DNA from: Mustelus asterias
Lineage: Eukaryota
Length of the DNA: 64,000 nucleotides
Direction of reading: 5' to 3'
NCBI RefSeq assembly: GCF_964213995.1
Contig: NC_135830.1
Coordinates: 6,448,001 to 6,512,000 of the forward strand
Shown: positions 1 to 64,000 of the stretch, one piece after another
Position numbering within the stretch: the stretch's first letter is position 1
How the letters are laid out: every line of letters begins with the position of its first letter
Made by a program: the position numbers and the translations under genes
The notes under the pieces: generated by a model
What the model saw: only the letters and a program-made list of their open reading frames with translations
The model's database searches: none
Told to the model about the DNA's origin: nothing

Positions 1-2545
1 TCTCACTCCACTATCACTGCAGGCAGTCCATTCCACACCCCAACCACTCTCTGCATAAAGAACCTACCTCTGATATCCTTCCTATATCTCCCACCATGAA
101 CCCTATAGTTATGCCCCCTTGTAATAGCTCCATCCACCCGAGGAAATAGTCTTTGAACGTTCACTCTATCTATCCCCTTCATCATTTTATAAACCTCTAT
201 TAAGTCTCCCCTCAGCCTCCTCCACTCCAGAGAGAACAGCCCTAGCTCCCTCAACCTTTCCTCATAAGACCTATCCTCCAAACCAGGCAGCATCCTGGTA
301 AATCTCCTCTGCACTCTTTCCAGCGATTCCACATCCTTCTTAGAGTGAGGTGACCAGAACTGCACACAATATTCCAAATGTGGTCTCACCAAGGTCCCGT
401 ACAGTTGCAGCATAACCCCACGGCTCTTAAACTCCAACCCCTTGTTAATAAAAGCGAACACACTATAGGCCTTCTTCACAGCTCTATCCACTTGAGTGGC
501 AACCTTTAGAGATCTGTGGATATGGACCCCAAGATCTCTCTGTTCCTCCACAGTCTTCAGAACCCTACCTTTGACTCTGTAATCCACATGTAAATTAGTC
601 CTCCCAAAATGAATCACCTCACATTTATCAGGGTTAAACTCCATTTGCCATTTTTCAGCCCAGCTTTGCATCCTATCTATGTCTCTTTGCAGTCTACAAC
701 AGCCCTCCACCTCATCCACTACTCCACCAATCTTATAAGAACATAATAAGAACATAAGAAATAGGAGCAGGAGCAGGCCATCCAGCCCCTCGAGCCCGCC
801 CCGCCATTCAATAAGATCATGGCTGATCTGACGTGGATCAGTACCACTTACCCGCCTGATCCCCATAACCCTTAATTCCCTTACCGATCAGGAATCCATC
901 CATCCGCGCTTTAAACATATTCAGCGAGGTAGCCTCCACCACCTCAGTGGGCAGAGAATTCCAGAGATTCACCACCCTCTGGGAGAGGAAGTTCCTCCTC
1001 AACTCTGTCTTAAACCGACCCCCCTTTATTTTGAGGCTGTGTCCTCTAGTTTTAACTTCCTTACTAAGTGGAAAGAATCTCTCCGCCTCCACCCTATCCA
1101 GCCCCCGCATTATCTTATAAGTCTCCATAAGATCCCCCCTCATCCTTCTAAACTCCAACGAGTACAAACCCAATCTCTTCAGCCTCTCCTCATAATCCAA
1201 ACCCCTCATCTCCGGTATCAACCTGGTGAACCTTCTCTGCACTCCCTCCAATGCCAATATATCCTTCCTCATATAAGGGGACCAATACTGCACACAGTAT
1301 TCCAGCTGCGGCCTCACCAATGCCCTGTACAGGTGCATCAAGACATCCCTGCTTTTATATTCTATCCCCTTCGCAATATAGGCCAACATCCCATTTGCCT
1401 TCTTGATCACCTGTTGTACCTGCAGACTGGGCTTTTGCGTCTCATGCACAAGGACCCCCAGGTCCCTTTGCACGGTGTCATCAGCAAATGTACTGATCCA
1501 CCCTTCAGCCCCCTCCTCTAAGTCATTAATAAAAATCACAAAGAGCAGAGGACCAAGCACTGGTCCCTGTGGCACTCCGCTAGCAACCTGCCTCCAATCC
1601 AAAAATTTTCCATCCACCACATCGATCAGACAGCCAGTTACTTATCCAATCGGCCAACTTTCCCTCTATCCCACACCTCCTCACTTTCATCATAAGCCGA
1701 CCATGGGGGACCTTATCAAACGCCTTAGTAAAATCCATGTATATGACATCAACTGCCCTACCTTCATCAACACACTTAGTTACCTCTTCAAAAGATTCTA
1801 TCAAATTTGTGAGGCACGACTTGCCCTTCACGAATCCGTGCTGACTATCCCGGATTAATCCGCATCTTTCTAAATGGTCGTAAATCCCATCCCTAAGGAC
1901 CTCTTTCATCAATTTACCAACCACCGAAGTAAGATTAACCGGTCTATAATTACCAGGGTCATTTCTATTCCCTTTCTTAAACAGAGGAACAACATTCCCA
2001 ACTCTCCAATTCTCTGGCACCATCCCCGTGGACAGTGAGGACCCAAAGATCAAAGCCAAAGTCTCTGCAATCTCATCCCTTGCCTCCCAAAGAATCCTAG
2101 GATATATTTCATCAGGCCCAGGGGACTTATCGACCTTCAGTTTACTCAAAACTGCCAGGACATCCTCCCTCCGAACATCTATTTCCTCCAGCCTATTAGC
2201 CTGTAACACCTTCTCTTCCTCAAAAACATGGCCCCTCTCCTTGGTGAACACTGAAGAAAAGTATTCATTCATCACCTCGCCTATCTCTACTGACTCCATA
2301 CACAAGTTCCCACGACTGTCCTTGACTGGCCCTAACCTCACCCTGGTCATTCTTTTATTCCTCACAAAAGAGTAAAAAGCCTTGGGGTTTTCCTTGATCC
2401 GACCCGCCAAGGACTTCTCATGTCCCCTCCTAGCTCTCCTAAGCCCCTTTTCAGCTTGTTCCTTGCTAACTTGTAACCCTCAATCGAGCCATCTGAACCT
2501 TGTTTCCTCATCCCTACATAAGCTTCCCTCTTCCTTTTCATATTT
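1..2545 (-). mobile_element. CR1-clade LINE, 5'-truncated, decayed ORF2 (RT), interrupted by a nested CR1 at 735-1473
   Basis: ORFs 1580..2410 (KSPGPD, NYRPVNLTS, QHGFVKGKSCLTNL, YMDFTKAFDKVPH), 838..1620 (GVPQG..LGPLLF, FADDT) and 3..866 (KIGGVVD...RPHLEYCVQFWSP) are collinear CR1 RT motifs. Confidence 0.93.
735..1473 (-). mobile_element. Nested 3' fragment of a second CR1 subfamily with (TTCTTATG)n-like tail
   Basis: Encodes VQRDLGVLVH...RPQLEYCVQYWSP...GIKGYG plus 3' UTR and tail; splits the host exactly between FADDT and KIGGVV. Confidence 0.88.
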
Positions 2546-3047
2546 TCATATTTCTTTTCACATTTCATACCTTTGCATATTTTGTTCCAGGCACATTGTG
2601 AATTCTCAGTACATATACAGTAAGGCACTTTATAATTACCTTAACTTAGTCAATTTATTTTAGTAAAAATGAAATGAAGGGTCTCATACTAGGAATTCTA
2701 TATCACCCCCCATCAGTCCGTGATTGCAGAAACTGAGCAGTCACAGGAATGTGGTTAAGATAGTCCAGTCCCACAATGCCTCACATTCAATCTGCAGTCC
2801 TTCAATTATAACAGAATATGTGGCTGTATGTAGCTGCCTCGGCCGTGGTCAACCCCAACACTGCCTTCCTGAACTGCTACAATGCCTGAGGTGTAAGTAC
2901 ACCCACAGTGCTGTTAGGGAGGGATTTCCAGCTACAAATCCAGACTTTAACTGAACTGTAGGTGGATACCAGATTGATATATTCCATTCAACCACACCCA
3001 AGATGAATTGTTCAAATTCCTTTATTGTCCAGGACAATATATTCACA

Positions 3048-3405
3048 ATCATAGAAATCATAGAAATCATGGAAATCCTACAGTACAGAAAGAGGCCATT
3101 CAGCCCATCGAGTTTGCATCGACCACAATCCCACCCAGGCCCTACCCCCATATCCCTACATATTGTACCCACTAATCCCTCTAATCTACGCATCCCAGGA
3201 CACTAAGGGGCAATTTTAGCATGGCCAATCAACCTAACCCGCACATCTTTGGACTGTGGGAAGAAACCGGAGCACCCGGAGGAAACCCACGCAGACACGG
3301 GGAGAATGTGCAAACTCCGCACAGACAGTGACCCAAGCCGGGAATTGAACCCAGGTCCCTGGAGCTGTGAAGCAGCAGTGCTAACCACTGTGCTACCGTG
3401 CCGCC
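3048..3405 (-). mobile_element. HE1-type tRNA-derived V-SINE
   Basis: Reverse complement begins GGCGGCACGGTAGCACAGTGGTTAGC (A box), GGTTCAATTCC (B box), central GGTTTCCTCCGGGTGCTCCGG, tail (TTTCTATGA)n. Confidence 0.9.
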
Positions 3406-3489
3406 AATCTCTTTCAAACAGAAATTAAACATTCCATTTGATTTCAGGTATTAACATATTCTGTTAGTTTGTTCTTTATTGTCGATGTC

Positions 3490-3790
3490 AGGCTGGGGTT
3501 GTTCCCCTTGGAGCAAAGGAGGTTGAGGGGAGATTTGATAGAGGTGGACAAGATTCTGACAGGTTGAGATAAGGTGGACAAAGAAAAGCTGTTCTCATTA
3601 GCTGATGAGACAAGGACGAGGGGGCGCAGATTTAAGGTTTTGGGTCAGAGATGGGGGTGGGGGGGGGGGGATGTGAGGAAGAATATTTTGATGCAGCGAA
3701 TGGTAATGACCTGGAACTCGCTGCCTACGAGGGTGGAGGAAGTGGAGACAATAAACAATTACAAAGGAAATTGGACGGGCACTGGGAGGT
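3490..3790 (+). mobile_element. Old CR1 3' fragment; inverted copy at ~11040-11340
   Basis: Remnant LEQRRLRGDLIEV...QRMVMTWNSLP, duplicated together with the ZNF 3' flank. Confidence 0.75.
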
Positions 3791-4050
3791 TTCAAACAAA
3801 AATGCTGACTAAATATCTCTGAACTTCCTCACACCCGGTCACTCTGTGATCCTTGTGAAATTTAAAACCAGGTATTCGCAACAAGACTCAAAGAGCATCA
3901 GCCCACTGGAGGCCAAGTTGTGAGACCGGCCAGTCCAGCAGAAAGAAACCCTCCGACCCTCCCCATTGACCAACTGTGAGAATGAACAAAATACAGTCCT
4001 GGATGTAATTGAGAGCAGAAACAATAACAGCAGAATCCAATCCCTGGAAT

Positions 4051-4544
<494 letters not shown>

Positions 4545-5450
4545 GGTGCGGGTGTCCTTGTGACTCTCCAGGTTAAACAATCAGTTCAATCTCACACAGA
4601 ACACGGGTACAGTCTCTCCCCACTGTGAATGCTGCGATGTATTTTCAGGCTGTGTAACTGTTTAAAGCTCTTTCCACAGTCAGTGCACTGGAACACTCTC
4701 ACTCGGGTATATGTGTGTCACGGCATCTTTCCAGTCACATTTCTGCAAAGAAAAAGTCTGAAGCAGACAGAACAGAAAAATATTTCACCTTTTCGATTGA
4801 AAGGCCGATGGTATTCAGGTCCAGATGAACTGAATGACTGTCAGAATTTGACATGACATTTGTTCGAGATTTCTGTCTGTCAATCCTCACCTTCTCATAT
4901 TCTGTGAAAGGAGTTTACAAAAGTCATCACTGTCAGCACAGATTAGAAATTCAGAACAGACAATTCTAGTTTCTATGGAACATTCTTTCCTCTCTCATTC
5001 CCCAAAAGCTGTGAATCTCCATCCCACACACTCTCCCTCCATTCTCACTCTGCTGTATCTAATATTCACCCTCCCAATTCTCCTGAAGGTGCTGATTGAG
5101 GCTGATTGACAGATCCATGCTCACTGCTTCCTGCCCTGGACACAGAGAGCTGAAAATCTCCATGCAGGCGGCCAGACAGATCTATGTCTCTATTACAGGA
5201 CTAAAAATATGTTTAATGGATAGAATTGTTTCAGTTGGCTAAGATACAGGGGGCTACAATTGATCATGATCTTGAACTGCTTGTGAGGGTAGTCAAGCAG
5301 AGATGATCAATAACTTGGAAATGAAATTGGAGTTGCTGCAGAATGGGATCCACTCGACACTGACAGTGAGTCGGCATTAACCCGAGTGGTCCAATGGATT
5401 CCTTCTGTGCTGTAATGACTCTATTACTGGAAATATATCACGTAGCTACA

Positions 5451-6062
5451 TGTTAGGGCTCAGGTTAGAAACTCCAAAATGTTTTATGGAACCCGCCTGA
5501 ATCATACGTTTTACATCTTGAATTTGGCATGAAATGTTTCACTTCAGGTATGATTCAAATGACCCACCTTTTCACAAAGTTTACTTAAGAATATAGTTAA
5601 CATGTTTAGTAAGAAAATTAGCAAGAACTTTTAGCAATTACAAACAAAACAAAACAACAAAGATAATGCCTAACCCATCAACAGCAGAATATTTTCTTCA
5701 GGAAGGCAAGACCTGGCTTTCAGATAACCAACAGAATTTCCAAATAAAACGGGAGAGAAAGCGAGAGAGACGTCTCTTTTCAGCGTGATGCCCCTTCTAA
5801 AACTAAACTGCATCTCAGAACTGAAAATGAAAGAACTTCTGTCACCTGACCTGCAACCAGTTTTTTATCCACAAATCCCAAAGTAAAAACAAACAACCTC
5901 TATGTAAGCCACTTAAGGAGCAAATACAGGACTCTTTGTAGACAAGCCGGTGCCATAATGTAAAAAAAAACTGAAAGGTTTATTTACAACAGCAGGATCA
6001 TGATTTTGAGATTAAAAAATTTGTAAAGAAACACTAATGTCAGACGACCGTACGATATTACA
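5451..6062. mobile_element. ~610 bp insertion, possibly a solo LTR
   Basis: Absent from the paralogous intron at ~21360-21380, whose flanks align on both sides; starts TGTTAGG, ends ...TTACA; TSD unclear. Confidence 0.4.
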
Positions 6063-6568
6063 GATTAGAAATAATAATAAATGGACATTACTGCAGAACC
6101 ATACATGTCTAATCTTGCCATATGACAATACTGAACATATCTCTAACCTATATTAATTTACAGTCCCCTTAAATGTCAGATATTTCCTGGGGAAACCAGC
6201 CCTTTAATTGTGAACATTAGGAAAGGGACCTTTGAGCCAGACAAATCAATGTGTCAAGCTGAGGGAGCAAGGGATGTCAATGTCTTTAACACAGAGAGAC
6301 CTGGGCCAACCTTTCCACAATCTGCACCCTCCCTGGATTCACTTCCTTTCCCTTCAGTTGCTGCAAGTCCCCAATTTCCCCCAGAATGAGAAAAGCAATG
6401 GAAAGGTGGAGAAAACAAAGTGTTTTACTCACAGATGTTGGAACAGGAGGAAGTTTCAGTCTGTCTGATGCCCTATCGTCATTCACGCGAAAAACCCACG
6501 CTCTGATTGGCTGGAAAACCTGAGGCCTTCCGGTCCTCCAACTCTTCTCATTGGCCAGAGCTGGAGAT

Positions 6569-6716
6569 CATGATGTGGAGATGCCGGCGTTGGACTGGGG
6601 TAAACACAGTAAGAAGTTTAACAACACCAGGTTAAAGTCCAACAGGTTTATTTGGTAGCAAAAGCCACACAAGCTTTCGAGGCTCTGAGCCCCTTCTTCA
6701 GGTGAGTGGGAATTCT
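6569..6716 (-). mobile_element. Penelope-like element 3' end / pseudo-LTR fragment
   Basis: Same tail (GCTACCAAATAAACC..GGACTTTAACCTGGTGTTG..CCAGTCCAACGCCGGCATCTCCACATCA) as the GIY-YIG-encoding copy at 37446-37866. Confidence 0.8.
6668..6704 (-). ncRNA. Minimal type I hammerhead ribozyme motif (Penelope-associated)
   Basis: CAC-CUGAAGA-A-GGGGCUCAGAGCCUC-GAAA-GC-UU-GUG: core CUGANGA and GAAA, stem II hairpin, stem I CAC/GUG, palindromic AAGCUU. Confidence 0.7.
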
Positions 6717-7273
6717 GGAGAGACAGTGAATCAAAATTGCGCATGTGCGAGTTTTTAGGGTGAATGCGCATGTGCGGGTGTGGGGCGGGGCCCGGACAAA
6801 GCCGGCGCAGTGACCATTGTCTGTCCGGGTCTTCCAGCCTTTCCCATTGGACAACAGCTCAGCGCGGCTGGAGGGCAAAGTCCCGCCCACCCCCACGTGG
6901 GGCTCCGCCCCTCATTGTCTGTCTGCGGGGGATTGACCAATGGGAACTCCGGAGGACCGGAAGGACTCTGCTCCGGTCGCTGCCTCTCACAGGCTCTGGC
7001 CAATGGGCATTCTGGAGGACCGGAAGGATTCTGGTCCCCCAGCCAATCAAAGCTCCTCCATTGCCTGAATGCGGAAGTTGCACAATGAGCTTGTTCAGCT
7101 GCTCATTCCGGCCCAGCAAAGCTGCTGCTTCTCTTTCTGAATGAAGATTGAGCTTCAGACAGACTCAAACTTCCTCCTGTCTCTCCAACATCTGTGAGTA
7201 AAACACTTTCTTTACTCCCCCCTTCCATTCCTTTTTTCATTCTGGGGGGAAACTGTTGATTTGCAGCAACTGA

Positions 7274-9072
7274 TCACGAGAAATAGACGCAGGAGTGGCC
7301 AGCAGGCCCTTCATGGCTGATCTATGCCGGCTTCAACTCCTTTTGTGAGCCTTTTCCCATAGCCCTCTATCCCTCGATCTATCAAACTATTTATCCACCT
7401 CCACTTTAAATACTTATAGTGATCCAGCCTCCACCTGTGGGGCAGAGAATTCCAGACATTCACCACCCTCTGGGGGAAGAAATTTCTGTGCACCTCAGTT
7501 TTAAATGACCGACCATTTAGCTTGTTCGAGACTTCCGCACTTGTAAAAATATCTCACCGTCTATCCTGTCAAGCCCCCCTCAGGATCTAATATTTCAATA
7601 AAGTCACCTCTTTGTCTTCAAAGCTTCAAGGAATACAGACCTAGACAATTTATTCTCTCTTGATAGGACAACCCTCTCACCCAGGAATTTGTCTGGTGAA
7701 TCTCCTTTGGACAACATCCAATGTTACTGTATCCTTGTTTAAGTAAAATCAAAACTACGCAGTATTCCAGGTGAGGCCTCACCAACACAACCCCCCTGTT
7801 TTTAAACTCCAACCCCTTTGCAATAAAGGTCAAAATTCCATTTTTCTTCTTACCTATTGTGGGACCTGCCTGCTAGCATTTTGTGATTCATGTGCAAGAA
7901 CATCCAGATCCCTCTGTACTTCACTCACCTGCAGTGCCGTTCCATGTAGATAATCTCCCTTTTGATTTCTACATGACCTCCCACTTCCCCACATTAAACT
8001 TCATTTGCCAGGTTTTCATCACAATCTATCTATATCCCACTGCAGAATCAAAATATCCTCATCACAACATGTCCTTCCACCTATCTTTGAATCATTTGGA
8101 AACCTTACATTCTGTTCCTTCCTCCAGGTCATTAATTGAATCATGAATTGCAGGCCAAGAACTGATCCAAGTGGTACTCCACTGGTTACATCTTTCCACT
8201 CTGAAAATGACCCATTTATTCCAACTCTCTGTTTTCTATGTGACGGCCAGTTTTCAATCCATGCTAACACACTTCCACCAATTCCATGGACCTTTACTTT
8301 ATGCACCAGCCTCTTATGTGGCACCTTGACAAATGCCTTTTGGAAATCATAGAATCCCTAGATTGCAGAAGGGGGTCATTTGGCCCATCGAGCCTGCACC
8401 AACTTTCCAACAGAGTATCTTTCCGAGGCCCTATCTCAACCCCACATTTTTACCCCACTAATCCCCCTAATCTACACATTTTAGAACATGAAGGGTCAAT
8501 TTAGCATAGCCAATCCACCTAACTTGCATATCTTTGGAATGTAGAAGAAACCAGAGCACCCGAAGGAAACCTACTCAGACACGGGGAGAATGTGCAAATT
8601 CCACACAGACTGTCACCCGAGGCCGAAATTGAAGCTGCATCCCTCGCGCTGTGAAGCAACAGTGCTAACCACTGTGCCGCCGTACCACCCTCTCTAAATA
8701 CACTACATCTACAGAATGAACTCGATCTACTCTTCCTCTTGCATTCTCAAAGAAATTGAGCAAATTTGTCGAACATGATTTATCTTTCTGAGAACCATGT
8801 TGCCTTAGTTTGATTATATTCAGCTTTCCTAAATGATTAGCTATTTCCTCTTTGATTATTGACTCCAGCTTCTTGCCAATAATAGATGTTAAATTAACTG
8901 GCCAATAGTTCCCTGCCTTCTGCCTTTTTGACCAAGGGAATCACATTGGCTGATTTCCAATCTTCTGATACTCTCCCGGAATCTAGCAAGTTAAGAAAAA
9001 TTTCAACAAAATTCTCCATTATCTCTTCAGCAACCACCATTAAAAGGCTAGCGTGCAGTTCATTGGATCCTG
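7274..9072 (-). mobile_element. Decayed CR1 LINE in intron of ZNF gene 2, flanked by 8-bp TSD GCAACTGA
   Basis: RT remnants (PHKRLVHKV..WIENW..GVPLGSVLG, RPHLEYCV); GCAACTGA at 7266-7273 and 9073-9080; paralog at ~6340-6365 shows the empty site. Confidence 0.85.
8347..8690 (-). mobile_element. Older HE1-related SINE nested in CR1
   Basis: Degenerate tRNA head (CGGCACAGTGGTTAGCAC), V core and TTCTATGA tail. Confidence 0.8.
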
Positions 9073-9968
9073 GCAACTGAAGGGAAAGGAAGTGAATCCA
9101 GTCTGTTCATTCCACACATTGTTAGTCCAGTCATAGAGACATATATCTGTCTGGCAGCCTGCATGGAGATTCTGAGCTCTCTATGTCCAAGACACGAACC
9201 AGTGAGCATGGATCTGTCAATCAGCCTCAATCAGCACCTTCAGGAGAATTGGGAGGGTGAATATTAGATAAAGCAGAGTGAGAATGGAGGGAGAGTGTGT
9301 GGGATGGAGATTCACAGCTTTTGGGGATGAGAGAGAAAAGAATGTTCATTAGAATCATAGAATTCCTACATCTTATCAGCCATCCCTGAGCCATCATAAT
9401 GAATCCCTCTTCTGAGAACACCCTTATCTCTGACTTGTCTGTACTGCTGGCAGTCTCACAAAGCAGCTGCCTGTGTGCTGATACGAGAAGCCCTGCTGGG
9501 CAAGTTTAATGCTCCATGACTGTGTCTTTAAAGAATGTTCCATAGAAACTAGAATTGACTTATTTGAATTTTGATCATGTACTGAATTGTGATGTTTTTC
9601 TTAAATTGAATTACAGGATATTAGATGAGGAGAAATCACAGACAGAAATCTAAAATGTCAGATCTGGATCTGACAGAGTGACTCGATTCCTTGGGACCTG
9701 AATATCATCAGGCTCTAAATCTAGAAGGAGAAATGTTTGCCCGGTCTATCAGCTTCCGAAGATTTTAAACATCGCTGTGACGAGAAATGCACTGAGACAC
9801 ACACAGCCAAGTGAGAGTGTTCCAGTGAACTGAGTGTGGAAAGAACTTTAACCAGTTACACAGCCTGAAAATACATCGCAGCATTCACAGTGGGGAGAGA
9901 CTGTACCCGTGTTCTGTGTGAGATTTAACTGATTGTTTAACCTGGAGAGTCACAAGGACACCCGCACC

Positions 9969-10811
9969 ATGGAGAAACCATGGAAATGTGGGGACTGTGG
10001 GAAGAGATACAGATTCCCATCATATCTCGAAGCTCATCGGCGCATTCACACTGGAGAGAGGCCATTCACTTGCCCTTGGTGTGGGATGGGATTCAGTATT
10101 GTAGCCACCCTGCAGAGACACCAACGAATTCACACTGGGGAGAGGCCGTTCACTTGCTCTCAGTGTGGGAAGGCATTCGCTCACGCATCCACCCTACAGG
10201 CACACCAGCGAGTTCACACTGGGGAGAGGCCATTCACCTGCACTGTATGTGGGAAGGGATACACTCAATTATCCAGCCTGCAGTCACACCAGCGAGTTCA
10301 CACTGGGGAGAGACCGTTCACCTGCTCTCAGTGTGGGAAGGGATTCGGTCATGCAACCACCCTGCAGGCACACCAGCGAGTTCACACTGGGGAGAGACCG
10401 TTCACCTGCTCTGTATGTGAGAAGGAGTTCACTCGGCTATCTAGCCTGCAGGTACATCAGCGAGTTCACACCGGGGTGAGACCATTCACCTGCTCTCAAT
10501 GTGGGAAGGGATTCAATGATTTATATGCCCTGCAAACACACCAGCGAGTTCACACTGGAGAGAAACCATTCACCTGCTCTCAGTGTGGGAAGGGATTCAC
10601 TCAGTTATGCAACCTGCATACACACCAGCGAGTTCATACTGGGGAGAGACCATTCTGCTGCACTCAATGTGGGAAGGTATACAGAGATTCATCCACCCTG
10701 CGGACACACCAGCGAGTTCACACCGGGGAGAGGCCATTCACCTGCTCTGTGTGTGAGAAGGGATTCAGAGTTTCATCCAGCCTGCTGAGACACCAGCGAG
10801 TTCACAAGTGA
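9969..10811 (+). CDS. Tandem C2H2 zinc-finger protein (gene 2), 10 fingers, 280 aa, no effector domain
   Basis: Kozak-like ACCATGG start; 10 CxxC-x12-HxxxH fingers with TGERP linkers; acceptor TTACAG at 9616 upstream. Confidence 0.92.
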
Positions 10812-11430
10812 TTCCAGGGGTTGGATTCTGCTGTTACAATTCAGCTCTCAAATACGTCCAGGACTGCGTTTTGTTCATTCTCACAGATGGTCAACCGGTC
10901 GCACGATTTTGCCTCCAGTGGGCTGATGCTCTTTGATTCTTGCTGCTAAAAACCTGTTTTCAAATTTCACAAGGATCAGAGCGACAGGGTGTTGAGAAGT
11001 TCAGAGATATTTAGTCAGCATTTCTGTTTGAAACCCTCCAAATGCCCATCCAATTTCCTTTGTAATTGTTTATTGTCTCCACTTCCTCCACCCTCGTAGG
11101 CAGCGAGTTCCAGGTCATTACCATTCACTGCATCAAAATATTCTTCCTCACATCCCCCCCCCCCCCCTCACCCCCCACATCTCTGATCCAAAACCATAAA
11201 TCTGTGACCCCCTCATCCTTGTCCCTTCAGCGAATGGGAACTGCTTTTCTTTGTCCACCTTATCTAAACCTGTCAGAATCTTGTCCACCTCGATCAAATC
11301 TCCCCTCAACCTCCTTTGCTCCAAGAGGAACAACCCCAGCCTGACATTGACAATAAAGAACAAACTAACAGAATATGTTAATACCTGAAATCAAATGGGA
11401 ATGTTTAATTTCTGTTTTAAAGATTTGGAC

Positions 11431-11926
11431 TGTAAGAGTGAATTAATGGATTTGGTGGGGGGTGGGGGGTGGGTAGATTTAACTCTCTCACCCCTCACTC
11501 ATTAGAGTAAAATCACAGGCTGATCAATTGCTAATACCTCAAGGTGCTGACATCAGCAGACTTGCCAGCAAGGTTGTTTACTTTCTAGAAAAACAGACCA
11601 CTTTCTCACAAACGTTTGAGTGAAGGTTTAAGAACTGCCTACGTCGGCAAGATTGGAATTTTAAATGTTCTGTGTATTGAATAACTGTGTAAGCTGTCTG
11701 TATCTGTGACTTGGAGCTGAGAGTTGTATTAGAATGATGTCTCTGTGATTACTCTGTTCGAGAGCTGTGTCAGAGCTGTGACTTTGAGCTGTGAGAGCTG
11801 TATCACAGGAGGGTGATCTTCCAGAGCTTTCTCTGGGGTAGTTCCCTCCAGGCTTGAAGCATGAATAAACTATTGTAACATGTTCCTGGGTCTCCTGTGG
11901 TTAGTTGGAAGAAGTACATCACAACA
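11431..11926 (+). mobile_element. Solo LTR with 4-bp TSD (GGAC)
   Basis: TG...CA termini (TGTAAG...CAACA), GGAC on both sides (11427-11430, 11927-11930), internal AATAAA; the paralogous site near 3030 lacks it. Confidence 0.75.
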
Positions 11927-12199
11927 GGACAATAAGGGAATTGGAATAACTCACCTTGGATGTGGTTGAATGGAATATATCAATCTGGTATCCACCCACA
12001 CTCTAGTAAAAGTCTGGAATGTGTAGATGGGATGAATAAGTTGATCACTTTCTCTTGGTGATATTTACATCTTTGTTCATGAACTTTGTTTTAAGGAAAT
12101 CCACATTTGAAAGCCCGGCCACTCCATGAAATATCAGCACCATAACAGGGGGAGATAAGAAAGACAGACACTCACTTTGGTCATTTCATGAGCACATCT

Positions 12200-12559
12200 T
12201 AGAAATCATAGAAATCATAGAAACTCTACAGTGCAGAAGGAGGCCATTCGGCCCATCGAGTCTGCACCGACCACAACCCCACCCAGGCCCTACCCCCACA
12301 TATTTTACCCACTAATCCCTCTAACCTACGCATCCCAGGACTCTAAGGGGCAATTTTTTTTCACCTGGCCAATCAACCTAACCCGCACATCTTTGGACTG
12401 TGGGAGGAAACCGGAGCACCCGGAGGAAACCCACGCAGACACGAGGAGAATGTGCAAACTCCACACAGACAATGACCCGAGCCGGGAATCAGAGCCGGGA
12501 ATCAAACCCGGGACCCTGGAGCTGTGAAGCAGCAGTGCTAACCACTGTGCTACCGTGCC
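12200..12559 (-). mobile_element. HE1-type V-SINE
   Basis: Full head, core and tail; small internal duplication GAGCCGGGAATCA x2. Confidence 0.9.
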
Positions 12560-15162
12560 ACATCTGAGAGTTAAGAATGTGTGACATGATTTTGGGATAC
12601 TGGAGTGAGTGTACAGATGTGATTTGTTACATGTGAAAAATAGCAAGCCTAAATTCATGGTGAGATGGAGTGAAGAGCGGGTCCCAAACACACACAGCTA
12701 CTTGAGACACAGCAGGAGATGAAATGGTTCATGTGGCCAGGGGATTGAGACAACATTGTGACATCATCAACGCATTGACACACACTCCAGAGAGAAACTG
12801 AGTTCAAAACAATCAGGATCCAATTAAACACACTGCACAGGGACACAAAGTGAGGAAAATTAAAATAAAATGCGTAATATTATAGATTGAGACAATTAAG
12901 GGATTGGGAGAAATAATACAGAGTAAGAACTGTCCACAACTTGGATAGGGGTAAAGAGAGAGCTGGAGAATCTTTTACATCCATGCTTGATCTGTTGCTT
13001 GAAGCATCTGTCCTTATGTACGAGTAACCTAGAACTCACGATGCTCCTTCAGGAGTAGGAAAGATCGAGTAGATGTTACCCCAGGCGGGGCCAAAACAGA
13101 ACTGGAAAATAACGGAGTGAAGTTGAGTGAGGGGTCAGAGAGAGAGTTCTCCTCCCCCTCAAGGTGTGGACTGTAAGAATCCTGGGGGACCCCCTACTTT
13201 GGGTTTTCTTGCTAATTAGTGAACATTAAATTCTCTGACTGGCTGTGTATTGATTTTGAATTTGATTGTTACACTTCTCCTGTTTTTATTCCTGTTGTGA
13301 TTACACTCTAGGTAAGGATGGTTGACAGGTGACAGGATGGGAAATTGTGGTTTGGATCTTCATTGACCAAATGTTTTATTGATCTGAAAGGTGTAAAAGG
13401 GGCCAAACTTCAGCAGAAATCCAGCAGAGCTGAGAACAGACAACTTGCTGTGTGGGAGCAGGGAGATAAACAGCTCCCGGAGGACAGAGAAAACAAGAGT
13501 GCCTTGAATCCTGGATGACACCAGGGTGTCAAGGCCATCATGTTTTCACTGTTTGGCATGGGAATGCTGACTCCCTGTACCAGGGACGGAGCGTGGGAAG
13601 ACAATTGTTTGAGAGTTTGACGTGGCTTGGGCAGGTACAGATGGTTCAATGACAGGTTTTGTAATTGGTCCGTTCAAATGTTAGCTGGGCAATGATTGGG
13701 TTAAATCAGTCTCCATAGACATTGTGATGTAAAAAAGTATGAGAAGGGATTCCCCGAGCACAGAGATTAGTCGAGGTTTTACATTTTGCATTGACTGGTG
13801 CCATGGCATCTGGGGCAGAGCAGGGAGCGTTTCCGTGGAGATGCTGCTTCTACCCAGAGTGTAATGGTAATGCTGCTGCACTTTGATACGACTGCTCAGA
13901 CATTAGCCTGTGTCAGCTCTTATTGATACTGAATAAAATCTAACCACTGTCACCAATAAGGGTTATCACTGGCAATCATTTCAGAGTTTGGGAAAAGGGG
14001 AGAAAGGATTAATTGACTCCCTGAACCCCATTTTCTAACATCGCTGTTTCAAATAATAAAGTCTCATCTCCCTCTCTGGCTCCTTTGCCAATTACCTTAG
14101 AGGGACTCACTTTCTGTTAAAGAGCCTGCCAACCCCTCTCACCCACTTTCCCTAAAGTGCATCAATCTCATCAGGAAAAGTCCAGTACAATCAAATATTT
14201 TTACTGATAAAAGTTTATTAATGAAACAGAACATGGTTAAAACAAACAGAAAATGACTTGAGGATCAAAGACAACCAGAGTAAAAGGATGTTCACAATGT
14301 TCTGGACACAAATGGTTTCTCTTCAGCTGCTCTGTCCCCTGTTCCTGTGACTCCCCGCTTTGGACACAGGGACACTGAACCCTGGGGGGTCACCATCAGC
14401 CCTGGTCACCTCCTCTGGTGCCTTGATTGGTTGGAGGCCCATTTCCCAGTCAGTTCTCCAGTACCTTCCTGTCTCTGTATTAGTGCGACCCCCAGGGCAG
14501 TTTCCCAACTGGGGTGCAGGCCCCGCTATTCTCAGCTAAATGCTGCCCTCAGCTCCATCGCCTGGCTGTCATTGACACGAGCAACAGAGACAGAAAGGTA
14601 CCCCAGGCTCAAATGGGAAGTTGAAACTTGTGGGTCTAAATCAACACTTCAACATTTGTCAGTCAAATCCATGTTATTTACATTGGGAGTTTTTATGATG
14701 AGATTAATTGAAGTGTTCGGCCAGTCAGCAAACTCGAGAAGCACTGATTCCAGATTGTTCAATACTTCTACCTTGAATCACAAAAGCTTCTCACTTTATC
14801 CCCTTCCTGAACTGAATTCCATTATCCTGAGCAGCTGTGGGTGTCACCTCTCTGTGTAAACTCCTGCCCCTTTTTATAAGGCTCTCTCATTCCTTCTTGT
14901 GGGTCAATTCTTTAATGGTTGAGGATCGCTCTGTGATGCAGTGAGTGTTTATCCGGTCAATCAATGTTTCTGATGTCAGTCGGAATGTCCATCGTTACTT
15001 TTCACCTGTTTCTCACTCTGTTTTATAAAAATAAAGTTTATAAACTTTTACAGAATGGTCAGCTTTAAGGTTTCTGTAGTTGGTGATGAGGTCAGCCAAA
15101 GGTCAAAGCCTTTCTCTTTTCTCCTTCCTGTTTAACTAAGGGGTTGTGGAATATTCCATTCA

Positions 15163-15545
15163 GGGGGAGGTGGTGGGAATGTCACTGGTCGAGTAATGCA
15201 GAGATCCAGGAAAGGATCTGGGGACAGGCAGCTGGTGGGATTTGAATTCAGTGAATCAATCTGGAATTATATAAAGTTAGTCTCAGTAACGGTGACCATG
15301 AAACTATCGACTGTTGTAAAAACCCATCCAGTTCACCCTATTAATGCTCCTATTAGGGAGGGAAATCTACCATCCTTACCCGGTCTGGCCTACATGTGAA
15401 TCCAGACCCACACAGCGATGTGGGTGATTCTTAACTGTCCCTCTGAAATGGCCGAGCAAGTCACTCCGTTCAGGGGCAATTAGGAGCTGAGCAACGTGTG
15501 CTGGGGCTTTGCCAGCAGTGTCCACATCCCAGGAAAGAATAAAGA
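15163..15545 (+). mobile_element. Deu-domain SINE (SacSINE1-like)
   Basis: CCTTACCCGGTCTGGCCTACATGTGA..CCAGACCCAC..ATGTGG..CTTAACTG.CCCTCTGAAATGGCC core; further copies listed below. Confidence 0.7.
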
Positions 15546-16174
15546 ATATTCCACGGAAAGTGATGGGTGATTTGAAATGAATTGAAAGTCGGTCAGGAGG
15601 TGCTCGTATCGTCCAGAGCTGCTTTTCAATGGATCCTGTTTAAAATAAAAACACATCAGTGTGCCCCTTTCCCAGACACACTGACCTTGGAATATCACAA
15701 TGCTGTTTTTAAACATTCCTTTGTTAAAGAATCAGTCATTTAGAATTGTGAAACAGACAGAAATTAAATGTTCCGTTTTTCCTGGGATCCTCCTGTGCCT
15801 GGCACTGGTGTCCTGAACAAGGTTATTAACATTCTCTGGGTTAAAGGTTCCTCCTGGTTCTTGCTGTCTGTTGTGTCCTTTGTCACAGTCGGTACCAGGA
15901 CATTTCTATTGAAAGGTTGTTAAGAAATTCCAGTGAATTCCAGCCCCTTGTGTAACGTTCCATTTGGTGTGTGTCAGATTCAGAGATGTCCACGTGTGTG
16001 TGAAGAGGGTTCTGGGTAAGGGTTTTAACCCTTCTTTCCCCGTTAGTAACAATGAGCCCTGTATTCAATTCTAAAGTATAAAGTCCTCATTAGATATCAA
16101 TTCTACCTGTTATCTACATTTCACCAACCAGTCTATATTTTCATCACAGGACTGCAGTGGGAGCACCGTCAACA

Positions 16175-17360
16175 TCTTACTGACTTGATTGATTTTATCG
16201 AGGAGGTGACGAAGGTGATCGATGAGGGTAGAGCAGTGGATGTTGTGTACATGGATTTTAGTGAGGCTTTCGACAAGGTCCCTCATGGTCGGCTCATCCA
16301 GAAGATTAAGATGCATGGGATTCACGGTGACTTGGCCACTTGGATTCAGAATTGACTTGCCCATAGAAGTCAGGGAGTAGTGGTGAGGGTGTTTTTCTGA
16401 CTGGAGGTCTGTGACTAGTGGTGTTCTGCAGGGATCCGTACTGGGACCTGCGCTATTTGTGATATATATAAATGACTTGGATGAAAACGTGGATGGGTGG
16501 GTTGGGAAGCTTGCAAACGTCACAAAACTAGATGGAGTTGTAGATAGTGTAGAAGGTTGTCAAAGGATACAGTGGGATGTAGATCAGCTGCAGATATGAG
16601 CGGAGAAATGGCAGATGGATTTTAATCCGGGCAAGTGTGAGGTGCTGCACTTTGGGAGATCAAATATTAAGGATAAGTATACAGTTAATGTACAGAGGGA
16701 TCTTGGGGTTCAAGTCCAGAGCTCCCTGAAATTAGCCACACAAATATTTAGTCACTAAAGAAGGCATATGGCATGCTTGCCTTTATTGAGTACAAGAGTC
16801 AGCATGCCATGTTGCAGCTTTATAAAACTTTGTTTGGGCTGCACTTAGAATATTGCGTTCAGTTCTGGTCGCCACATTACAGAAAGGATGCAGAGGCTTT
16901 GATGAGGGTGCAGAAGAGGTTTCCCAGGATGCTGCCTGGATTGGAGGTTGTGAGCGACTGACAAACGGGGGTTGTTTTCTCGATAGCGGTGGAGGGTGAG
17001 GGGAGACCTGATAGCAGTCTATAAAATAAGAGACATAGAATCTTTTCCCCAGAGTTGATATGTCGAATACCAGGGAGCATGCACTTAAGGTGAGACGGGG
17101 AAAGTTCAAAGGAGATGCGAGAGGTAAGTGTTTTTACACAGAGAGTGGTAGGTGTCTGGAATGCGCTGCTAGGAGTGGTGGTGGAGGCAGATACGATAGG
17201 GGCATTTAAGGGGGTTTTAAATAAGCACATGAATATGCAAGGAATAGAGGAATATGGACCAAGGGCAGGCAGAAAGGAATAGTTTAATTTGGCATCATGT
17301 TCGACACAACATGGTGGGCTGAAGGGTCTGTTCCTGTGCTGTGCTGTTCTACATTCTATT
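16175..17360 (+). mobile_element. Decayed CR1 LINE 3' half
   Basis: VDVVYMDFS.AFDKVPHGRL, GVLQGSVLGP, HLEYCVQFWSPHY remnants and CR1 3' UTR. Confidence 0.9.
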
Positions 17361-17823
17361 TGTGATCTCCATTTAGAAAAAGGAAATAGAGGCACTGGAG
17401 AAGGGGCAAGAAAGATTCACAAGAATAATCCCAGAACTGTAATCACTTGTGAACTCACTGGTGTTTCACCAAGTTTGCTGACTGAGTGAATCCCTTCCCA
17501 GTCAGAGCAGGTGACCAGCCTCTGCCTGGTGTGAACTCACTGGTGGGACATTAGTTCCCGAGAGCTTTTGAAGCCACGCCCACATTTAAAGGGTCTCTCC
17601 TGGGTGTGATGATGTTGTGTTTGGGCAGGCTGGATAACCGAGTAAATCCTTTCGCACACACCGAGCAGGTGAATGGTTTCTCCCCGGTGTGAACTCACTG
17701 GTGTTTCAGCAGTGTTGATGATATTCTAAACCTCCCTGAACAGTGAGAGCAGCTGAACGGCCTCTCCCCGGTGTGAATGTGCTCGGGGATCATCAGTTCC
17801 TGAGAGCTTTTGAAGCCGGCCTC

Positions 17824-19449
17824 TCAGGCAGAGCATTTAAAGGGGCTCTCCTTGGGGTGAGTGGCTTTGTGTTTCTGGAGGCTGGATGACTGAGTGAATC
17901 CCTTCCCACACACAGAGCAGGGGAATGGTCTCTCCCCAGTGTGAACTCGCTGATGTTCCCACAGGCTGGATGACCTTTTAAACCTCTTTGTGCAGTGAGA
18001 GCAGCTGAACGGTCTCTCCTCAGTGTGAATGCGCTGGTGGGACACCAGGTCCTGAGAGCTTTTGAATCCGCTCCCACAGTCAGAGCATTTAAACGGTCTC
18101 TCATTAGTGTGAGTGACTTTGTGTCTGCGCAGGTGGGATGAAGTAGTGAATCCCTTCCCACACACCGAGCAGGTGAATGGTCTCTCCCCGGTGTGAACTC
18201 GATGGTGTTTCAGCAGGTTGTATGATGTTCTAAATCTCTTTGTGCAGAGAGAGCAGCTGAACGGTCTCTCCTCAGTGTGAATGCGCTGGTGGGACATCAG
18301 ATCCTGAGAGCTTTTGAAGCCATTCCCACAGTCAGAGCATTTAAATGGTCGCTCACTGGTGTGAGTGGCTTTGTGTTTCTGCAAGCTGCATGACTGAGTG
18401 AATCCCTTCTCACACACAGAGCAGGTGAATGGCCTCTCCCCGGTGTGAACTCGCTGGTGAATCTGCAGATTGGATGAAGTTCTAAATCTCATTGAGCAGT
18501 GAGAGCAGCTGAACGGTCTCTCCTCAGTGTGAATGCGCTGGTGGGACACCAGATCCTGAGAGCTTTTGAATCCGCTCCCACAGTCAGAGCATTTAAACGG
18601 TCTCTCATTGGTGTGAGTGAGATTGTGTCTGCACAGGTTTGATGAATGAGTGAATCCCTTCCCACACACCGAGCAGGTGAATGGTCTCTCCCCGGTGTGA
18701 ACTCGTTGGTGTCTCCGCAGGTCGGATGAAGTTCTAAACTTCTTTGTGCAGTGAGAGCAGCTGAACGGTCTCTCCTCAGTGTGAATGCGCTGGTGAATCA
18801 TCAGTTCCCGAGAACTTTTGAAACCACTCCCACAGTCAGAGCATTTAAATGGTCTCTCATTGGTGTGAGAGAGATTGTGTTTCTGCAGGCTGGATAACTG
18901 AGCGAATCCCTTCCCACACACAGAGCAGGTGAACGGCCTCTCCCCAGTGTGAACTCCCTGGTGTGTTTGTAAATGGGATGACTGAGTGAATCCCTTCCCG
19001 CACACAGAGCAGGTGAATGGTCTCTCCCCAGTGTGAACTCGCTGGTGTATCTTCAGGTTGGATGAAGTTCTAAATCTCTTTGTGCAGTGAGAGCAGCTGA
19101 ACGGTCTCTCCTCAATGTGAGCGCGCTGGTGGGACAGCAGTTCCCCAGAGCTTTTGAAACCGCTCCCACAGTCAGAGCATTTAAATGGTCTCTCATTGGT
19201 GTGAGTGAGATTGTGTTTCTGCAGGCTGGATAACTGACTGAATCCCTTCCCACACACACAGCAGGTGAATGGCCTCTCCCCAGTGTGAACTCGTTGGTGT
19301 CTCTGCAGATTAGGTAAGTCAGTGAATCCCTTCCCACACACAGAGCAGGTGAACGGCCTCTCCCCAGTGTGACTGCGTTGATGAATTTCCAGTAGAGATG
19401 GGAACCTGAATCCCTTCCCACATTTCCCACATTTCCACGGTTTCTCCAT
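17824..19449 (-). CDS. Tandem C2H2 zinc-finger protein (gene 3), 19 fingers, 541 aa; more decayed fingers past the stop (~17440-17823)
   Basis: ATG 19449 MEKPWKC; 19 intact fingers largely in a 3-finger repeat; stop falls inside finger 20. Confidence 0.92.
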   Translation of the reverse strand: MEKPWKCGKCGKGFRFPSLLEIHQRSHTGERPFTCSVCGKGFTDLPNLQRHQRVHTGERPFTCCVCGKGFSQLSSLQKHNLTHTNERPFKCSDCGSGFKSSGELLSHQRAHIEERPFSCSHCTKRFRTSSNLKIHQRVHTGERPFTCSVCGKGFTQSSHLQTHQGVHTGERPFTCSVCGKGFAQLSSLQKHNLSHTNERPFKCSDCGSGFKSSRELMIHQRIHTEERPFSCSHCTKKFRTSSDLRRHQRVHTGERPFTCSVCGKGFTHSSNLCRHNLTHTNERPFKCSDCGSGFKSSQDLVSHQRIHTEERPFSCSHCSMRFRTSSNLQIHQRVHTGERPFTCSVCEKGFTQSCSLQKHKATHTSERPFKCSDCGNGFKSSQDLMSHQRIHTEERPFSCSLCTKRFRTSYNLLKHHRVHTGERPFTCSVCGKGFTTSSHLRRHKVTHTNERPFKCSDCGSGFKSSQDLVSHQRIHTEERPFSCSHCTKRFKRSSSLWEHQRVHTGERPFPCSVCGKGFTQSSSLQKHKATHPKESPFKCSA

Positions 19450-20749
19450 GGTTCGGGTGTCCTTGTGACTCTCCAGGTTAAACAATCAGTTAAATCTCAC
19501 ACAGAACACAGGTACAGTCTCTCCCGCTGTGAATGCTGCGATGTATTTTCAGGCTGTGTAACTGGTTAAAGCTCTTTCCACACTCAGTGCACTGGAACAC
19601 TCTCACTCGGGTGTGTGTATCTCAGTGCATTCCTAGTCACAGCGATGTTTACAATCTTTTGAAGCCAAGAGGCCAAACAAACATTTCTCTTGCTAGCTTC
19701 AAAAGCCGATGATATTCAGGTCCCAAGAAATCAAGTCACTCTGTCAGATCTCGATGTGATGTTGGAGATTTCTGTCTGATTTCTCCTTGTCTAATATCCT
19801 GTAAGTCAATTTAGAAAAAAAGAAATCGCAATTCAGAATATGATCGAAATTCAAATCTACATTTCTAGTTTATGGAGCATTCATTAAAGACACAGTCATG
19901 GAGCATTAAACTTGCCGAGCAGGGCCTCCCGTATCAGCACACAGGCAGCTGCTTTGTGAGACTGCCGGCAGTACGGACAAGTCAGAGATAAGGGTGTCCT
20001 CAGAAGTGGGATTCATTGTGAAAGCTCAGGGACGGTTGATAAGATGCAGCAATTCTATGATTCTAATGAACGTTCTTTCCTCTCCCATTCCCCAAAAGCT
20101 GTAAATCTCCATCCCACACACTCTCCCTCCATTCTCACTCTGCTGTATCTAATATTCACCCTCCCAATTCTCCTGAAGGTGCTGATTGAGGCTGATTGAC
20201 AGATCCATGCTCACTGCTTCCTGTCCAGCACAGAAATCAGAACAAATAGGAGCTGCAGTCAGCATTCGGCCCATCGAGTCTGCTCAACCATTCATTCAGA
20301 TTATTGGTTGATCTACCTCTGCATTATTTTCCCCACACTGTCCCCCATATCCATCGATATCTTCAATATCTAGAAACCTATCAATCCCTCTCTTGAAAAT
20401 TCTTGATGACTGAGGCTCTATAGTCCTCTGGGGTAGAGAATCCAAAACATCACCACATCCTTGAGTGAAGAAATCCTTCCTCATCTGAGCTTTCTCTCCA
20501 TTTTCCAGCCTGTTCCCAATAATTATTGACTCCCTTATCATTCAAAAACTGTCTAACTCATCCTTGAATACATTCAATCCCTCCACTGGTCCCTATGGAA
20601 GAGAAATCTTGATACTAACAATTCTCTGAGGGAAGAGATTGTTGGAAATATATAATATAGCTGCAGTCCAAAATTACACAGCCAGATATAATAAGTGTAT
20701 TTTATTACAGAGCTATAAATAATATATCTAATCTGTACCATATAACAGG

Positions 20750-21137
20750 GAAGCGGAAAGCCTCGTGGTATTATCGCTAGACTATTAATCCAGAAATTTA
20801 GCTGATGTTCTGGGGACCCAGGTTTGAATCCTGCCACGGCAGATGGTGGAATTTGAATTTAAAAACAAAATCTAGAACTAAGAATCTACTGATGACCATG
20901 AAATCATTGTTGATTGACCAGAAAAACCCATTTGGTTCATTAATGTGCTTTAGGGAAGGAAATCTGCCGTCCTTACCCAGTCTGGCCTACATGTGACTCC
21001 AGAGCCACAGTAATGTGGTTGACTCTCAACCATCCTCCGAAATGGCCCAGCGAGCCATTCAGTTCAAGGGGCAATTAGGGATGGGCAATAAATGCTGGCC
21101 CAGCCGGCAATGCCCGTGTCCCAAGGATGAATTAAAA
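20750..21137 (+). mobile_element. Deu-domain SINE (SacSINE1-like)
   Basis: tRNA-like head (GGTTTGAATCC), Deu core GTGACTCCAGAGCCACAG.AATGTGGTTGACTCTCAAC. Confidence 0.75.
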
Positions 21138-21671
21138 ACAACATCAGACACGTCTCTGTCCGATATTAGTTTACTGTCCCCTTTAATATATTTCAGAAAT
21201 TAGATGGGCACATGAAGGAAATAAACTCGCAGGGGAAAGGGAATATAGAAAGGGAATGGGACTGACTGGATTGTTCTACAGAGAGTCGGCATGGATTCGA
21301 GTTACTGAATGGACTCCTTCTGCGCTGTAATGACTCGATGAGTGGAAATATATAACATAGCTTCAGTGTTACATTACAAGATGAGAAATAATAATAAATG
21401 TACTTTGTTACAGAACCATAAATAATATACCAAATCTACAATATAACAACACTAGGCATATCTCTGTCCTATATTAATTTATTGTTCTTTTAAATGTCAG
21501 CCATCTCCTCAGGAAACCAGACCTTTAATTGTGAACATTAGGAAAGGGACTTTTTAGCCAGACAAATCAATGTGTCAAGCTGAGGGAGCAAAGGATCTCA
21601 ATGTCTTTAAGAGAAATTGCAGTGTTAATATAAGCCTTACTTGAGACTAATAAATAAACTTTAAACTTTAG

Positions 21672-22001
21672 GGGCGGCACGGTAGCACAGTGGTTAGCAC
21701 TGCTGCTTCACAGCTCCAGGGTCCCGGGTTCGATTCCCGGCTCGGGTCACTGTCTGTGTGGAGTTTGCACATTCTCCTCGTGTCTGCGTGGGTTTCCTCC
21801 GGGTGCTCCGGTTTCCTCCCACAGTCCAAAGATGTGCGGGTTAGGTTGATTGGCCAGGTTAAAAATTGCCCCTTAGAGTTCTGAGATGCGTGGATTAGCG
21901 GGTAAATATGTGGGGGTAGGGCCTGGGTGGGATTGTGGTCGGTGCAGACTCGATGGGCCGAATGGCCTCCTTCTGCACTGTAGGGTTTCTATGAGTTCTA
22001 T
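21672..22001 (+). mobile_element. HE1-type V-SINE, young
   Basis: Nearly identical to the copies at 25615 and 63224. Confidence 0.92.
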
Positions 22002-22129
22002 AATATAAACTACCCAATTCTCCTGAAGGTGCTAATTAATGCTGATCGACACTCACCATTTCATGTTCCTGACAGATCATAAGAAATAGTTAGAAATTCA
22101 GCCCACCAAGCTGTTCAATTGAATTTTTT

Positions 22130-22560
22130 TTATTCATTCATGGGACATGGATGTTGCTGGCTGGCCAGCATTTATTACCCATCCCCAGTAGCCCTTGGAG
22201 GGCAGTTGAGAGTCAACCACATTGTTGTGGCTTTGGAGTCACATGAAGGCCAGACCAGTTAAGGATGGCAGATTTCATTCCCTGAAGGACATTCGTGAAC
22301 CAGATAGGTTTTTCCGACAATCGAAAGGGTTTCATGGTCATCAGGAATTTCTTAATTCCAGATATTTTTAATTGAATTCAAATTCCACCAGCTGCTGTGG
22401 GGTGGGATTGTTGTCGGTGCAGACTCGATGGGCTGAATGGCCTCCTTCTGTACTGTAGGATTTCTATGATTCTATGGCAGGATTCAAACCCGGGTCCCCA
22501 GAACATTAGCTGAGTTTCTGAATTAATAGTCCAGCAATAATACCACAAGGCCATCGTCTC
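22130..22560 (-). mobile_element. Deu-domain SINE with a nested HE1 tail (~22400-22476)
   Basis: Reverse Deu core GAGAGTCAACCACATTG..GGAGTCACATG, interrupted by GGTGCAGACTCGATGGG...TTCTATGATTCTATG. Confidence 0.7.
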
Positions 22561-23371
22561 CCCATCAAGATCATGGCTGATCTGATTGTGATCTTAACTC
22601 CACTTTTCTTCCTGTCACCCTTGACTCCCTTTTCGATCAGAATTCTCTGTATTTTGAGTATATTTAATGATGCAGCCTCCACTGCTCTCTGGGGAAGAGA
22701 ATTGCAAAGACTAACGGCCCTCTGAGGGAAGACATTTCTCCTCCTCGCCATCAGAAATGGGGGACCCTTTATTTTGACAATCTGCCGACTAATTCTGGAA
22801 TCCCCAACATTGGAAACATCCTCTCTTCATCTATACTAATCACTACCTCACAATCTGATGTCAATACTATGATCACCTCTAAACTCCAGTCAATACAGGC
22901 CCAAACTTTCCTCACAAAACAATCCCTTCATCCCAGCTATCAGCCTGCAGATCCTTCTCTGAACTGACAATGACAGAGAGGTGATCAGGGAGGGCAGAGG
23001 TGAAACAAAGCAATGGATGGACATGGATTCAGATCCACAGTAACGGAGTCACACCAGCCCCAGAGACGTGGAACGAGAGTACAGATAACAGAGCACAGGA
23101 CGAAAATTCAAAATTATAGGTAAATGTTCAATAATACTCACCTCTGAAACAATTTCACTATTTTCTCATTTAAAACCTGCGGCTGGAAAGATGTCAGAAG
23201 CACTGGAATCAGAGAAAAATTGCAATCTTCAAATGTTCCAACTCCCTGCAAAAGGAGATTACAAGAGTCATGTGTCAATTGTGGCTTGAAATTAAGAAAC
23301 ACACATTTTTTGGGGGGTTTGAGATTGCTGTAAAAATCCTCTTCTTCTAACCATCTGTAAAAGGAGATTCC

Positions 23372-23708
23372 AAAATCACAGAATCTCTGCAGTGCAGAAG
23401 GAGACCTTTTAGCCCATCGAGTCTGCACCAAGTTTCTAACAGAGCTCCTTTACTCAGGCCCTATCCCTGTAACCTGATGTACATACATCACTAATCTTTT
23501 CCTTCCCGCTCATCTTGGGACACAAAGGGACAATTTAGCATGGTCGACCAACCCACTCTTTGGAGTGTGGGAGGAAACGAGAGCACCCAGAGGAAACCCA
23601 CACAGACAGAGGGAGAATGTGCAAACTCCATACAGACAATTACCCGAGGCTGGAATTGAACCGGGTCTCTGGCGCTATGAGACAGAAGTGCTAACCACTG
23701 TGTCACCT
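23372..23708 (-). mobile_element. Older HE1-related SINE
   Basis: Degenerate head, core and tail. Confidence 0.75.
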
Positions 23709-24419
23709 CCAACAATCCTTTGTCAATCCTGAATCCACATAACATTCTCCCCTCCTGTTTTCTGGCATAAGATTACTTAAGATGGAAAATACTTGCATTG
23801 GAAGCAATTCAGACGAGGTTCACTCGCTGATTTCGGGCATGAAGGGGTCTGTTTTATGAGGAAAGTTTAGGAGGGGTGCATCTGTGCTCATTGGATTTTA
23901 GATAAATGAGATGTGATTTTTGGAGTGAAATTAAGACTGTGACCTTTGAAAGTTAATGCGTACATGACTACAGGGCTGTGCCCAGCAGTTATCCTGTGGT
24001 TAACAAAGATCATTCTGTTGCTGACTAAATAACGAACTAACCTTTGAGCTACATCCTGTTATTGTATAAAAAATACGGAACAGACAAAAAAAACCAGACC
24101 GCGAGGTCCTGATGGTCAGCTTAGCTTAAGATAAAGGGGAACCGAAACAAAAAGTTGTGGGTTTTTGTTAACAGTTGTTTTTGAAGGAATGTGATTGGAG
24201 GTCAATTATTGCGAGGGGAGCCCAATTGGCTAAGTACAGGTAACCACCCAAAGCTAATGACGAAGTAACCGCTAATGTCTGTATGATCAAAGTGTATAAA
24301 AGACGGCGAGCCGCCGCTGCAAATTGAGAAGGTGAAAGGCAGCATCCATTAACCCGGCCTGTCAGTCAATGACTCAAACATTGTCTCTCCTGGTCACCCA
24401 AATCCTGAAGCTCTGCCCA

Positions 24420-24760
24420 CTGACCGCGCATGCGCTCTGGTCCCCGCTAAACAAAGATGGCGGCCGCGGCACTGGGCCTGGTCCCGGATAAAATCCACGG
24501 AGCTGCAAACCCGGGACCGGAAGGCTCTTATTCAGACCTTGCGGCCTACAGCAGATGTTTGTGAAGCCTCTGTTTCCTCCCCACCCCGACTCCCGGCTCC
24601 ATTCCTCCCTCCGCCCCACCGATTCCCACCCCTTGAAATAAGCGTCTCCAGCACTCGCAGGGCTCCGAGCAAAGTGACACTGCGCATGCGCCAGATACAG
24701 CACTGCGCTTGCGCACCGGGCTCCTGTGCAGTGAAGAGGGTACTGTCACAGCCGCAACGA
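24420..24760 (-). promoter_or_regulatory. CpG-rich ZNF promoter/first-exon cassette (likely gene 3)
   Basis: GCGCATGCGC x2 (NRF1 palindrome), AAGATGGCGGCC (YY1); homologous to 33355-33790. Confidence 0.65.
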
Positions 24761-25614
24761 ATGCTGGGTAATAACCGCCATTGAAACCTCATGCAATTAA
24801 TTCATAATAACGTTGTAAGCATTTGAGGTAAATTAATGAAATATTGAGAATTGGTACATTGCTGTGCTCCATTTCTCAAAGTTCTGCTGCAGGACCATGC
24901 AATGGTTTCAAAGCTTTTATACCGTTTCCCCTCTCACTCCTCCTTTTATGGTGCTGATTCTGGCTGGGTTCAATCGCACAGTCACTGGTTCTTCTCTCTC
25001 TCCCTGATACTGAATATTCACTGTTTTAGAGAATGATACAGCATAAATAGAAACCATTTGGCCCATTATGTCTCTGCTGGCTCTCTGGAAGATCTATCCA
25101 ATTAATTCCACAGCCCAGCTCGTCGAGTCAGAACAATGCATATCTGCTGTAGTAATCTGAGACCTTAATGGAAAAGGGTTTCCACAGTTAAGCATACCAG
25201 GTGGCTGGTAGAATGTAATTAAATGTTTCTGCAGATCCCATATACTGCAGTGACATTATCCTAAAGGGCCAAGGGAGTATTCCAGTGTGTTAACCGGAAT
25301 ACTACAGGGCACAACCTCAGGCTAAAGGGACGATCCTTTAAAACAGAGATTAGGAGGAATTTCTTCAGCCAGAGAGTGGTGAATCTGTTGGAACTCTTTG
25401 CCACAGAAGACTGATGTGACTGTGCAATATTTCACTTCTTTGTTTCGCTTCCTTTCATCATTTAATTTCATAATGGACACGGCACTGCGAAGAAGTCAGT
25501 AAGAATTGTCAGCAAGGATTAATCAGCACTTTTTAATTGGAGATGTTAATCAGTGGAACATTTCAGACACTGAATTGTACATTTTGTATCAAAGATCAAT
25601 TTAGGACTGAATTT

Positions 25615-25968
25615 GGGCGGCACGGTAGCACAGTGGTTAGCACTGCTGCTTCACAGCTCCAGGGACCTGGGTTCGATTCCCGGCTCGGGTCACTGTCTGT
25701 GTGGAGTTTGCACATTCTCCTTGTGTCTGCGTGGGTTTCCTCCGGGTGCTCCGGTTTCCTCCCACAGTCCAAAGATGTGCGGGTTAGGTTGATTGGCTAT
25801 GCTAAAAATTGCCCTTAGTGTCCTGGGATGCGTAGGTTAGAGAGATTAGTGGGTAAATATGTAGGGATATGGGGGTAGGGCCTGGGTGGGATTGTGGTCG
25901 GTGCAGACTCGATGGGCCGAATGGCCTCTTTCTGTGCTGTAGGATTTCTAAGATTCTTCTAAGATTCT
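25615..25968 (+). mobile_element. HE1-type V-SINE, young
   Basis: Complete head, core and tail. Confidence 0.92.
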
Positions 25969-26182
25969 GAAAACTTCATAACTTTTCTTGCAACTAAACT
26001 TCTGCTGAGGGTTCTTGAATTGAGGAGAAAGATCACAGATGGCGATTTTAAAAAGGGACAAAACAGCCCAAAAATCGTGACATCTCCAGATTCTAGCGAG
26101 TTATCGGATTGTTAACATCAGCAGAATCAAACCAGATATTGTCAGACTATCGATCCTGAATGTTTTTAACAGCAGCAAACAG

Positions 26183-26773
26183 TCACTTGTGAATTTGCTG
26201 GTGTCTCAACAGACGTTGTGACTGAGTGAACCCCTCCCCACACACGGAGCAGGTGAACGGTCTCCCCCCGGTGTGAACTCGCCGATGTGACAGCAGTTGG
26301 GATGACCAAGGGAATCCCTTCCCACACACGGAGCAGGTGAACGGCTTCTCCCCAGTGTGAGTGTGTTGGTGTTTATTGAGGTCGGTTGACTGCCTGAAAC
26401 TTTCTCCACAGGTGGTGCACCTGAATGGATCCTCCTTCGTGTGCATTCGGTGGTGTGACTGGATAGCGAATATCTGAGTGAATCCCATCCCACACACAAA
26501 GCAAATGAATGGTTTGGCACCCGTGTGAATCCGCTGGTGTTCAGTGAGAAGGGATGAAGTCTGGAATTTCTCTCCACAGGTTGTGCAGCTGAATGGCTTC
26601 TTCACAGCGTGAAGCCGCTGGTGTAACCGAAGGGCAGATGACTGAGTGAATCTCCTCTCACACACGGAACAGCTGAATGGCTTCTCCCCAGTGTGAACGC
26701 GTCGATGGATTTCCAGCCGGGATGAAGAATTGTATCCTTTACCACAGTCCTCACATTTCCATGATTTCTCCAT
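26183..26773 (-). CDS. Tandem C2H2 zinc-finger protein (gene 4), 7 fingers, 196 aa
   Basis: ACCATGG start MEKSWKC; 7 intact fingers ending HQQIHK*. Confidence 0.88.
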   Translation of the reverse strand: MEKSWKCEDCGKGYNSSSRLEIHRRVHTGEKPFSCSVCERRFTQSSALRLHQRLHAVKKPFSCTTCGEKFQTSSLLTEHQRIHTGAKPFICFVCGMGFTQIFAIQSHHRMHTKEDPFRCTTCGESFRQSTDLNKHQHTHTGEKPFTCSVCGKGFPWSSQLLSHRRVHTGGRPFTCSVCGEGFTQSQRLLRHQQIHK

Positions 26774-27529
26774 GGTGCCAGTTTCCTTGTCCCTCTCCAG
26801 GTTGCAGAATCAGTTGAACACACACAGAGTACGTGTAGTTACTCCCCGCTGCGAGCGGTCTGATGTTTTTACAGGCTGTTTAACGATTTAAAGATCTTTC
26901 ACGGTTAGTGCTCTGCAGCACTCTCATTCCAGGATGTGTTTTGATGCTTTTCCTGTCACACTGATGTTTGAAATGGTCTCACAGACAAACATTGCTCCTT
27001 CCAAATTCAAACACTGATGATGATGGCTGTGGTGAACTGAGTGATTCTGTCAGATCATTCTGTGATGTTCAGTTTGAGCTTACTGTCCATAAATCCACAC
27101 ACTCTAATTTCCTGGAAAAAGGAGTTTACAAAATTTATAAATAGAGAAATTCTGAACAGAATTACATTTTTCATGATACATCTGTCTTTATTTGTGCCTT
27201 GAAAACAGTGACTCCTCATCCCACACACTCTTCCCAGGCTAACTGTCTGTCCCATATTTAACAGGATTAATCTGTATTTGAGTCCACTGTCCCAGGCTTT
27301 CTCATTGCATACAACCCCATCCCTCACTGTTTCCATGTTCCCACAACTCTGGCAGACGCCACTTCCACACAGCCTGACCTCAGTTCTGGCAAGACCCATC
27401 CACCATTCATTTGGACTCCAGGGCAGGCTGTACCATAATTTTCACCATGAGAGTTGATCAGCCTGCTAAATCCATCACACCATCTTCACAATTCCTTTCC
27501 TTACTTGCAGATTCCACCCCCTCCCTCTG

Positions 27530-28050
27530 GGGTGGCACAGTGTTTAGCACTGCTGCCTCACAGCGCCAGGGACCCAGGTTTGATTCCTGGCTTGGGTCAC
27601 TCTCTGTATGGAGTCTGCATGTTCTCCCCATGTCTGTGTGGGTTTCCTCCGGGTGCTCCAGTTTCCTCCCACAGTCCAAAGATGTGCCTCCAATCCATTG
27701 ACTCTGCTACACTTCCTGCTGCCTCGGCAAAGCAGCCAGCATAATTAAGGACCTCATGCATCCCGGACATTCTCTCTTCCATCTTTATCGGTCGGGAAAA
27801 AGATACAGAAGTCTGAGGTCACGTACCAACCGACTCAAGAACAACTTCTTCCCTGCTGTTGTCGGACTTTTGAATGGACTTACCTTGCATTAAGTTGATT
27901 TTTCTCTACACCCTAGCTGTAACTGTAACACTACATTCTGCACCCTCTCATTTCCTTCTCTATGAACGGTATGTTTTGTCTGTATAGTGCGCAAGAAACA
28001 ATACTTTTCACTGTATGATAATACACGTGACAATAATAAATCAAATCAAA
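27530..28050 (+). mobile_element. SINE head (27530-27687) fused to a Rex1/Babar LINE 3' end (27688-28050)
   Basis: HE1 head ends at CCAAAGATGTG, then sequence matching the Rex1 fragment at 34076-34650, with (AATCA)n tail. Confidence 0.72.
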
Positions 28051-28199
28051 GAATGGTGAATGGGTCTTGCCAGAACTGAGGTCAGGCTGTGTGAGGCTGT
28101 CTTCTCCCAGAGTTGTGGGAACATACAAACAGTGAGGGATGGGGTTGTGGTCGGTGCAGACTCACTGGGCCGAATGGTCTCCTTCTACACTGTAGGGAT

Positions 28200-28950
28200 T
28201 CGATGATTTATTGTCCCCCTCCCCCATCCTCTGATGTGAACCATCCTCCAGTGGCTGAGCCAGGATGGGGCCGTTAACCTGGGCCTGTTCCCGGGAGGGA
28301 GGGAGGGAGAAGCCCCGCAGCTGCAAACCAGGGAGCTGACAATGATTCTGAAGGGTTTGTTTCAGCTCACAATGCCCAGGGGTTGATTGACGGCAGCTTG
28401 AACCAATAGGAAGAGGAGGCGGGGCCGCATGACCGAGCGGGAGACGCTGGTCCTCCAACCAATCAGATTCAATCGGGAGCGGGACTGAGCCTGGAACTCC
28501 CTCTGTCTGCGCATGCGCTCCGCCGCAAGCTGTGCCCGTCTCAAGATGGCGGCCGTTCACCCGGGCCTGTCTGAGGGTAAAGCCCGAGCAGCTGTCATCC
28601 GTTTAAATACCGAATCCGAGCTTCGTATGAGGACTTGGGGCCTATACAGCATGTCTTATGAAGCCTCCAAACCAACCCACCCACCGGCTCCGTCTCTCGT
28701 TCCTGATTTATCCGGCGGTACCTCCCGGGCTGATAATTCCCACAACCGCCTCAATCTAGCTGTGAGCGGCACTACGCATGCTCCAGATCACAATGGCGGG
28801 GGGGGGGGGGGGGGGGGGGGGCGCCCGTCATTCACTCGCCTCATTCACTCCCCTCATTCACTCCGATTGGCTGGAGGACCAGGCTGTCCCGCTCAGTCCT
28901 CCAGCCCCGCCCCTCATTCACTCCCATTGTCTGGTCACTGGAGATAAATC
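28200..28950 (-). promoter_or_regulatory. CpG-rich ZNF promoter cassette(s) for gene 4
   Basis: TGCGCATGCGC, CAAGATGGCGGCC, CCAAT/ATTGG, CCCCGCCC; candidate donor GGCCCAG|GTTAAC. Confidence 0.65.
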
Positions 28951-29251
28951 AGCAGGGGAAACAAAACAGGATTTTAACCTCCTGAAGCCAATTCAAGTCT
29001 GAGATGAAGAGGAATTTCTTCTCTCAGGGCGTTGTGAGTCTTTGGAATTCCTTGCCAGAGAGAGCTATGGGAGCAAAATCCTTGTGGTATATTTAAGACT
29101 GAGTTAGATTTTTGATCGGTAATCAGGGGTTATGGGGAAAGGGCAGAAAAGTGGATGTGAGGAATGTTGGGTCAGCCATGATCCTATTGAATGCTGGAGC
29201 AGGCCTGAGGGGCCGATCTGCCTTCTCCTGTTCCTATTTCTTTTTATCTTA

Positions 29252-29549
29252 ATCATGGAATCCTACAGCGCAAAAGGAAGCCTATCAAGTCTGCACCGAC
29301 CACAATCCCACCTAGGCCCTATCCCCATAACCCCATGCATTTACCCTAGTAGTCCCCCTGATACTAAGGGGCAATTTAGCATGGCCAATCCACCTGACCC
29401 GCACATCTTTGGAGTGTGGGAGGAAACTGGAGCACCCGGAGGAAACCCACACAGAGAGAATGTGCAAATGACACATAGACAGTGACCCAAGCTGGGAATT
29501 GAATCCGGGTCCCTGGCACTGAGGCAGCCGTGCTAACCACTGGGCCACC
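29252..29549 (-). mobile_element. HE1-related SINE
   Basis: Head GGTGGCCCAGTGGTTAGCAC and V core. Confidence 0.8.
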
Positions 29550-29849
29550 TGAGGATTCTGAGGTTAATTATAGCAAGCGTGTTGATGTCTACCTGTCGTG
29601 TCAAATTCAGTCTTTGCTGGGATTCCTACCACCATGTTGGCACATTTACTGTTGAAGCCTTTGGGAACATCGTTTTTTTTTCCACAACAAGTCACAGGAT
29701 TAATACTTGTATCTTAATAATGCTCCATAATTCTGAACTAGGGGAGCTGGACTAATGTACGGTCAGTATAACACAAAAGGTTTGGGTTCAATTCTCATTC
29801 CAGCTGAGGTAGACACAGGAGCTGCCCGAGAGTGGGAGGTAATGCAGAG

Positions 29850-30140
29850 TGGCACAATGGTTATCACTGCTGTCTCACAGTGTCAGGGACCCGGGTTCAA
29901 TTCGAGACTTGGGTGACTGTGTGGAGAATGCACATTCCGCCCATTTCTGCGTGGACTTCCTTTCGCTGCTCGGATTTCCTCTGGATGCTCCGATTTCCTC
30001 CCACACTCCAAAGATGTGCACATTAGTTGGATTGGTCATAGTAAACTTCCCCTTAGTGTCCCAAGATGTGTAAGTTAGGGGGATTAGCAAGGTAAATATG
30101 TGGAGATGTGGGTATAGGGCCTGGGTAAGATGTTCTGTCA
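29850..30140 (+). mobile_element. Older HE1-related SINE
   Basis: GGCACAATGGTTATCAC..GGTTCAATTC and V core remnants. Confidence 0.7.
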
Positions 30141-30789
30141 GAGATTTGATTACTGACAAAACCTGCCAAGAAAACAGCTCCAGATGCCACAGAAGCAGCC
30201 AATGAGCCAGTGACGGGATAAATTCTGAGCTACTTGCCATGTGGTGGGTCATTGCTTATTTCGCCTCTTCTATAAACAGCTGAATTTTCACTTTTTCAAC
30301 TTGAAAGAATAAGGTGGAGAAATTGGGATGTTAACTTTTATCATTGTCCATCTGACACCAATGGTCTCCCTTTTCACTGCCCTGATGTGGCACTGAAACA
30401 TCTTGGGTTTGAATAAGAAACTTAACTTTAGGGCACTACTTTTGGCCTCAGTACCTGTGACCTGATAGAATGGCAAGAATGGCCTGGGGTTCCAGTGAAT
30501 TGAGCTGGAATATGTATAACAGGTGGGGGGTATGGATGAGGCTCATCTTAGTGACAAAGAAGTTTCCTGAGCTCCTCACACTTGTCATTGGAGGGGAGGA
30601 TGGAGAATTGGCAAACAAAAGGATGATCTTGTGTATTAAAAAGACACAGTACACTGTGTGTTTAACACAAAGCTTGTTTATTTGACTTTTATACAAAATA
30701 TTAAAACCTATAACTGGGCTGGGGTTTATTTACATCAATGAACATCATTCAGTCCTGGATGTGATTAACAACAAATCCAACTCCTGCAA

Positions 30790-32030
30790 TCACTGATGAA
30801 CTCGCTGGTGTTTCAGTCGGCTGGATGATTGAGAGAATCCCTTCCCACACTGGGAGCAGGTGGAAGGTTTCTCCCCAGTGTGAGTGCGTTGATGTACAAT
30901 GAGATAAGATGGTTGCCTGAACCCAGTCCCACAATAAGAGCATTGGAACGGTTTCTCATCAGTGTGAACACGTCGATGGCGCATCAGTTCCCTTGTACTT
31001 CTATAGCACTTCCCGCAGTCTGGGCATTTGTAAGGTTTCTCATCAGTGTGAACTAACTGGTGCGAAAGCAGGTTGGATGACCAAGCGAATCCTTTTCCAC
31101 ACTGGAAACAGGTGAATGGCCTCTCCCCAGTGTGAACTACCTTGTGTGCCTTGAATGCTGATGACCGAGTGAATCTCTTCCCACACACAGAGCAGATGAA
31201 AGGCCTCTCCCCAGCGTGAACTCGCTGATGTACAGTGAGACGAGATAATTGTTTGAACCTAGTCTCACAGTGAGAGCACCTGAATGGTCTCTTATCAGTG
31301 TGAACACGTTGATGGCGCCTCAGTTCCCAGGAACTTCTATAACATTTTGTGCAGTCGGGACATTTAAAAGGTCTCTCCCCAGTGTGAACTCGGTGGTGTG
31401 TCAGCAATTTAGATAACTGAGTGAATCTTTTCCCACACTCGGAGCAGGCGAATGTCCTCTGCCCAATGTGAACTCGCTTGTGTTCCATGAGGTGGGATGT
31501 CTGAGTGAATCTCTTCCCCACTCAGAGCAGAGGAACAACTTCTCCCTGGTGTGAACTCGCTGGTGTGCAGTGTGGTCAGATGATTGCCTGATCCTAGTCT
31601 CACAGTGAGAGCACCTGAACAGTCTCTCCTCAGTGTGAACTCATTGCTGAATATCACTTCCTGGGAATTTTTATAGTTCTTCTCATAGTCTGGGCATTTA
31701 AAAAATCACTCCCGAGTGTGAACTCATTTGTGTGTCTTAAGGTGGGATGACTGAGTGAATCCCTTTGCACCATCTGGAGAATTTGCACCATCTGCCCCCA
31801 GTATGAATATGTCAGTGAGCCAACAGGTTGGATAATGGAGTGAAACCAGTCCAACACACAGAGCAGGTGAATGGCCGCTCCTTGGTGTGACTGTGTTATG
31901 AGTTTCCAGTTCACATGGAGAACCAAATCCCTCCTCAGAGTCCTCACTATTCCATGGTTTCTCCCCAGTATATTTACATTTGGAGCTCCTGAGGCCAAAT
32001 GATCAACTGAAGCCTCGTCCACACAGAGAA
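30790..32030 (-). pseudogene. ZNF gene 5: decayed 5' fingers; 8 intact 3' fingers remain open from an internal ATG at 31488
   Basis: Paralog of gene 8 whose start AACATGGAAGGA has become AACATTGAAGGA; frameshifts/stops 31520-32030; ORF 30790..31488 (MEHKRVH...) intact. Confidence 0.75.
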
Positions 32031-33354
32031 TGGTTTCATCCACTGTGAACAATGCTTTTTCCTTCAATGTTTAAAATCCGAATGATAACCAGGTTACCAT
32101 TAACTGGGCAGCTCCATCAGATCCTGCTGTGATGTTTGCCTTGTATTTCTCAACTGCAAATCCTCCTCTTCGAACACCCTGTGAAATTGATGTAAAACAG
32201 AAAAAGGGAGTGAGAGAGAACCCAGAAAAAAAGGCAGGTTGTGAAATTGAGCAGAATGAATCTGGTATTTGTTGGGCTGGCACGAGGAAAAAGTGACCAT
32301 GAAAACTACTAGATTGTCATAAAAACTCAACTGGTTCACTCATGTCCTTCAGGGAAGGGAACCTGTGACCCGGTCTGGGTCTAAACAAAATTATGGCCTC
32401 TATGGGAGGAGAGAGAGAAGTAGCTGCAAAGGGGAGTGACTTTACACATCTATATCACAACCAGAACTTTAACAGAGTATCCCAAGCCCTCAACCTCCAC
32501 CATCTGGAAGGACCAGAGTAGCAAGTGTATGTGAACATCATCAACACCAGGTTCCCCTCCAAGTCACACACCATCCTGACTTGTCTGATACCCAATACTG
32601 GATGAACAGAAGATGAGTCTAAAAAACTTCACTCTCCAGCCACTGACTCCAATCCTCTCCCAAACAACTCTCTAAAACTGAACCAGGCTGTTCACACCCT
32701 CAGTGTCACGTTTCACCCCAAGCTGAGCTTCCAACCACACAACCATGTCATCACCCAGACCACCTATTCATTTCCACCCAATTCCATCCCAATCCCAGCT
32801 CATCTGCTCCTGAAACTCTCTCCATTCCATTGTTGCCTCCAGACTTTATTATCCGAATGCACTCCAAGCCGACCCTCCGCATTCCTGTTCCCCATATTCT
32901 CCAGGTGATTGTACACTCTGCTGCCCATGTCCCGACTCACATCAAATCTTGTTCACCTACCACCCGCTGTGCTCACTTACTGACAAAGTTTGGTTTCTGT
33001 TTAAGAAATACCAAAGTTTTCAAATTTTCGTCATTGTTTCCAAATCTATTCACAGTTGCGATCACTGCTATCTCTGTAATCTCCTTCAGCCACATAACGC
33101 TCCAAGATCTCTGTGTTCATCTAATTCCGGCATCTTCAGCACCCCTGATTTTAATCACTCCACCAAAGCTGACCATTCTTTCTTGCCTCCACTCCAAGCT
33201 CTGGAATTTTCACCTTTTAAGCTCTCCATCTCTCGACCCCACTTTCCTCCTTTAAAACACTTCTTAAAACCTCCCTCTTTGATCAAGCTTCAGGTCACCT
33301 GCTCAAATATCTCCTTTTGTCGCTTGATATTTCTGTAACACTTTCTGCACTGCT

Positions 33355-33790
33355 GGAACAAGATGGCGGCTGATATTCTGGGCCTGTTCCCGGGAAAAAG
33401 CCGCAGTGCTGACATTACGGGCCCCCGGAGTCATTATGGGGCCTTGCGACCTCCAGTGCGTGTTTGTAAATCTTCCGCTCCCTCCCCACCCTGACTCCCA
33501 GCTCCATTCCTCCCTCCCCACCCCGACCCCCGGCTCCATTCCTCCCTCCCCACCCTGACTCCCAGCTCCATTCCTCCCTCCCCACCCCGACCCCCGGCTC
33601 CATTCCTCCCTCCGCCCCACTGACTCTCACCCGCTGAAAGAAGCGTCTCCCGCACTCGCAATGCTCCGAGCAAAGTGACAGTGCGCATGCTCCAGATACA
33701 GCACCACGACTGCGCACTGGCCTCCTGTGGACTGAATTGGGCACTTTCACACCCGCAGCGAATGCTGGGTACCTACAGCGCCATTGCACA
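33355..33790 (-). promoter_or_regulatory. CpG-rich ZNF promoter cassette (gene 5)
   Basis: CAAGATGGCGGC (YY1), TGCGCATGCTC; homologous to 24420-24790. Confidence 0.6.
33478..33630. repeat. 32-bp C-rich tandem repeat, ~4.7 copies
   Basis: Unit CTCCCTCCCCACCC(T/C)GAC(T/C)CCC(A/G)GCTCCATTC. Confidence 0.85.
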
Positions 33791-34075
33791 GTGAAACAGG
33801 GAATATGAAATAATTTTGCTCCCCAATTGAGATACATTAATTCTTTTGAATAGATGCTCTATGTTTCATTTCTCAAAGGGATTTAAACCCCTACTCTCCT
33901 CTGCAACTAAGTAGAGGTTTCTAAACTTTTCCAACTGCACATTAACGTCCCTCCACTCACCACTCCGCCCCTGACCATACCCTGACTGGCTTCGATTCCA
34001 GAATCAACAGTTTCTTTCTCGTGCCAGAGTACATGAGTTTTCCAGTTGATAGTTCTCAAACACACTTGCTCCTAT

Positions 34076-34650
34076 AGTTAAGAAAGCCGATCAACGCCTC
34101 TACTTTCTCAGAAGACTAAGGGAATTTGGCATGTCAGCTATGACTCTTACCAACTTTTACAGATGCACCATAGAAAGCATTCTTCCCGGTTGTATCACAG
34201 CTTGGTATGGCTCCTGCTCTGCCCAAGACTGCACGGAACAACAAAAGGTCGTGACTGTAGCCCAATACATCACGCAAACCAGCTTCCCATCCATTGACTC
34301 CATCTATATACTTCCCGCTGCCTCGGCAAAGCAGCCAGCATAATTAAGGACCCCATGCACCCTGGACATTCTCTCTTCCACCTTCTTCCATCAGGAAAAA
34401 GATACAAAAGTCTGAGGTCACGTACCAACTGACTCAAGAATAGCTTCTTCCCTGCTGCTGTCTGACTTTTGAATGGACTTACTTGCATTCAGTTGATCTT
34501 TATCTACACCCTAGCTATGACTGTAACACTACGTTTTGCACTCTCTAATTTCCTTCTCTATGAACGGTATGGTTTGTCTGTACAGTGCGCAAGAAACAAT
34601 ACTTTTCACTGTATGTTGATACATGTGACAATAATAAATCAAATCAAAAT
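34076..34650 (+). mobile_element. Rex1/Babar-clade LINE 3' fragment
   Basis: KKADQRLYFLRRL..FG...LTNFYRCTIESIL..CITAWYG is the Rex1-type RT C-terminus; (AATCA)n tail. Another tail at ~36927-37090 (-). Confidence 0.82.
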
Positions 34651-34749
34651 CAATTGTCCAAATATTAAGGGTTCATTTGGTTACTTAAGCACACAGAGTA
34701 TCATTTAGTGCTTAATGCAATAATTCTGCACATCCTAGATGACTCTGGA

Positions 34750-35030
34750 GAAACAACACTGAAAAAAGCTGTCATGAAGGGAGCTGATGATCTGTTCAGT
34801 GTCAATGACTGGATCACTGCCTCGCCTGGTGTCGAAATGACCATTCATATCCCTCCTTTTCAAAACCCTGTTCACAGCCCATTTCAGTTCATGATTGGTC
34901 GGCCAATCCAGATTGTGCTTTCCACCAGGGTCCCACTCCCCATTGCTGCACAACGGACCCATGACCAGTTTCTACAAAAACTCCAACAAACCATAGCACC
35001 CTCCCTGCTACAGGCAGTAGAGAAGATCGG
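34750..35030 (+). mobile_element. Possible LTR-retroelement integrase remnant
   Basis: TLKKAVMK...DWITASPGVEMTI..P...HSPFQFMIGRP resembles the W..LP.V...R.TP....SPF....GRP end of the integrase core. Confidence 0.45.
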
Positions 35031-35574
35031 TACTGCCCCTGAACCACCAAGAACATTACATTACTTCATCACCTATTGAACATTTAAAGTTGAAAGCATT
35101 GATGAAAGAAGTGGGACTGAGAAGTTAATTGTAAAGGTCCATATGATGTTCTGGGTTGAAATGAAGGAGGAACATAATATCTATGTTACCACGGGGATCA
35201 GTGTGAAATGTACAAAATGAAAAGGTCAGATAACTAGATGGAAGATAAACGCTATGTTTGATTTTATTCAACAGGGACAAGATGTTGATGGTCATTATAC
35301 TCCTGGACTGTGTCCAGGCTGAAGTTCTGTTCCTGCTGTATGATCTTCCCCTGGATTGTCCTTGAGGTCCAGACAGGTGATGTTAAACACTTAGGTGGGA
35401 AAAACAAAATCTACAACAATGTGTTTAAACCAAAGTTAATTAATGTGAGATATATCCAGAATATTAAACTTCAGTTCAATTATTATCAGCAGAAAAAACA
35501 ACAGCCAGAATGGACATGGTTCAGTCCCGAATGTGATTAACAGCAGCAATAACGACAGAATCCAACTCCTTGAG

Positions 35575-36247
35575 TCACTTGTGAACACGCTGGTGTCTAA
35601 CCAGGTTGTTTGACTGAGCAAATCCCTTCCCACAGACACAGCAGGTAAACACCCTCTCCCCAGTGTGAACTCGCTGGTGTCTCAGAAAGTTGGATGAATT
35701 GGTGAATCTCTTCCCACATTCGGAGCAGGTGAATGGCCTCTCCCCAGTGTGTGTACGTTGGTGTGACAGCACTTCACGCCTGCTTTTAAAGCTCTTCTCA
35801 CAGTCAGAACATTTAAAAGGTCTATTGTTAGTGTGAACAAGTTGGTGTGCAGTGAGGAGCGTTGACCGAGTGAATCTCTTACGACAGATGGAGCAGGTGA
35901 ATGGTCTCGCCCCAGTGTGAGCTTGCTGGTGTGTCAGAAGATCAGATGAATTTGTAAAACATTTCCCACAAACAGAGCAGGTGAACGGTCTCTCCCGTGT
36001 GAACTCGCTTGTGTATCAGCAGGTGGGATGACCGAGTGTATCCCTTTCCACACTCAGAGCAGATAAATGGTCTCTCCCCTGTGTGAATTCGCTGGTGTGC
36101 CAGAAAGTCAGATGAATTTGTGAATCCCTTCCCACACCGAGAACAAGTGAATGGTCTCTCCCCAGTGTGACTGCGTTGATGAATTTGCAGTGTGGATGGG
36201 TAACAGAATCCCTCCCCACAGTCCCTACATTCCCACGGTTTATCCAT
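35575..36247 (-). pseudogene. ZNF gene 6, 8 fingers, single 2-bp frameshift in linker 3
   Basis: CACACGGGAGAGACC vs normal CACACTGGGGAGAGACC at ~35996; restoring 2 nt gives a clean 224-aa ORF MDKPWEC...HQRVHK. Confidence 0.8.
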
Positions 36248-37445
36248 GGTTAAGATGTCTTTGTTTCTCTCCAAGATGGATGATCACTTTGATTCTTGTT
36301 TACCTACAGAACACGTGTACAATCTCTCCCCACTGTGAATGGTGCGATGGTTTTTCAGGCTGTGTAACTGGTTAAAACTCTTTCCACAGTCAGTTCACTG
36401 GAACACTCTCACTCGGGTGTGTGTATTTTTCTAGTCACACTGATGTTTGAAATCTTTTCCCACAGACAGAACAAACGTTTCTCCTTCCACATTCAAAGGT
36501 CAAAGATATTCAGATCCTGATGAATCGAGTGAATTTGTCAGATATTGACGTGTTTTCCGACTGCAACTTCCTGTCGAAAAAGGTGTGTAAAAAAGCTGTC
36601 AATGTAAGGACAGGAGAACATTCCGAACAAATATTTCTCTTGCTTTGCGTTTGCTATATGTAAATCCTCCCCTTCTCGCCCTCTGTAAAAGGAGTTTCCA
36701 AAATCCATCACTGTCAGTCCAGAATACAAACTCTGAATTTCGTTATCTGAAGGGGACAAATGAACTGAGTTGCAGGGAGGAGACAGGGGAATAGCTCTCC
36801 ATGAATTGCTCATTCCAAGAGTCAGCACAGACACATGGGCCAAATGGCCTCTTTCTGTGCTGTAACAATTCTGGGAAATTCACAACATTCCCTCCTCCCG
36901 GTTCCTAGCCCAGGATGATGACACATTGATTTGATTTTTTGTCACATGTGAAAAGTATTGTTTCTTGCGCGCTGTGCAGACAAAACATACCGTTCATAGA
37001 GTACATAAGGGAGAAGGAAAGGAAAGGGTGCAGATTATAGTGTTTCAGTCAGAGCGAAGGTGCAGTGAAAAGTCAGATTAATATGTGCACACGTGACCAG
37101 CTGCTCATGGCCCCCTATGAGGATGGCAGCTGTTAACCTGGGCCCATCACCTGGGCAATGCCCAGAGCTGCCAACCCAAATGGGGAAAATGTGGATTTGG
37201 GATTTGCAGCCTGAGGGGAGTGTTTGTGAATCTTCCTCGCCCACACACTGACTCTCCTCCATCCCACAACTGATTGTGCAAGAAATCATTTGGTTTTTAA
37301 ACTGGGATGTTAACAGGAGGGAAAGCTGAGGAAGTCCCTTCAGAGACAGGAAGTGTCTGAACCCTTTCTCAGTGTGACTGTCCGACTGTGTCACTGAATG
37401 GGACGAGCCAGTTCATCCTTTTCCTCATGCAGCTGGTGAACTCTC

Positions 37446-37866
37446 CGAGTCGCTGAGCAGAAACTGATAGCCAAGTTCCGCACACATGAGGACGGCCTAA
37501 ACCAGGATGTTGGATTTATGTCACATTATCAGTAACCCCCACAGTTTGCCTCCTGGACTTGCGGGCTGTCCTGTCTGGAGACAATGCACATCTCTTTAAC
37601 CTGTGCTTAATGCTCCCTCCACCCACATTGTCTGTATCTTTAAGATCTGGTTGGCTGTAGGGATTCGCATTCTAATCAGTATTCTGTAACTTGATTTTGT
37701 GTCTCTGTGCCCTGTTTGAGAGCACATTTCCACTCCATCTGACGAAGGAGCAGCGCTCCGAAAGCTAATGGTATTTGCTACCAAATAAACCTTTTGGACT
37801 TTAACCTGGTGTTGTTAAAACTCTTACTGTGTTCACCCCAGTCCAACGCCGGCATCTCCACATCAT
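37446..37866 (+). mobile_element. Penelope-like element 3' end (GIY-YIG endonuclease C-terminus plus pseudo-LTR)
   Basis: 37446-37535 reads RVAEQKLIAKFRTHEDGLNQDVGFMSHYQ*, the E..LI..F.T...GLN.D motif of PLE endonucleases; followed by a hammerhead and AATAAA. Confidence 0.85.
37735..37771 (+). ncRNA. Minimal type I hammerhead ribozyme motif
   Basis: CCAU-CUGACGA-A-GGAGC(AGC)GCUCC-GAAA-GC-UA-AUGG: stem I CCAU/AUGG, stem II GGAGC/GCUCC. Confidence 0.75.
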
Positions 37867-38055
37867 GATATAAACCCCACAGTCACTGACACCAATCTCC
37901 TCCTGTCTGATATAAACCCCACACTGACACCAATCTCCTCCTGTCTGATATAAACCCCACACTGACACCAATCTCCTCCTGTCTGATATAAACCCCACAC
38001 TGACACCAATCTCCTGCTGACTGATGTAAACTCCACAGTCACTGACACCAATCCC
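37866..38055. repeat. 38-bp minisatellite, ~5 copies
   Basis: Unit TGATATAAACCCCACACTGACACCAATCTCCTCCTGTC, starting at the Penelope 3' end. Confidence 0.88.
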
Positions 38056-38689
38056 CTCCCCTCAGTTAATTTGATTTAGTTTACTTGTTTACTCAATAAG
38101 ATTGACAGCAATCTCTCCTATTTGATGATTTTGTAGCCCCTTTTTCATAAAAGATATACACAAGTTTGTTATTTCAATTAGACCTGTCTTCATTCCCGAG
38201 CCGAGGGGATTTCTGTACCAGACGGGAGGGGTAACATTTGGGAACGCTTGATTCTCCACCAATTCCCATTCCCCTTCTTTCTGGGGGATAATGGAGGTGT
38301 CACTGTGTGTAATGTGCAGGTCAGCAAGAATTGTCAGAAGGATTAATCAGCACTTTCTAATTGGAGATGTTCATCAGTGGAACCTCTCAGACACTGAATT
38401 GTCGAGTTTGAACCAAAGATCAATTTAGGATTGAAGTAAAAGTTCAATATTTGTGGCAAACTGATTGCTGGTGGAATTCTCTGAATTCAGGGGAATGATC
38501 ACAGACACATATTCTTAAAGGGAGGCTGCAGGCCCAGGAACACAATCAGCTAACGAACGAGAATCTTAAACTCCAGCCAGAACTATTGTTGGTAACATCA
38601 GAGAGACAAACCTGAATTGTCAGAATGAACATGGTTCAGTCCTGAGTATAGTGAACCCCAGCAACATCAGTGGAATCCAAACCCTTTAG

Positions 38690-39280
38690 TCACTTGTGAA
38701 CTTGCTGGTGTGTCAGCAGGTGGGCTAGCTGACTGAATCCCCTCTCACACACTGAACAGGTGAATGACCTCTCCCGGGTGTGAATTCGCTGGTGTGTCAA
38801 AAGGTTGGATGAAGTTGTGAATCCTTTCTCACACATGGAACAAACGAATGGTCTCTCGCCAGTGTGAACTCACTGGTGTGTAAGCAGGTTTGATGAATTA
38901 GTGAATCGCTTCTCACACACAGAGCAGGTGAATGGCCTCTCCCCAGTGTGAACGCGCTGGTGTGTCAGCAGCTGGGATAACTGAGTGAATCCCCTCCCAC
39001 AAACAGAGCAGGTGAATGGCTTCTCTCCAGTATGAACTCTCCAGTGTATCAGAAGCTCAGATGATTGAGTGAATCCCTTCCCACATACACAACAGGGGAA
39101 CGGTCTCTCCCCCGTGTGAAATCGCTGGTGTCTCAGCAGAATGGTTGACTGAGTGAATCCCTTCCCACATACAGAGCAGGTGAATGGTTTCTCTCCAGTG
39201 TGACTGCGTCGATGAATTTCCAGCAGGGATGGATACTTGAATTCCTTTCCACAATCCCCACATTTACACGGTTTCTCTGT
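38690..39280 (-). pseudogene. ZNF gene 7, 7 fingers, start codon lost and premature stop
   Basis: Family start ACC ATG GAG AAA reads ACC ACA GAG AAA; CGA>TGA at 38870-38872; otherwise in frame to HQQVHK*. Confidence 0.85.
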
Positions 39281-39857
39281 GGTGCTGGTATCCTTGTTTC
39301 TCTCCAGGTTGGTTGATCAGTTCAAGCCTCGTACACAGTACACGTGGATTCTATCTGCTTCAAATGTTGAAATGTCTTAAAGGCTATGCAACTTGTTAAA
39401 ACAATCTTCCCTCCACATTCAAAGGCCAATGATACTCACACTCTGATTCACTGAGTATCAGATGTTGATGCGATGTTTGGTTTGCATTTCCTATCTCCAA
39501 ATCCTCTGCTTCTAATAACCTGATAAAGGAGTTTAAAATGTCAGTACAAGATAGAAATTCAGAACAGACAGTTCTCATTTGGTGGAATATTTTTCACTTT
39601 CATTCCCCAAATGACTTTGACCCGGAATTGATCCTTAATTAAATATTTTCTCCACAAATCCTCAGCTTCTAATATGCTGTCAATGGGGTTTACAAATGTA
39701 ACCAAATGTCAGTCCAGGACAGAAACTCTGAACAAACAATTCTAGTTTCTCTGGAACATTTTATCCTCTCTTGTTCCCCCAAATCTGTAAATTCCCGTCC
39801 CACACACTCTCTGGATATCCAAATTAAGTTTTAGATAATTTTTTCCAGATCCTTTTA

Positions 39858-40148
39858 AAGTAAAGTCCATTTATTAGTCACAAGTAGGCTTACATTAACA
39901 CCGCAATGAAGTTACCATGAAAATCCCCTACTCGCCACACTCCAGCGCCTGTTCGGGTCCACTGAGAGAGAATTTAGCATGGCCAATGCACCTAACCAGC
40001 ACATTTTTCAGATTGTGGAAGGAAACCGGAGCACCCGGAGGAAACCCACGCAGACATAGGGAGGACATGCAAACTCCACACAGACCCAATCCGGGAAACG
40101 AACCCAGGTCCCTGGCGCTGAAAAGCAGCAGTGCTAACCACTGTACCA
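39858..40148 (-). mobile_element. V-SINE subfamily with a different 3' tail (..GTAAGCCTACTTGTGACTAATAAA)
   Basis: HE1-like head and core but a non-CR1 tail; second copy at 44691-44960 (+) nested in another SINE. Confidence 0.75.
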
Positions 40149-40499
40149 TTTGTCAAATTTTTGACAAATTTAACAAAAAAAACCAATTTTAACAAAAATA
40201 ACAAACTGAACATAATTTCATTCATACCTTGTGACAAAACAGGAATCTGAATCTTGTGCCAGAATGGAATGTGTGGAGATTTTCTCAGAGAAACCTCAGT
40301 CACCCTCACTGAGACTAACTTTAAATTGTAGATTGTATTAATTGAATGGATTTGAAGCCCTGTCCCCAGAACATTGTGCTGTCTCTCTGGATTACTAATG
40401 CAGTGACATTGCCACTCGGTCAGTGTGTCCCCTTCTCTCTTTGTTGGAGATGGTTTGTGGGGAGAAGCCGGAAGCAGTGGACAGGGAGAGTGGAGAATG

Positions 40500-41060
40500 T
40501 TCATTGTAAACCCCACCCCCCAGCACTGACCTCTCACCCGACACCTCACAATGCCCGGGGACTGATTGACGGCAGCTCCGGGCCAATAGAGGGAGAGGAA
40601 GCTGGACGGTCGCGAGGGAGCAGCTGGTCCTCCGACCAATCGGAGTGAATGAGGGGCGGGGCTGAGTGAAGCATGCGCAGTGCGGGTAATGGCGATGGAG
40701 ACATTCTTTCTCGGATCCACAATCAGTAAAGGTGGGAATGGCGGGGCGGAGGACGCGATAGACCAGGCGGGGGTTTGGAGAGGCGTCGTAAACATGTTAC
40801 GTAAGCTGCGAACTCTTAAAAAGAACTGAGCGATATCAGAGGATGGTCCCGGCCCTCAGCGCAGAGCAGGGCCTCGGCATTCTCCCAGTTACAGACCCGG
40901 GTTCATCAGGGCCATCGTCATCGGGGCACGAGCAACACGGCGCGTGCGCAGTCGCCGTCTTCAGTCGGCGCACAAGCAACACGGCGCATGCGCAGTAGCC
41001 GTCTTCAGTCGGCGCACGAGCAACACGGCGCATGCGCAGTCGCCATCTTTGTTTGGGGCA
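40500..41060. promoter_or_regulatory. CpG-rich promoter between divergent ZNF genes 7 and 8
   Basis: CCAAT x2, GGGGCGGGG, GCATGCGCA sites, CGCCATCTT (YY1). Confidence 0.65.
40926..41049. repeat. 44-bp tandem repeat (~2.8 copies), each unit with NRF1-like and YY1-like motifs
   Basis: Unit GCACGAGCAACACGGCGCATGCGCAGTCGCCGTCTTCAGTCGGC. Confidence 0.85.
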
Positions 41061-41737
41061 ATGTTTTGGAATTACCACTGACAGAATGTGAATAACTTGA
41101 CCATCGACCTGCTTCACCCTTTCACTTCCAATTTCTTACTGACGAGAACAACGATATCAGGGCAGTTGCAATCATTTATATTCATATTGTGTCTTTAACA
41201 TAATAAAACAGCCCCAGACATTTTCTCACAAATATTAGACAGTGACATTTGATACTGAGCTATATTAGGACAGGTGACCAAATGTTTGGTCAAAGAGGTG
41301 GGTTTTAAAGAAAGCAGAGGTGATGGACAGGCAGAGAGATTTGAAGAAGAGATTGCAGAGCTTGTGGCCTGTGCAACTGAAAGGATGATTTGTAATGGTA
41401 TAATGATTAAAACTGAGAATGCTCAAGAGGAATTAGATTATCGTTGAGATCTCAGAGGAGTGTGTGGCTGGAGAAGATTACAGACACAGGAATGATTGTA
41501 ACCATGGAGGAAAACAAAGATGAGAATTTTAAAATTCTGATGCTTCTTAAAAGGAAGCATTTGTAGATCAGCAAGCATAGGGGCGATGGGTGAACATGAT
41601 TTGGTGTGAGTAAGCATATGGGCAGTTTAGGATGGTTTGGAGGGGGTTGCTTAATGTTGGAGGCCGGTTGGAACTGTATTGGAATTGTTTAGTCTGGAGG
41701 TAAGAAAGGAATGGATGATGGATTCTGCAGCGACATG

Positions 41738-42040
41738 ATGGCACAGTGGTTAGCACTGCTGCCTCACAGTGCCAGGGACCCGGGTTTGATTCCCAGCTTG
41801 GGTCACTGTCTGTGTGGAGTTTTCACATTCTTCCTGTGTCTGCGTGGGTTTCCTCCGGGTGCTCCAGTTTCCTCCCATACTCCAGAGATGTGTGGATTAG
41901 GTTGATTGGCCATGCTAAGTTGCCCCTTAGTGTCAGGGTTTAGCAGGGTAAATACATGGGGCGATGGGGATAGGGCTGAGGTGGGATTGTTGTCGGTGTG
42001 GGCTTTATGGGCCGAATGGGCACTGTAGAGATTCTATGAT
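41738..42040 (+). mobile_element. HE1-type SINE inside an old L2-like fragment (~41160-42320)
   Basis: SINE head, core and tail are clear; flanks are purine-rich, degenerate LINE-like sequence. Confidence 0.78.
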
Positions 42041-42829
42041 TAACTGAGGCTAAGGCAGAGTTGGGGGATGTTACTGAGGTGGAAATAGATGATTTTGGTG
42101 ATGATGTGGATATGTGGTCTAAAACTCTTCTCAAGTAAGACACCATGGTTGTGAACAACTTAGTTCAGCTTCAGATATTTAACATGGAGAGGGCGGAGTC
42201 AGTTGTGAGGGTGGTGAAGTTTATCATGGGGACTGAAGACAATGACTCCAGTCTTCCCGATATTTAAATGCTGGAAACTTCTGCTCATGCAGTAATTGAT
42301 GTCAGACAAGTCAGGATGTTGTATGAGTTGGAGGGGAACTAGGAGGTAATGATCTTCACATGCACCTACTACCCTGGTCCAGCTAAATGGTGGAGGTTGA
42401 GAGATTAGGACATTCTGTCAGAGTTCTGGTCAGGATGTAGATGTAGAGAAACCCTCTCCTTCACCCTCTGCTTCTTCCACCTCTCTCTCACCCCTTCGAT
42501 AGATATTGGTTCATGTGTCAGTCCAGACCAGGTGGCAGGTTTCCTTCCCTGAAGCACATGAGTGAATCAGTTGGGTTTTTATGACGATCCAGCAGCTTTC
42601 ATGGCCACTTTTTCTTAATGCCGGCCCCACAAATTACCCCATTCATTCAGCTCAATTTCACAACCTGTTTTTGTGTGTTCTCTCTCACTCCCTTTTTTTC
42701 TGTTTTAAATCAATTTCATCGTGTCTTAGAAGATTAGGATTTGCAGTTGGGAAACTGAACCAAATTCCACATCAGGATCTCACAGAGTCGCCTAAATTTT
42801 TGTGACCGGAATACCATCGGATTTTGAAC

Positions 42830-43783
42830 ATGGAAGGAAAAAGCACCGTTCACAGTGGGGAGAAACCATACTCGTGTTCCGTTTGTGGACAAGACTTCAA
42901 CCAGTCATCTGGCCTGTTCAAACATAAATGCAGTCATGATGGGGAGAAGCCGTGGAAATGTGGGGTCTGTGGGAAGGGATTCAATTACCCATCCCAGCTG
43001 GAAACCCATCGGCGTGGTCACACCAGGGAGAGGCCGTTCACCTGCTCGGACTGCGGGAAGGGATTCACTAAGTTATCCACCCTGCAGAATCACCAGCGCA
43101 CACACACTGGGCAGAGGCCATTCACCTGCTCTTTGTGTGGGAAGGGATTCACTCAGTCATCCACCCTGATTAAACACAAACTAATTCACACTGGGGAGAG
43201 ACCATTCACCTGCTCTGTGTGTGGAATGGGATTCACTCAGTCATCCACGCTGCTGACACACCAGCGAGTTCACACCGGGGAGAAGCGATTCACCTGCTCT
43301 GAGTGTGGAAAGGGATTCACTCACAAATCCACCCTGCTGACACACCAGCAAGTTCACACGAGGCAGAGACCATTCACCTGCTCCCAGTGTGGGAAGGGAT
43401 TTGTTAATTCATCCATCCTAATTACACACCAAAGAGGCCACACTGATGAGAGACCGTTTAAGTGTCTGAAGTGTGGGAAATGTTTTAAAACCTCGCAGGA
43501 ACTGGTGTCCCATCAACAAGTTCACACTGACGAGAAACCATTCAGATGCTCTCACTGTGGGACTGGGTTCAGGCGATCATCTCATCTCACTGTCCATCAG
43601 CGGGTTCACACCGGGGAGAGACCATTCACCTGCACCAAGTGTGGGAAGAGATTCACTCAGTCATCCGCATTGCTGAGACACCAGCAAGTTCACACCGGGG
43701 AGAGACCGTTCACCTGCGCCAAGTGTGGGAAGAGATTCACTCAGTCATCCGCATTGCTGAGACATCAGCAAGTTCATAAATAA
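42830..43783 (+). CDS. Tandem C2H2 zinc-finger protein (gene 8), 11 fingers, 317 aa
   Basis: AACATGG start [16 protein letters not shown]; 11 intact fingers; the last two are near-identical 84-bp duplicates. Confidence 0.92.
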
Positions 43784-44309
43784 CTGGAGATTGGATGTTG
43801 TTGTCAATCACACTGTGGTCTGCACCTGCTGATGTTAATAAACTTCAGGCCAGTTATAGAGGTGAATATTCTGGACAACATTCAAATACACCGTCTTTGT
43901 GTTAATGTATTCGCTGTTGTCTTTTTAAAAAATCTGTGAATGGTTCTCCTTTTGAAGGGCCTCTCTCCCGTCTCCTCCGTCCTCATCTTCAACAACAAGT
44001 GTGAGGAGCTCGTGGAGCTTCTTTGTCTCTAAGATTGAGACAATCTGATCAGCTGCCTCCCTCCCTTCCACTGGACCACCAGACAAAACTCTCTCTGAAA
44101 TTTCCCTTTTTCCAAGTACTGAACTCACATCTTTCTCCAATTCTTCTGCTATCTCCCATCAAACCCTCTCACTGCTCATCTTGTCCATGAGACCTCCCTT
44201 CATCTCCCTTTACCCTCTAAACCACTGATAACCCAACTTCCCCACATTATCTAATATTGTCAATGGTTCTCTCTTTTGACACTGTCCCTCTCATCTGTAA
44301 CTCACCTTC

Positions 44310-44630
44310 ACTGGTAAATCTCCTCTGCACCCCCTCCAATGCAATCACATCCTTCTTATAATGTGGCGACCAGAACTGCACACAGTATTCCAGCAGTGAC
44401 CTCACCACAGTTCTATGCAACTCCAACATGACTTCCTTGCTTTTGTAATCTATACCTCAATTGATAAAGGCAAGTGTCCTACATGCCTTTTTCACCAGCC
44501 TACTAACATACACTTCTGTCCTCAGAGATCTATAGACAATCACACCCAGGTCCCTTTGTTCCACAGAGCTTACTAGTGTCATGCCGTTCATTGAATTTTT
44601 CCTTGTCAAATTACTCCTTCCAAAAAGTGG
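44310..44630 (-). mobile_element. CR1 fragment
   Basis: MLELHRTVVRSLLEYCVQFWSPHYKKDVIALEGVQRRFT. Confidence 0.8.
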
Positions 44631-46589
44631 AGCACTCTGAGCAAACCTATGCAGACACAGGGAGAACGTGCAAACTCCACACAGAGAGCTGTGGCACGGT
44701 GGTTAGCACTGCTACCTCAGAGTGCCAGGGATCCGGTTCAATTCCGGTCTTGGGTGACTGTGTGGAGTTTGCACGTTCTCTCCGTATCTGCATGGGTTTC
44801 CTCCGGGTGCTCAGGTTTCCTCCCACAGTCTGAAAGACATGCTGGTTCGGTGCATTGGCCGTGCTAAATTCTCCTTCAGTACACCCAAACAGGTGTCGAG
44901 TGTGGCGACTAGGGGATTTTCATAGTAACTTCATTGCAGTGTTAATGTAAGCTTACTCGTACTACCTGAGCCCAGGATTGAACTCAGGTCCCTGGCGCTG
45001 CTGATCACTGTGCCACCCTGCTGCCTGTGTTTTGAAAAATCATGTTAAAATCTGGAACTCAGATGGAACTATAGATTGGTGTTGAGTGGGAAGGTCTGGA
45101 TCACTGCATTACTCCAGAGTGCCTTGGAATCAGATTTACAGAATGGATTCCTGTAATAGCAACAATCCCATTGCTATATGTTGGTCAGACTGAGGAAAGT
45201 ATTTAAACTGGACACCACAGGTGTGTTAAAGGATAACGTACTCATGGAATTTATGAACTATCTGAAAGAATATTGAGAGCAAAGAAATGAATCTGGAAAA
45301 TTGTAGTCACTTCACGTTGTTCCAGGAGAAGTGGGATTAGGTTGTGTAGATGTCAGGTTTTACACAGCACACAGTCAGCCTGTGGTTTCACCCTGGATGA
45401 AGAATCTCTGAATTGTACCATTCAAATCACTCAATGGTTTTATCAGGGGCCAGAATGTCTGCTCAGAAAGAGGAAGGTTGGTGTGAAACCAATGAGAAGT
45501 AACACACACACTCACAGACACCCTTACACACACACTCACAGACACCCTTACACAGACACCCTCACACACACACAGACTCTCAGATGCCTCAAAATATCTC
45601 CTGTTACTTTATTCTTAGTTTTTTTGAAATAAATCCTGAATGAATTATAAAATCACACACAAATACTTGTTGAGCTTCTCCTGAAAGACATCGATACTGT
45701 TCATTTCACTCCCTGTGGTCATGATTTCCATATTCTCACCACTCTTTGGGTGGAGAAATTTATCTTGGATTTCCTATTGGGTTTCTTGGCGACTGTCTTG
45801 TATTGATGGTCTCCAGTTTTGCCTTTCTCCAAAAGAAGAAACATTATTTCAAAACCTTTTATAATTTTGAATCCCTCTATTAGGTTCCCCCTCAGCCTTA
45901 ATTTTTCAAGAAAGCGTGAGCGTGTCAATCCTTTCCTGATAGATAACCAAACACACAGTTTAAAAATCATTTATGGGATGTGGACATCGCTGGCTTGGCC
46001 ACCATTTATTGCTAACCTCAGATTGACGTTGAGAAGGTGGTGGTGAGCTGCTTTCTACATTTCTGGTATCATCATTAAAAATCATCTCTGTACCTTTCTC
46101 CAGTGCAGAGATATCTTTTTTATAATACGGTGACCAAAATGGCATGCAGTGGTCGGTAAGATTCTTGATCAGGGAGTCACAGGTTATCCAAAAGTGGTTT
46201 GAGCTTATCCATGGTTTTAAATCAGAATATTAAGAAGCAACAATTTAAAAATGATGCATTGTAAAAGGGGGGAAAAAAACAGAAGACCCATGGCAGGTGA
46301 CTAGCTGGGGTCTCAGCACTGATCCTGCATTACCCCAATAATCACTGCCTGCCAGTTGGAAAAAGACCTGTTTACTCTTACTCTATTTACTGTCTGCCAA
46401 CAAGTTTTCAATCTCAATACATTCACCCCAATCCCATGTGCTTCAATTTTTATGAAGAAGTTGCTGTGTTGGTGGACGAGGGGAATCGGGTTCACATTTT
46501 CTATCTCCGGGCATAATCATCAACAACTTGTATTTACACAGAGTGTTGTGGGGCTGGAGGAGGTTACTGAGATACTGAGGAACTTTTTT

Positions 46590-46935
46590 AAATTAATTTT
46601 TACTGGATATAGGCGTCACTGACTGGGCCAGCATTTCTTGCCCATCTCTAACTGCCCTCCATTTCAGAGGGCATTTGAGAGTCAACCACATTGCTGTGGG
46701 TCTGGAGTCACATGTAGGCCAGACCAAGTAAGGATGGCAGGTTTCCTTCCCGAAAGGACATGACTGAACCAGAGTGGTTTTGACAACGATCAACAATGGT
46801 TAAGGTTTGTCATTAGACTTTTAATTCGAGATTTTAATTGAATACAAATTTCACCATTGACTGTGGTGGAATTCGAACCTGGGTCCCCAGAGCCTTACCC
46901 TGAGTCCAGTGATAATTCCACTGTGCCACTGCCTC
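46590..46935 (-). mobile_element. Deu-domain SINE
   Basis: GAGAGTCAACCACATTGCTGTGGGTCTGGAGTCACATGTAGGCCAGACC core; head GGTTCGAATTCC. Confidence 0.75.
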
Positions 46936-47318
46936 AACTATTGATCCAATTGCGTCTTGGAAGTGCAGCCTCATTGCGTCTTGGAAGTGCAGCAGAGAGG
47001 GAGAGATTCGCGAGAGGAGTGCTGCGGGTAAGCGCTGTTATTTTTAACTTACTTTTTCACGGGTTTTTTCTTTAAAAATATCTAAACCCGGAAGTGGTCG
47101 CGCAGGGAGGTCTGGGAGAGAGAGATTTTTTTTCCCCAATAAATTGGAACAGAGAGGAATCCCGATACTCTACACTTGTAGAGTATCCCACCCTCCCTCC
47201 TCCTCTAACCTAAAAAAAAGACCCAGTGAGAGCAGGGCTTTGGAGAAAACAGGAGGAGGAAAGGTAAGTTTAAAATTTTCATTCACTTTTTTTTCCCTGT
47301 GTGTTTAAAGGGGCAATT

Positions 47319-48236
47319 ATGAGTGTGAGGCCAGTATGTTGTTTCCAATGTAGGATGTGGGAGGTCCTGGAGGCTCCTAGCCTCCCGGACGACCATATCT
47401 GTGCTGGGTGTGTTGAGCTGCGGTTCCTAAGGGAACATGTTAGGGAACTGGAATTGCAGCTCGAGGACCTTCGCCGGGTTAGGGATAGTGAGGAGGTCAT
47501 TGACAGGAGCTATCGGCAGGTGGTCACACCGGGACCACGGGAGGAGGGTAACTGGGTAACAGTGAGGAAGGAGAAAGCTCAGTTGATGGTGAGCACCCCG
47601 GTGGATGTGCCCCTTAATAATAAGTACTCCTGTCTGAGTACTAATGGGGTGGACAGCCCACCTGGGGGAAGCAGCGGTGGCAGTGTCTCTGGAGCTGAGC
47701 CTGGCCCAGTAGTGCAAAAGGGTAAGGAAAGGAGGGTAGTGCTAATTGGGGACTCTACGGTGAGGGGGTCAGATAGGCGTTTTTGCGGACACAGACGGGA
47801 CTCTCGGATGGTGGTTTGCCTCCCTGGTGCAGGGGTCCGGGATGTCTCTGGTCGAGTCCCAGAAATCCTGAAGGGGGAGGGAGAGGAGCCGAAGGTCGTG
47901 ATGCATATAGGTACTGCTGACATAGGTAGGAAGAGGGAAGGGGTCATGAAAAGAGAATATAGGGAGTTAGGTAGACAGCTGAGAAAGAGGAATGCAAAGG
48001 TAGTAATCTCGGGATTGCTGCCTGTGCCGCGGGAGAGTGAGAACAGGAATCGGTGGAGAATGAATGCGTGGCTGAGGGACTGGAGCAAGGGACAAGGATT
48101 TGGGTACTTGGATCATTGGGACCTCTTTAGGGGCAGGTGTGACCTGTTTAAAAAAGACGGGTGGCACTTGAATCCCAGGGGGACCAATATCCTGGCGGGA
48201 AGGTTGGCTAAGGCTACTGGAGAGACTTTAAACTAG
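47319..48236 (+). CDS. CR1 ORF1: CxxC/CxxC motif, coiled coil and SGNH/GDSL esterase domain
   Basis: CFQC...CAGC, heptad LREHVRELELQLEDL, SGNH blocks LIGDS, LPGA, HIGTAD, DGWHLN. Confidence 0.88.
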   Translation: MSVRPVCCFQCRMWEVLEAPSLPDDHICAGCVELRFLREHVRELELQLEDLRRVRDSEEVIDRSYRQVVTPGPREEGNWVTVRKEKAQLMVSTPVDVPLNNKYSCLSTNGVDSPPGGSSGGSVSGAEPGPVVQKGKERRVVLIGDSTVRGSDRRFCGHRRDSRMVVCLPGAGVRDVSGRVPEILKGEGEEPKVVMHIGTADIGRKREGVMKREYRELGRQLRKRNAKVVISGLLPVPRESENRNRWRMNAWLRDWSKGQGFGYLDHWDLFRGRCDLFKKDGWHLNPRGTNILAGRLAKATGETLN

Positions 48237-48340
48237 AAAGGTTGGGGGGAGGGAATCGAAATGAGGGGACTGAGAGCGAGGAGGTTAGCTCGCAAATAGA
48301 TAAGGAATGTAAACAGGGTAAGAGGGAGGTTAGACGAGTG

Positions 48341-51154
48341 ATGGAGAAGGGAAGTGCTCAGGCTGAAGGTCTGAGATGTGTCTATTTTAATGCCAGGAGT
48401 GTAGTGAATAAAGTGGATGAGCTTAGAGCGTGGATTGCTGCTTTGAATTGTGATGTGGTGGCCATTACGGAGACTTGGATGTCTCAGGGACAGGACTGGG
48501 TGCTTCAGGTGCCGGGTTTTAGATGTTTCAGGAAGGACAGGGAGGGAGGCAAGAGAGGGGGGGGAGTGGCACTGTTGATCAGGGATAGTGTCACGGCTGT
48601 AGAGAAGGTGGACGCCGTGGAGGGATTGACTACGGAGTCTCTGTGGGTGGAGGTGAGGAACAGGAAGGGGTCGGTAACGTTGCTGGGTGTTTTCTATAGG
48701 CCGCCCAATAGTAACAGAGATGTTGAGGAGCAGATGGGGAAACAGATCCTGGAGAGATGTAGGAATAACAGAGTTGTCGTGATGGGAGATTTTAATTTCC
48801 CAAACATAGATTGGAATATCCCTAGGGCTAGGGGTTTGGATGGAGAGGAGTTTGTTAGGTGTGTCCAGGAGAGTTTCCTGACACAGTATGTGGATAAGCC
48901 TACTAGAGGAGAGGCTGTACTTGATCTGGTGCTGGCTAATGAACCTGGACAGGTGGAGGATCTCTCAGTGGGTGAGCATCTTGGGGATAGCGATCATAAT
49001 TCTATCTCCTTCACGATAGCATTGGAAAGAGATAGGATCAGGCAGGCTAGGAAAGTGTTTCTCTGGAGTAAAGGGAAATACAGTGTCATCAGGGAGGAAA
49101 TTAGACGGGTAAATTGGAAGGAGGCATTCTTGGGGAAAAGTACCGAAGGAAAGTGGAGGATTTTCAAGGAATGTTTGTCTGGAGCTCTGCATGACAACGT
49201 TCCGATGAGACAGGGGGGTGTTGGTAGGGTACGGGAACCGTGGTGCACGAAGGTTGTGATGAACCTGGTGAATAAGAAAAGAGAGGCGTACAGAAGGTTC
49301 AGAGAGCTAGGAGGTATTAAGGATTTAGAGGAGTATACGGGATGTAGGAAGGAGCTTAAGAAGGAAATTAGGAGAGCGAGAAGGGGTCATGAGAAGGCCT
49401 TGGCGGGTAAGATTAAGGAGAATCCCAAGGCTTTCTACAAATATGTCAAGAGTAAAAGGATGAGATGTGAAGGCATAGGACCCTTAAAAGGTGAAGGGGG
49501 AAAAGTTTGTGCGGAACCGTTAGAAATGGCGGAGCTGCTTAATGAATACTTTACCTCGGTATTCACGGTGGAAAGGGATCTGGGTGGTTGTACTGCTGGT
49601 TTGCGGTGGACAGAAAGGATCGAGCATGTGGACATAAAGAAAGAGGATGTGTTGGAACTATTGAATGGCATCAAGGTTGGTAAGTCGCTGGGACCGGATG
49701 GGATGTACCCCAGGTTACTGTGGGAGGCGAGGGAGGAGATTGCGGAGCCTTTGGCGATGATCTTTGCATCGTCGATGGAGACGGGAGAGGTTCCGGAGGA
49801 TTGGAGGATTGCAGATGTGGTCCCTATATTCAAGAAAGGGAACAGGGACAGCCCGGGAAATTACCGACCGGTGAGTCTAACCTCAGTGGTTGGTAAGTTG
49901 ATGGAGAGGATCCTGAGAGACAGGATTTATGATCATCTAGAGAAGTTTAGTATGATCAAAAGTAGTCAGCACGGCTTTGTCAAGGGCAGGTCGTGCCTTA
50001 CAAGCCTGGTTGAGTTCTTTGAAAATGTGACCAAACACATTGACGAAGGAAGAGCGGTGGATGTGGTCTATATGGACTTCAGCAAGGCGTTCGATAAGGT
50101 CCCCCATGCAAGACTTCTTGAGAAAGTGAGAGGGCATGGGATCCAAGGGGCTGTTGCCTTGTGGATCCAGAACTGGCTTGCCTGCAGAAGGCAGAGAGTG
50201 GCTGTGGAGGGGTCTTTCTCTGCATGGAGGTCAGTGACCAGTGGAGTGCCCCAGGGATCTGTTCTGGGACCCTTGCTGTTTGTCATTTTCATAAATGACC
50301 TGGATGAGGAAGTGGAGGGATGGGTTGGTAAGTTTGCTGACGACACCAAGGTAGGTGGTGTTGTGGATAGTTTGGAGGGATGTCAGAAGTTGCAGCGAGA
50401 CATAGATAGAATGCAAGACTGGGCGGAGAAGTGGCAGATGGACTTCAACCCGGATAAGTGTGTGGTGATCCATTTTGGCAGATCCAATGGGATGAAGCAG
50501 CAGTATAATATGAAGGGTACCATTCTTAGCAGTGTAGAGGATCAGAAGGACCTTGGGGTCCGGGTCCATAGGACTCTTAAATCGGCCTCGCAAGTGGAGG
50601 ATGCGGTCAAGAAGGCGTACGGCGTACTGGCCTTCATTAATCGAGGGATTGAGTTTAGGAGTCGGGAGATAATGCTGCAGCTTTATAGGACCCTGGTTAG
50701 ACCCCACTTGGAGTACTGCGCGCAGTTCTGGTCACCTCATTACAGGAAAGATGTTGAAGCCATTGAAAGGGTGCAGAGGAGATTTACAAGGATGTTGCCT
50801 GGATTGGGGGGCATGCCTTATGAGGATAGGTTGAGGGAGCTTGGTCTCTTCTCCCTGGAGAGACGAAGGATGAGAGGTGACCTGATAGAGGTTTACAAGA
50901 TGTTGAGAGGTCTGGATAGGGTCGACTCCCAGAGGCTATTTCCAAGGGCTGAAATGGTTGCTACGAGAGGACACAGGTTTAAGGTGCTGGGGGGTAGGTA
51001 CAGAGGAGATGTCAGGGGTAAGTTTTTCACTCAGAGGGTGGTGGGTGAGTGGAATCGGCTGACGTCGGTGGTGGTGGAGGCAAACTCGTTGGGGTCTTTT
51101 AAGAGACTTCTGGATGAGTACATGGGATTTAATGGGATTGAGGGCTATAGATAG
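48341..51154 (+). CDS. CR1 ORF2: AP endonuclease plus reverse transcriptase (937 aa from first ATG; frame is open further upstream)
   Basis: FNARS, AITETW, YRPP, MGDFN, LDLV, SDHN (APE); GPDG, YRPVSLT, QHGF, DFSKAFD, GVPQGSVLGP, FADD (RT). Confidence 0.95.
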   Translation: MEKGSAQAEGLRCVYFNARSVVNKVDELRAWIAALNCDVVAITETWMSQGQDWVLQVPGFRCFRKDREGGKRGGGVALLIRDSVTAVEKVDAVEGLTTESLWVEVRNRKGSVTLLGVFYRPPNSNRDVEEQMGKQILERCRNNRVVVMGDFNFPNIDWNIPRARGLDGEEFVRCVQESFLTQYVDKPTRGEAVLDLVLANEPGQVEDLSVGEHLGDSDHNSISFTIALERDRIRQARKVFLWSKGKYSVIREEIRRVNWKEAFLGKSTEGKWRIFKECLSGALHDNVPMRQGGVGRVREPWCTKVVMNLVNKKREAYRRFRELGGIKDLEEYTGCRKELKKEIRRARRGHEKALAGKIKENPKAFYKYVKSKRMRCEGIGPLKGEGGKVCAEPLEMAELLNEYFTSVFTVERDLGGCTAGLRWTERIEHVDIKKEDVLELLNGIKVGKSLGPDGMYPRLLWEAREEIAEPLAMIFASSMETGEVPEDWRIADVVPIFKKGNRDSPGNYRPVSLTSVVGKLMERILRDRIYDHLEKFSMIKSSQHGFVKGRSCLTSLVEFFENVTKHIDEGRAVDVVYMDFSKAFDKVPHARLLEKVRGHGIQGAVALWIQNWLACRRQRVAVEGSFSAWRSVTSGVPQGSVLGPLLFVIFINDLDEEVEGWVGKFADDTKVGGVVDSLEGCQKLQRDIDRMQDWAEKWQMDFNPDKCVVIHFGRSNGMKQQYNMKGTILSSVEDQKDLGVRVHRTLKSASQVEDAVKKAYGVLAFINRGIEFRSREIMLQLYRTLVRPHLEYCAQFWSPHYRKDVEAIERVQRRFTRMLPGLGGMPYEDRLRELGLFSLERRRMRGDLIEVYKMLRGLDRVDSQRLFPRAEMVATRGHRFKVLGGRYRGDVRGKFFTQRVVGEWNRLTSVVVEANSLGSFKRLLDEYMGFNGIEGYR

Positions 51155-51288
51155 GCCTAGAGGTGGGGATGTGATCGGCGCAACTTGTGGGCCGAAGGGC
51201 CTGTTTGTGCTGTGGCTTTCTATGTTCTATGTTCTAATTGTTATTGTTTATCTCAGGGCGCAGAAACAACAGAATCCAACTTTGCCGG

Positions 51289-52830
51289 TCACACATGAAG
51301 TCGTCTATGTTTCAGCAGGCTGTAATACTGATTAAATCCCTTCCCACACATGGAGCAGTTGAAAGGTTTTGCCCCAGTGTGAACTCGCTGGTGTCTCTGC
51401 AGGCGGGATGGATCAGTGAATCCCTTCCCACACAGGGAGCAGGCGAACGGTTCTGTCCCAGTGTGAACTCGCTGGTGTCTCTGCAGGCTGGATACCTGAG
51501 TGTATCCCTTCCCACACACAGAGCAGGTGAATGGTCTCTCCCCGGTGTGAACTCGCTGGTGTCTCTGCAGGCAGGATGAATCAATGAATCCCTTCCCACA
51601 CACAGAGCAGGTGAACGGCCTGTCCCCTGTGTGAATGTATTGGTGTCTCAGCAGGTCAGACGACTGAGTGAATCTCTTGCCACAAATGGAGCAGGAGAAC
51701 GGCTTCTCCCCTGTGTGAGTGCGGCGGTGTGTCCGGAGGCTGGATGACTCGGTGAAAGCCTTCCCACACTCGGAGCAGATGAACGCCCTCTCCCCGGTGT
51801 GAACAGGCCGATGTCTCAGCAGGTGTTGTGAAGAAGCAAATGCTTTCCCGCACACAGGGCAAGCGTAAGGCCTCTCCCCTGTGTGAACACGCTCGTGCAT
51901 CACAAGCTGGGATGAACAAGGAAACATCTTCCCACACACGGAGCAGAGGAATGGCCTCTCCCCAGTGTGAACTCGCCGGTGCCTCAGAAGATAGTAAGAC
52001 CGAGTGAATTCCTTCCCACACACCGAGCAGGTGAACAGCTTCTCCCCAGTGTGAACTTGTTGGTGTGTCAGCTGGTCAGTTGATTGAACTTCTTCCTTTC
52101 TACACATTGAGGAGGTGAATGGTTTCCCTCCAGTGTGAATACTCTTGTGTGTCAAAAGGCGTGAAAATCGAGTGAATCTCTTCCCACACAGGGAGCAGAG
52201 GAAAGGCCTCTCCCCAGTGTGAACTCGCTTGTGTGTCAGAAGATGAGATGAATGAGCAAATCTCTTCCCACAAACAGAACAGGGGTACGGCTTCTCCCCG
52301 GTGTGAGTGCCCTGGTGTCTCAGCAGACTAATCCTTCTTTTGAAGGTCTTCTCACATTTAAAGCATTTAAAATGTCTCTTCTGAGAATGAACCAGTTGGT
52401 GAACGGTGCAGTGGGAGGACTGAGTGAATCTCTTCCCACACTGGGAGCAGCTGAATGGCCTGTCCTTGGTGTGAACTTGTTGGTGCTCAGTGAGATGCAC
52501 TGAGTCACTGAATGACTCTCCACAATGAGTGCAGCTGAACGGTCTCTCGTGTGTGTGAAGGAGCTGGTGCTCTGCAAGGCGGGAGGACTGGCTGAACCTC
52601 TTCCCGCAGTGGGAGCAGCTGAACGGTCTCTCGTCAATGTGAAGGAGCTGGTGTTGGGCCTGTTCCTCAGACGTCTCAACGCTGTCCCCAGAGTCAGAGC
52701 TTTGAAGAGGCTTCTCATCAATGTGATCGAGTTGGTGAGCCAGCAGGTTGGACGAACACATGAATTTCTTCCCACACACGGAGCAGGTGAATGAACTCTC
52801 ACTGTTGCGAGCTCGCTGTCGTGTCAGCAT
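51289..52830 (-). CDS. Tandem C2H2 zinc-finger protein (gene 9), 16 intact and 2 degenerate fingers, ~513 aa
   Basis: First ATG 52830 (MLTRQRARN); long open finger array; most divergent paralog, lacking the MEKPWKC start. Confidence 0.87.
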   Translation of the reverse strand: MLTRQRARNSESSFTCSVCGKKFMCSSNLLAHQLDHIDEKPLQSSDSGDSVETSEEQAQHQLLHIDERPFSCSHCGKRFSQSSRLAEHQLLHTHERPFSCTHCGESFSDSVHLTEHQQVHTKDRPFSCSQCGKRFTQSSHCTVHQLVHSQKRHFKCFKCEKTFKRRISLLRHQGTHTGEKPYPCSVCGKRFAHSSHLLTHKRVHTGERPFLCSLCGKRFTRFSRLLTHKSIHTGGKPFTSSMCRKEEVQSTDQLTHQQVHTGEKLFTCSVCGKEFTRSYYLLRHRRVHTGERPFLCSVCGKMFPCSSQLVMHERVHTGERPYACPVCGKAFASSQHLLRHRPVHTGERAFICSECGKAFTESSSLRTHRRTHTGEKPFSCSICGKRFTQSSDLLRHQYIHTGDRPFTCSVCGKGFIDSSCLQRHQRVHTGERPFTCSVCGKGYTQVSSLQRHQRVHTGTEPFACSLCGKGFTDPSRLQRHQRVHTGAKPFNCSMCGKGFNQYYSLLKHRRLHV

Positions 52831-53116
52831 GTTTACCAGCTGATCAATCCCTTCCCACACGAGGAGCAGATGAACGGATTCTCACCAGTTTCCAACTGAG
52901 ATGGTCAATTAAATCCCTTCAGATGCACAAATTTTCAGATCCCGATGTTTTTTTTTAACTGGTCGGTGCAACATCGTGGGCCGAAGGGCCTGTTCTGCGC
53001 TGTAATGTTCTATGTTCTATAACCGATTGACTCTGTCTGACGTGAGATTCGATCATCCAGACTGCAGATCCTTCTCTTCAATTTCCTGCAAAATAAGTTT
53101 ACAAAGAATTACATGG

Positions 53117-53408
53117 ATGGCAGAGTGGTTAGTACTCCTGCCTCACAGCACCAGGGACCTGGGTTCGATTGTAGCCTTGGTTACCTGTCTGTATGGAGTT
53201 TGCACATTCTCCTCGTGTCTGTGTGGGTTTCCTCCGGGTGCTCCGGTTCCCTCCCACTCTCCAAAGATGTTCAGGTTAGGTGGTTGCCCCTTTCTGTCCC
53301 AAGATGTGTAGGTTAGGGAGATTAGCGGGGTAAATATGTGGGGTTACGGGAATATGCCTGGGTGGGGTGGTCTGAAAGGCCTCCTTCTGCACTGTAGGGA
53401 TTCTATGA
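53117..53408 (+). mobile_element. HE1-related SINE, followed by a Deu-domain SINE (~53450-53790, -)
   Basis: Head GGCAGAGTGGTTAGTAC, GGTTCGATT, V core, TTCTATGA tail. Confidence 0.78.
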
Positions 53409-54614
53409 ATACATGAGATACACAAAACACAAACAGGCCAGTCTATTTTTTAAATTCATTTTTAACGGGGTGTGGGTGTCGCCGACTGGGACAGCATTTA
53501 TTGCCCATCCCCAACTGCCCTCCATTTCACAGGGCATTTGAGAGTCAACCACATTGCTGTGGGTCACATGTAGGCCAGACCAGTTAAGGCCAGCAGATTT
53601 CCATCCTTAAAGGACATCAGTGAACCAGATGGGCTTTTACGACAATCAACAATGGTTTCATGGTCAATATCAGACTTTTAATTGAATTTAAATTTCACCA
53701 TCTGCTGTGGTGGGATTCGAACCTAGGTCCCCAGAACATTATCCTGGGTCTCTGGGTTGCTAGTCCAGTGATAGTTCCACTGTGCCACTGCCTCCGCCGC
53801 CACCCTCCCACCCCTGCCCTGATCTGTACTGGAATTTCTAATCCACACAAATCTCCTCTCATTCTGCTCACCTCAACTCAGCTTTTCAGCTCAACTTTTT
53901 AATCCTTTTTCTCTCATGTTCTCATCTGGTTTCCTTTTTAAAGCATCTAAGGTATTTGTCTCAACCACTTCCAGTCGCAGTGAGTTCCATATTCTAACAA
54001 CTGTCCGAAGAAATAAATATCTCCTCCTGTTGATTTATTCGTCTGTGTTGTCTGTTCATGGTTCCCAGTATTGGAAACACCAACAAGTGGAAACATTCCA
54101 TTCACAGCTACCTACTTATCCCATTCAGAAAGCCTATATCAGAAGAGACAACTCTTGGTTTGAGCTTGTTGTGTGTAAATCCTCCCTTTCTAACCCCCTG
54201 TTTAAGAAAAAGTGTCCAAAATCCATCACGATAGAAAATCGCAATATTATCTCAGGTACAAGTAATTCAGAAAGCTATTATTTATTATGAGGGGAATTGA
54301 GTAAAAGCAGGGAAGTTATGTTTCAGTTGCACAGGGCATTGGTTAGACATATCTGGAGCAGTGTGTACATTATCGGTTTCCTTATTTAAGGAAAAATATG
54401 AGTGCATATTATTCTTTAACTGCTTTATGAGAAGCAGTTCATAGTAGGTTTAGTAGATTAATACCTGGAAATGGGTGGATTGTCCGATGAGGAGCAGTGA
54501 GACAGTCTCTGCTCGAGTTTAGCTTCTGCTCGACTTCAAAAGAGTAAGAGGCAACTTAATTTAAACCTTCAAGATTCTGAAAACTCTTGACAGGGTGAAT
54601 ATGGAGAGAAAGGT

Positions 54615-55032
54615 TAAAGCAAATTACTGCGGATGCTGGAATCTGAAACCAAAAGAGAAAATGCTGGAAAATCTCAGGAGGTCTGGCAGCATCTGTGAGG
54701 AGAGAAAAGAGCTGAAGCTTCGAGTCCAGGTGACCTTTTGTCAAAGCATAAAAAAGGCATAGAAAGTGGGAGATATTTACACTGTGAGGGAATGAAAGAT
54801 GGGTCCAAGCCACAGGAACCAGGGGAAAGGATGCTAATGGCAGTCCATAGAGAGTATAGAAGTGTGAATGGCCAAACAGCAGAGAAGCTGAAGAAGTTGT
54901 GATGGATGAAGATGTTGGGGGGGGGTGGATTGGAGGGAGGAAAAATTGAGAAAAAGGGGGAAAGGCGAAGCAAAGGGGGAGAAAAGGTGCTGCCTGACCT
55001 GCTGAGACTTTCCAGCATTTTCTGTTTTGGAT
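54615..55032 (-). mobile_element. Second Penelope-like family fragment with inverted termini, inserted in a CR1 fragment (~54270-55325, +)
   Basis: 54650-54690 and 54988-55030 are inverted copies (GCTGCC.GACCT.CTGAGA.TTTCCAGCATTTTCT); variant hammerhead-like GCUUUGACAA..GACUCGAAGCUUCAGC near 54710-54746. Confidence 0.6.
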
Positions 55033-55499
55033 CTGGAGAGGATGTTTACTCTCAGGGGAGAATCTAGGGAGTCGCTGTTTTAAAAAACAGCATTGCCCAT
55101 TGAAAACAGAGATGAGATGTTTTTCTCTCAGAGGGTCATGAATCTTTGGATTCACGTTCTTCAAAAGTGGAAGTAGAGTCTGATTTCAATTAGATAAATC
55201 TCTTGGGGCGACAGGGATCAGGGTATTGAATTTGATAATCAGCCATGACAATAATGAATGGCGGCGCACGCTCGAAGGGCCGAACGGCCGACTCCCAGCT
55301 TCTATTTTCTATGTATGTTTCTATGTAAACATGAGGAGCCTGGGGCTGAAGTGTAACCAAAAGCTGTGTAACAGCTTTAGGTAACTATACAGAGTTTGCA
55401 ACCTCTCAGACTGAATATGTACATGGCCCATGGACTCATCGAGGCTGCAAACAGCAGCTGCAGCCTGGGTGGGTGAAGCTGTTTAGAAACCTATTGCTC

Positions 55500-56310
55500 A
55501 TTGTGCTATAGGACCGGGAGCTAGGACCTGGAGGGGAAGCAGAAACATGAAGCCCCGCCCACTCGATGTTGCGTCACCGAGAACATGCGCTCTCCTCCCT
55601 GCTGAATCAAGATGGCGGCCGTTAACCTGAGTCTCGTCTCGGGAAAAAGACCGGAAGCTGCAAACACAGACCGACGGGCTCATTTTCGAGATTTGAGGCT
55701 TTGACCAGGTATTTAGAAACCCTCGACGTCCATCCGCCGGTTCCATTGCTCCCTCTACGTTTCCGCATCCTTACCGGCTGCTGATGAGACAGAGGAACTT
55801 CTCTCCGATTGCGATCACCCACACTGCGTGCTGCAAACGCCGTTGCTTACTGCGCATGCTCCAGACTGTAACATTACTGCGCAGGCGAACCCCTTCCCGT
55901 GCGTTCCATGGGGACACCTCAGCCCCGCCCTTCGTTCAGTCCGATTGGATGGAGGACCAACCGCTCCCGCTCGGTCCTCCAGCCCCGCCCCCTATTCCTA
56001 TTGGTCCGGAGCGGCCGTCAATCAGTGCCCGGGCATTGTGATGTGGAGCATGCGCAGTGTCATTGCTGGCCTTGGCGCTTGTTTGTCCCGGAGAAGCGGA
56101 GTCAGCGTTAGGCGGTGGCTGGGAGGATTTGGAAACACTTTGTGGATCCGCAAACCCTTCAGAATCATTGTCAGCTCCCTGGTTTGCATCTGCGGGGCTT
56201 CTCCCTCCCTCCCTCCCGGGAACAGGCCCAGGTTAACGGCCCCATCCTGGCTCAGCCACTGGAGGATCGTTCACATCAGAGGATGGGGGAGGGGGACAAT
56301 AAATAAGAGG
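55500..56310. promoter_or_regulatory. CpG-rich bidirectional promoter for ZNF genes 9 and 10
   Basis: AAGATGGCGGCC, TGCGCATGC, GCATGCGCA, ATTGG x2, CCCCGCCC; candidate donors CAG|GTTAAC on both strands (~55626, ~56232). Confidence 0.7.
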
Positions 56311-57037
56311 TTACACTTTGGCCTCAAATCAATGAGGACTCTGATTTCTGGGAAGGAAGGAAACCCTGGGAGGTGGGCGGGGAGGATTCACAAACACCCG
56401 CTGGAGGCCCCAACACCCCCAATAAGACCCATTGGTTTTATTGTCAGTCTGCAGACAGGAGCTGGAGAACTGAACCCAGACAGAGGAGAGGGAGGGAGAA
56501 AACTGGGAGTGGAGGAAAGAAATGGTGAGATGGGTTTGGATTTCAGCCCAGGGAGGAGGGAGAGTGTGTGGTACAGGGATTTACTGATTTGGGGGAACAA
56601 GAGAGGCAATTTTCTTTTTAGCATGGCCAATCAACCTAACTCGCACATCTTTGGACTGAATTTCTATCTCGATTGACCGTGACGATTTTTGTTAACTCCT
56701 TTTACAGGTGAGGTGAGGAAACATCACATAAAAATCAGATTGAGTATCGACTTATTTGGACCTGAATATCCTGAGACTTTGAACGTGGAAGGAGAAATAT
56801 TTGTCTGTTCTGCCTGGAGGAGAAGATTTCAAACATCAGTGTGACTGGAAAAGCACTGAGACACACACACCCAAGTGAGAGTGTTCCAGTGAACTGACTG
56901 GAAAAAGCTTAAACCAGTTACAGAGCCTGAAGAAACATCACACCATTCACAGCTGGGAGAAACTGTACATATGTTGTGTGTGTGGACAAGACTTCAACTG
57001 ATCATCCAACCTGGAGAGACACAAGGACACTGGCACT

Positions 57038-57571
57038 ATGGAGAAACCATGGAAATGTGAGGACTGTGGGAAGGGATTCAATTATCCTTCCCATCTCGAA
57101 ACTCATCGTCGCAGTCACACAGGAGAGAGACCGTTCATCTGCTGTGTGTGTGGAAAAGGTTTTGTTCAGTCACAACACCTGCAGTCACACCAACGCTCTC
57201 ATTCCAATAAGAGACATTTAAAATGTTCCAACTGTGAGAAGGGCTTTAAGAGCAAAAAGCACTTGAAACAACACCAACACATTCACACTGGAAAGAGGCC
57301 GTTCATCTGTTCTGTGTGTGGGAAGGGATTCACTCAGTCAGCCACCCTGATGAGACACCAGCAGACTCACACAGGAAAAAGGCCGTTCACCTGCTCAGTG
57401 TGTGGGAAAGGATTCATTCAGTCATCCACCCTGCGGAGGCATCTGCGAGTTCACACTGGGGAGAGGCCGTTCCCTTGCTCCAAGTGTGGGAAGGAATTCA
57501 CTCGGTTAGACACTCTCAGTTTGCATCAACATGTTCACACTGAAAAATTACTTTTTAAACATTACGAATGA
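57038..57571 (+). CDS. Tandem C2H2 zinc-finger protein (gene 10), 6 fingers, 177 aa; 2 decayed fingers after the stop
   Basis: MEKPWKCEDC start, 6 intact fingers; acceptor TTTTACAG at ~56707. Confidence 0.85.
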   Translation: MEKPWKCEDCGKGFNYPSHLETHRRSHTGERPFICCVCGKGFVQSQHLQSHQRSHSNKRHLKCSNCEKGFKSKKHLKQHQHIHTGKRPFICSVCGKGFTQSATLMRHQQTHTGKRPFTCSVCGKGFIQSSTLRRHLRVHTGERPFPCSKCGKEFTRLDTLSLHQHVHTEKLLFKHYE

Positions 57572-58170
57572 GAGAAGAGTGAGTTGCAGACACACCAATG
57601 CATTTGTGTTGAAGAGTGGATGCTCACCTGCTCTGTCTGTGGGAAGGGACTTATTCAGTCACAACACCTATTGAGACATCAGTAAGTTTTTGTGCAAGGG
57701 TGGGATTCTGTCAATCACTTCCATTGTGTGTTTCTGCTCATGTTAAACTCCAACCCTGTTATAGGAGTTATTGATATTCTAGATAAATGTCACTAAGTCA
57801 GTTTTTATGGAAATGCGCAGTGCTGTGTTAATATTTCTCCAATGGAAGAGGAGACTAATTGATGTCCTGCTACCAGCTTCATTTTGGGGCCTTTTATCAT
57901 TTCGAACTCTAGATTATTTCAGTTCTGACGCCTTCGGTTATTCTCATGGACAATTCTCAGCTCCCCATATTTTCCAGAGTGTCTCTCCTGGCGCTGGGAT
58001 CCAGGGAAGTTATCGGTCACAGTCCTGTGATCAATAAAGCTAAAACCAAATCTGCTTGTTGTTTCTGACTCTTGGACTTCACCCCTGTCCCAAAACATCT
58101 CTCTCTTCTTTGATGTGTGAATGGAACATGATGCCTGCAAACCTGGTTTAAATTGAAATCGTCTCAGCAA

Positions 58171-58770
58171 ATTTAACAGGAGCCTGCAGGCTGATGAGAC
58201 AGTGTAACACTGTCAGTGTGTTCCTCTGCTGCTCTGTATTTAACAGGAGCCTGCAGGCTGATGAGACAGTGTTACACTGTCAGTGTGTTCCTGTACAGCT
58301 CTGTATTTAACAGGAACCTGCAGGCTGATGAGACTGTGTTACACTGTCAGTGTGTTCCTGCACTGCTCTGTATTTAACAGGAGCCTGCAGACTGATGAGA
58401 CTGTGTTACACTGTCAGTGTGTTCCTCTGCTGCTCTGTATTTAACAGGAACCTGCAGGCTGATGAGATTGTGTTACACTGTCAGTGTGTTCCTGTACAGC
58501 TCTGTATTTAACAGGAGCCTGCAGGCTGATGAGACAGTGTTACACTGTCAGTGTGTTCCTGTACTGCTCTGTATTTAACAGGAGCCTGCAGGCTGATGAG
58601 ACAGTGTTACACTGTCAGCATGTTCCTCTGCTGCTCTGTATTTAACAGGAGCCTGCAGGCTGATGAGACAGTGTTACACTGTCAGCGTGTTCCTCTGCTG
58701 CTCTGTATTTAACAGGAGCCTGCAGGCTGATTAGACTCTTCTCCAGTCAGTGTGCTCCTGTACAGTGGAG
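58171..58770. repeat. 67-bp minisatellite, 8 full copies plus a partial one
   Basis: Unit ATTTAACAGGAGCCTGCAGGCTGATGAGACAGTGTTACACTGTCAGTGTGTTCCTCTGCTGCTCTGT; starts at 58171, 58238 ... 58707. Confidence 0.95.
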
Positions 58771-59399
58771 CCTTTGCTGTTATGAAATGTGGGTGAAAAG
58801 TAATGAGCCTCATATCCTTGCTCATGTTGCTGTGATTGTGCAGAAAGGGGATGTGTAAAGAGCTGGTCTTTGTGTGGAGATATGAACCAAGGAAATGGTA
58901 TCTGTTTGTGACAGTGACACAACCTGTGCTCACACTCAGAACAATGCACAGATATCATTCTGGTTACAGTTTGAACAGGGTCAGATCACAACTGTCGTGA
59001 ACAATTTAAACAGGAATATCTCTCGTGTAGCTGCAGCTTGTTAGATCAGAGCTGAGGAGGAGAGAGTTCTGAATCCACTGTATTATCTCTGTTCTGCAGA
59101 CTGGGTAACTTTTTAAATCGAATGATATTTCATTCAAGAAACAGGCTCACAGCCACAAGGCTGAATTGCTGTGTAACTTATATCAAAAAATCATAAAATT
59201 CAGGTACAGACCAAATAATCATGTTAAACACATGGAAACCTGTGACAATCCAGTAATAATAACAATTAACAAATTCACCAGGTAATAGGGAAGTGGTAGA
59301 CAGGATATTAAAGAAGGAATATTGAATTAGATTATGTTAAAATTACAGACCAATACACCATTACAGGCTCGGGGATGCAGATAAATTTCATATAAAAGG

Positions 59400-59782
59400 C
59401 AGGCAGTGGCAGAGTGATATTGTCGCTGGACTAGTAATCAAGAGTCCCAGGTAATACTTCAGGGACCAGGGTTCGAATCCCACCACGGCAGGTGGTGAAA
59501 TCTGAATTCAATAAAAATCTGGAGTTAAAAGTCTCATGACCATGAAACTGTTGTCGATTGTTGTAAAAAAAACCCCATCTGGTTCACGAATGTGTTTAGG
59601 GAAGGAAATCTGCCATCCTTACCTGGTCTGGCACATCTTTGACTCCAGATTCACAGCAATGTGGTTGACTCTTAAATGCCCTCTGCAATGGCCTAGCAAA
59701 CTCCTCAGTCCAAGGGTAATTAGGGTGGGTACTAAATGCTGGCCAAGCCAGTGACATCCACATCACATGAATGAATAAAAAA
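59400..59782 (+). mobile_element. Deu-domain SINE (SacSINE1-like)
   Basis: GGTTCGAATCC B box, GACTCCAGA..CACAGCAATGTGGTTGACTCTTAAATGCCCTCTG core, AATGAATAAAA tail. Confidence 0.8.
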
Positions 59783-60481
59783 TAAGTATTTCACTGAGTA
59801 CTGGAACCATGTGAGGAATTACTCTGTCTGTATTATTGCAGTGCTGTTAATAAAGTCAGTAAAAGACAATCTGTTGTTGGGGATTTGATTATCTGGTGTC
59901 TGAAACTACAAGGTTCAATATTTAGAGTCAATAAGATGAACAAAGAAACACATCAGAGCCCAATACTCCAGCTGGATATTCACAGGAGAAAGTCTGGTAT
60001 CTAATACCTTGAGTGGAGCGAACAGAGAAAGATCCCAACGGTAAAGAACCTGCAAATTATTTAGAAATAGGTTTCTAATGTTGACAGATTTCAACAGTCA
60101 GTTTCTATCACAGTGAAGTCAATGGAAGGTGAGAGATGGTTGAAGGTTCCAGATAGAAATGTAACTTGATGTTATCATTACCTTACATTGTAGATCCAGG
60201 AATGTCACACAAACATTTTCAATCTTCGTACTATTTTCAGACTGTAAAGTTAAACCTGCCGTTTTACTTTCAGTCAGGAACAGATCCCAGTTTTACACCA
60301 ATCTCTGATTTGACAGCATGTTTCCAGCATTCTTCCTGACTCTAAACATAGTTGTAAAGGAGCTTCTGTTCCATATCTAGGAGCTCTAAACCATGGAAGA
60401 GAGTGGCTTCCTCACACACATCAGGATTAACCCACACATTCAGTCTTCAATATGATTAAAAGCAGAATCTAATTCTTGCAG

Positions 60482-61444
60482 TCATTTGTGAACTCGCTGG
60501 TGTGTCACAAGCTGTGATGACTGAGTGAATCCCTTCCCACACTCAGAGCAGGTGAATGGCCTCTCCCCAGTGTGAACTCGCTGGTGTTTCAGGAGTTGGG
60601 AAGACTGAGAGAATCTTTTCCCACAAACAGAGCAGGTGAATAGCCTCTCCTTAGTATGAACTTGTTGGTGCACCAGACTGTCTGATGACTGAATGAATCC
60701 CTTAGCACACATGGAGCAGGTGAATGGCCTCTCTCCAATGTGAACTCGCTGGTGCAACAGAAGCTGGTATGACTGAGTGAATCCCTTCACACTCTCAGAG
60801 CAGATGAATGGTCTGTTCCCAGTGTGAACCTGCTGGTGTGTCACAAGGTGGGATGTCTGAGTGAATCCCTTCCCACACACACAGCAAATAAATGGCCTCT
60901 CCTCAGTGTGAACTCGCTGGTGTGGTTGAGTGAATCCCTTTTCACACACACAGCAAGTGAATGGCCTCACCCCAATGTGATGTCGCTGGTGAATTAGCAA
61001 GTCAAATGACTGAACAAATCTCTTCCCACTCACACACAAGATGAACAGTTTCTCCCCAGTGTGAAGTCGCTGGTGTATTTGCAGATACTTCTTGCTTTTA
61101 AAGCTCTTCTCACAGTCAGAACATTTAAAAAGTCTCTGATCACTGTGTACATGTTGATGTTCAGTGACCTGGGATGACTGAGTGAATTTGTTGCCACACA
61201 CAGGCCTGGTGAATGCGCTCTCCTCAGTGTGAACTTGCTCATGAGCCAGGAGGTCACATGAGTCAGCAAATTCCTTCCCAAACATGGAGCATCTGAACAG
61301 CCTCTCCTGGGTATGAACTGGCTGGTGTGTCGACAGACTGGATAACTGAGTAAATCCATCTCCACACATGGAGAAGGTGAAAGGTCCCTCCCCAGTGTGA
61401 CTGCATTGATCATGTCCCAGTTCAAAAGGGAAAATTAATCCCAT
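60482..61444 (-). CDS. ZNF gene 11, open 320-aa frame but only ~5 of 12 fingers retain all Zn ligands and spacing (degenerating gene or pseudogene)
   Basis: Cys losses (FSMC, CSMF, TRPVC, CVSG, CSES) and an in-frame deletion (GFTQPHQRVH); ancestral MEKPW start lost. Confidence 0.6.
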   Translation of the reverse strand: MGLIFPFELGHDQCSHTGEGPFTFSMCGDGFTQLSSLSTHQPVHTQERLFRCSMFGKEFADSCDLLAHEQVHTEESAFTRPVCGNKFTQSSQVTEHQHVHSDQRLFKCSDCEKSFKSKKYLQIHQRLHTGEKLFILCVSGKRFVQSFDLLIHQRHHIGVRPFTCCVCEKGFTQPHQRVHTEERPFICCVCGKGFTQTSHLVTHQQVHTGNRPFICSESVKGFTQSYQLLLHQRVHIGERPFTCSMCAKGFIQSSDSLVHQQVHTKERLFTCSVCGKRFSQSSQLLKHQRVHTGERPFTCSECGKGFTQSSQLVTHQRVHK

Positions 61445-62091
61445 CCCACAGTCACCATATGTCCACGCTTTCTCCGCGATTCAATTATTCATTTGTCTCT
61501 CCAGGTTGGATGATCAGTTGGAGCCTCACACAGAACACCTGTACATTTCTCCACACTGAATGGTATGATGTTTTTTCAGGCTGTTTAATGGTTAAAGTTC
61601 TTTCCACAGTCAGTTCACTGGAACACTCTCACTCGGGTGTATGTGTGTCTCGGTGCTTTTCCAGTTACACTGATGTTTAAAATCTTTCCCCACAGACAGA
61701 ACAGACAAACATTTCTCCTTCCACATTCAGAGGTTGATGATATTCAGGTCCTGATGAATCAAGTGACTGTCAGATTTTGATATGATGTTTGTTCTGACTT
61801 TCCCATCTGGAAATTCTCTCCCTCGAACTCCCTGCAAAAGGAGTTTACAGAAGTTATCAGTGTAAGTACAGGACATAAATTCAGAGCAAACAATTCTGTG
61901 CCCCACACACACTTCTCCCTCTCTGCTCATTGCTCGATTCAGTTTCTAGTCTTCTCTCTTGGTTCTCTCCCCTCCTGTCCTCAAACTGGTGACACTGGCT
62001 GTGGATCAATCCCACTCCGTCACTCTCATTCTCACAAATAATGCAGCTCACAACAACAATTTAACGAAGGGTCATCTGGACTCGAAACGTT

Positions 62092-62172
62092 CTAAATGTT
62101 AGCGACGCCAAGATCACAGACACCGCCACCTATTTCTGTGCAGTGAAGATCAATATCGGTCGTACAAAAACC
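62092..62172 (+). pseudogene. 3' remnant of an antigen-receptor V segment with damaged RSS
   Basis: LNVSDAKITDTATYFCAV (FR3 D-x-A-x-Y-F-C), CAGTG at 62141-62145, perfect nonamer ACAAAAACC at 62164-62172. Confidence 0.6.
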
Positions 62173-62824
62173 GGCAGAAGAACAGTCCTGGCATGTTTGT
62201 AGCCTGTGCTTCATCAGAGAACTGGGCATTTATATAAAGCTGTCCCTGGAAAACTTTCTCCAGTCTCCCAGTAAGTGAAATATATTCCTGATCTGCGTTC
62301 CTTATTTAACTTCAGACGAGAAGGAACAACATACTGTTAGATGTGAGTTATTGCCTGTCCGAATCTACACCAGGCACAGTTGCTGTCCAAGGACCTTTCT
62401 GATGTCCTGGTTGTGCTGTTCGGTGATTTGCTTTCTAAAGGACCATTTTTCACTTCATTGGTTAAATTCAATCCCAGACTTTTATACATTTTGTTTTTGA
62501 TATAGAACCCAGTGACACAGACTCACTGCCTTGGGATCCTTTTCAGTTAACTGGCAGGATGAACAGCCCATAATGAGCGGCATTACTGCACGCCTGTCGG
62601 TATTCTCCACCTCGGCCGGCACACTATGTTCCAAGTTATTTACTGAGCTGATATCACTTGGGGTACAGTTATGAATTCTGATTTCCCAGACAGGCTCCCC
62701 ATTGATTTCAACAAGGGCAGGGACAGCAATCCAAACGTTTGATATAAAAACCTGACTCTGTAAAGCTAGAAAGAAACTAATGTCTCAGGTAAAGGCCCCA
62801 AAAACATTTGACCGAATGCGCTGA

Positions 62825-63122
62825 GGTTTATGTGCTTTTCCTGACGCTGTGCCTCACAGCATAGTAATCGGCCGTTCCATCCTCCGCGCTCATGCCGCCT
62901 ATACTGAGGAACCAGACTCGTCAACAGCCATCACAAATGTTGCTGAGATTTTCCCTTTCCCAGTGCTAATTTTTTTTAGTGCTAATTACCCATCCTGGGT
63001 GCTCTGCCTATTTCTGCTGATGCAATTGCATAGTTGATCTGATTATTCACAATCTAACTGCGCTAAACCTTCTTCTTGCACAGTTAACGGCACCAGAGAC
63101 TGAGTTACTGCACATATTCCGC
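62825..63122 (-). pseudogene. TCR alpha/delta-like V pseudogene exon with RSS
   Basis: Acceptor TTTTACAG|; GICAVTQSLVPLTVQEEGLAQLDCE* (FR1); QQK..RAP..WVIS (FR2, frameshifted); LSIGGMSAEDGTADYY-AVR (FR3, Cys codon missing); CACAGCG-11 nt-ACATAAACC. Confidence 0.7.
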
Positions 63123-63223
63123 CTGTAAAAGTAGATAAATAAGAGTCCAAGGTTAAAGAGGAACGATATATCTGTATGTGTGCGTAAGTTTCCATTTTAC
63201 AACCTGTCCATATATAAATACAT

Positions 63224-63553
63224 GGGCGGCACGGTAGCACAGTGGTTAGCACTGCTGCTTCACAGCTCCAGGGACCTGGGTTCGATTCCCGGCTCGGGTC
63301 ATTGTCTGTGTGGAGTTTGCACATTCTCCTCGTGTCTGCGTGGGTTTCCTCCGGGTGCTCCGGTTTCCTCCCACTGTCCAAAGATGTGCGGGTTAGGTTG
63401 ATTGGCCATGCTAAAATTGCCCCTTAGTGTTCTGAGATGTGTAGATTAGCGGGTAAATATGTAGGGATATGGGGGTAGGGCCTGGGTGGGATTGTGATCG
63501 GTGCAGACTCGATGGGCCGAATGGCCTCTTTCTGTTCTGTATGATTTCTATGA
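63224..63553 (+). mobile_element. HE1-type V-SINE, young, in the presumed V leader intron
   Basis: Complete head, core and tail. Confidence 0.92.
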
Positions 63554-63849
63554 TATATATATTATATACATATATACCGTGAACTATATTAAATCAGATT
63601 ACAATCTATTGTCGTCAATCTGCTAAACTGTGTTAATGAACATAATTCTTCACTTACTGTCACATAGCGCCGCCAGTCTGTCTGACTGAGTATCTCAGTG
63701 AATGGGAATGGGATGATTGAGACACAATGCAGGGACCAGCCCCATTGTGACCTCACTCAGGAACACATCCCTTTTGGCTTCGGCGTTGGACCCACGTGAC
63801 CTTCTAATGAGCATGCAGGGATTCGGTGCCCTCTGCTGGCAGATTCTGT

Positions 63850-64000
63850 TCACAGTAAGAAATCTCACAACACCAGGTTAAAGTCCAATGGGTTTATTTG
63901 GTAGCAAACACCATAAGCTTTCGGAGCGCTGCTCCTTCGTCAGATGGAGTGGAAATGTGCTCTCAAACAGTGCACAGAGACACAAAATCAAGTTACAGAA
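63850..64000 (-). mobile_element. Penelope-like 3' end with hammerhead motif (63911-63947); continues beyond the window
   Basis: Reverse complement matches 37682-37835; CCAU-CUGACGA-A-GGAGCAGCGCUCC-GAAA-GC-UU-AUGG. Confidence 0.82.

Follow-up and report, generated by a model that had tools for sequence, protein, structure and literature searches.

Introduction

The closest described arrangement is the shark antigen receptor complex (AgRC) of Flajnik et al. 2025 (PMC12227049), whose main text places IgH clusters, NAR-TCR and TCR alpha/delta V segments on one chromosome, with V exons of either orientation interspersed among the IgH clusters across many Mb and V pseudogenes listed among them. 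Table S1 of that paper puts the white shark alpha/delta Vs at 8.2-17.1 Mb, a stretch of ~9 Mb between IgM clusters. TCR alpha/delta is treated there as a translocon, the table gives no species more than one delta C, and a single translocon is likewise the layout stated in reviews (PMC6795676, in the passages used here). The mouse Tcra/Tcrd locus, as presented in the sections of PMC5859386 that we drew on, covers 1.8 Mb, has one J-C end and carries many CTCF sites upstream of its V promoters. Nurse shark TRAV and TRDV genes, in the corresponding parts of Ott et al. 2018 (PMC5931798), have a split leader, a YYCAV/M end and a 23-RSS.

Here we describe a decayed V gene near one end of a 64-kb window (G000:C71:6,448,001-6,512,000) of C71, a 20-Mb contig, and the antigen-receptor region in which it lies. 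Mammalian Ig and TCR V pseudogenes with a defective RSS show short deletions, SINE insertion and copying within segmental duplications. The window V is like these in its mode of decay; the landing of its spacer near the length of the other RSS class is its own. Its intact relatives share the split leader, YYCAV/M end and 23-RSS of the nurse shark genes (PMC5931798), whereas in the window V the leader, frame, Trp41 and Cys104 are broken and the spacer is 11 nt long.

The layout of C71 matches the AgRC in the IgH, TCR alpha/delta and NAR-TCR parts compared: IgH is linked to both TCR alpha/delta and NAR-TCR, and V exons of both orientations are dispersed among IgH clusters across many Mb. A first-pass annotation of the window had named synteny with shark TCR alpha/delta as a check, and the linkage agrees. 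In contrast to the one delta C per species of the AgRC paper, the assembly holds 19 delta-type and two alpha C exons, and in contrast to the mouse locus, Vs extend from 6.5 to 19.4 Mb amid ZNF genes and IgM clusters. The word "zinc" does not occur in the main text of PMC12227049, and PMC10620051 and PMC11406177 contain no passage on zinc-finger or TCR genes. Among the literature titles listed (most subscription papers and the Sci Adv supplement being outside this survey), none described shark TCR Vs interleaved with ZNF genes or a large number of delta Cs.

A decayed TCR alpha/delta V gene

The gene and its upstream flank comprise the following features (window coordinates):

62852..63122, minus strand: V exon of a decayed TCR alpha/delta gene, from alignment with relatives and the tree
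63124-63123, minus strand: acceptor AG of the V exon, read from the window sequence
63224..63554 (about), plus strand: SINE in the leader intron, from the alignment break against L011 and L012 and matches at other loci
63652..63690, minus strand: leader exon remnant with a phase-1 donor at 63657, from alignment with the intact L011 leader
63748..63757, minus strand: CRE-like promoter motif, core TGAGGTCA, present upstream of 30 of 44 relatives
63826..63839, minus strand: candidate CTCF-type motif, ~82 nt upstream of the CRE, with at most one mismatch to consensus
63851..64000, strand not assigned: left arm of a fold-back insertion, by a self-match of 87% and a match of its central piece at 93%

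An nhmmer profile built from 44 relatives (40 picked from a 150-row list and four from earlier loci) found the V exon at E 5.8e-51 in the 64-kb window and gave no second match there. Compared directly with an intact V of the same genome, the exon is 72% identical over 290 nt (E 1e-38). None of the four in-frame fragments of the broken exon, which are too short, matches Pfam V-set on its own; three intact relatives match V-set PF07686 above cut-off (E 2.5e-14, 4.7e-16 and 3.6e-15). A protein tree with 33 V rows (every intact-looking V of the studied loci, after thinning, plus three database rows) places the broken V as sister to the intact V of locus L011 with support of 99/96, though the broken V was entered with X at its breaks and framed on L011, which can favor that pairing. 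DNA identity ranking agrees with the pairing. Together the two are nested in a family of 23-RSS Vs (100/99), apart from the IgH rows and from TRB, TRG and Ig-kappa, each of the last three represented by one row. The branch leading to the broken V measures 0.62 vs. 0.063 for its intact sister.

Two further observations tie the family to TCR alpha. At C546:32106 an intact member carries a perfect 23-RSS; a TRA J cluster follows ~106 kb downstream of it, beyond intervening ZNF genes. A named gene model, P0008 (a model rather than a sequenced V-J transcript), joins the leader and FR1 of the broken V's family to a TCR alpha constant region. Because of the tree family, the C546:32106 V and the P0008 model, we read window positions 63122-62852 on the minus strand as a non-functional TRAV/TRDV-type pseudogene on sequence grounds. 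Relative L015 is 68-73% identical to catshark proteins (models P0001 and P0003). PDB searches gave antibody chains and did not type V or C, and an Rfam search gave no match.

The gene keeps a split leader with a phase-1 intron and a CRE-type promoter, but of the features that a functional TCR V gene combines (start codon, open frame, Cys23, Trp41 and Cys104) it lacks the start codon, the frame, Trp41 and Cys104. The leader ATG has gone through a 12-nt deletion relative to the L011 leader, and the 5' UTR is short by ~48 nt in alignment with relatives. The V exon carries the substitutions Trp41>Leu and Cys104>Tyr and two stops, and it has lost 10, 1 and 10 nt and gained 5 nt by indels. The leader-intron SINE, which may be of HE1/V-SINE type, is missing from both L011 and L012. 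At sites where L011 and L012 agree, the broken V differs at 52 of 234 exon positions (22%) and 90 of 519 intergenic positions (17%), so the exon shows no coding constraint.

The first-pass annotation had proposed a TCR-alpha/delta-like V pseudogene at this place, and both the profile and the tree bear it out. The minus-strand parts that it listed (CRE, donor, SINE-bearing intron, acceptor, exon, and heptamer and nonamer 11 nt apart) are likewise where it put them. Its description of the second Cys as lost needs correcting: the Cys104 codon has mutated from TGT to TAT in a gap-free stretch of alignment, and the Tyr two codons earlier has become Asp. The V-set comparison that it proposed failed on the broken fragments and succeeded on the intact relatives.

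The fold-back insertion at the window end is ~490 bp long and extends beyond it. Its center repeats 54 nt of the broken V exon, already in decayed form (window 63851-64000; L002:2552-3041). The same unit also occurs in L016-L020 beside other Vs, and the window pseudogene is absent from the stretches read there.

The 11-nt spacer is a 23-nt spacer that has lost 12 nt

The V exon is followed by its signal:

62825..62851, minus strand: RSS with an 11-nt spacer, heptamer 62851-62845, nonamer 62833-62825

The heptamer is identical to that of intact relatives and the nonamer matches at 8 of 9 positions, with the CAC start and the nonamer A-run intact. As a pattern by itself the RSS is within chance (one match at two mismatches vs. 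0.11 expected, and a match in 10 of 100 shuffles), and its significance rests on its place at the end of the V homology. The RSS-like matches elsewhere in the window (30645, 42857, 31050 and 23941) have no adjoining V or J homology and were taken as chance.

By descent the signal belongs to the 23-RSS class. All 44 relatives have spacers of 22-25 nt (31 of 23, 11 of 22, one of 24 and one of 25), none near 12, and in the alignment 12 spacer columns are missing from the window V while its nonamer and 3' flank are still in register. The deletion brings the spacer within one base of the other RSS class. It is one of five (10, 10, 12, 11 and 16 nt) between positions 63034 and 62142, a distance of <900 bp; with four other deletions of 10-16 nt so close by and the rate of change in the exon, a 12-nt deletion is typical of the decay of this gene. 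A genome-wide search for the family end followed by a 10-13 nt spacer returned only the same ten copies of the window V. Among the literature titles listed, none described a change from 23- to 12-RSS by deletion.

Contigs from two DNA runs, which may derive from the assembly's own sample, cross both the RSS and a facing V relic and are free of indels at both. In two presumed-RNA runs of other organisms, the match was a 30-nt repeat or nothing. We also considered a 31-letter "between" entry in one run (62088-62941) as a V-V joint and rejected it, since it falls at neither coding end.

A facing V relic and its lost heptamer

A second V relic faces the window V at a distance of 700 bp:

62088..62145, plus strand: 3' part (about 20 codons) of a V that faces the window V and comes from another family, 73% identical in amino acids to the intact L011 minus-strand V
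62146..62172, plus strand: dead 23-RSS of the facing V; a 16-nt deletion took the heptamer, and the nonamer is kept at 62164-62172
60482..61703, minus strand: degenerate C2H2 zinc-finger exon that adjoins the facing relic and is part of the duplicated block

The relic reaches E 0.012 against Pfam V-set, which does not pass the cut-off, and its 5' part has been replaced by sequence resembling a ZNF gene. At L011, L160 and L012 a tail-to-tail V pair with two 23-RSSs is still present. The facing heptamer is deleted in all ten copies of the pair, so no facing 12/23 pair exists, and no copy has only one of the two deletions: the spacer and facing-heptamer deletions always occur together. Since the first three heptamer bases are required for cutting (PMC10536018, in the part consulted), the facing pair is dead. 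The first-pass annotation had suggested that an 11/12-type spacer facing another RSS could be a cryptic RAG substrate; a facing RSS does exist, but it lacks its heptamer, and the spacer is that of a 23-RSS less 12 nt.

The ZNF-gene-like sequence at window 61300-62088 abuts the facing relic directly. The zinc-finger exon has degenerate fingers, and its own 5' end may have been lost at the junction with the relic.

Ten copies and a palindromic V island

The broken V occurs in ten near-identical copies that differ by 0.15-1.5%, a count in which some may be unpurged haplotypes or haplotigs. All lesions are common to the ten, so decay came first and copying later. The window V lies outermost in a V island at C71:6507318-6577808 with ZNF genes on both sides. 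This island is a 70-kb palindrome whose inverted arms are 98.5-99.5% identical around an 8-kb unique center. It contains 23 V-like units, nine of them open, with spacers of 21-24 nt except in two 11-nt copies; no J or C segments were found at C71 6.503-6.583 Mb. The copies on C353 and C210 represent the same island as the window V, and those on C105 and C131 border a different one. The copies on C306, C89, C726 and C157 are surrounded by ZNF genes, and the 10-70 kb read there contain no further V.

Explanations for the broken V and its short spacer

The window V is very probably a non-functional TCR alpha/delta V whose 11-nt spacer arose by a 12-nt deletion from the family 23-RSS, most likely as a neutral accident of decay. 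It descends from a tail-to-tail pair of the kind still seen at L011, L160 and L012, with a 23-RSS on each member. In this lineage both partners decayed, the one through loss of its ATG, frame, Trp41, Cys104 and 12 spacer bases, the other through loss of its 5' part and heptamer. The block was presumably copied passively in segmental duplications together with neighboring ZNF genes, and one such event may have produced the mirror arm of the 70-kb palindrome. The window V is thus an ordinary pseudogene, probably amplified as a passenger. Because J segments and the 5' side of D carry 12-RSSs and its own spacer is now 11 nt, it would be unable to join either. The nine open Vs of the island, judging from the layout and the gene model, are probably ordinary TRAV/TRDV genes that join a J-C or D-J-C elsewhere on the chromosome.

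It is unlikely that the deletion instead created a working 12-class RSS, one that RAG would pair at low rate with the 23-RSS of a neighboring V or with the 3' 23-RSS of D-delta to yield non-productive V-V or D-V joints, inversions or deletions. An 11-nt RSS could in principle pair with a 23-RSS: its length lies inside the range tolerated for the 12-class, 12 (+/-1) nt (PMC2896083, in part), though joining with an 11-bp spacer is reported at 7.7% in a plasmid experiment (Akamatsu 1994, as cited in the part of PMC7753069 used here). The CAC start and near-consensus nonamer are those of a 12-class signal, and the heptamer/nonamer score is within the range of real J signals and above that of 8 of 34 TRAJ signals. 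Good 23/24-RSSs lie 4.5-70 kb away in both orientations, and the CRE and CTCF-type motifs of the promoter are both intact. The heptamer and nonamer also keep 15 of 16 family bases, with a probability of ~0.05 at the exon's rate of decay, a figure biased by the RSS having been singled out for looking intact. Against this, the sole facing partner has no heptamer in any of the ten copies, an intact facing 23-RSS thus being absent; the first spacer bases differ from the preferred AT motif (PMC10536018, same part); and RAG would load at a D/J cluster, of which the nearest lies 0.6 Mb off. No V-V or D-V joint was seen in the contigs of the two DNA runs, a weak observation since their tissue is unknown and contigs drop rare forms. 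Use of the window RSS by RAG is possible but unsupported; use of the 11-nt signal in vivo would be improbable, and any product would be non-productive. Should cutting occur, the signal would offer a natural example of a change of RSS class.

A more elaborate version appears very unlikely: one deletion would have turned the 23-class signal into a working 12-class one and so created a 12/23 pair with the facing V, selection to disarm this pair would then have removed the facing heptamer, and the ten copies would serve as RAG decoys through which V-to-V or D-to-V joins remodel V islands in shark thymocytes.

Another reading, which we regard as highly improbable, is a dead gene whose CTCF site in the promoter persists because it forms a boundary or loop anchor where ZNF genes meet V islands, which would favor block copying. 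The motif was scored against a 14-nt consensus; it is perfect, has no rival with at most one mismatch in the 64-kb window, occurs at both palindrome ends and is unchanged in all copies with a read-out (8 of 10). Its position recalls the CTCF sites upstream of V promoters in mouse Tcra/Tcrd (PMC5859386, same sections). However, 17 of the 44 relatives have a like motif at a fixed place, 40-130 nt ahead of their CRE, so the window motif is inherited from the family promoter, and CTCF binding is putative. The four copies without another V nearby also speak against an anchor at V islands.

A V with a native 12-RSS, as in the Ig-kappa Vs on C8 of this genome, or a non-rearranging IgSF exon is refuted by the 22-25 nt spacers of the relatives and by the nesting of the window V in a clade of 23-RSS Vs away from the Ig-kappa, TRB, TRG and IgH rows; its split leader, V exon and RSS are also arranged as in rearranging genes, and the chance of either reading is negligible.

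Taken by itself the pseudogene carries little weight beyond marking the edge of a V island. It does show how the receptor region grew, through V pairs that decay and are then copied in blocks with ZNF genes.

The antigen-receptor region on the contig

Perfect 23-RSSs are spread over 6.5-19.4 Mb of C71, and C1 exons over 1.6-13.5 Mb. An IgM minicluster (VH-D-D-JH-C) at 7.061-7.073 Mb is followed by a NAR-type V-D-J and supporting V (to 7.09 Mb) and by a delta-type D-5J-C-TM cassette at 7.117-7.142 Mb, the nearest D/J cluster to the window V. A TRA J-C cluster lies 11.9 Mb from it at 18.37-18.42 Mb (18370797-18419720), with about 40 J segments carrying 12-RSSs and an alpha C exon 100% identical to the record "TCR alpha chain-like" of Mustelus asterias. 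J and C segments thus lie in cis to the window V. The scan for V, J and C segments proposed in the first-pass annotation therefore yields an island of V-like units with D-J-C and TRA J-C farther along the contig. Its view that the ZNF cluster borders an antigen-receptor region holds in a stronger form, as ZNF genes interleave with V islands; "orphon" is the wrong word for the window V, because its contig also carries D-J-C and J-C clusters.

The delta-type C exons on C71 are as follows (contig coordinates):

7117162-7141738: delta-type C exon within the D-5J-C-TM cassette
11043438: delta-type C exon
12249043-12270852: stretch with a delta-type C exon

These three and 16 on small contigs make up the 19 of the assembly, all with open frames and in two classes (91-100% and 82-84% identity). 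The label delta is given by layout (NAR-type and supporting V, 12-D-23, J and TM exon) and not by a named match. Five delta cassettes were read, each with a D and five J segments, and the stretch fetched includes the C exon in three. This suggests repeated delta miniclusters and not one locus, although part of the count may be haplotigs. We had considered that TRD might be missing or lie on a different chromosome, and gave this up once the delta-type D-J-C cassette and C exons were found on C71. The two alpha C exons, 84% identical in nucleotides, belong to the clusters C71:18370797-18419720 and C546:120790-240475. ZNF genes directly precede both TRA J-C clusters, with no delta C found in between.

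This layout is the larger by-product of the analysis: some intact Vs are as much as 12 Mb away from the alpha J-C, and there are two diverged alpha C exons and 19 delta-type C exons, at least five of the latter in repeated D-J-C cassettes, the C exons being more surprising than the pseudogene itself. It departs from the single translocon of the reviews (PMC6795676, as above) and prompts one to ask to which J cluster the Vs of a given island are joined.

At least three near-identical open Vs with perfect 23-RSSs lie on the minus strand at C71:19363772-19371168, ~0.95 Mb downstream of the alpha C, and would join by inversion. C546 retains D relics ahead of its Js, and in one of these the 3' spacer is shortened. 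In NAR-type cassettes a 23-RSS is repeated with a 61-bp period behind the supporting V (C71:7091239, C71:12229725 and several small contigs). By layout and motif, C24:52.55-52.83 Mb carries a TRB-like V-D-J, C7:140.65 Mb a TRG-like V and C8:50.17-51.09 Mb an Ig-kappa-like V-J-C cluster; RSSs similar to those of C24 at C22:53.0 Mb may mark a second TRB-like cluster.
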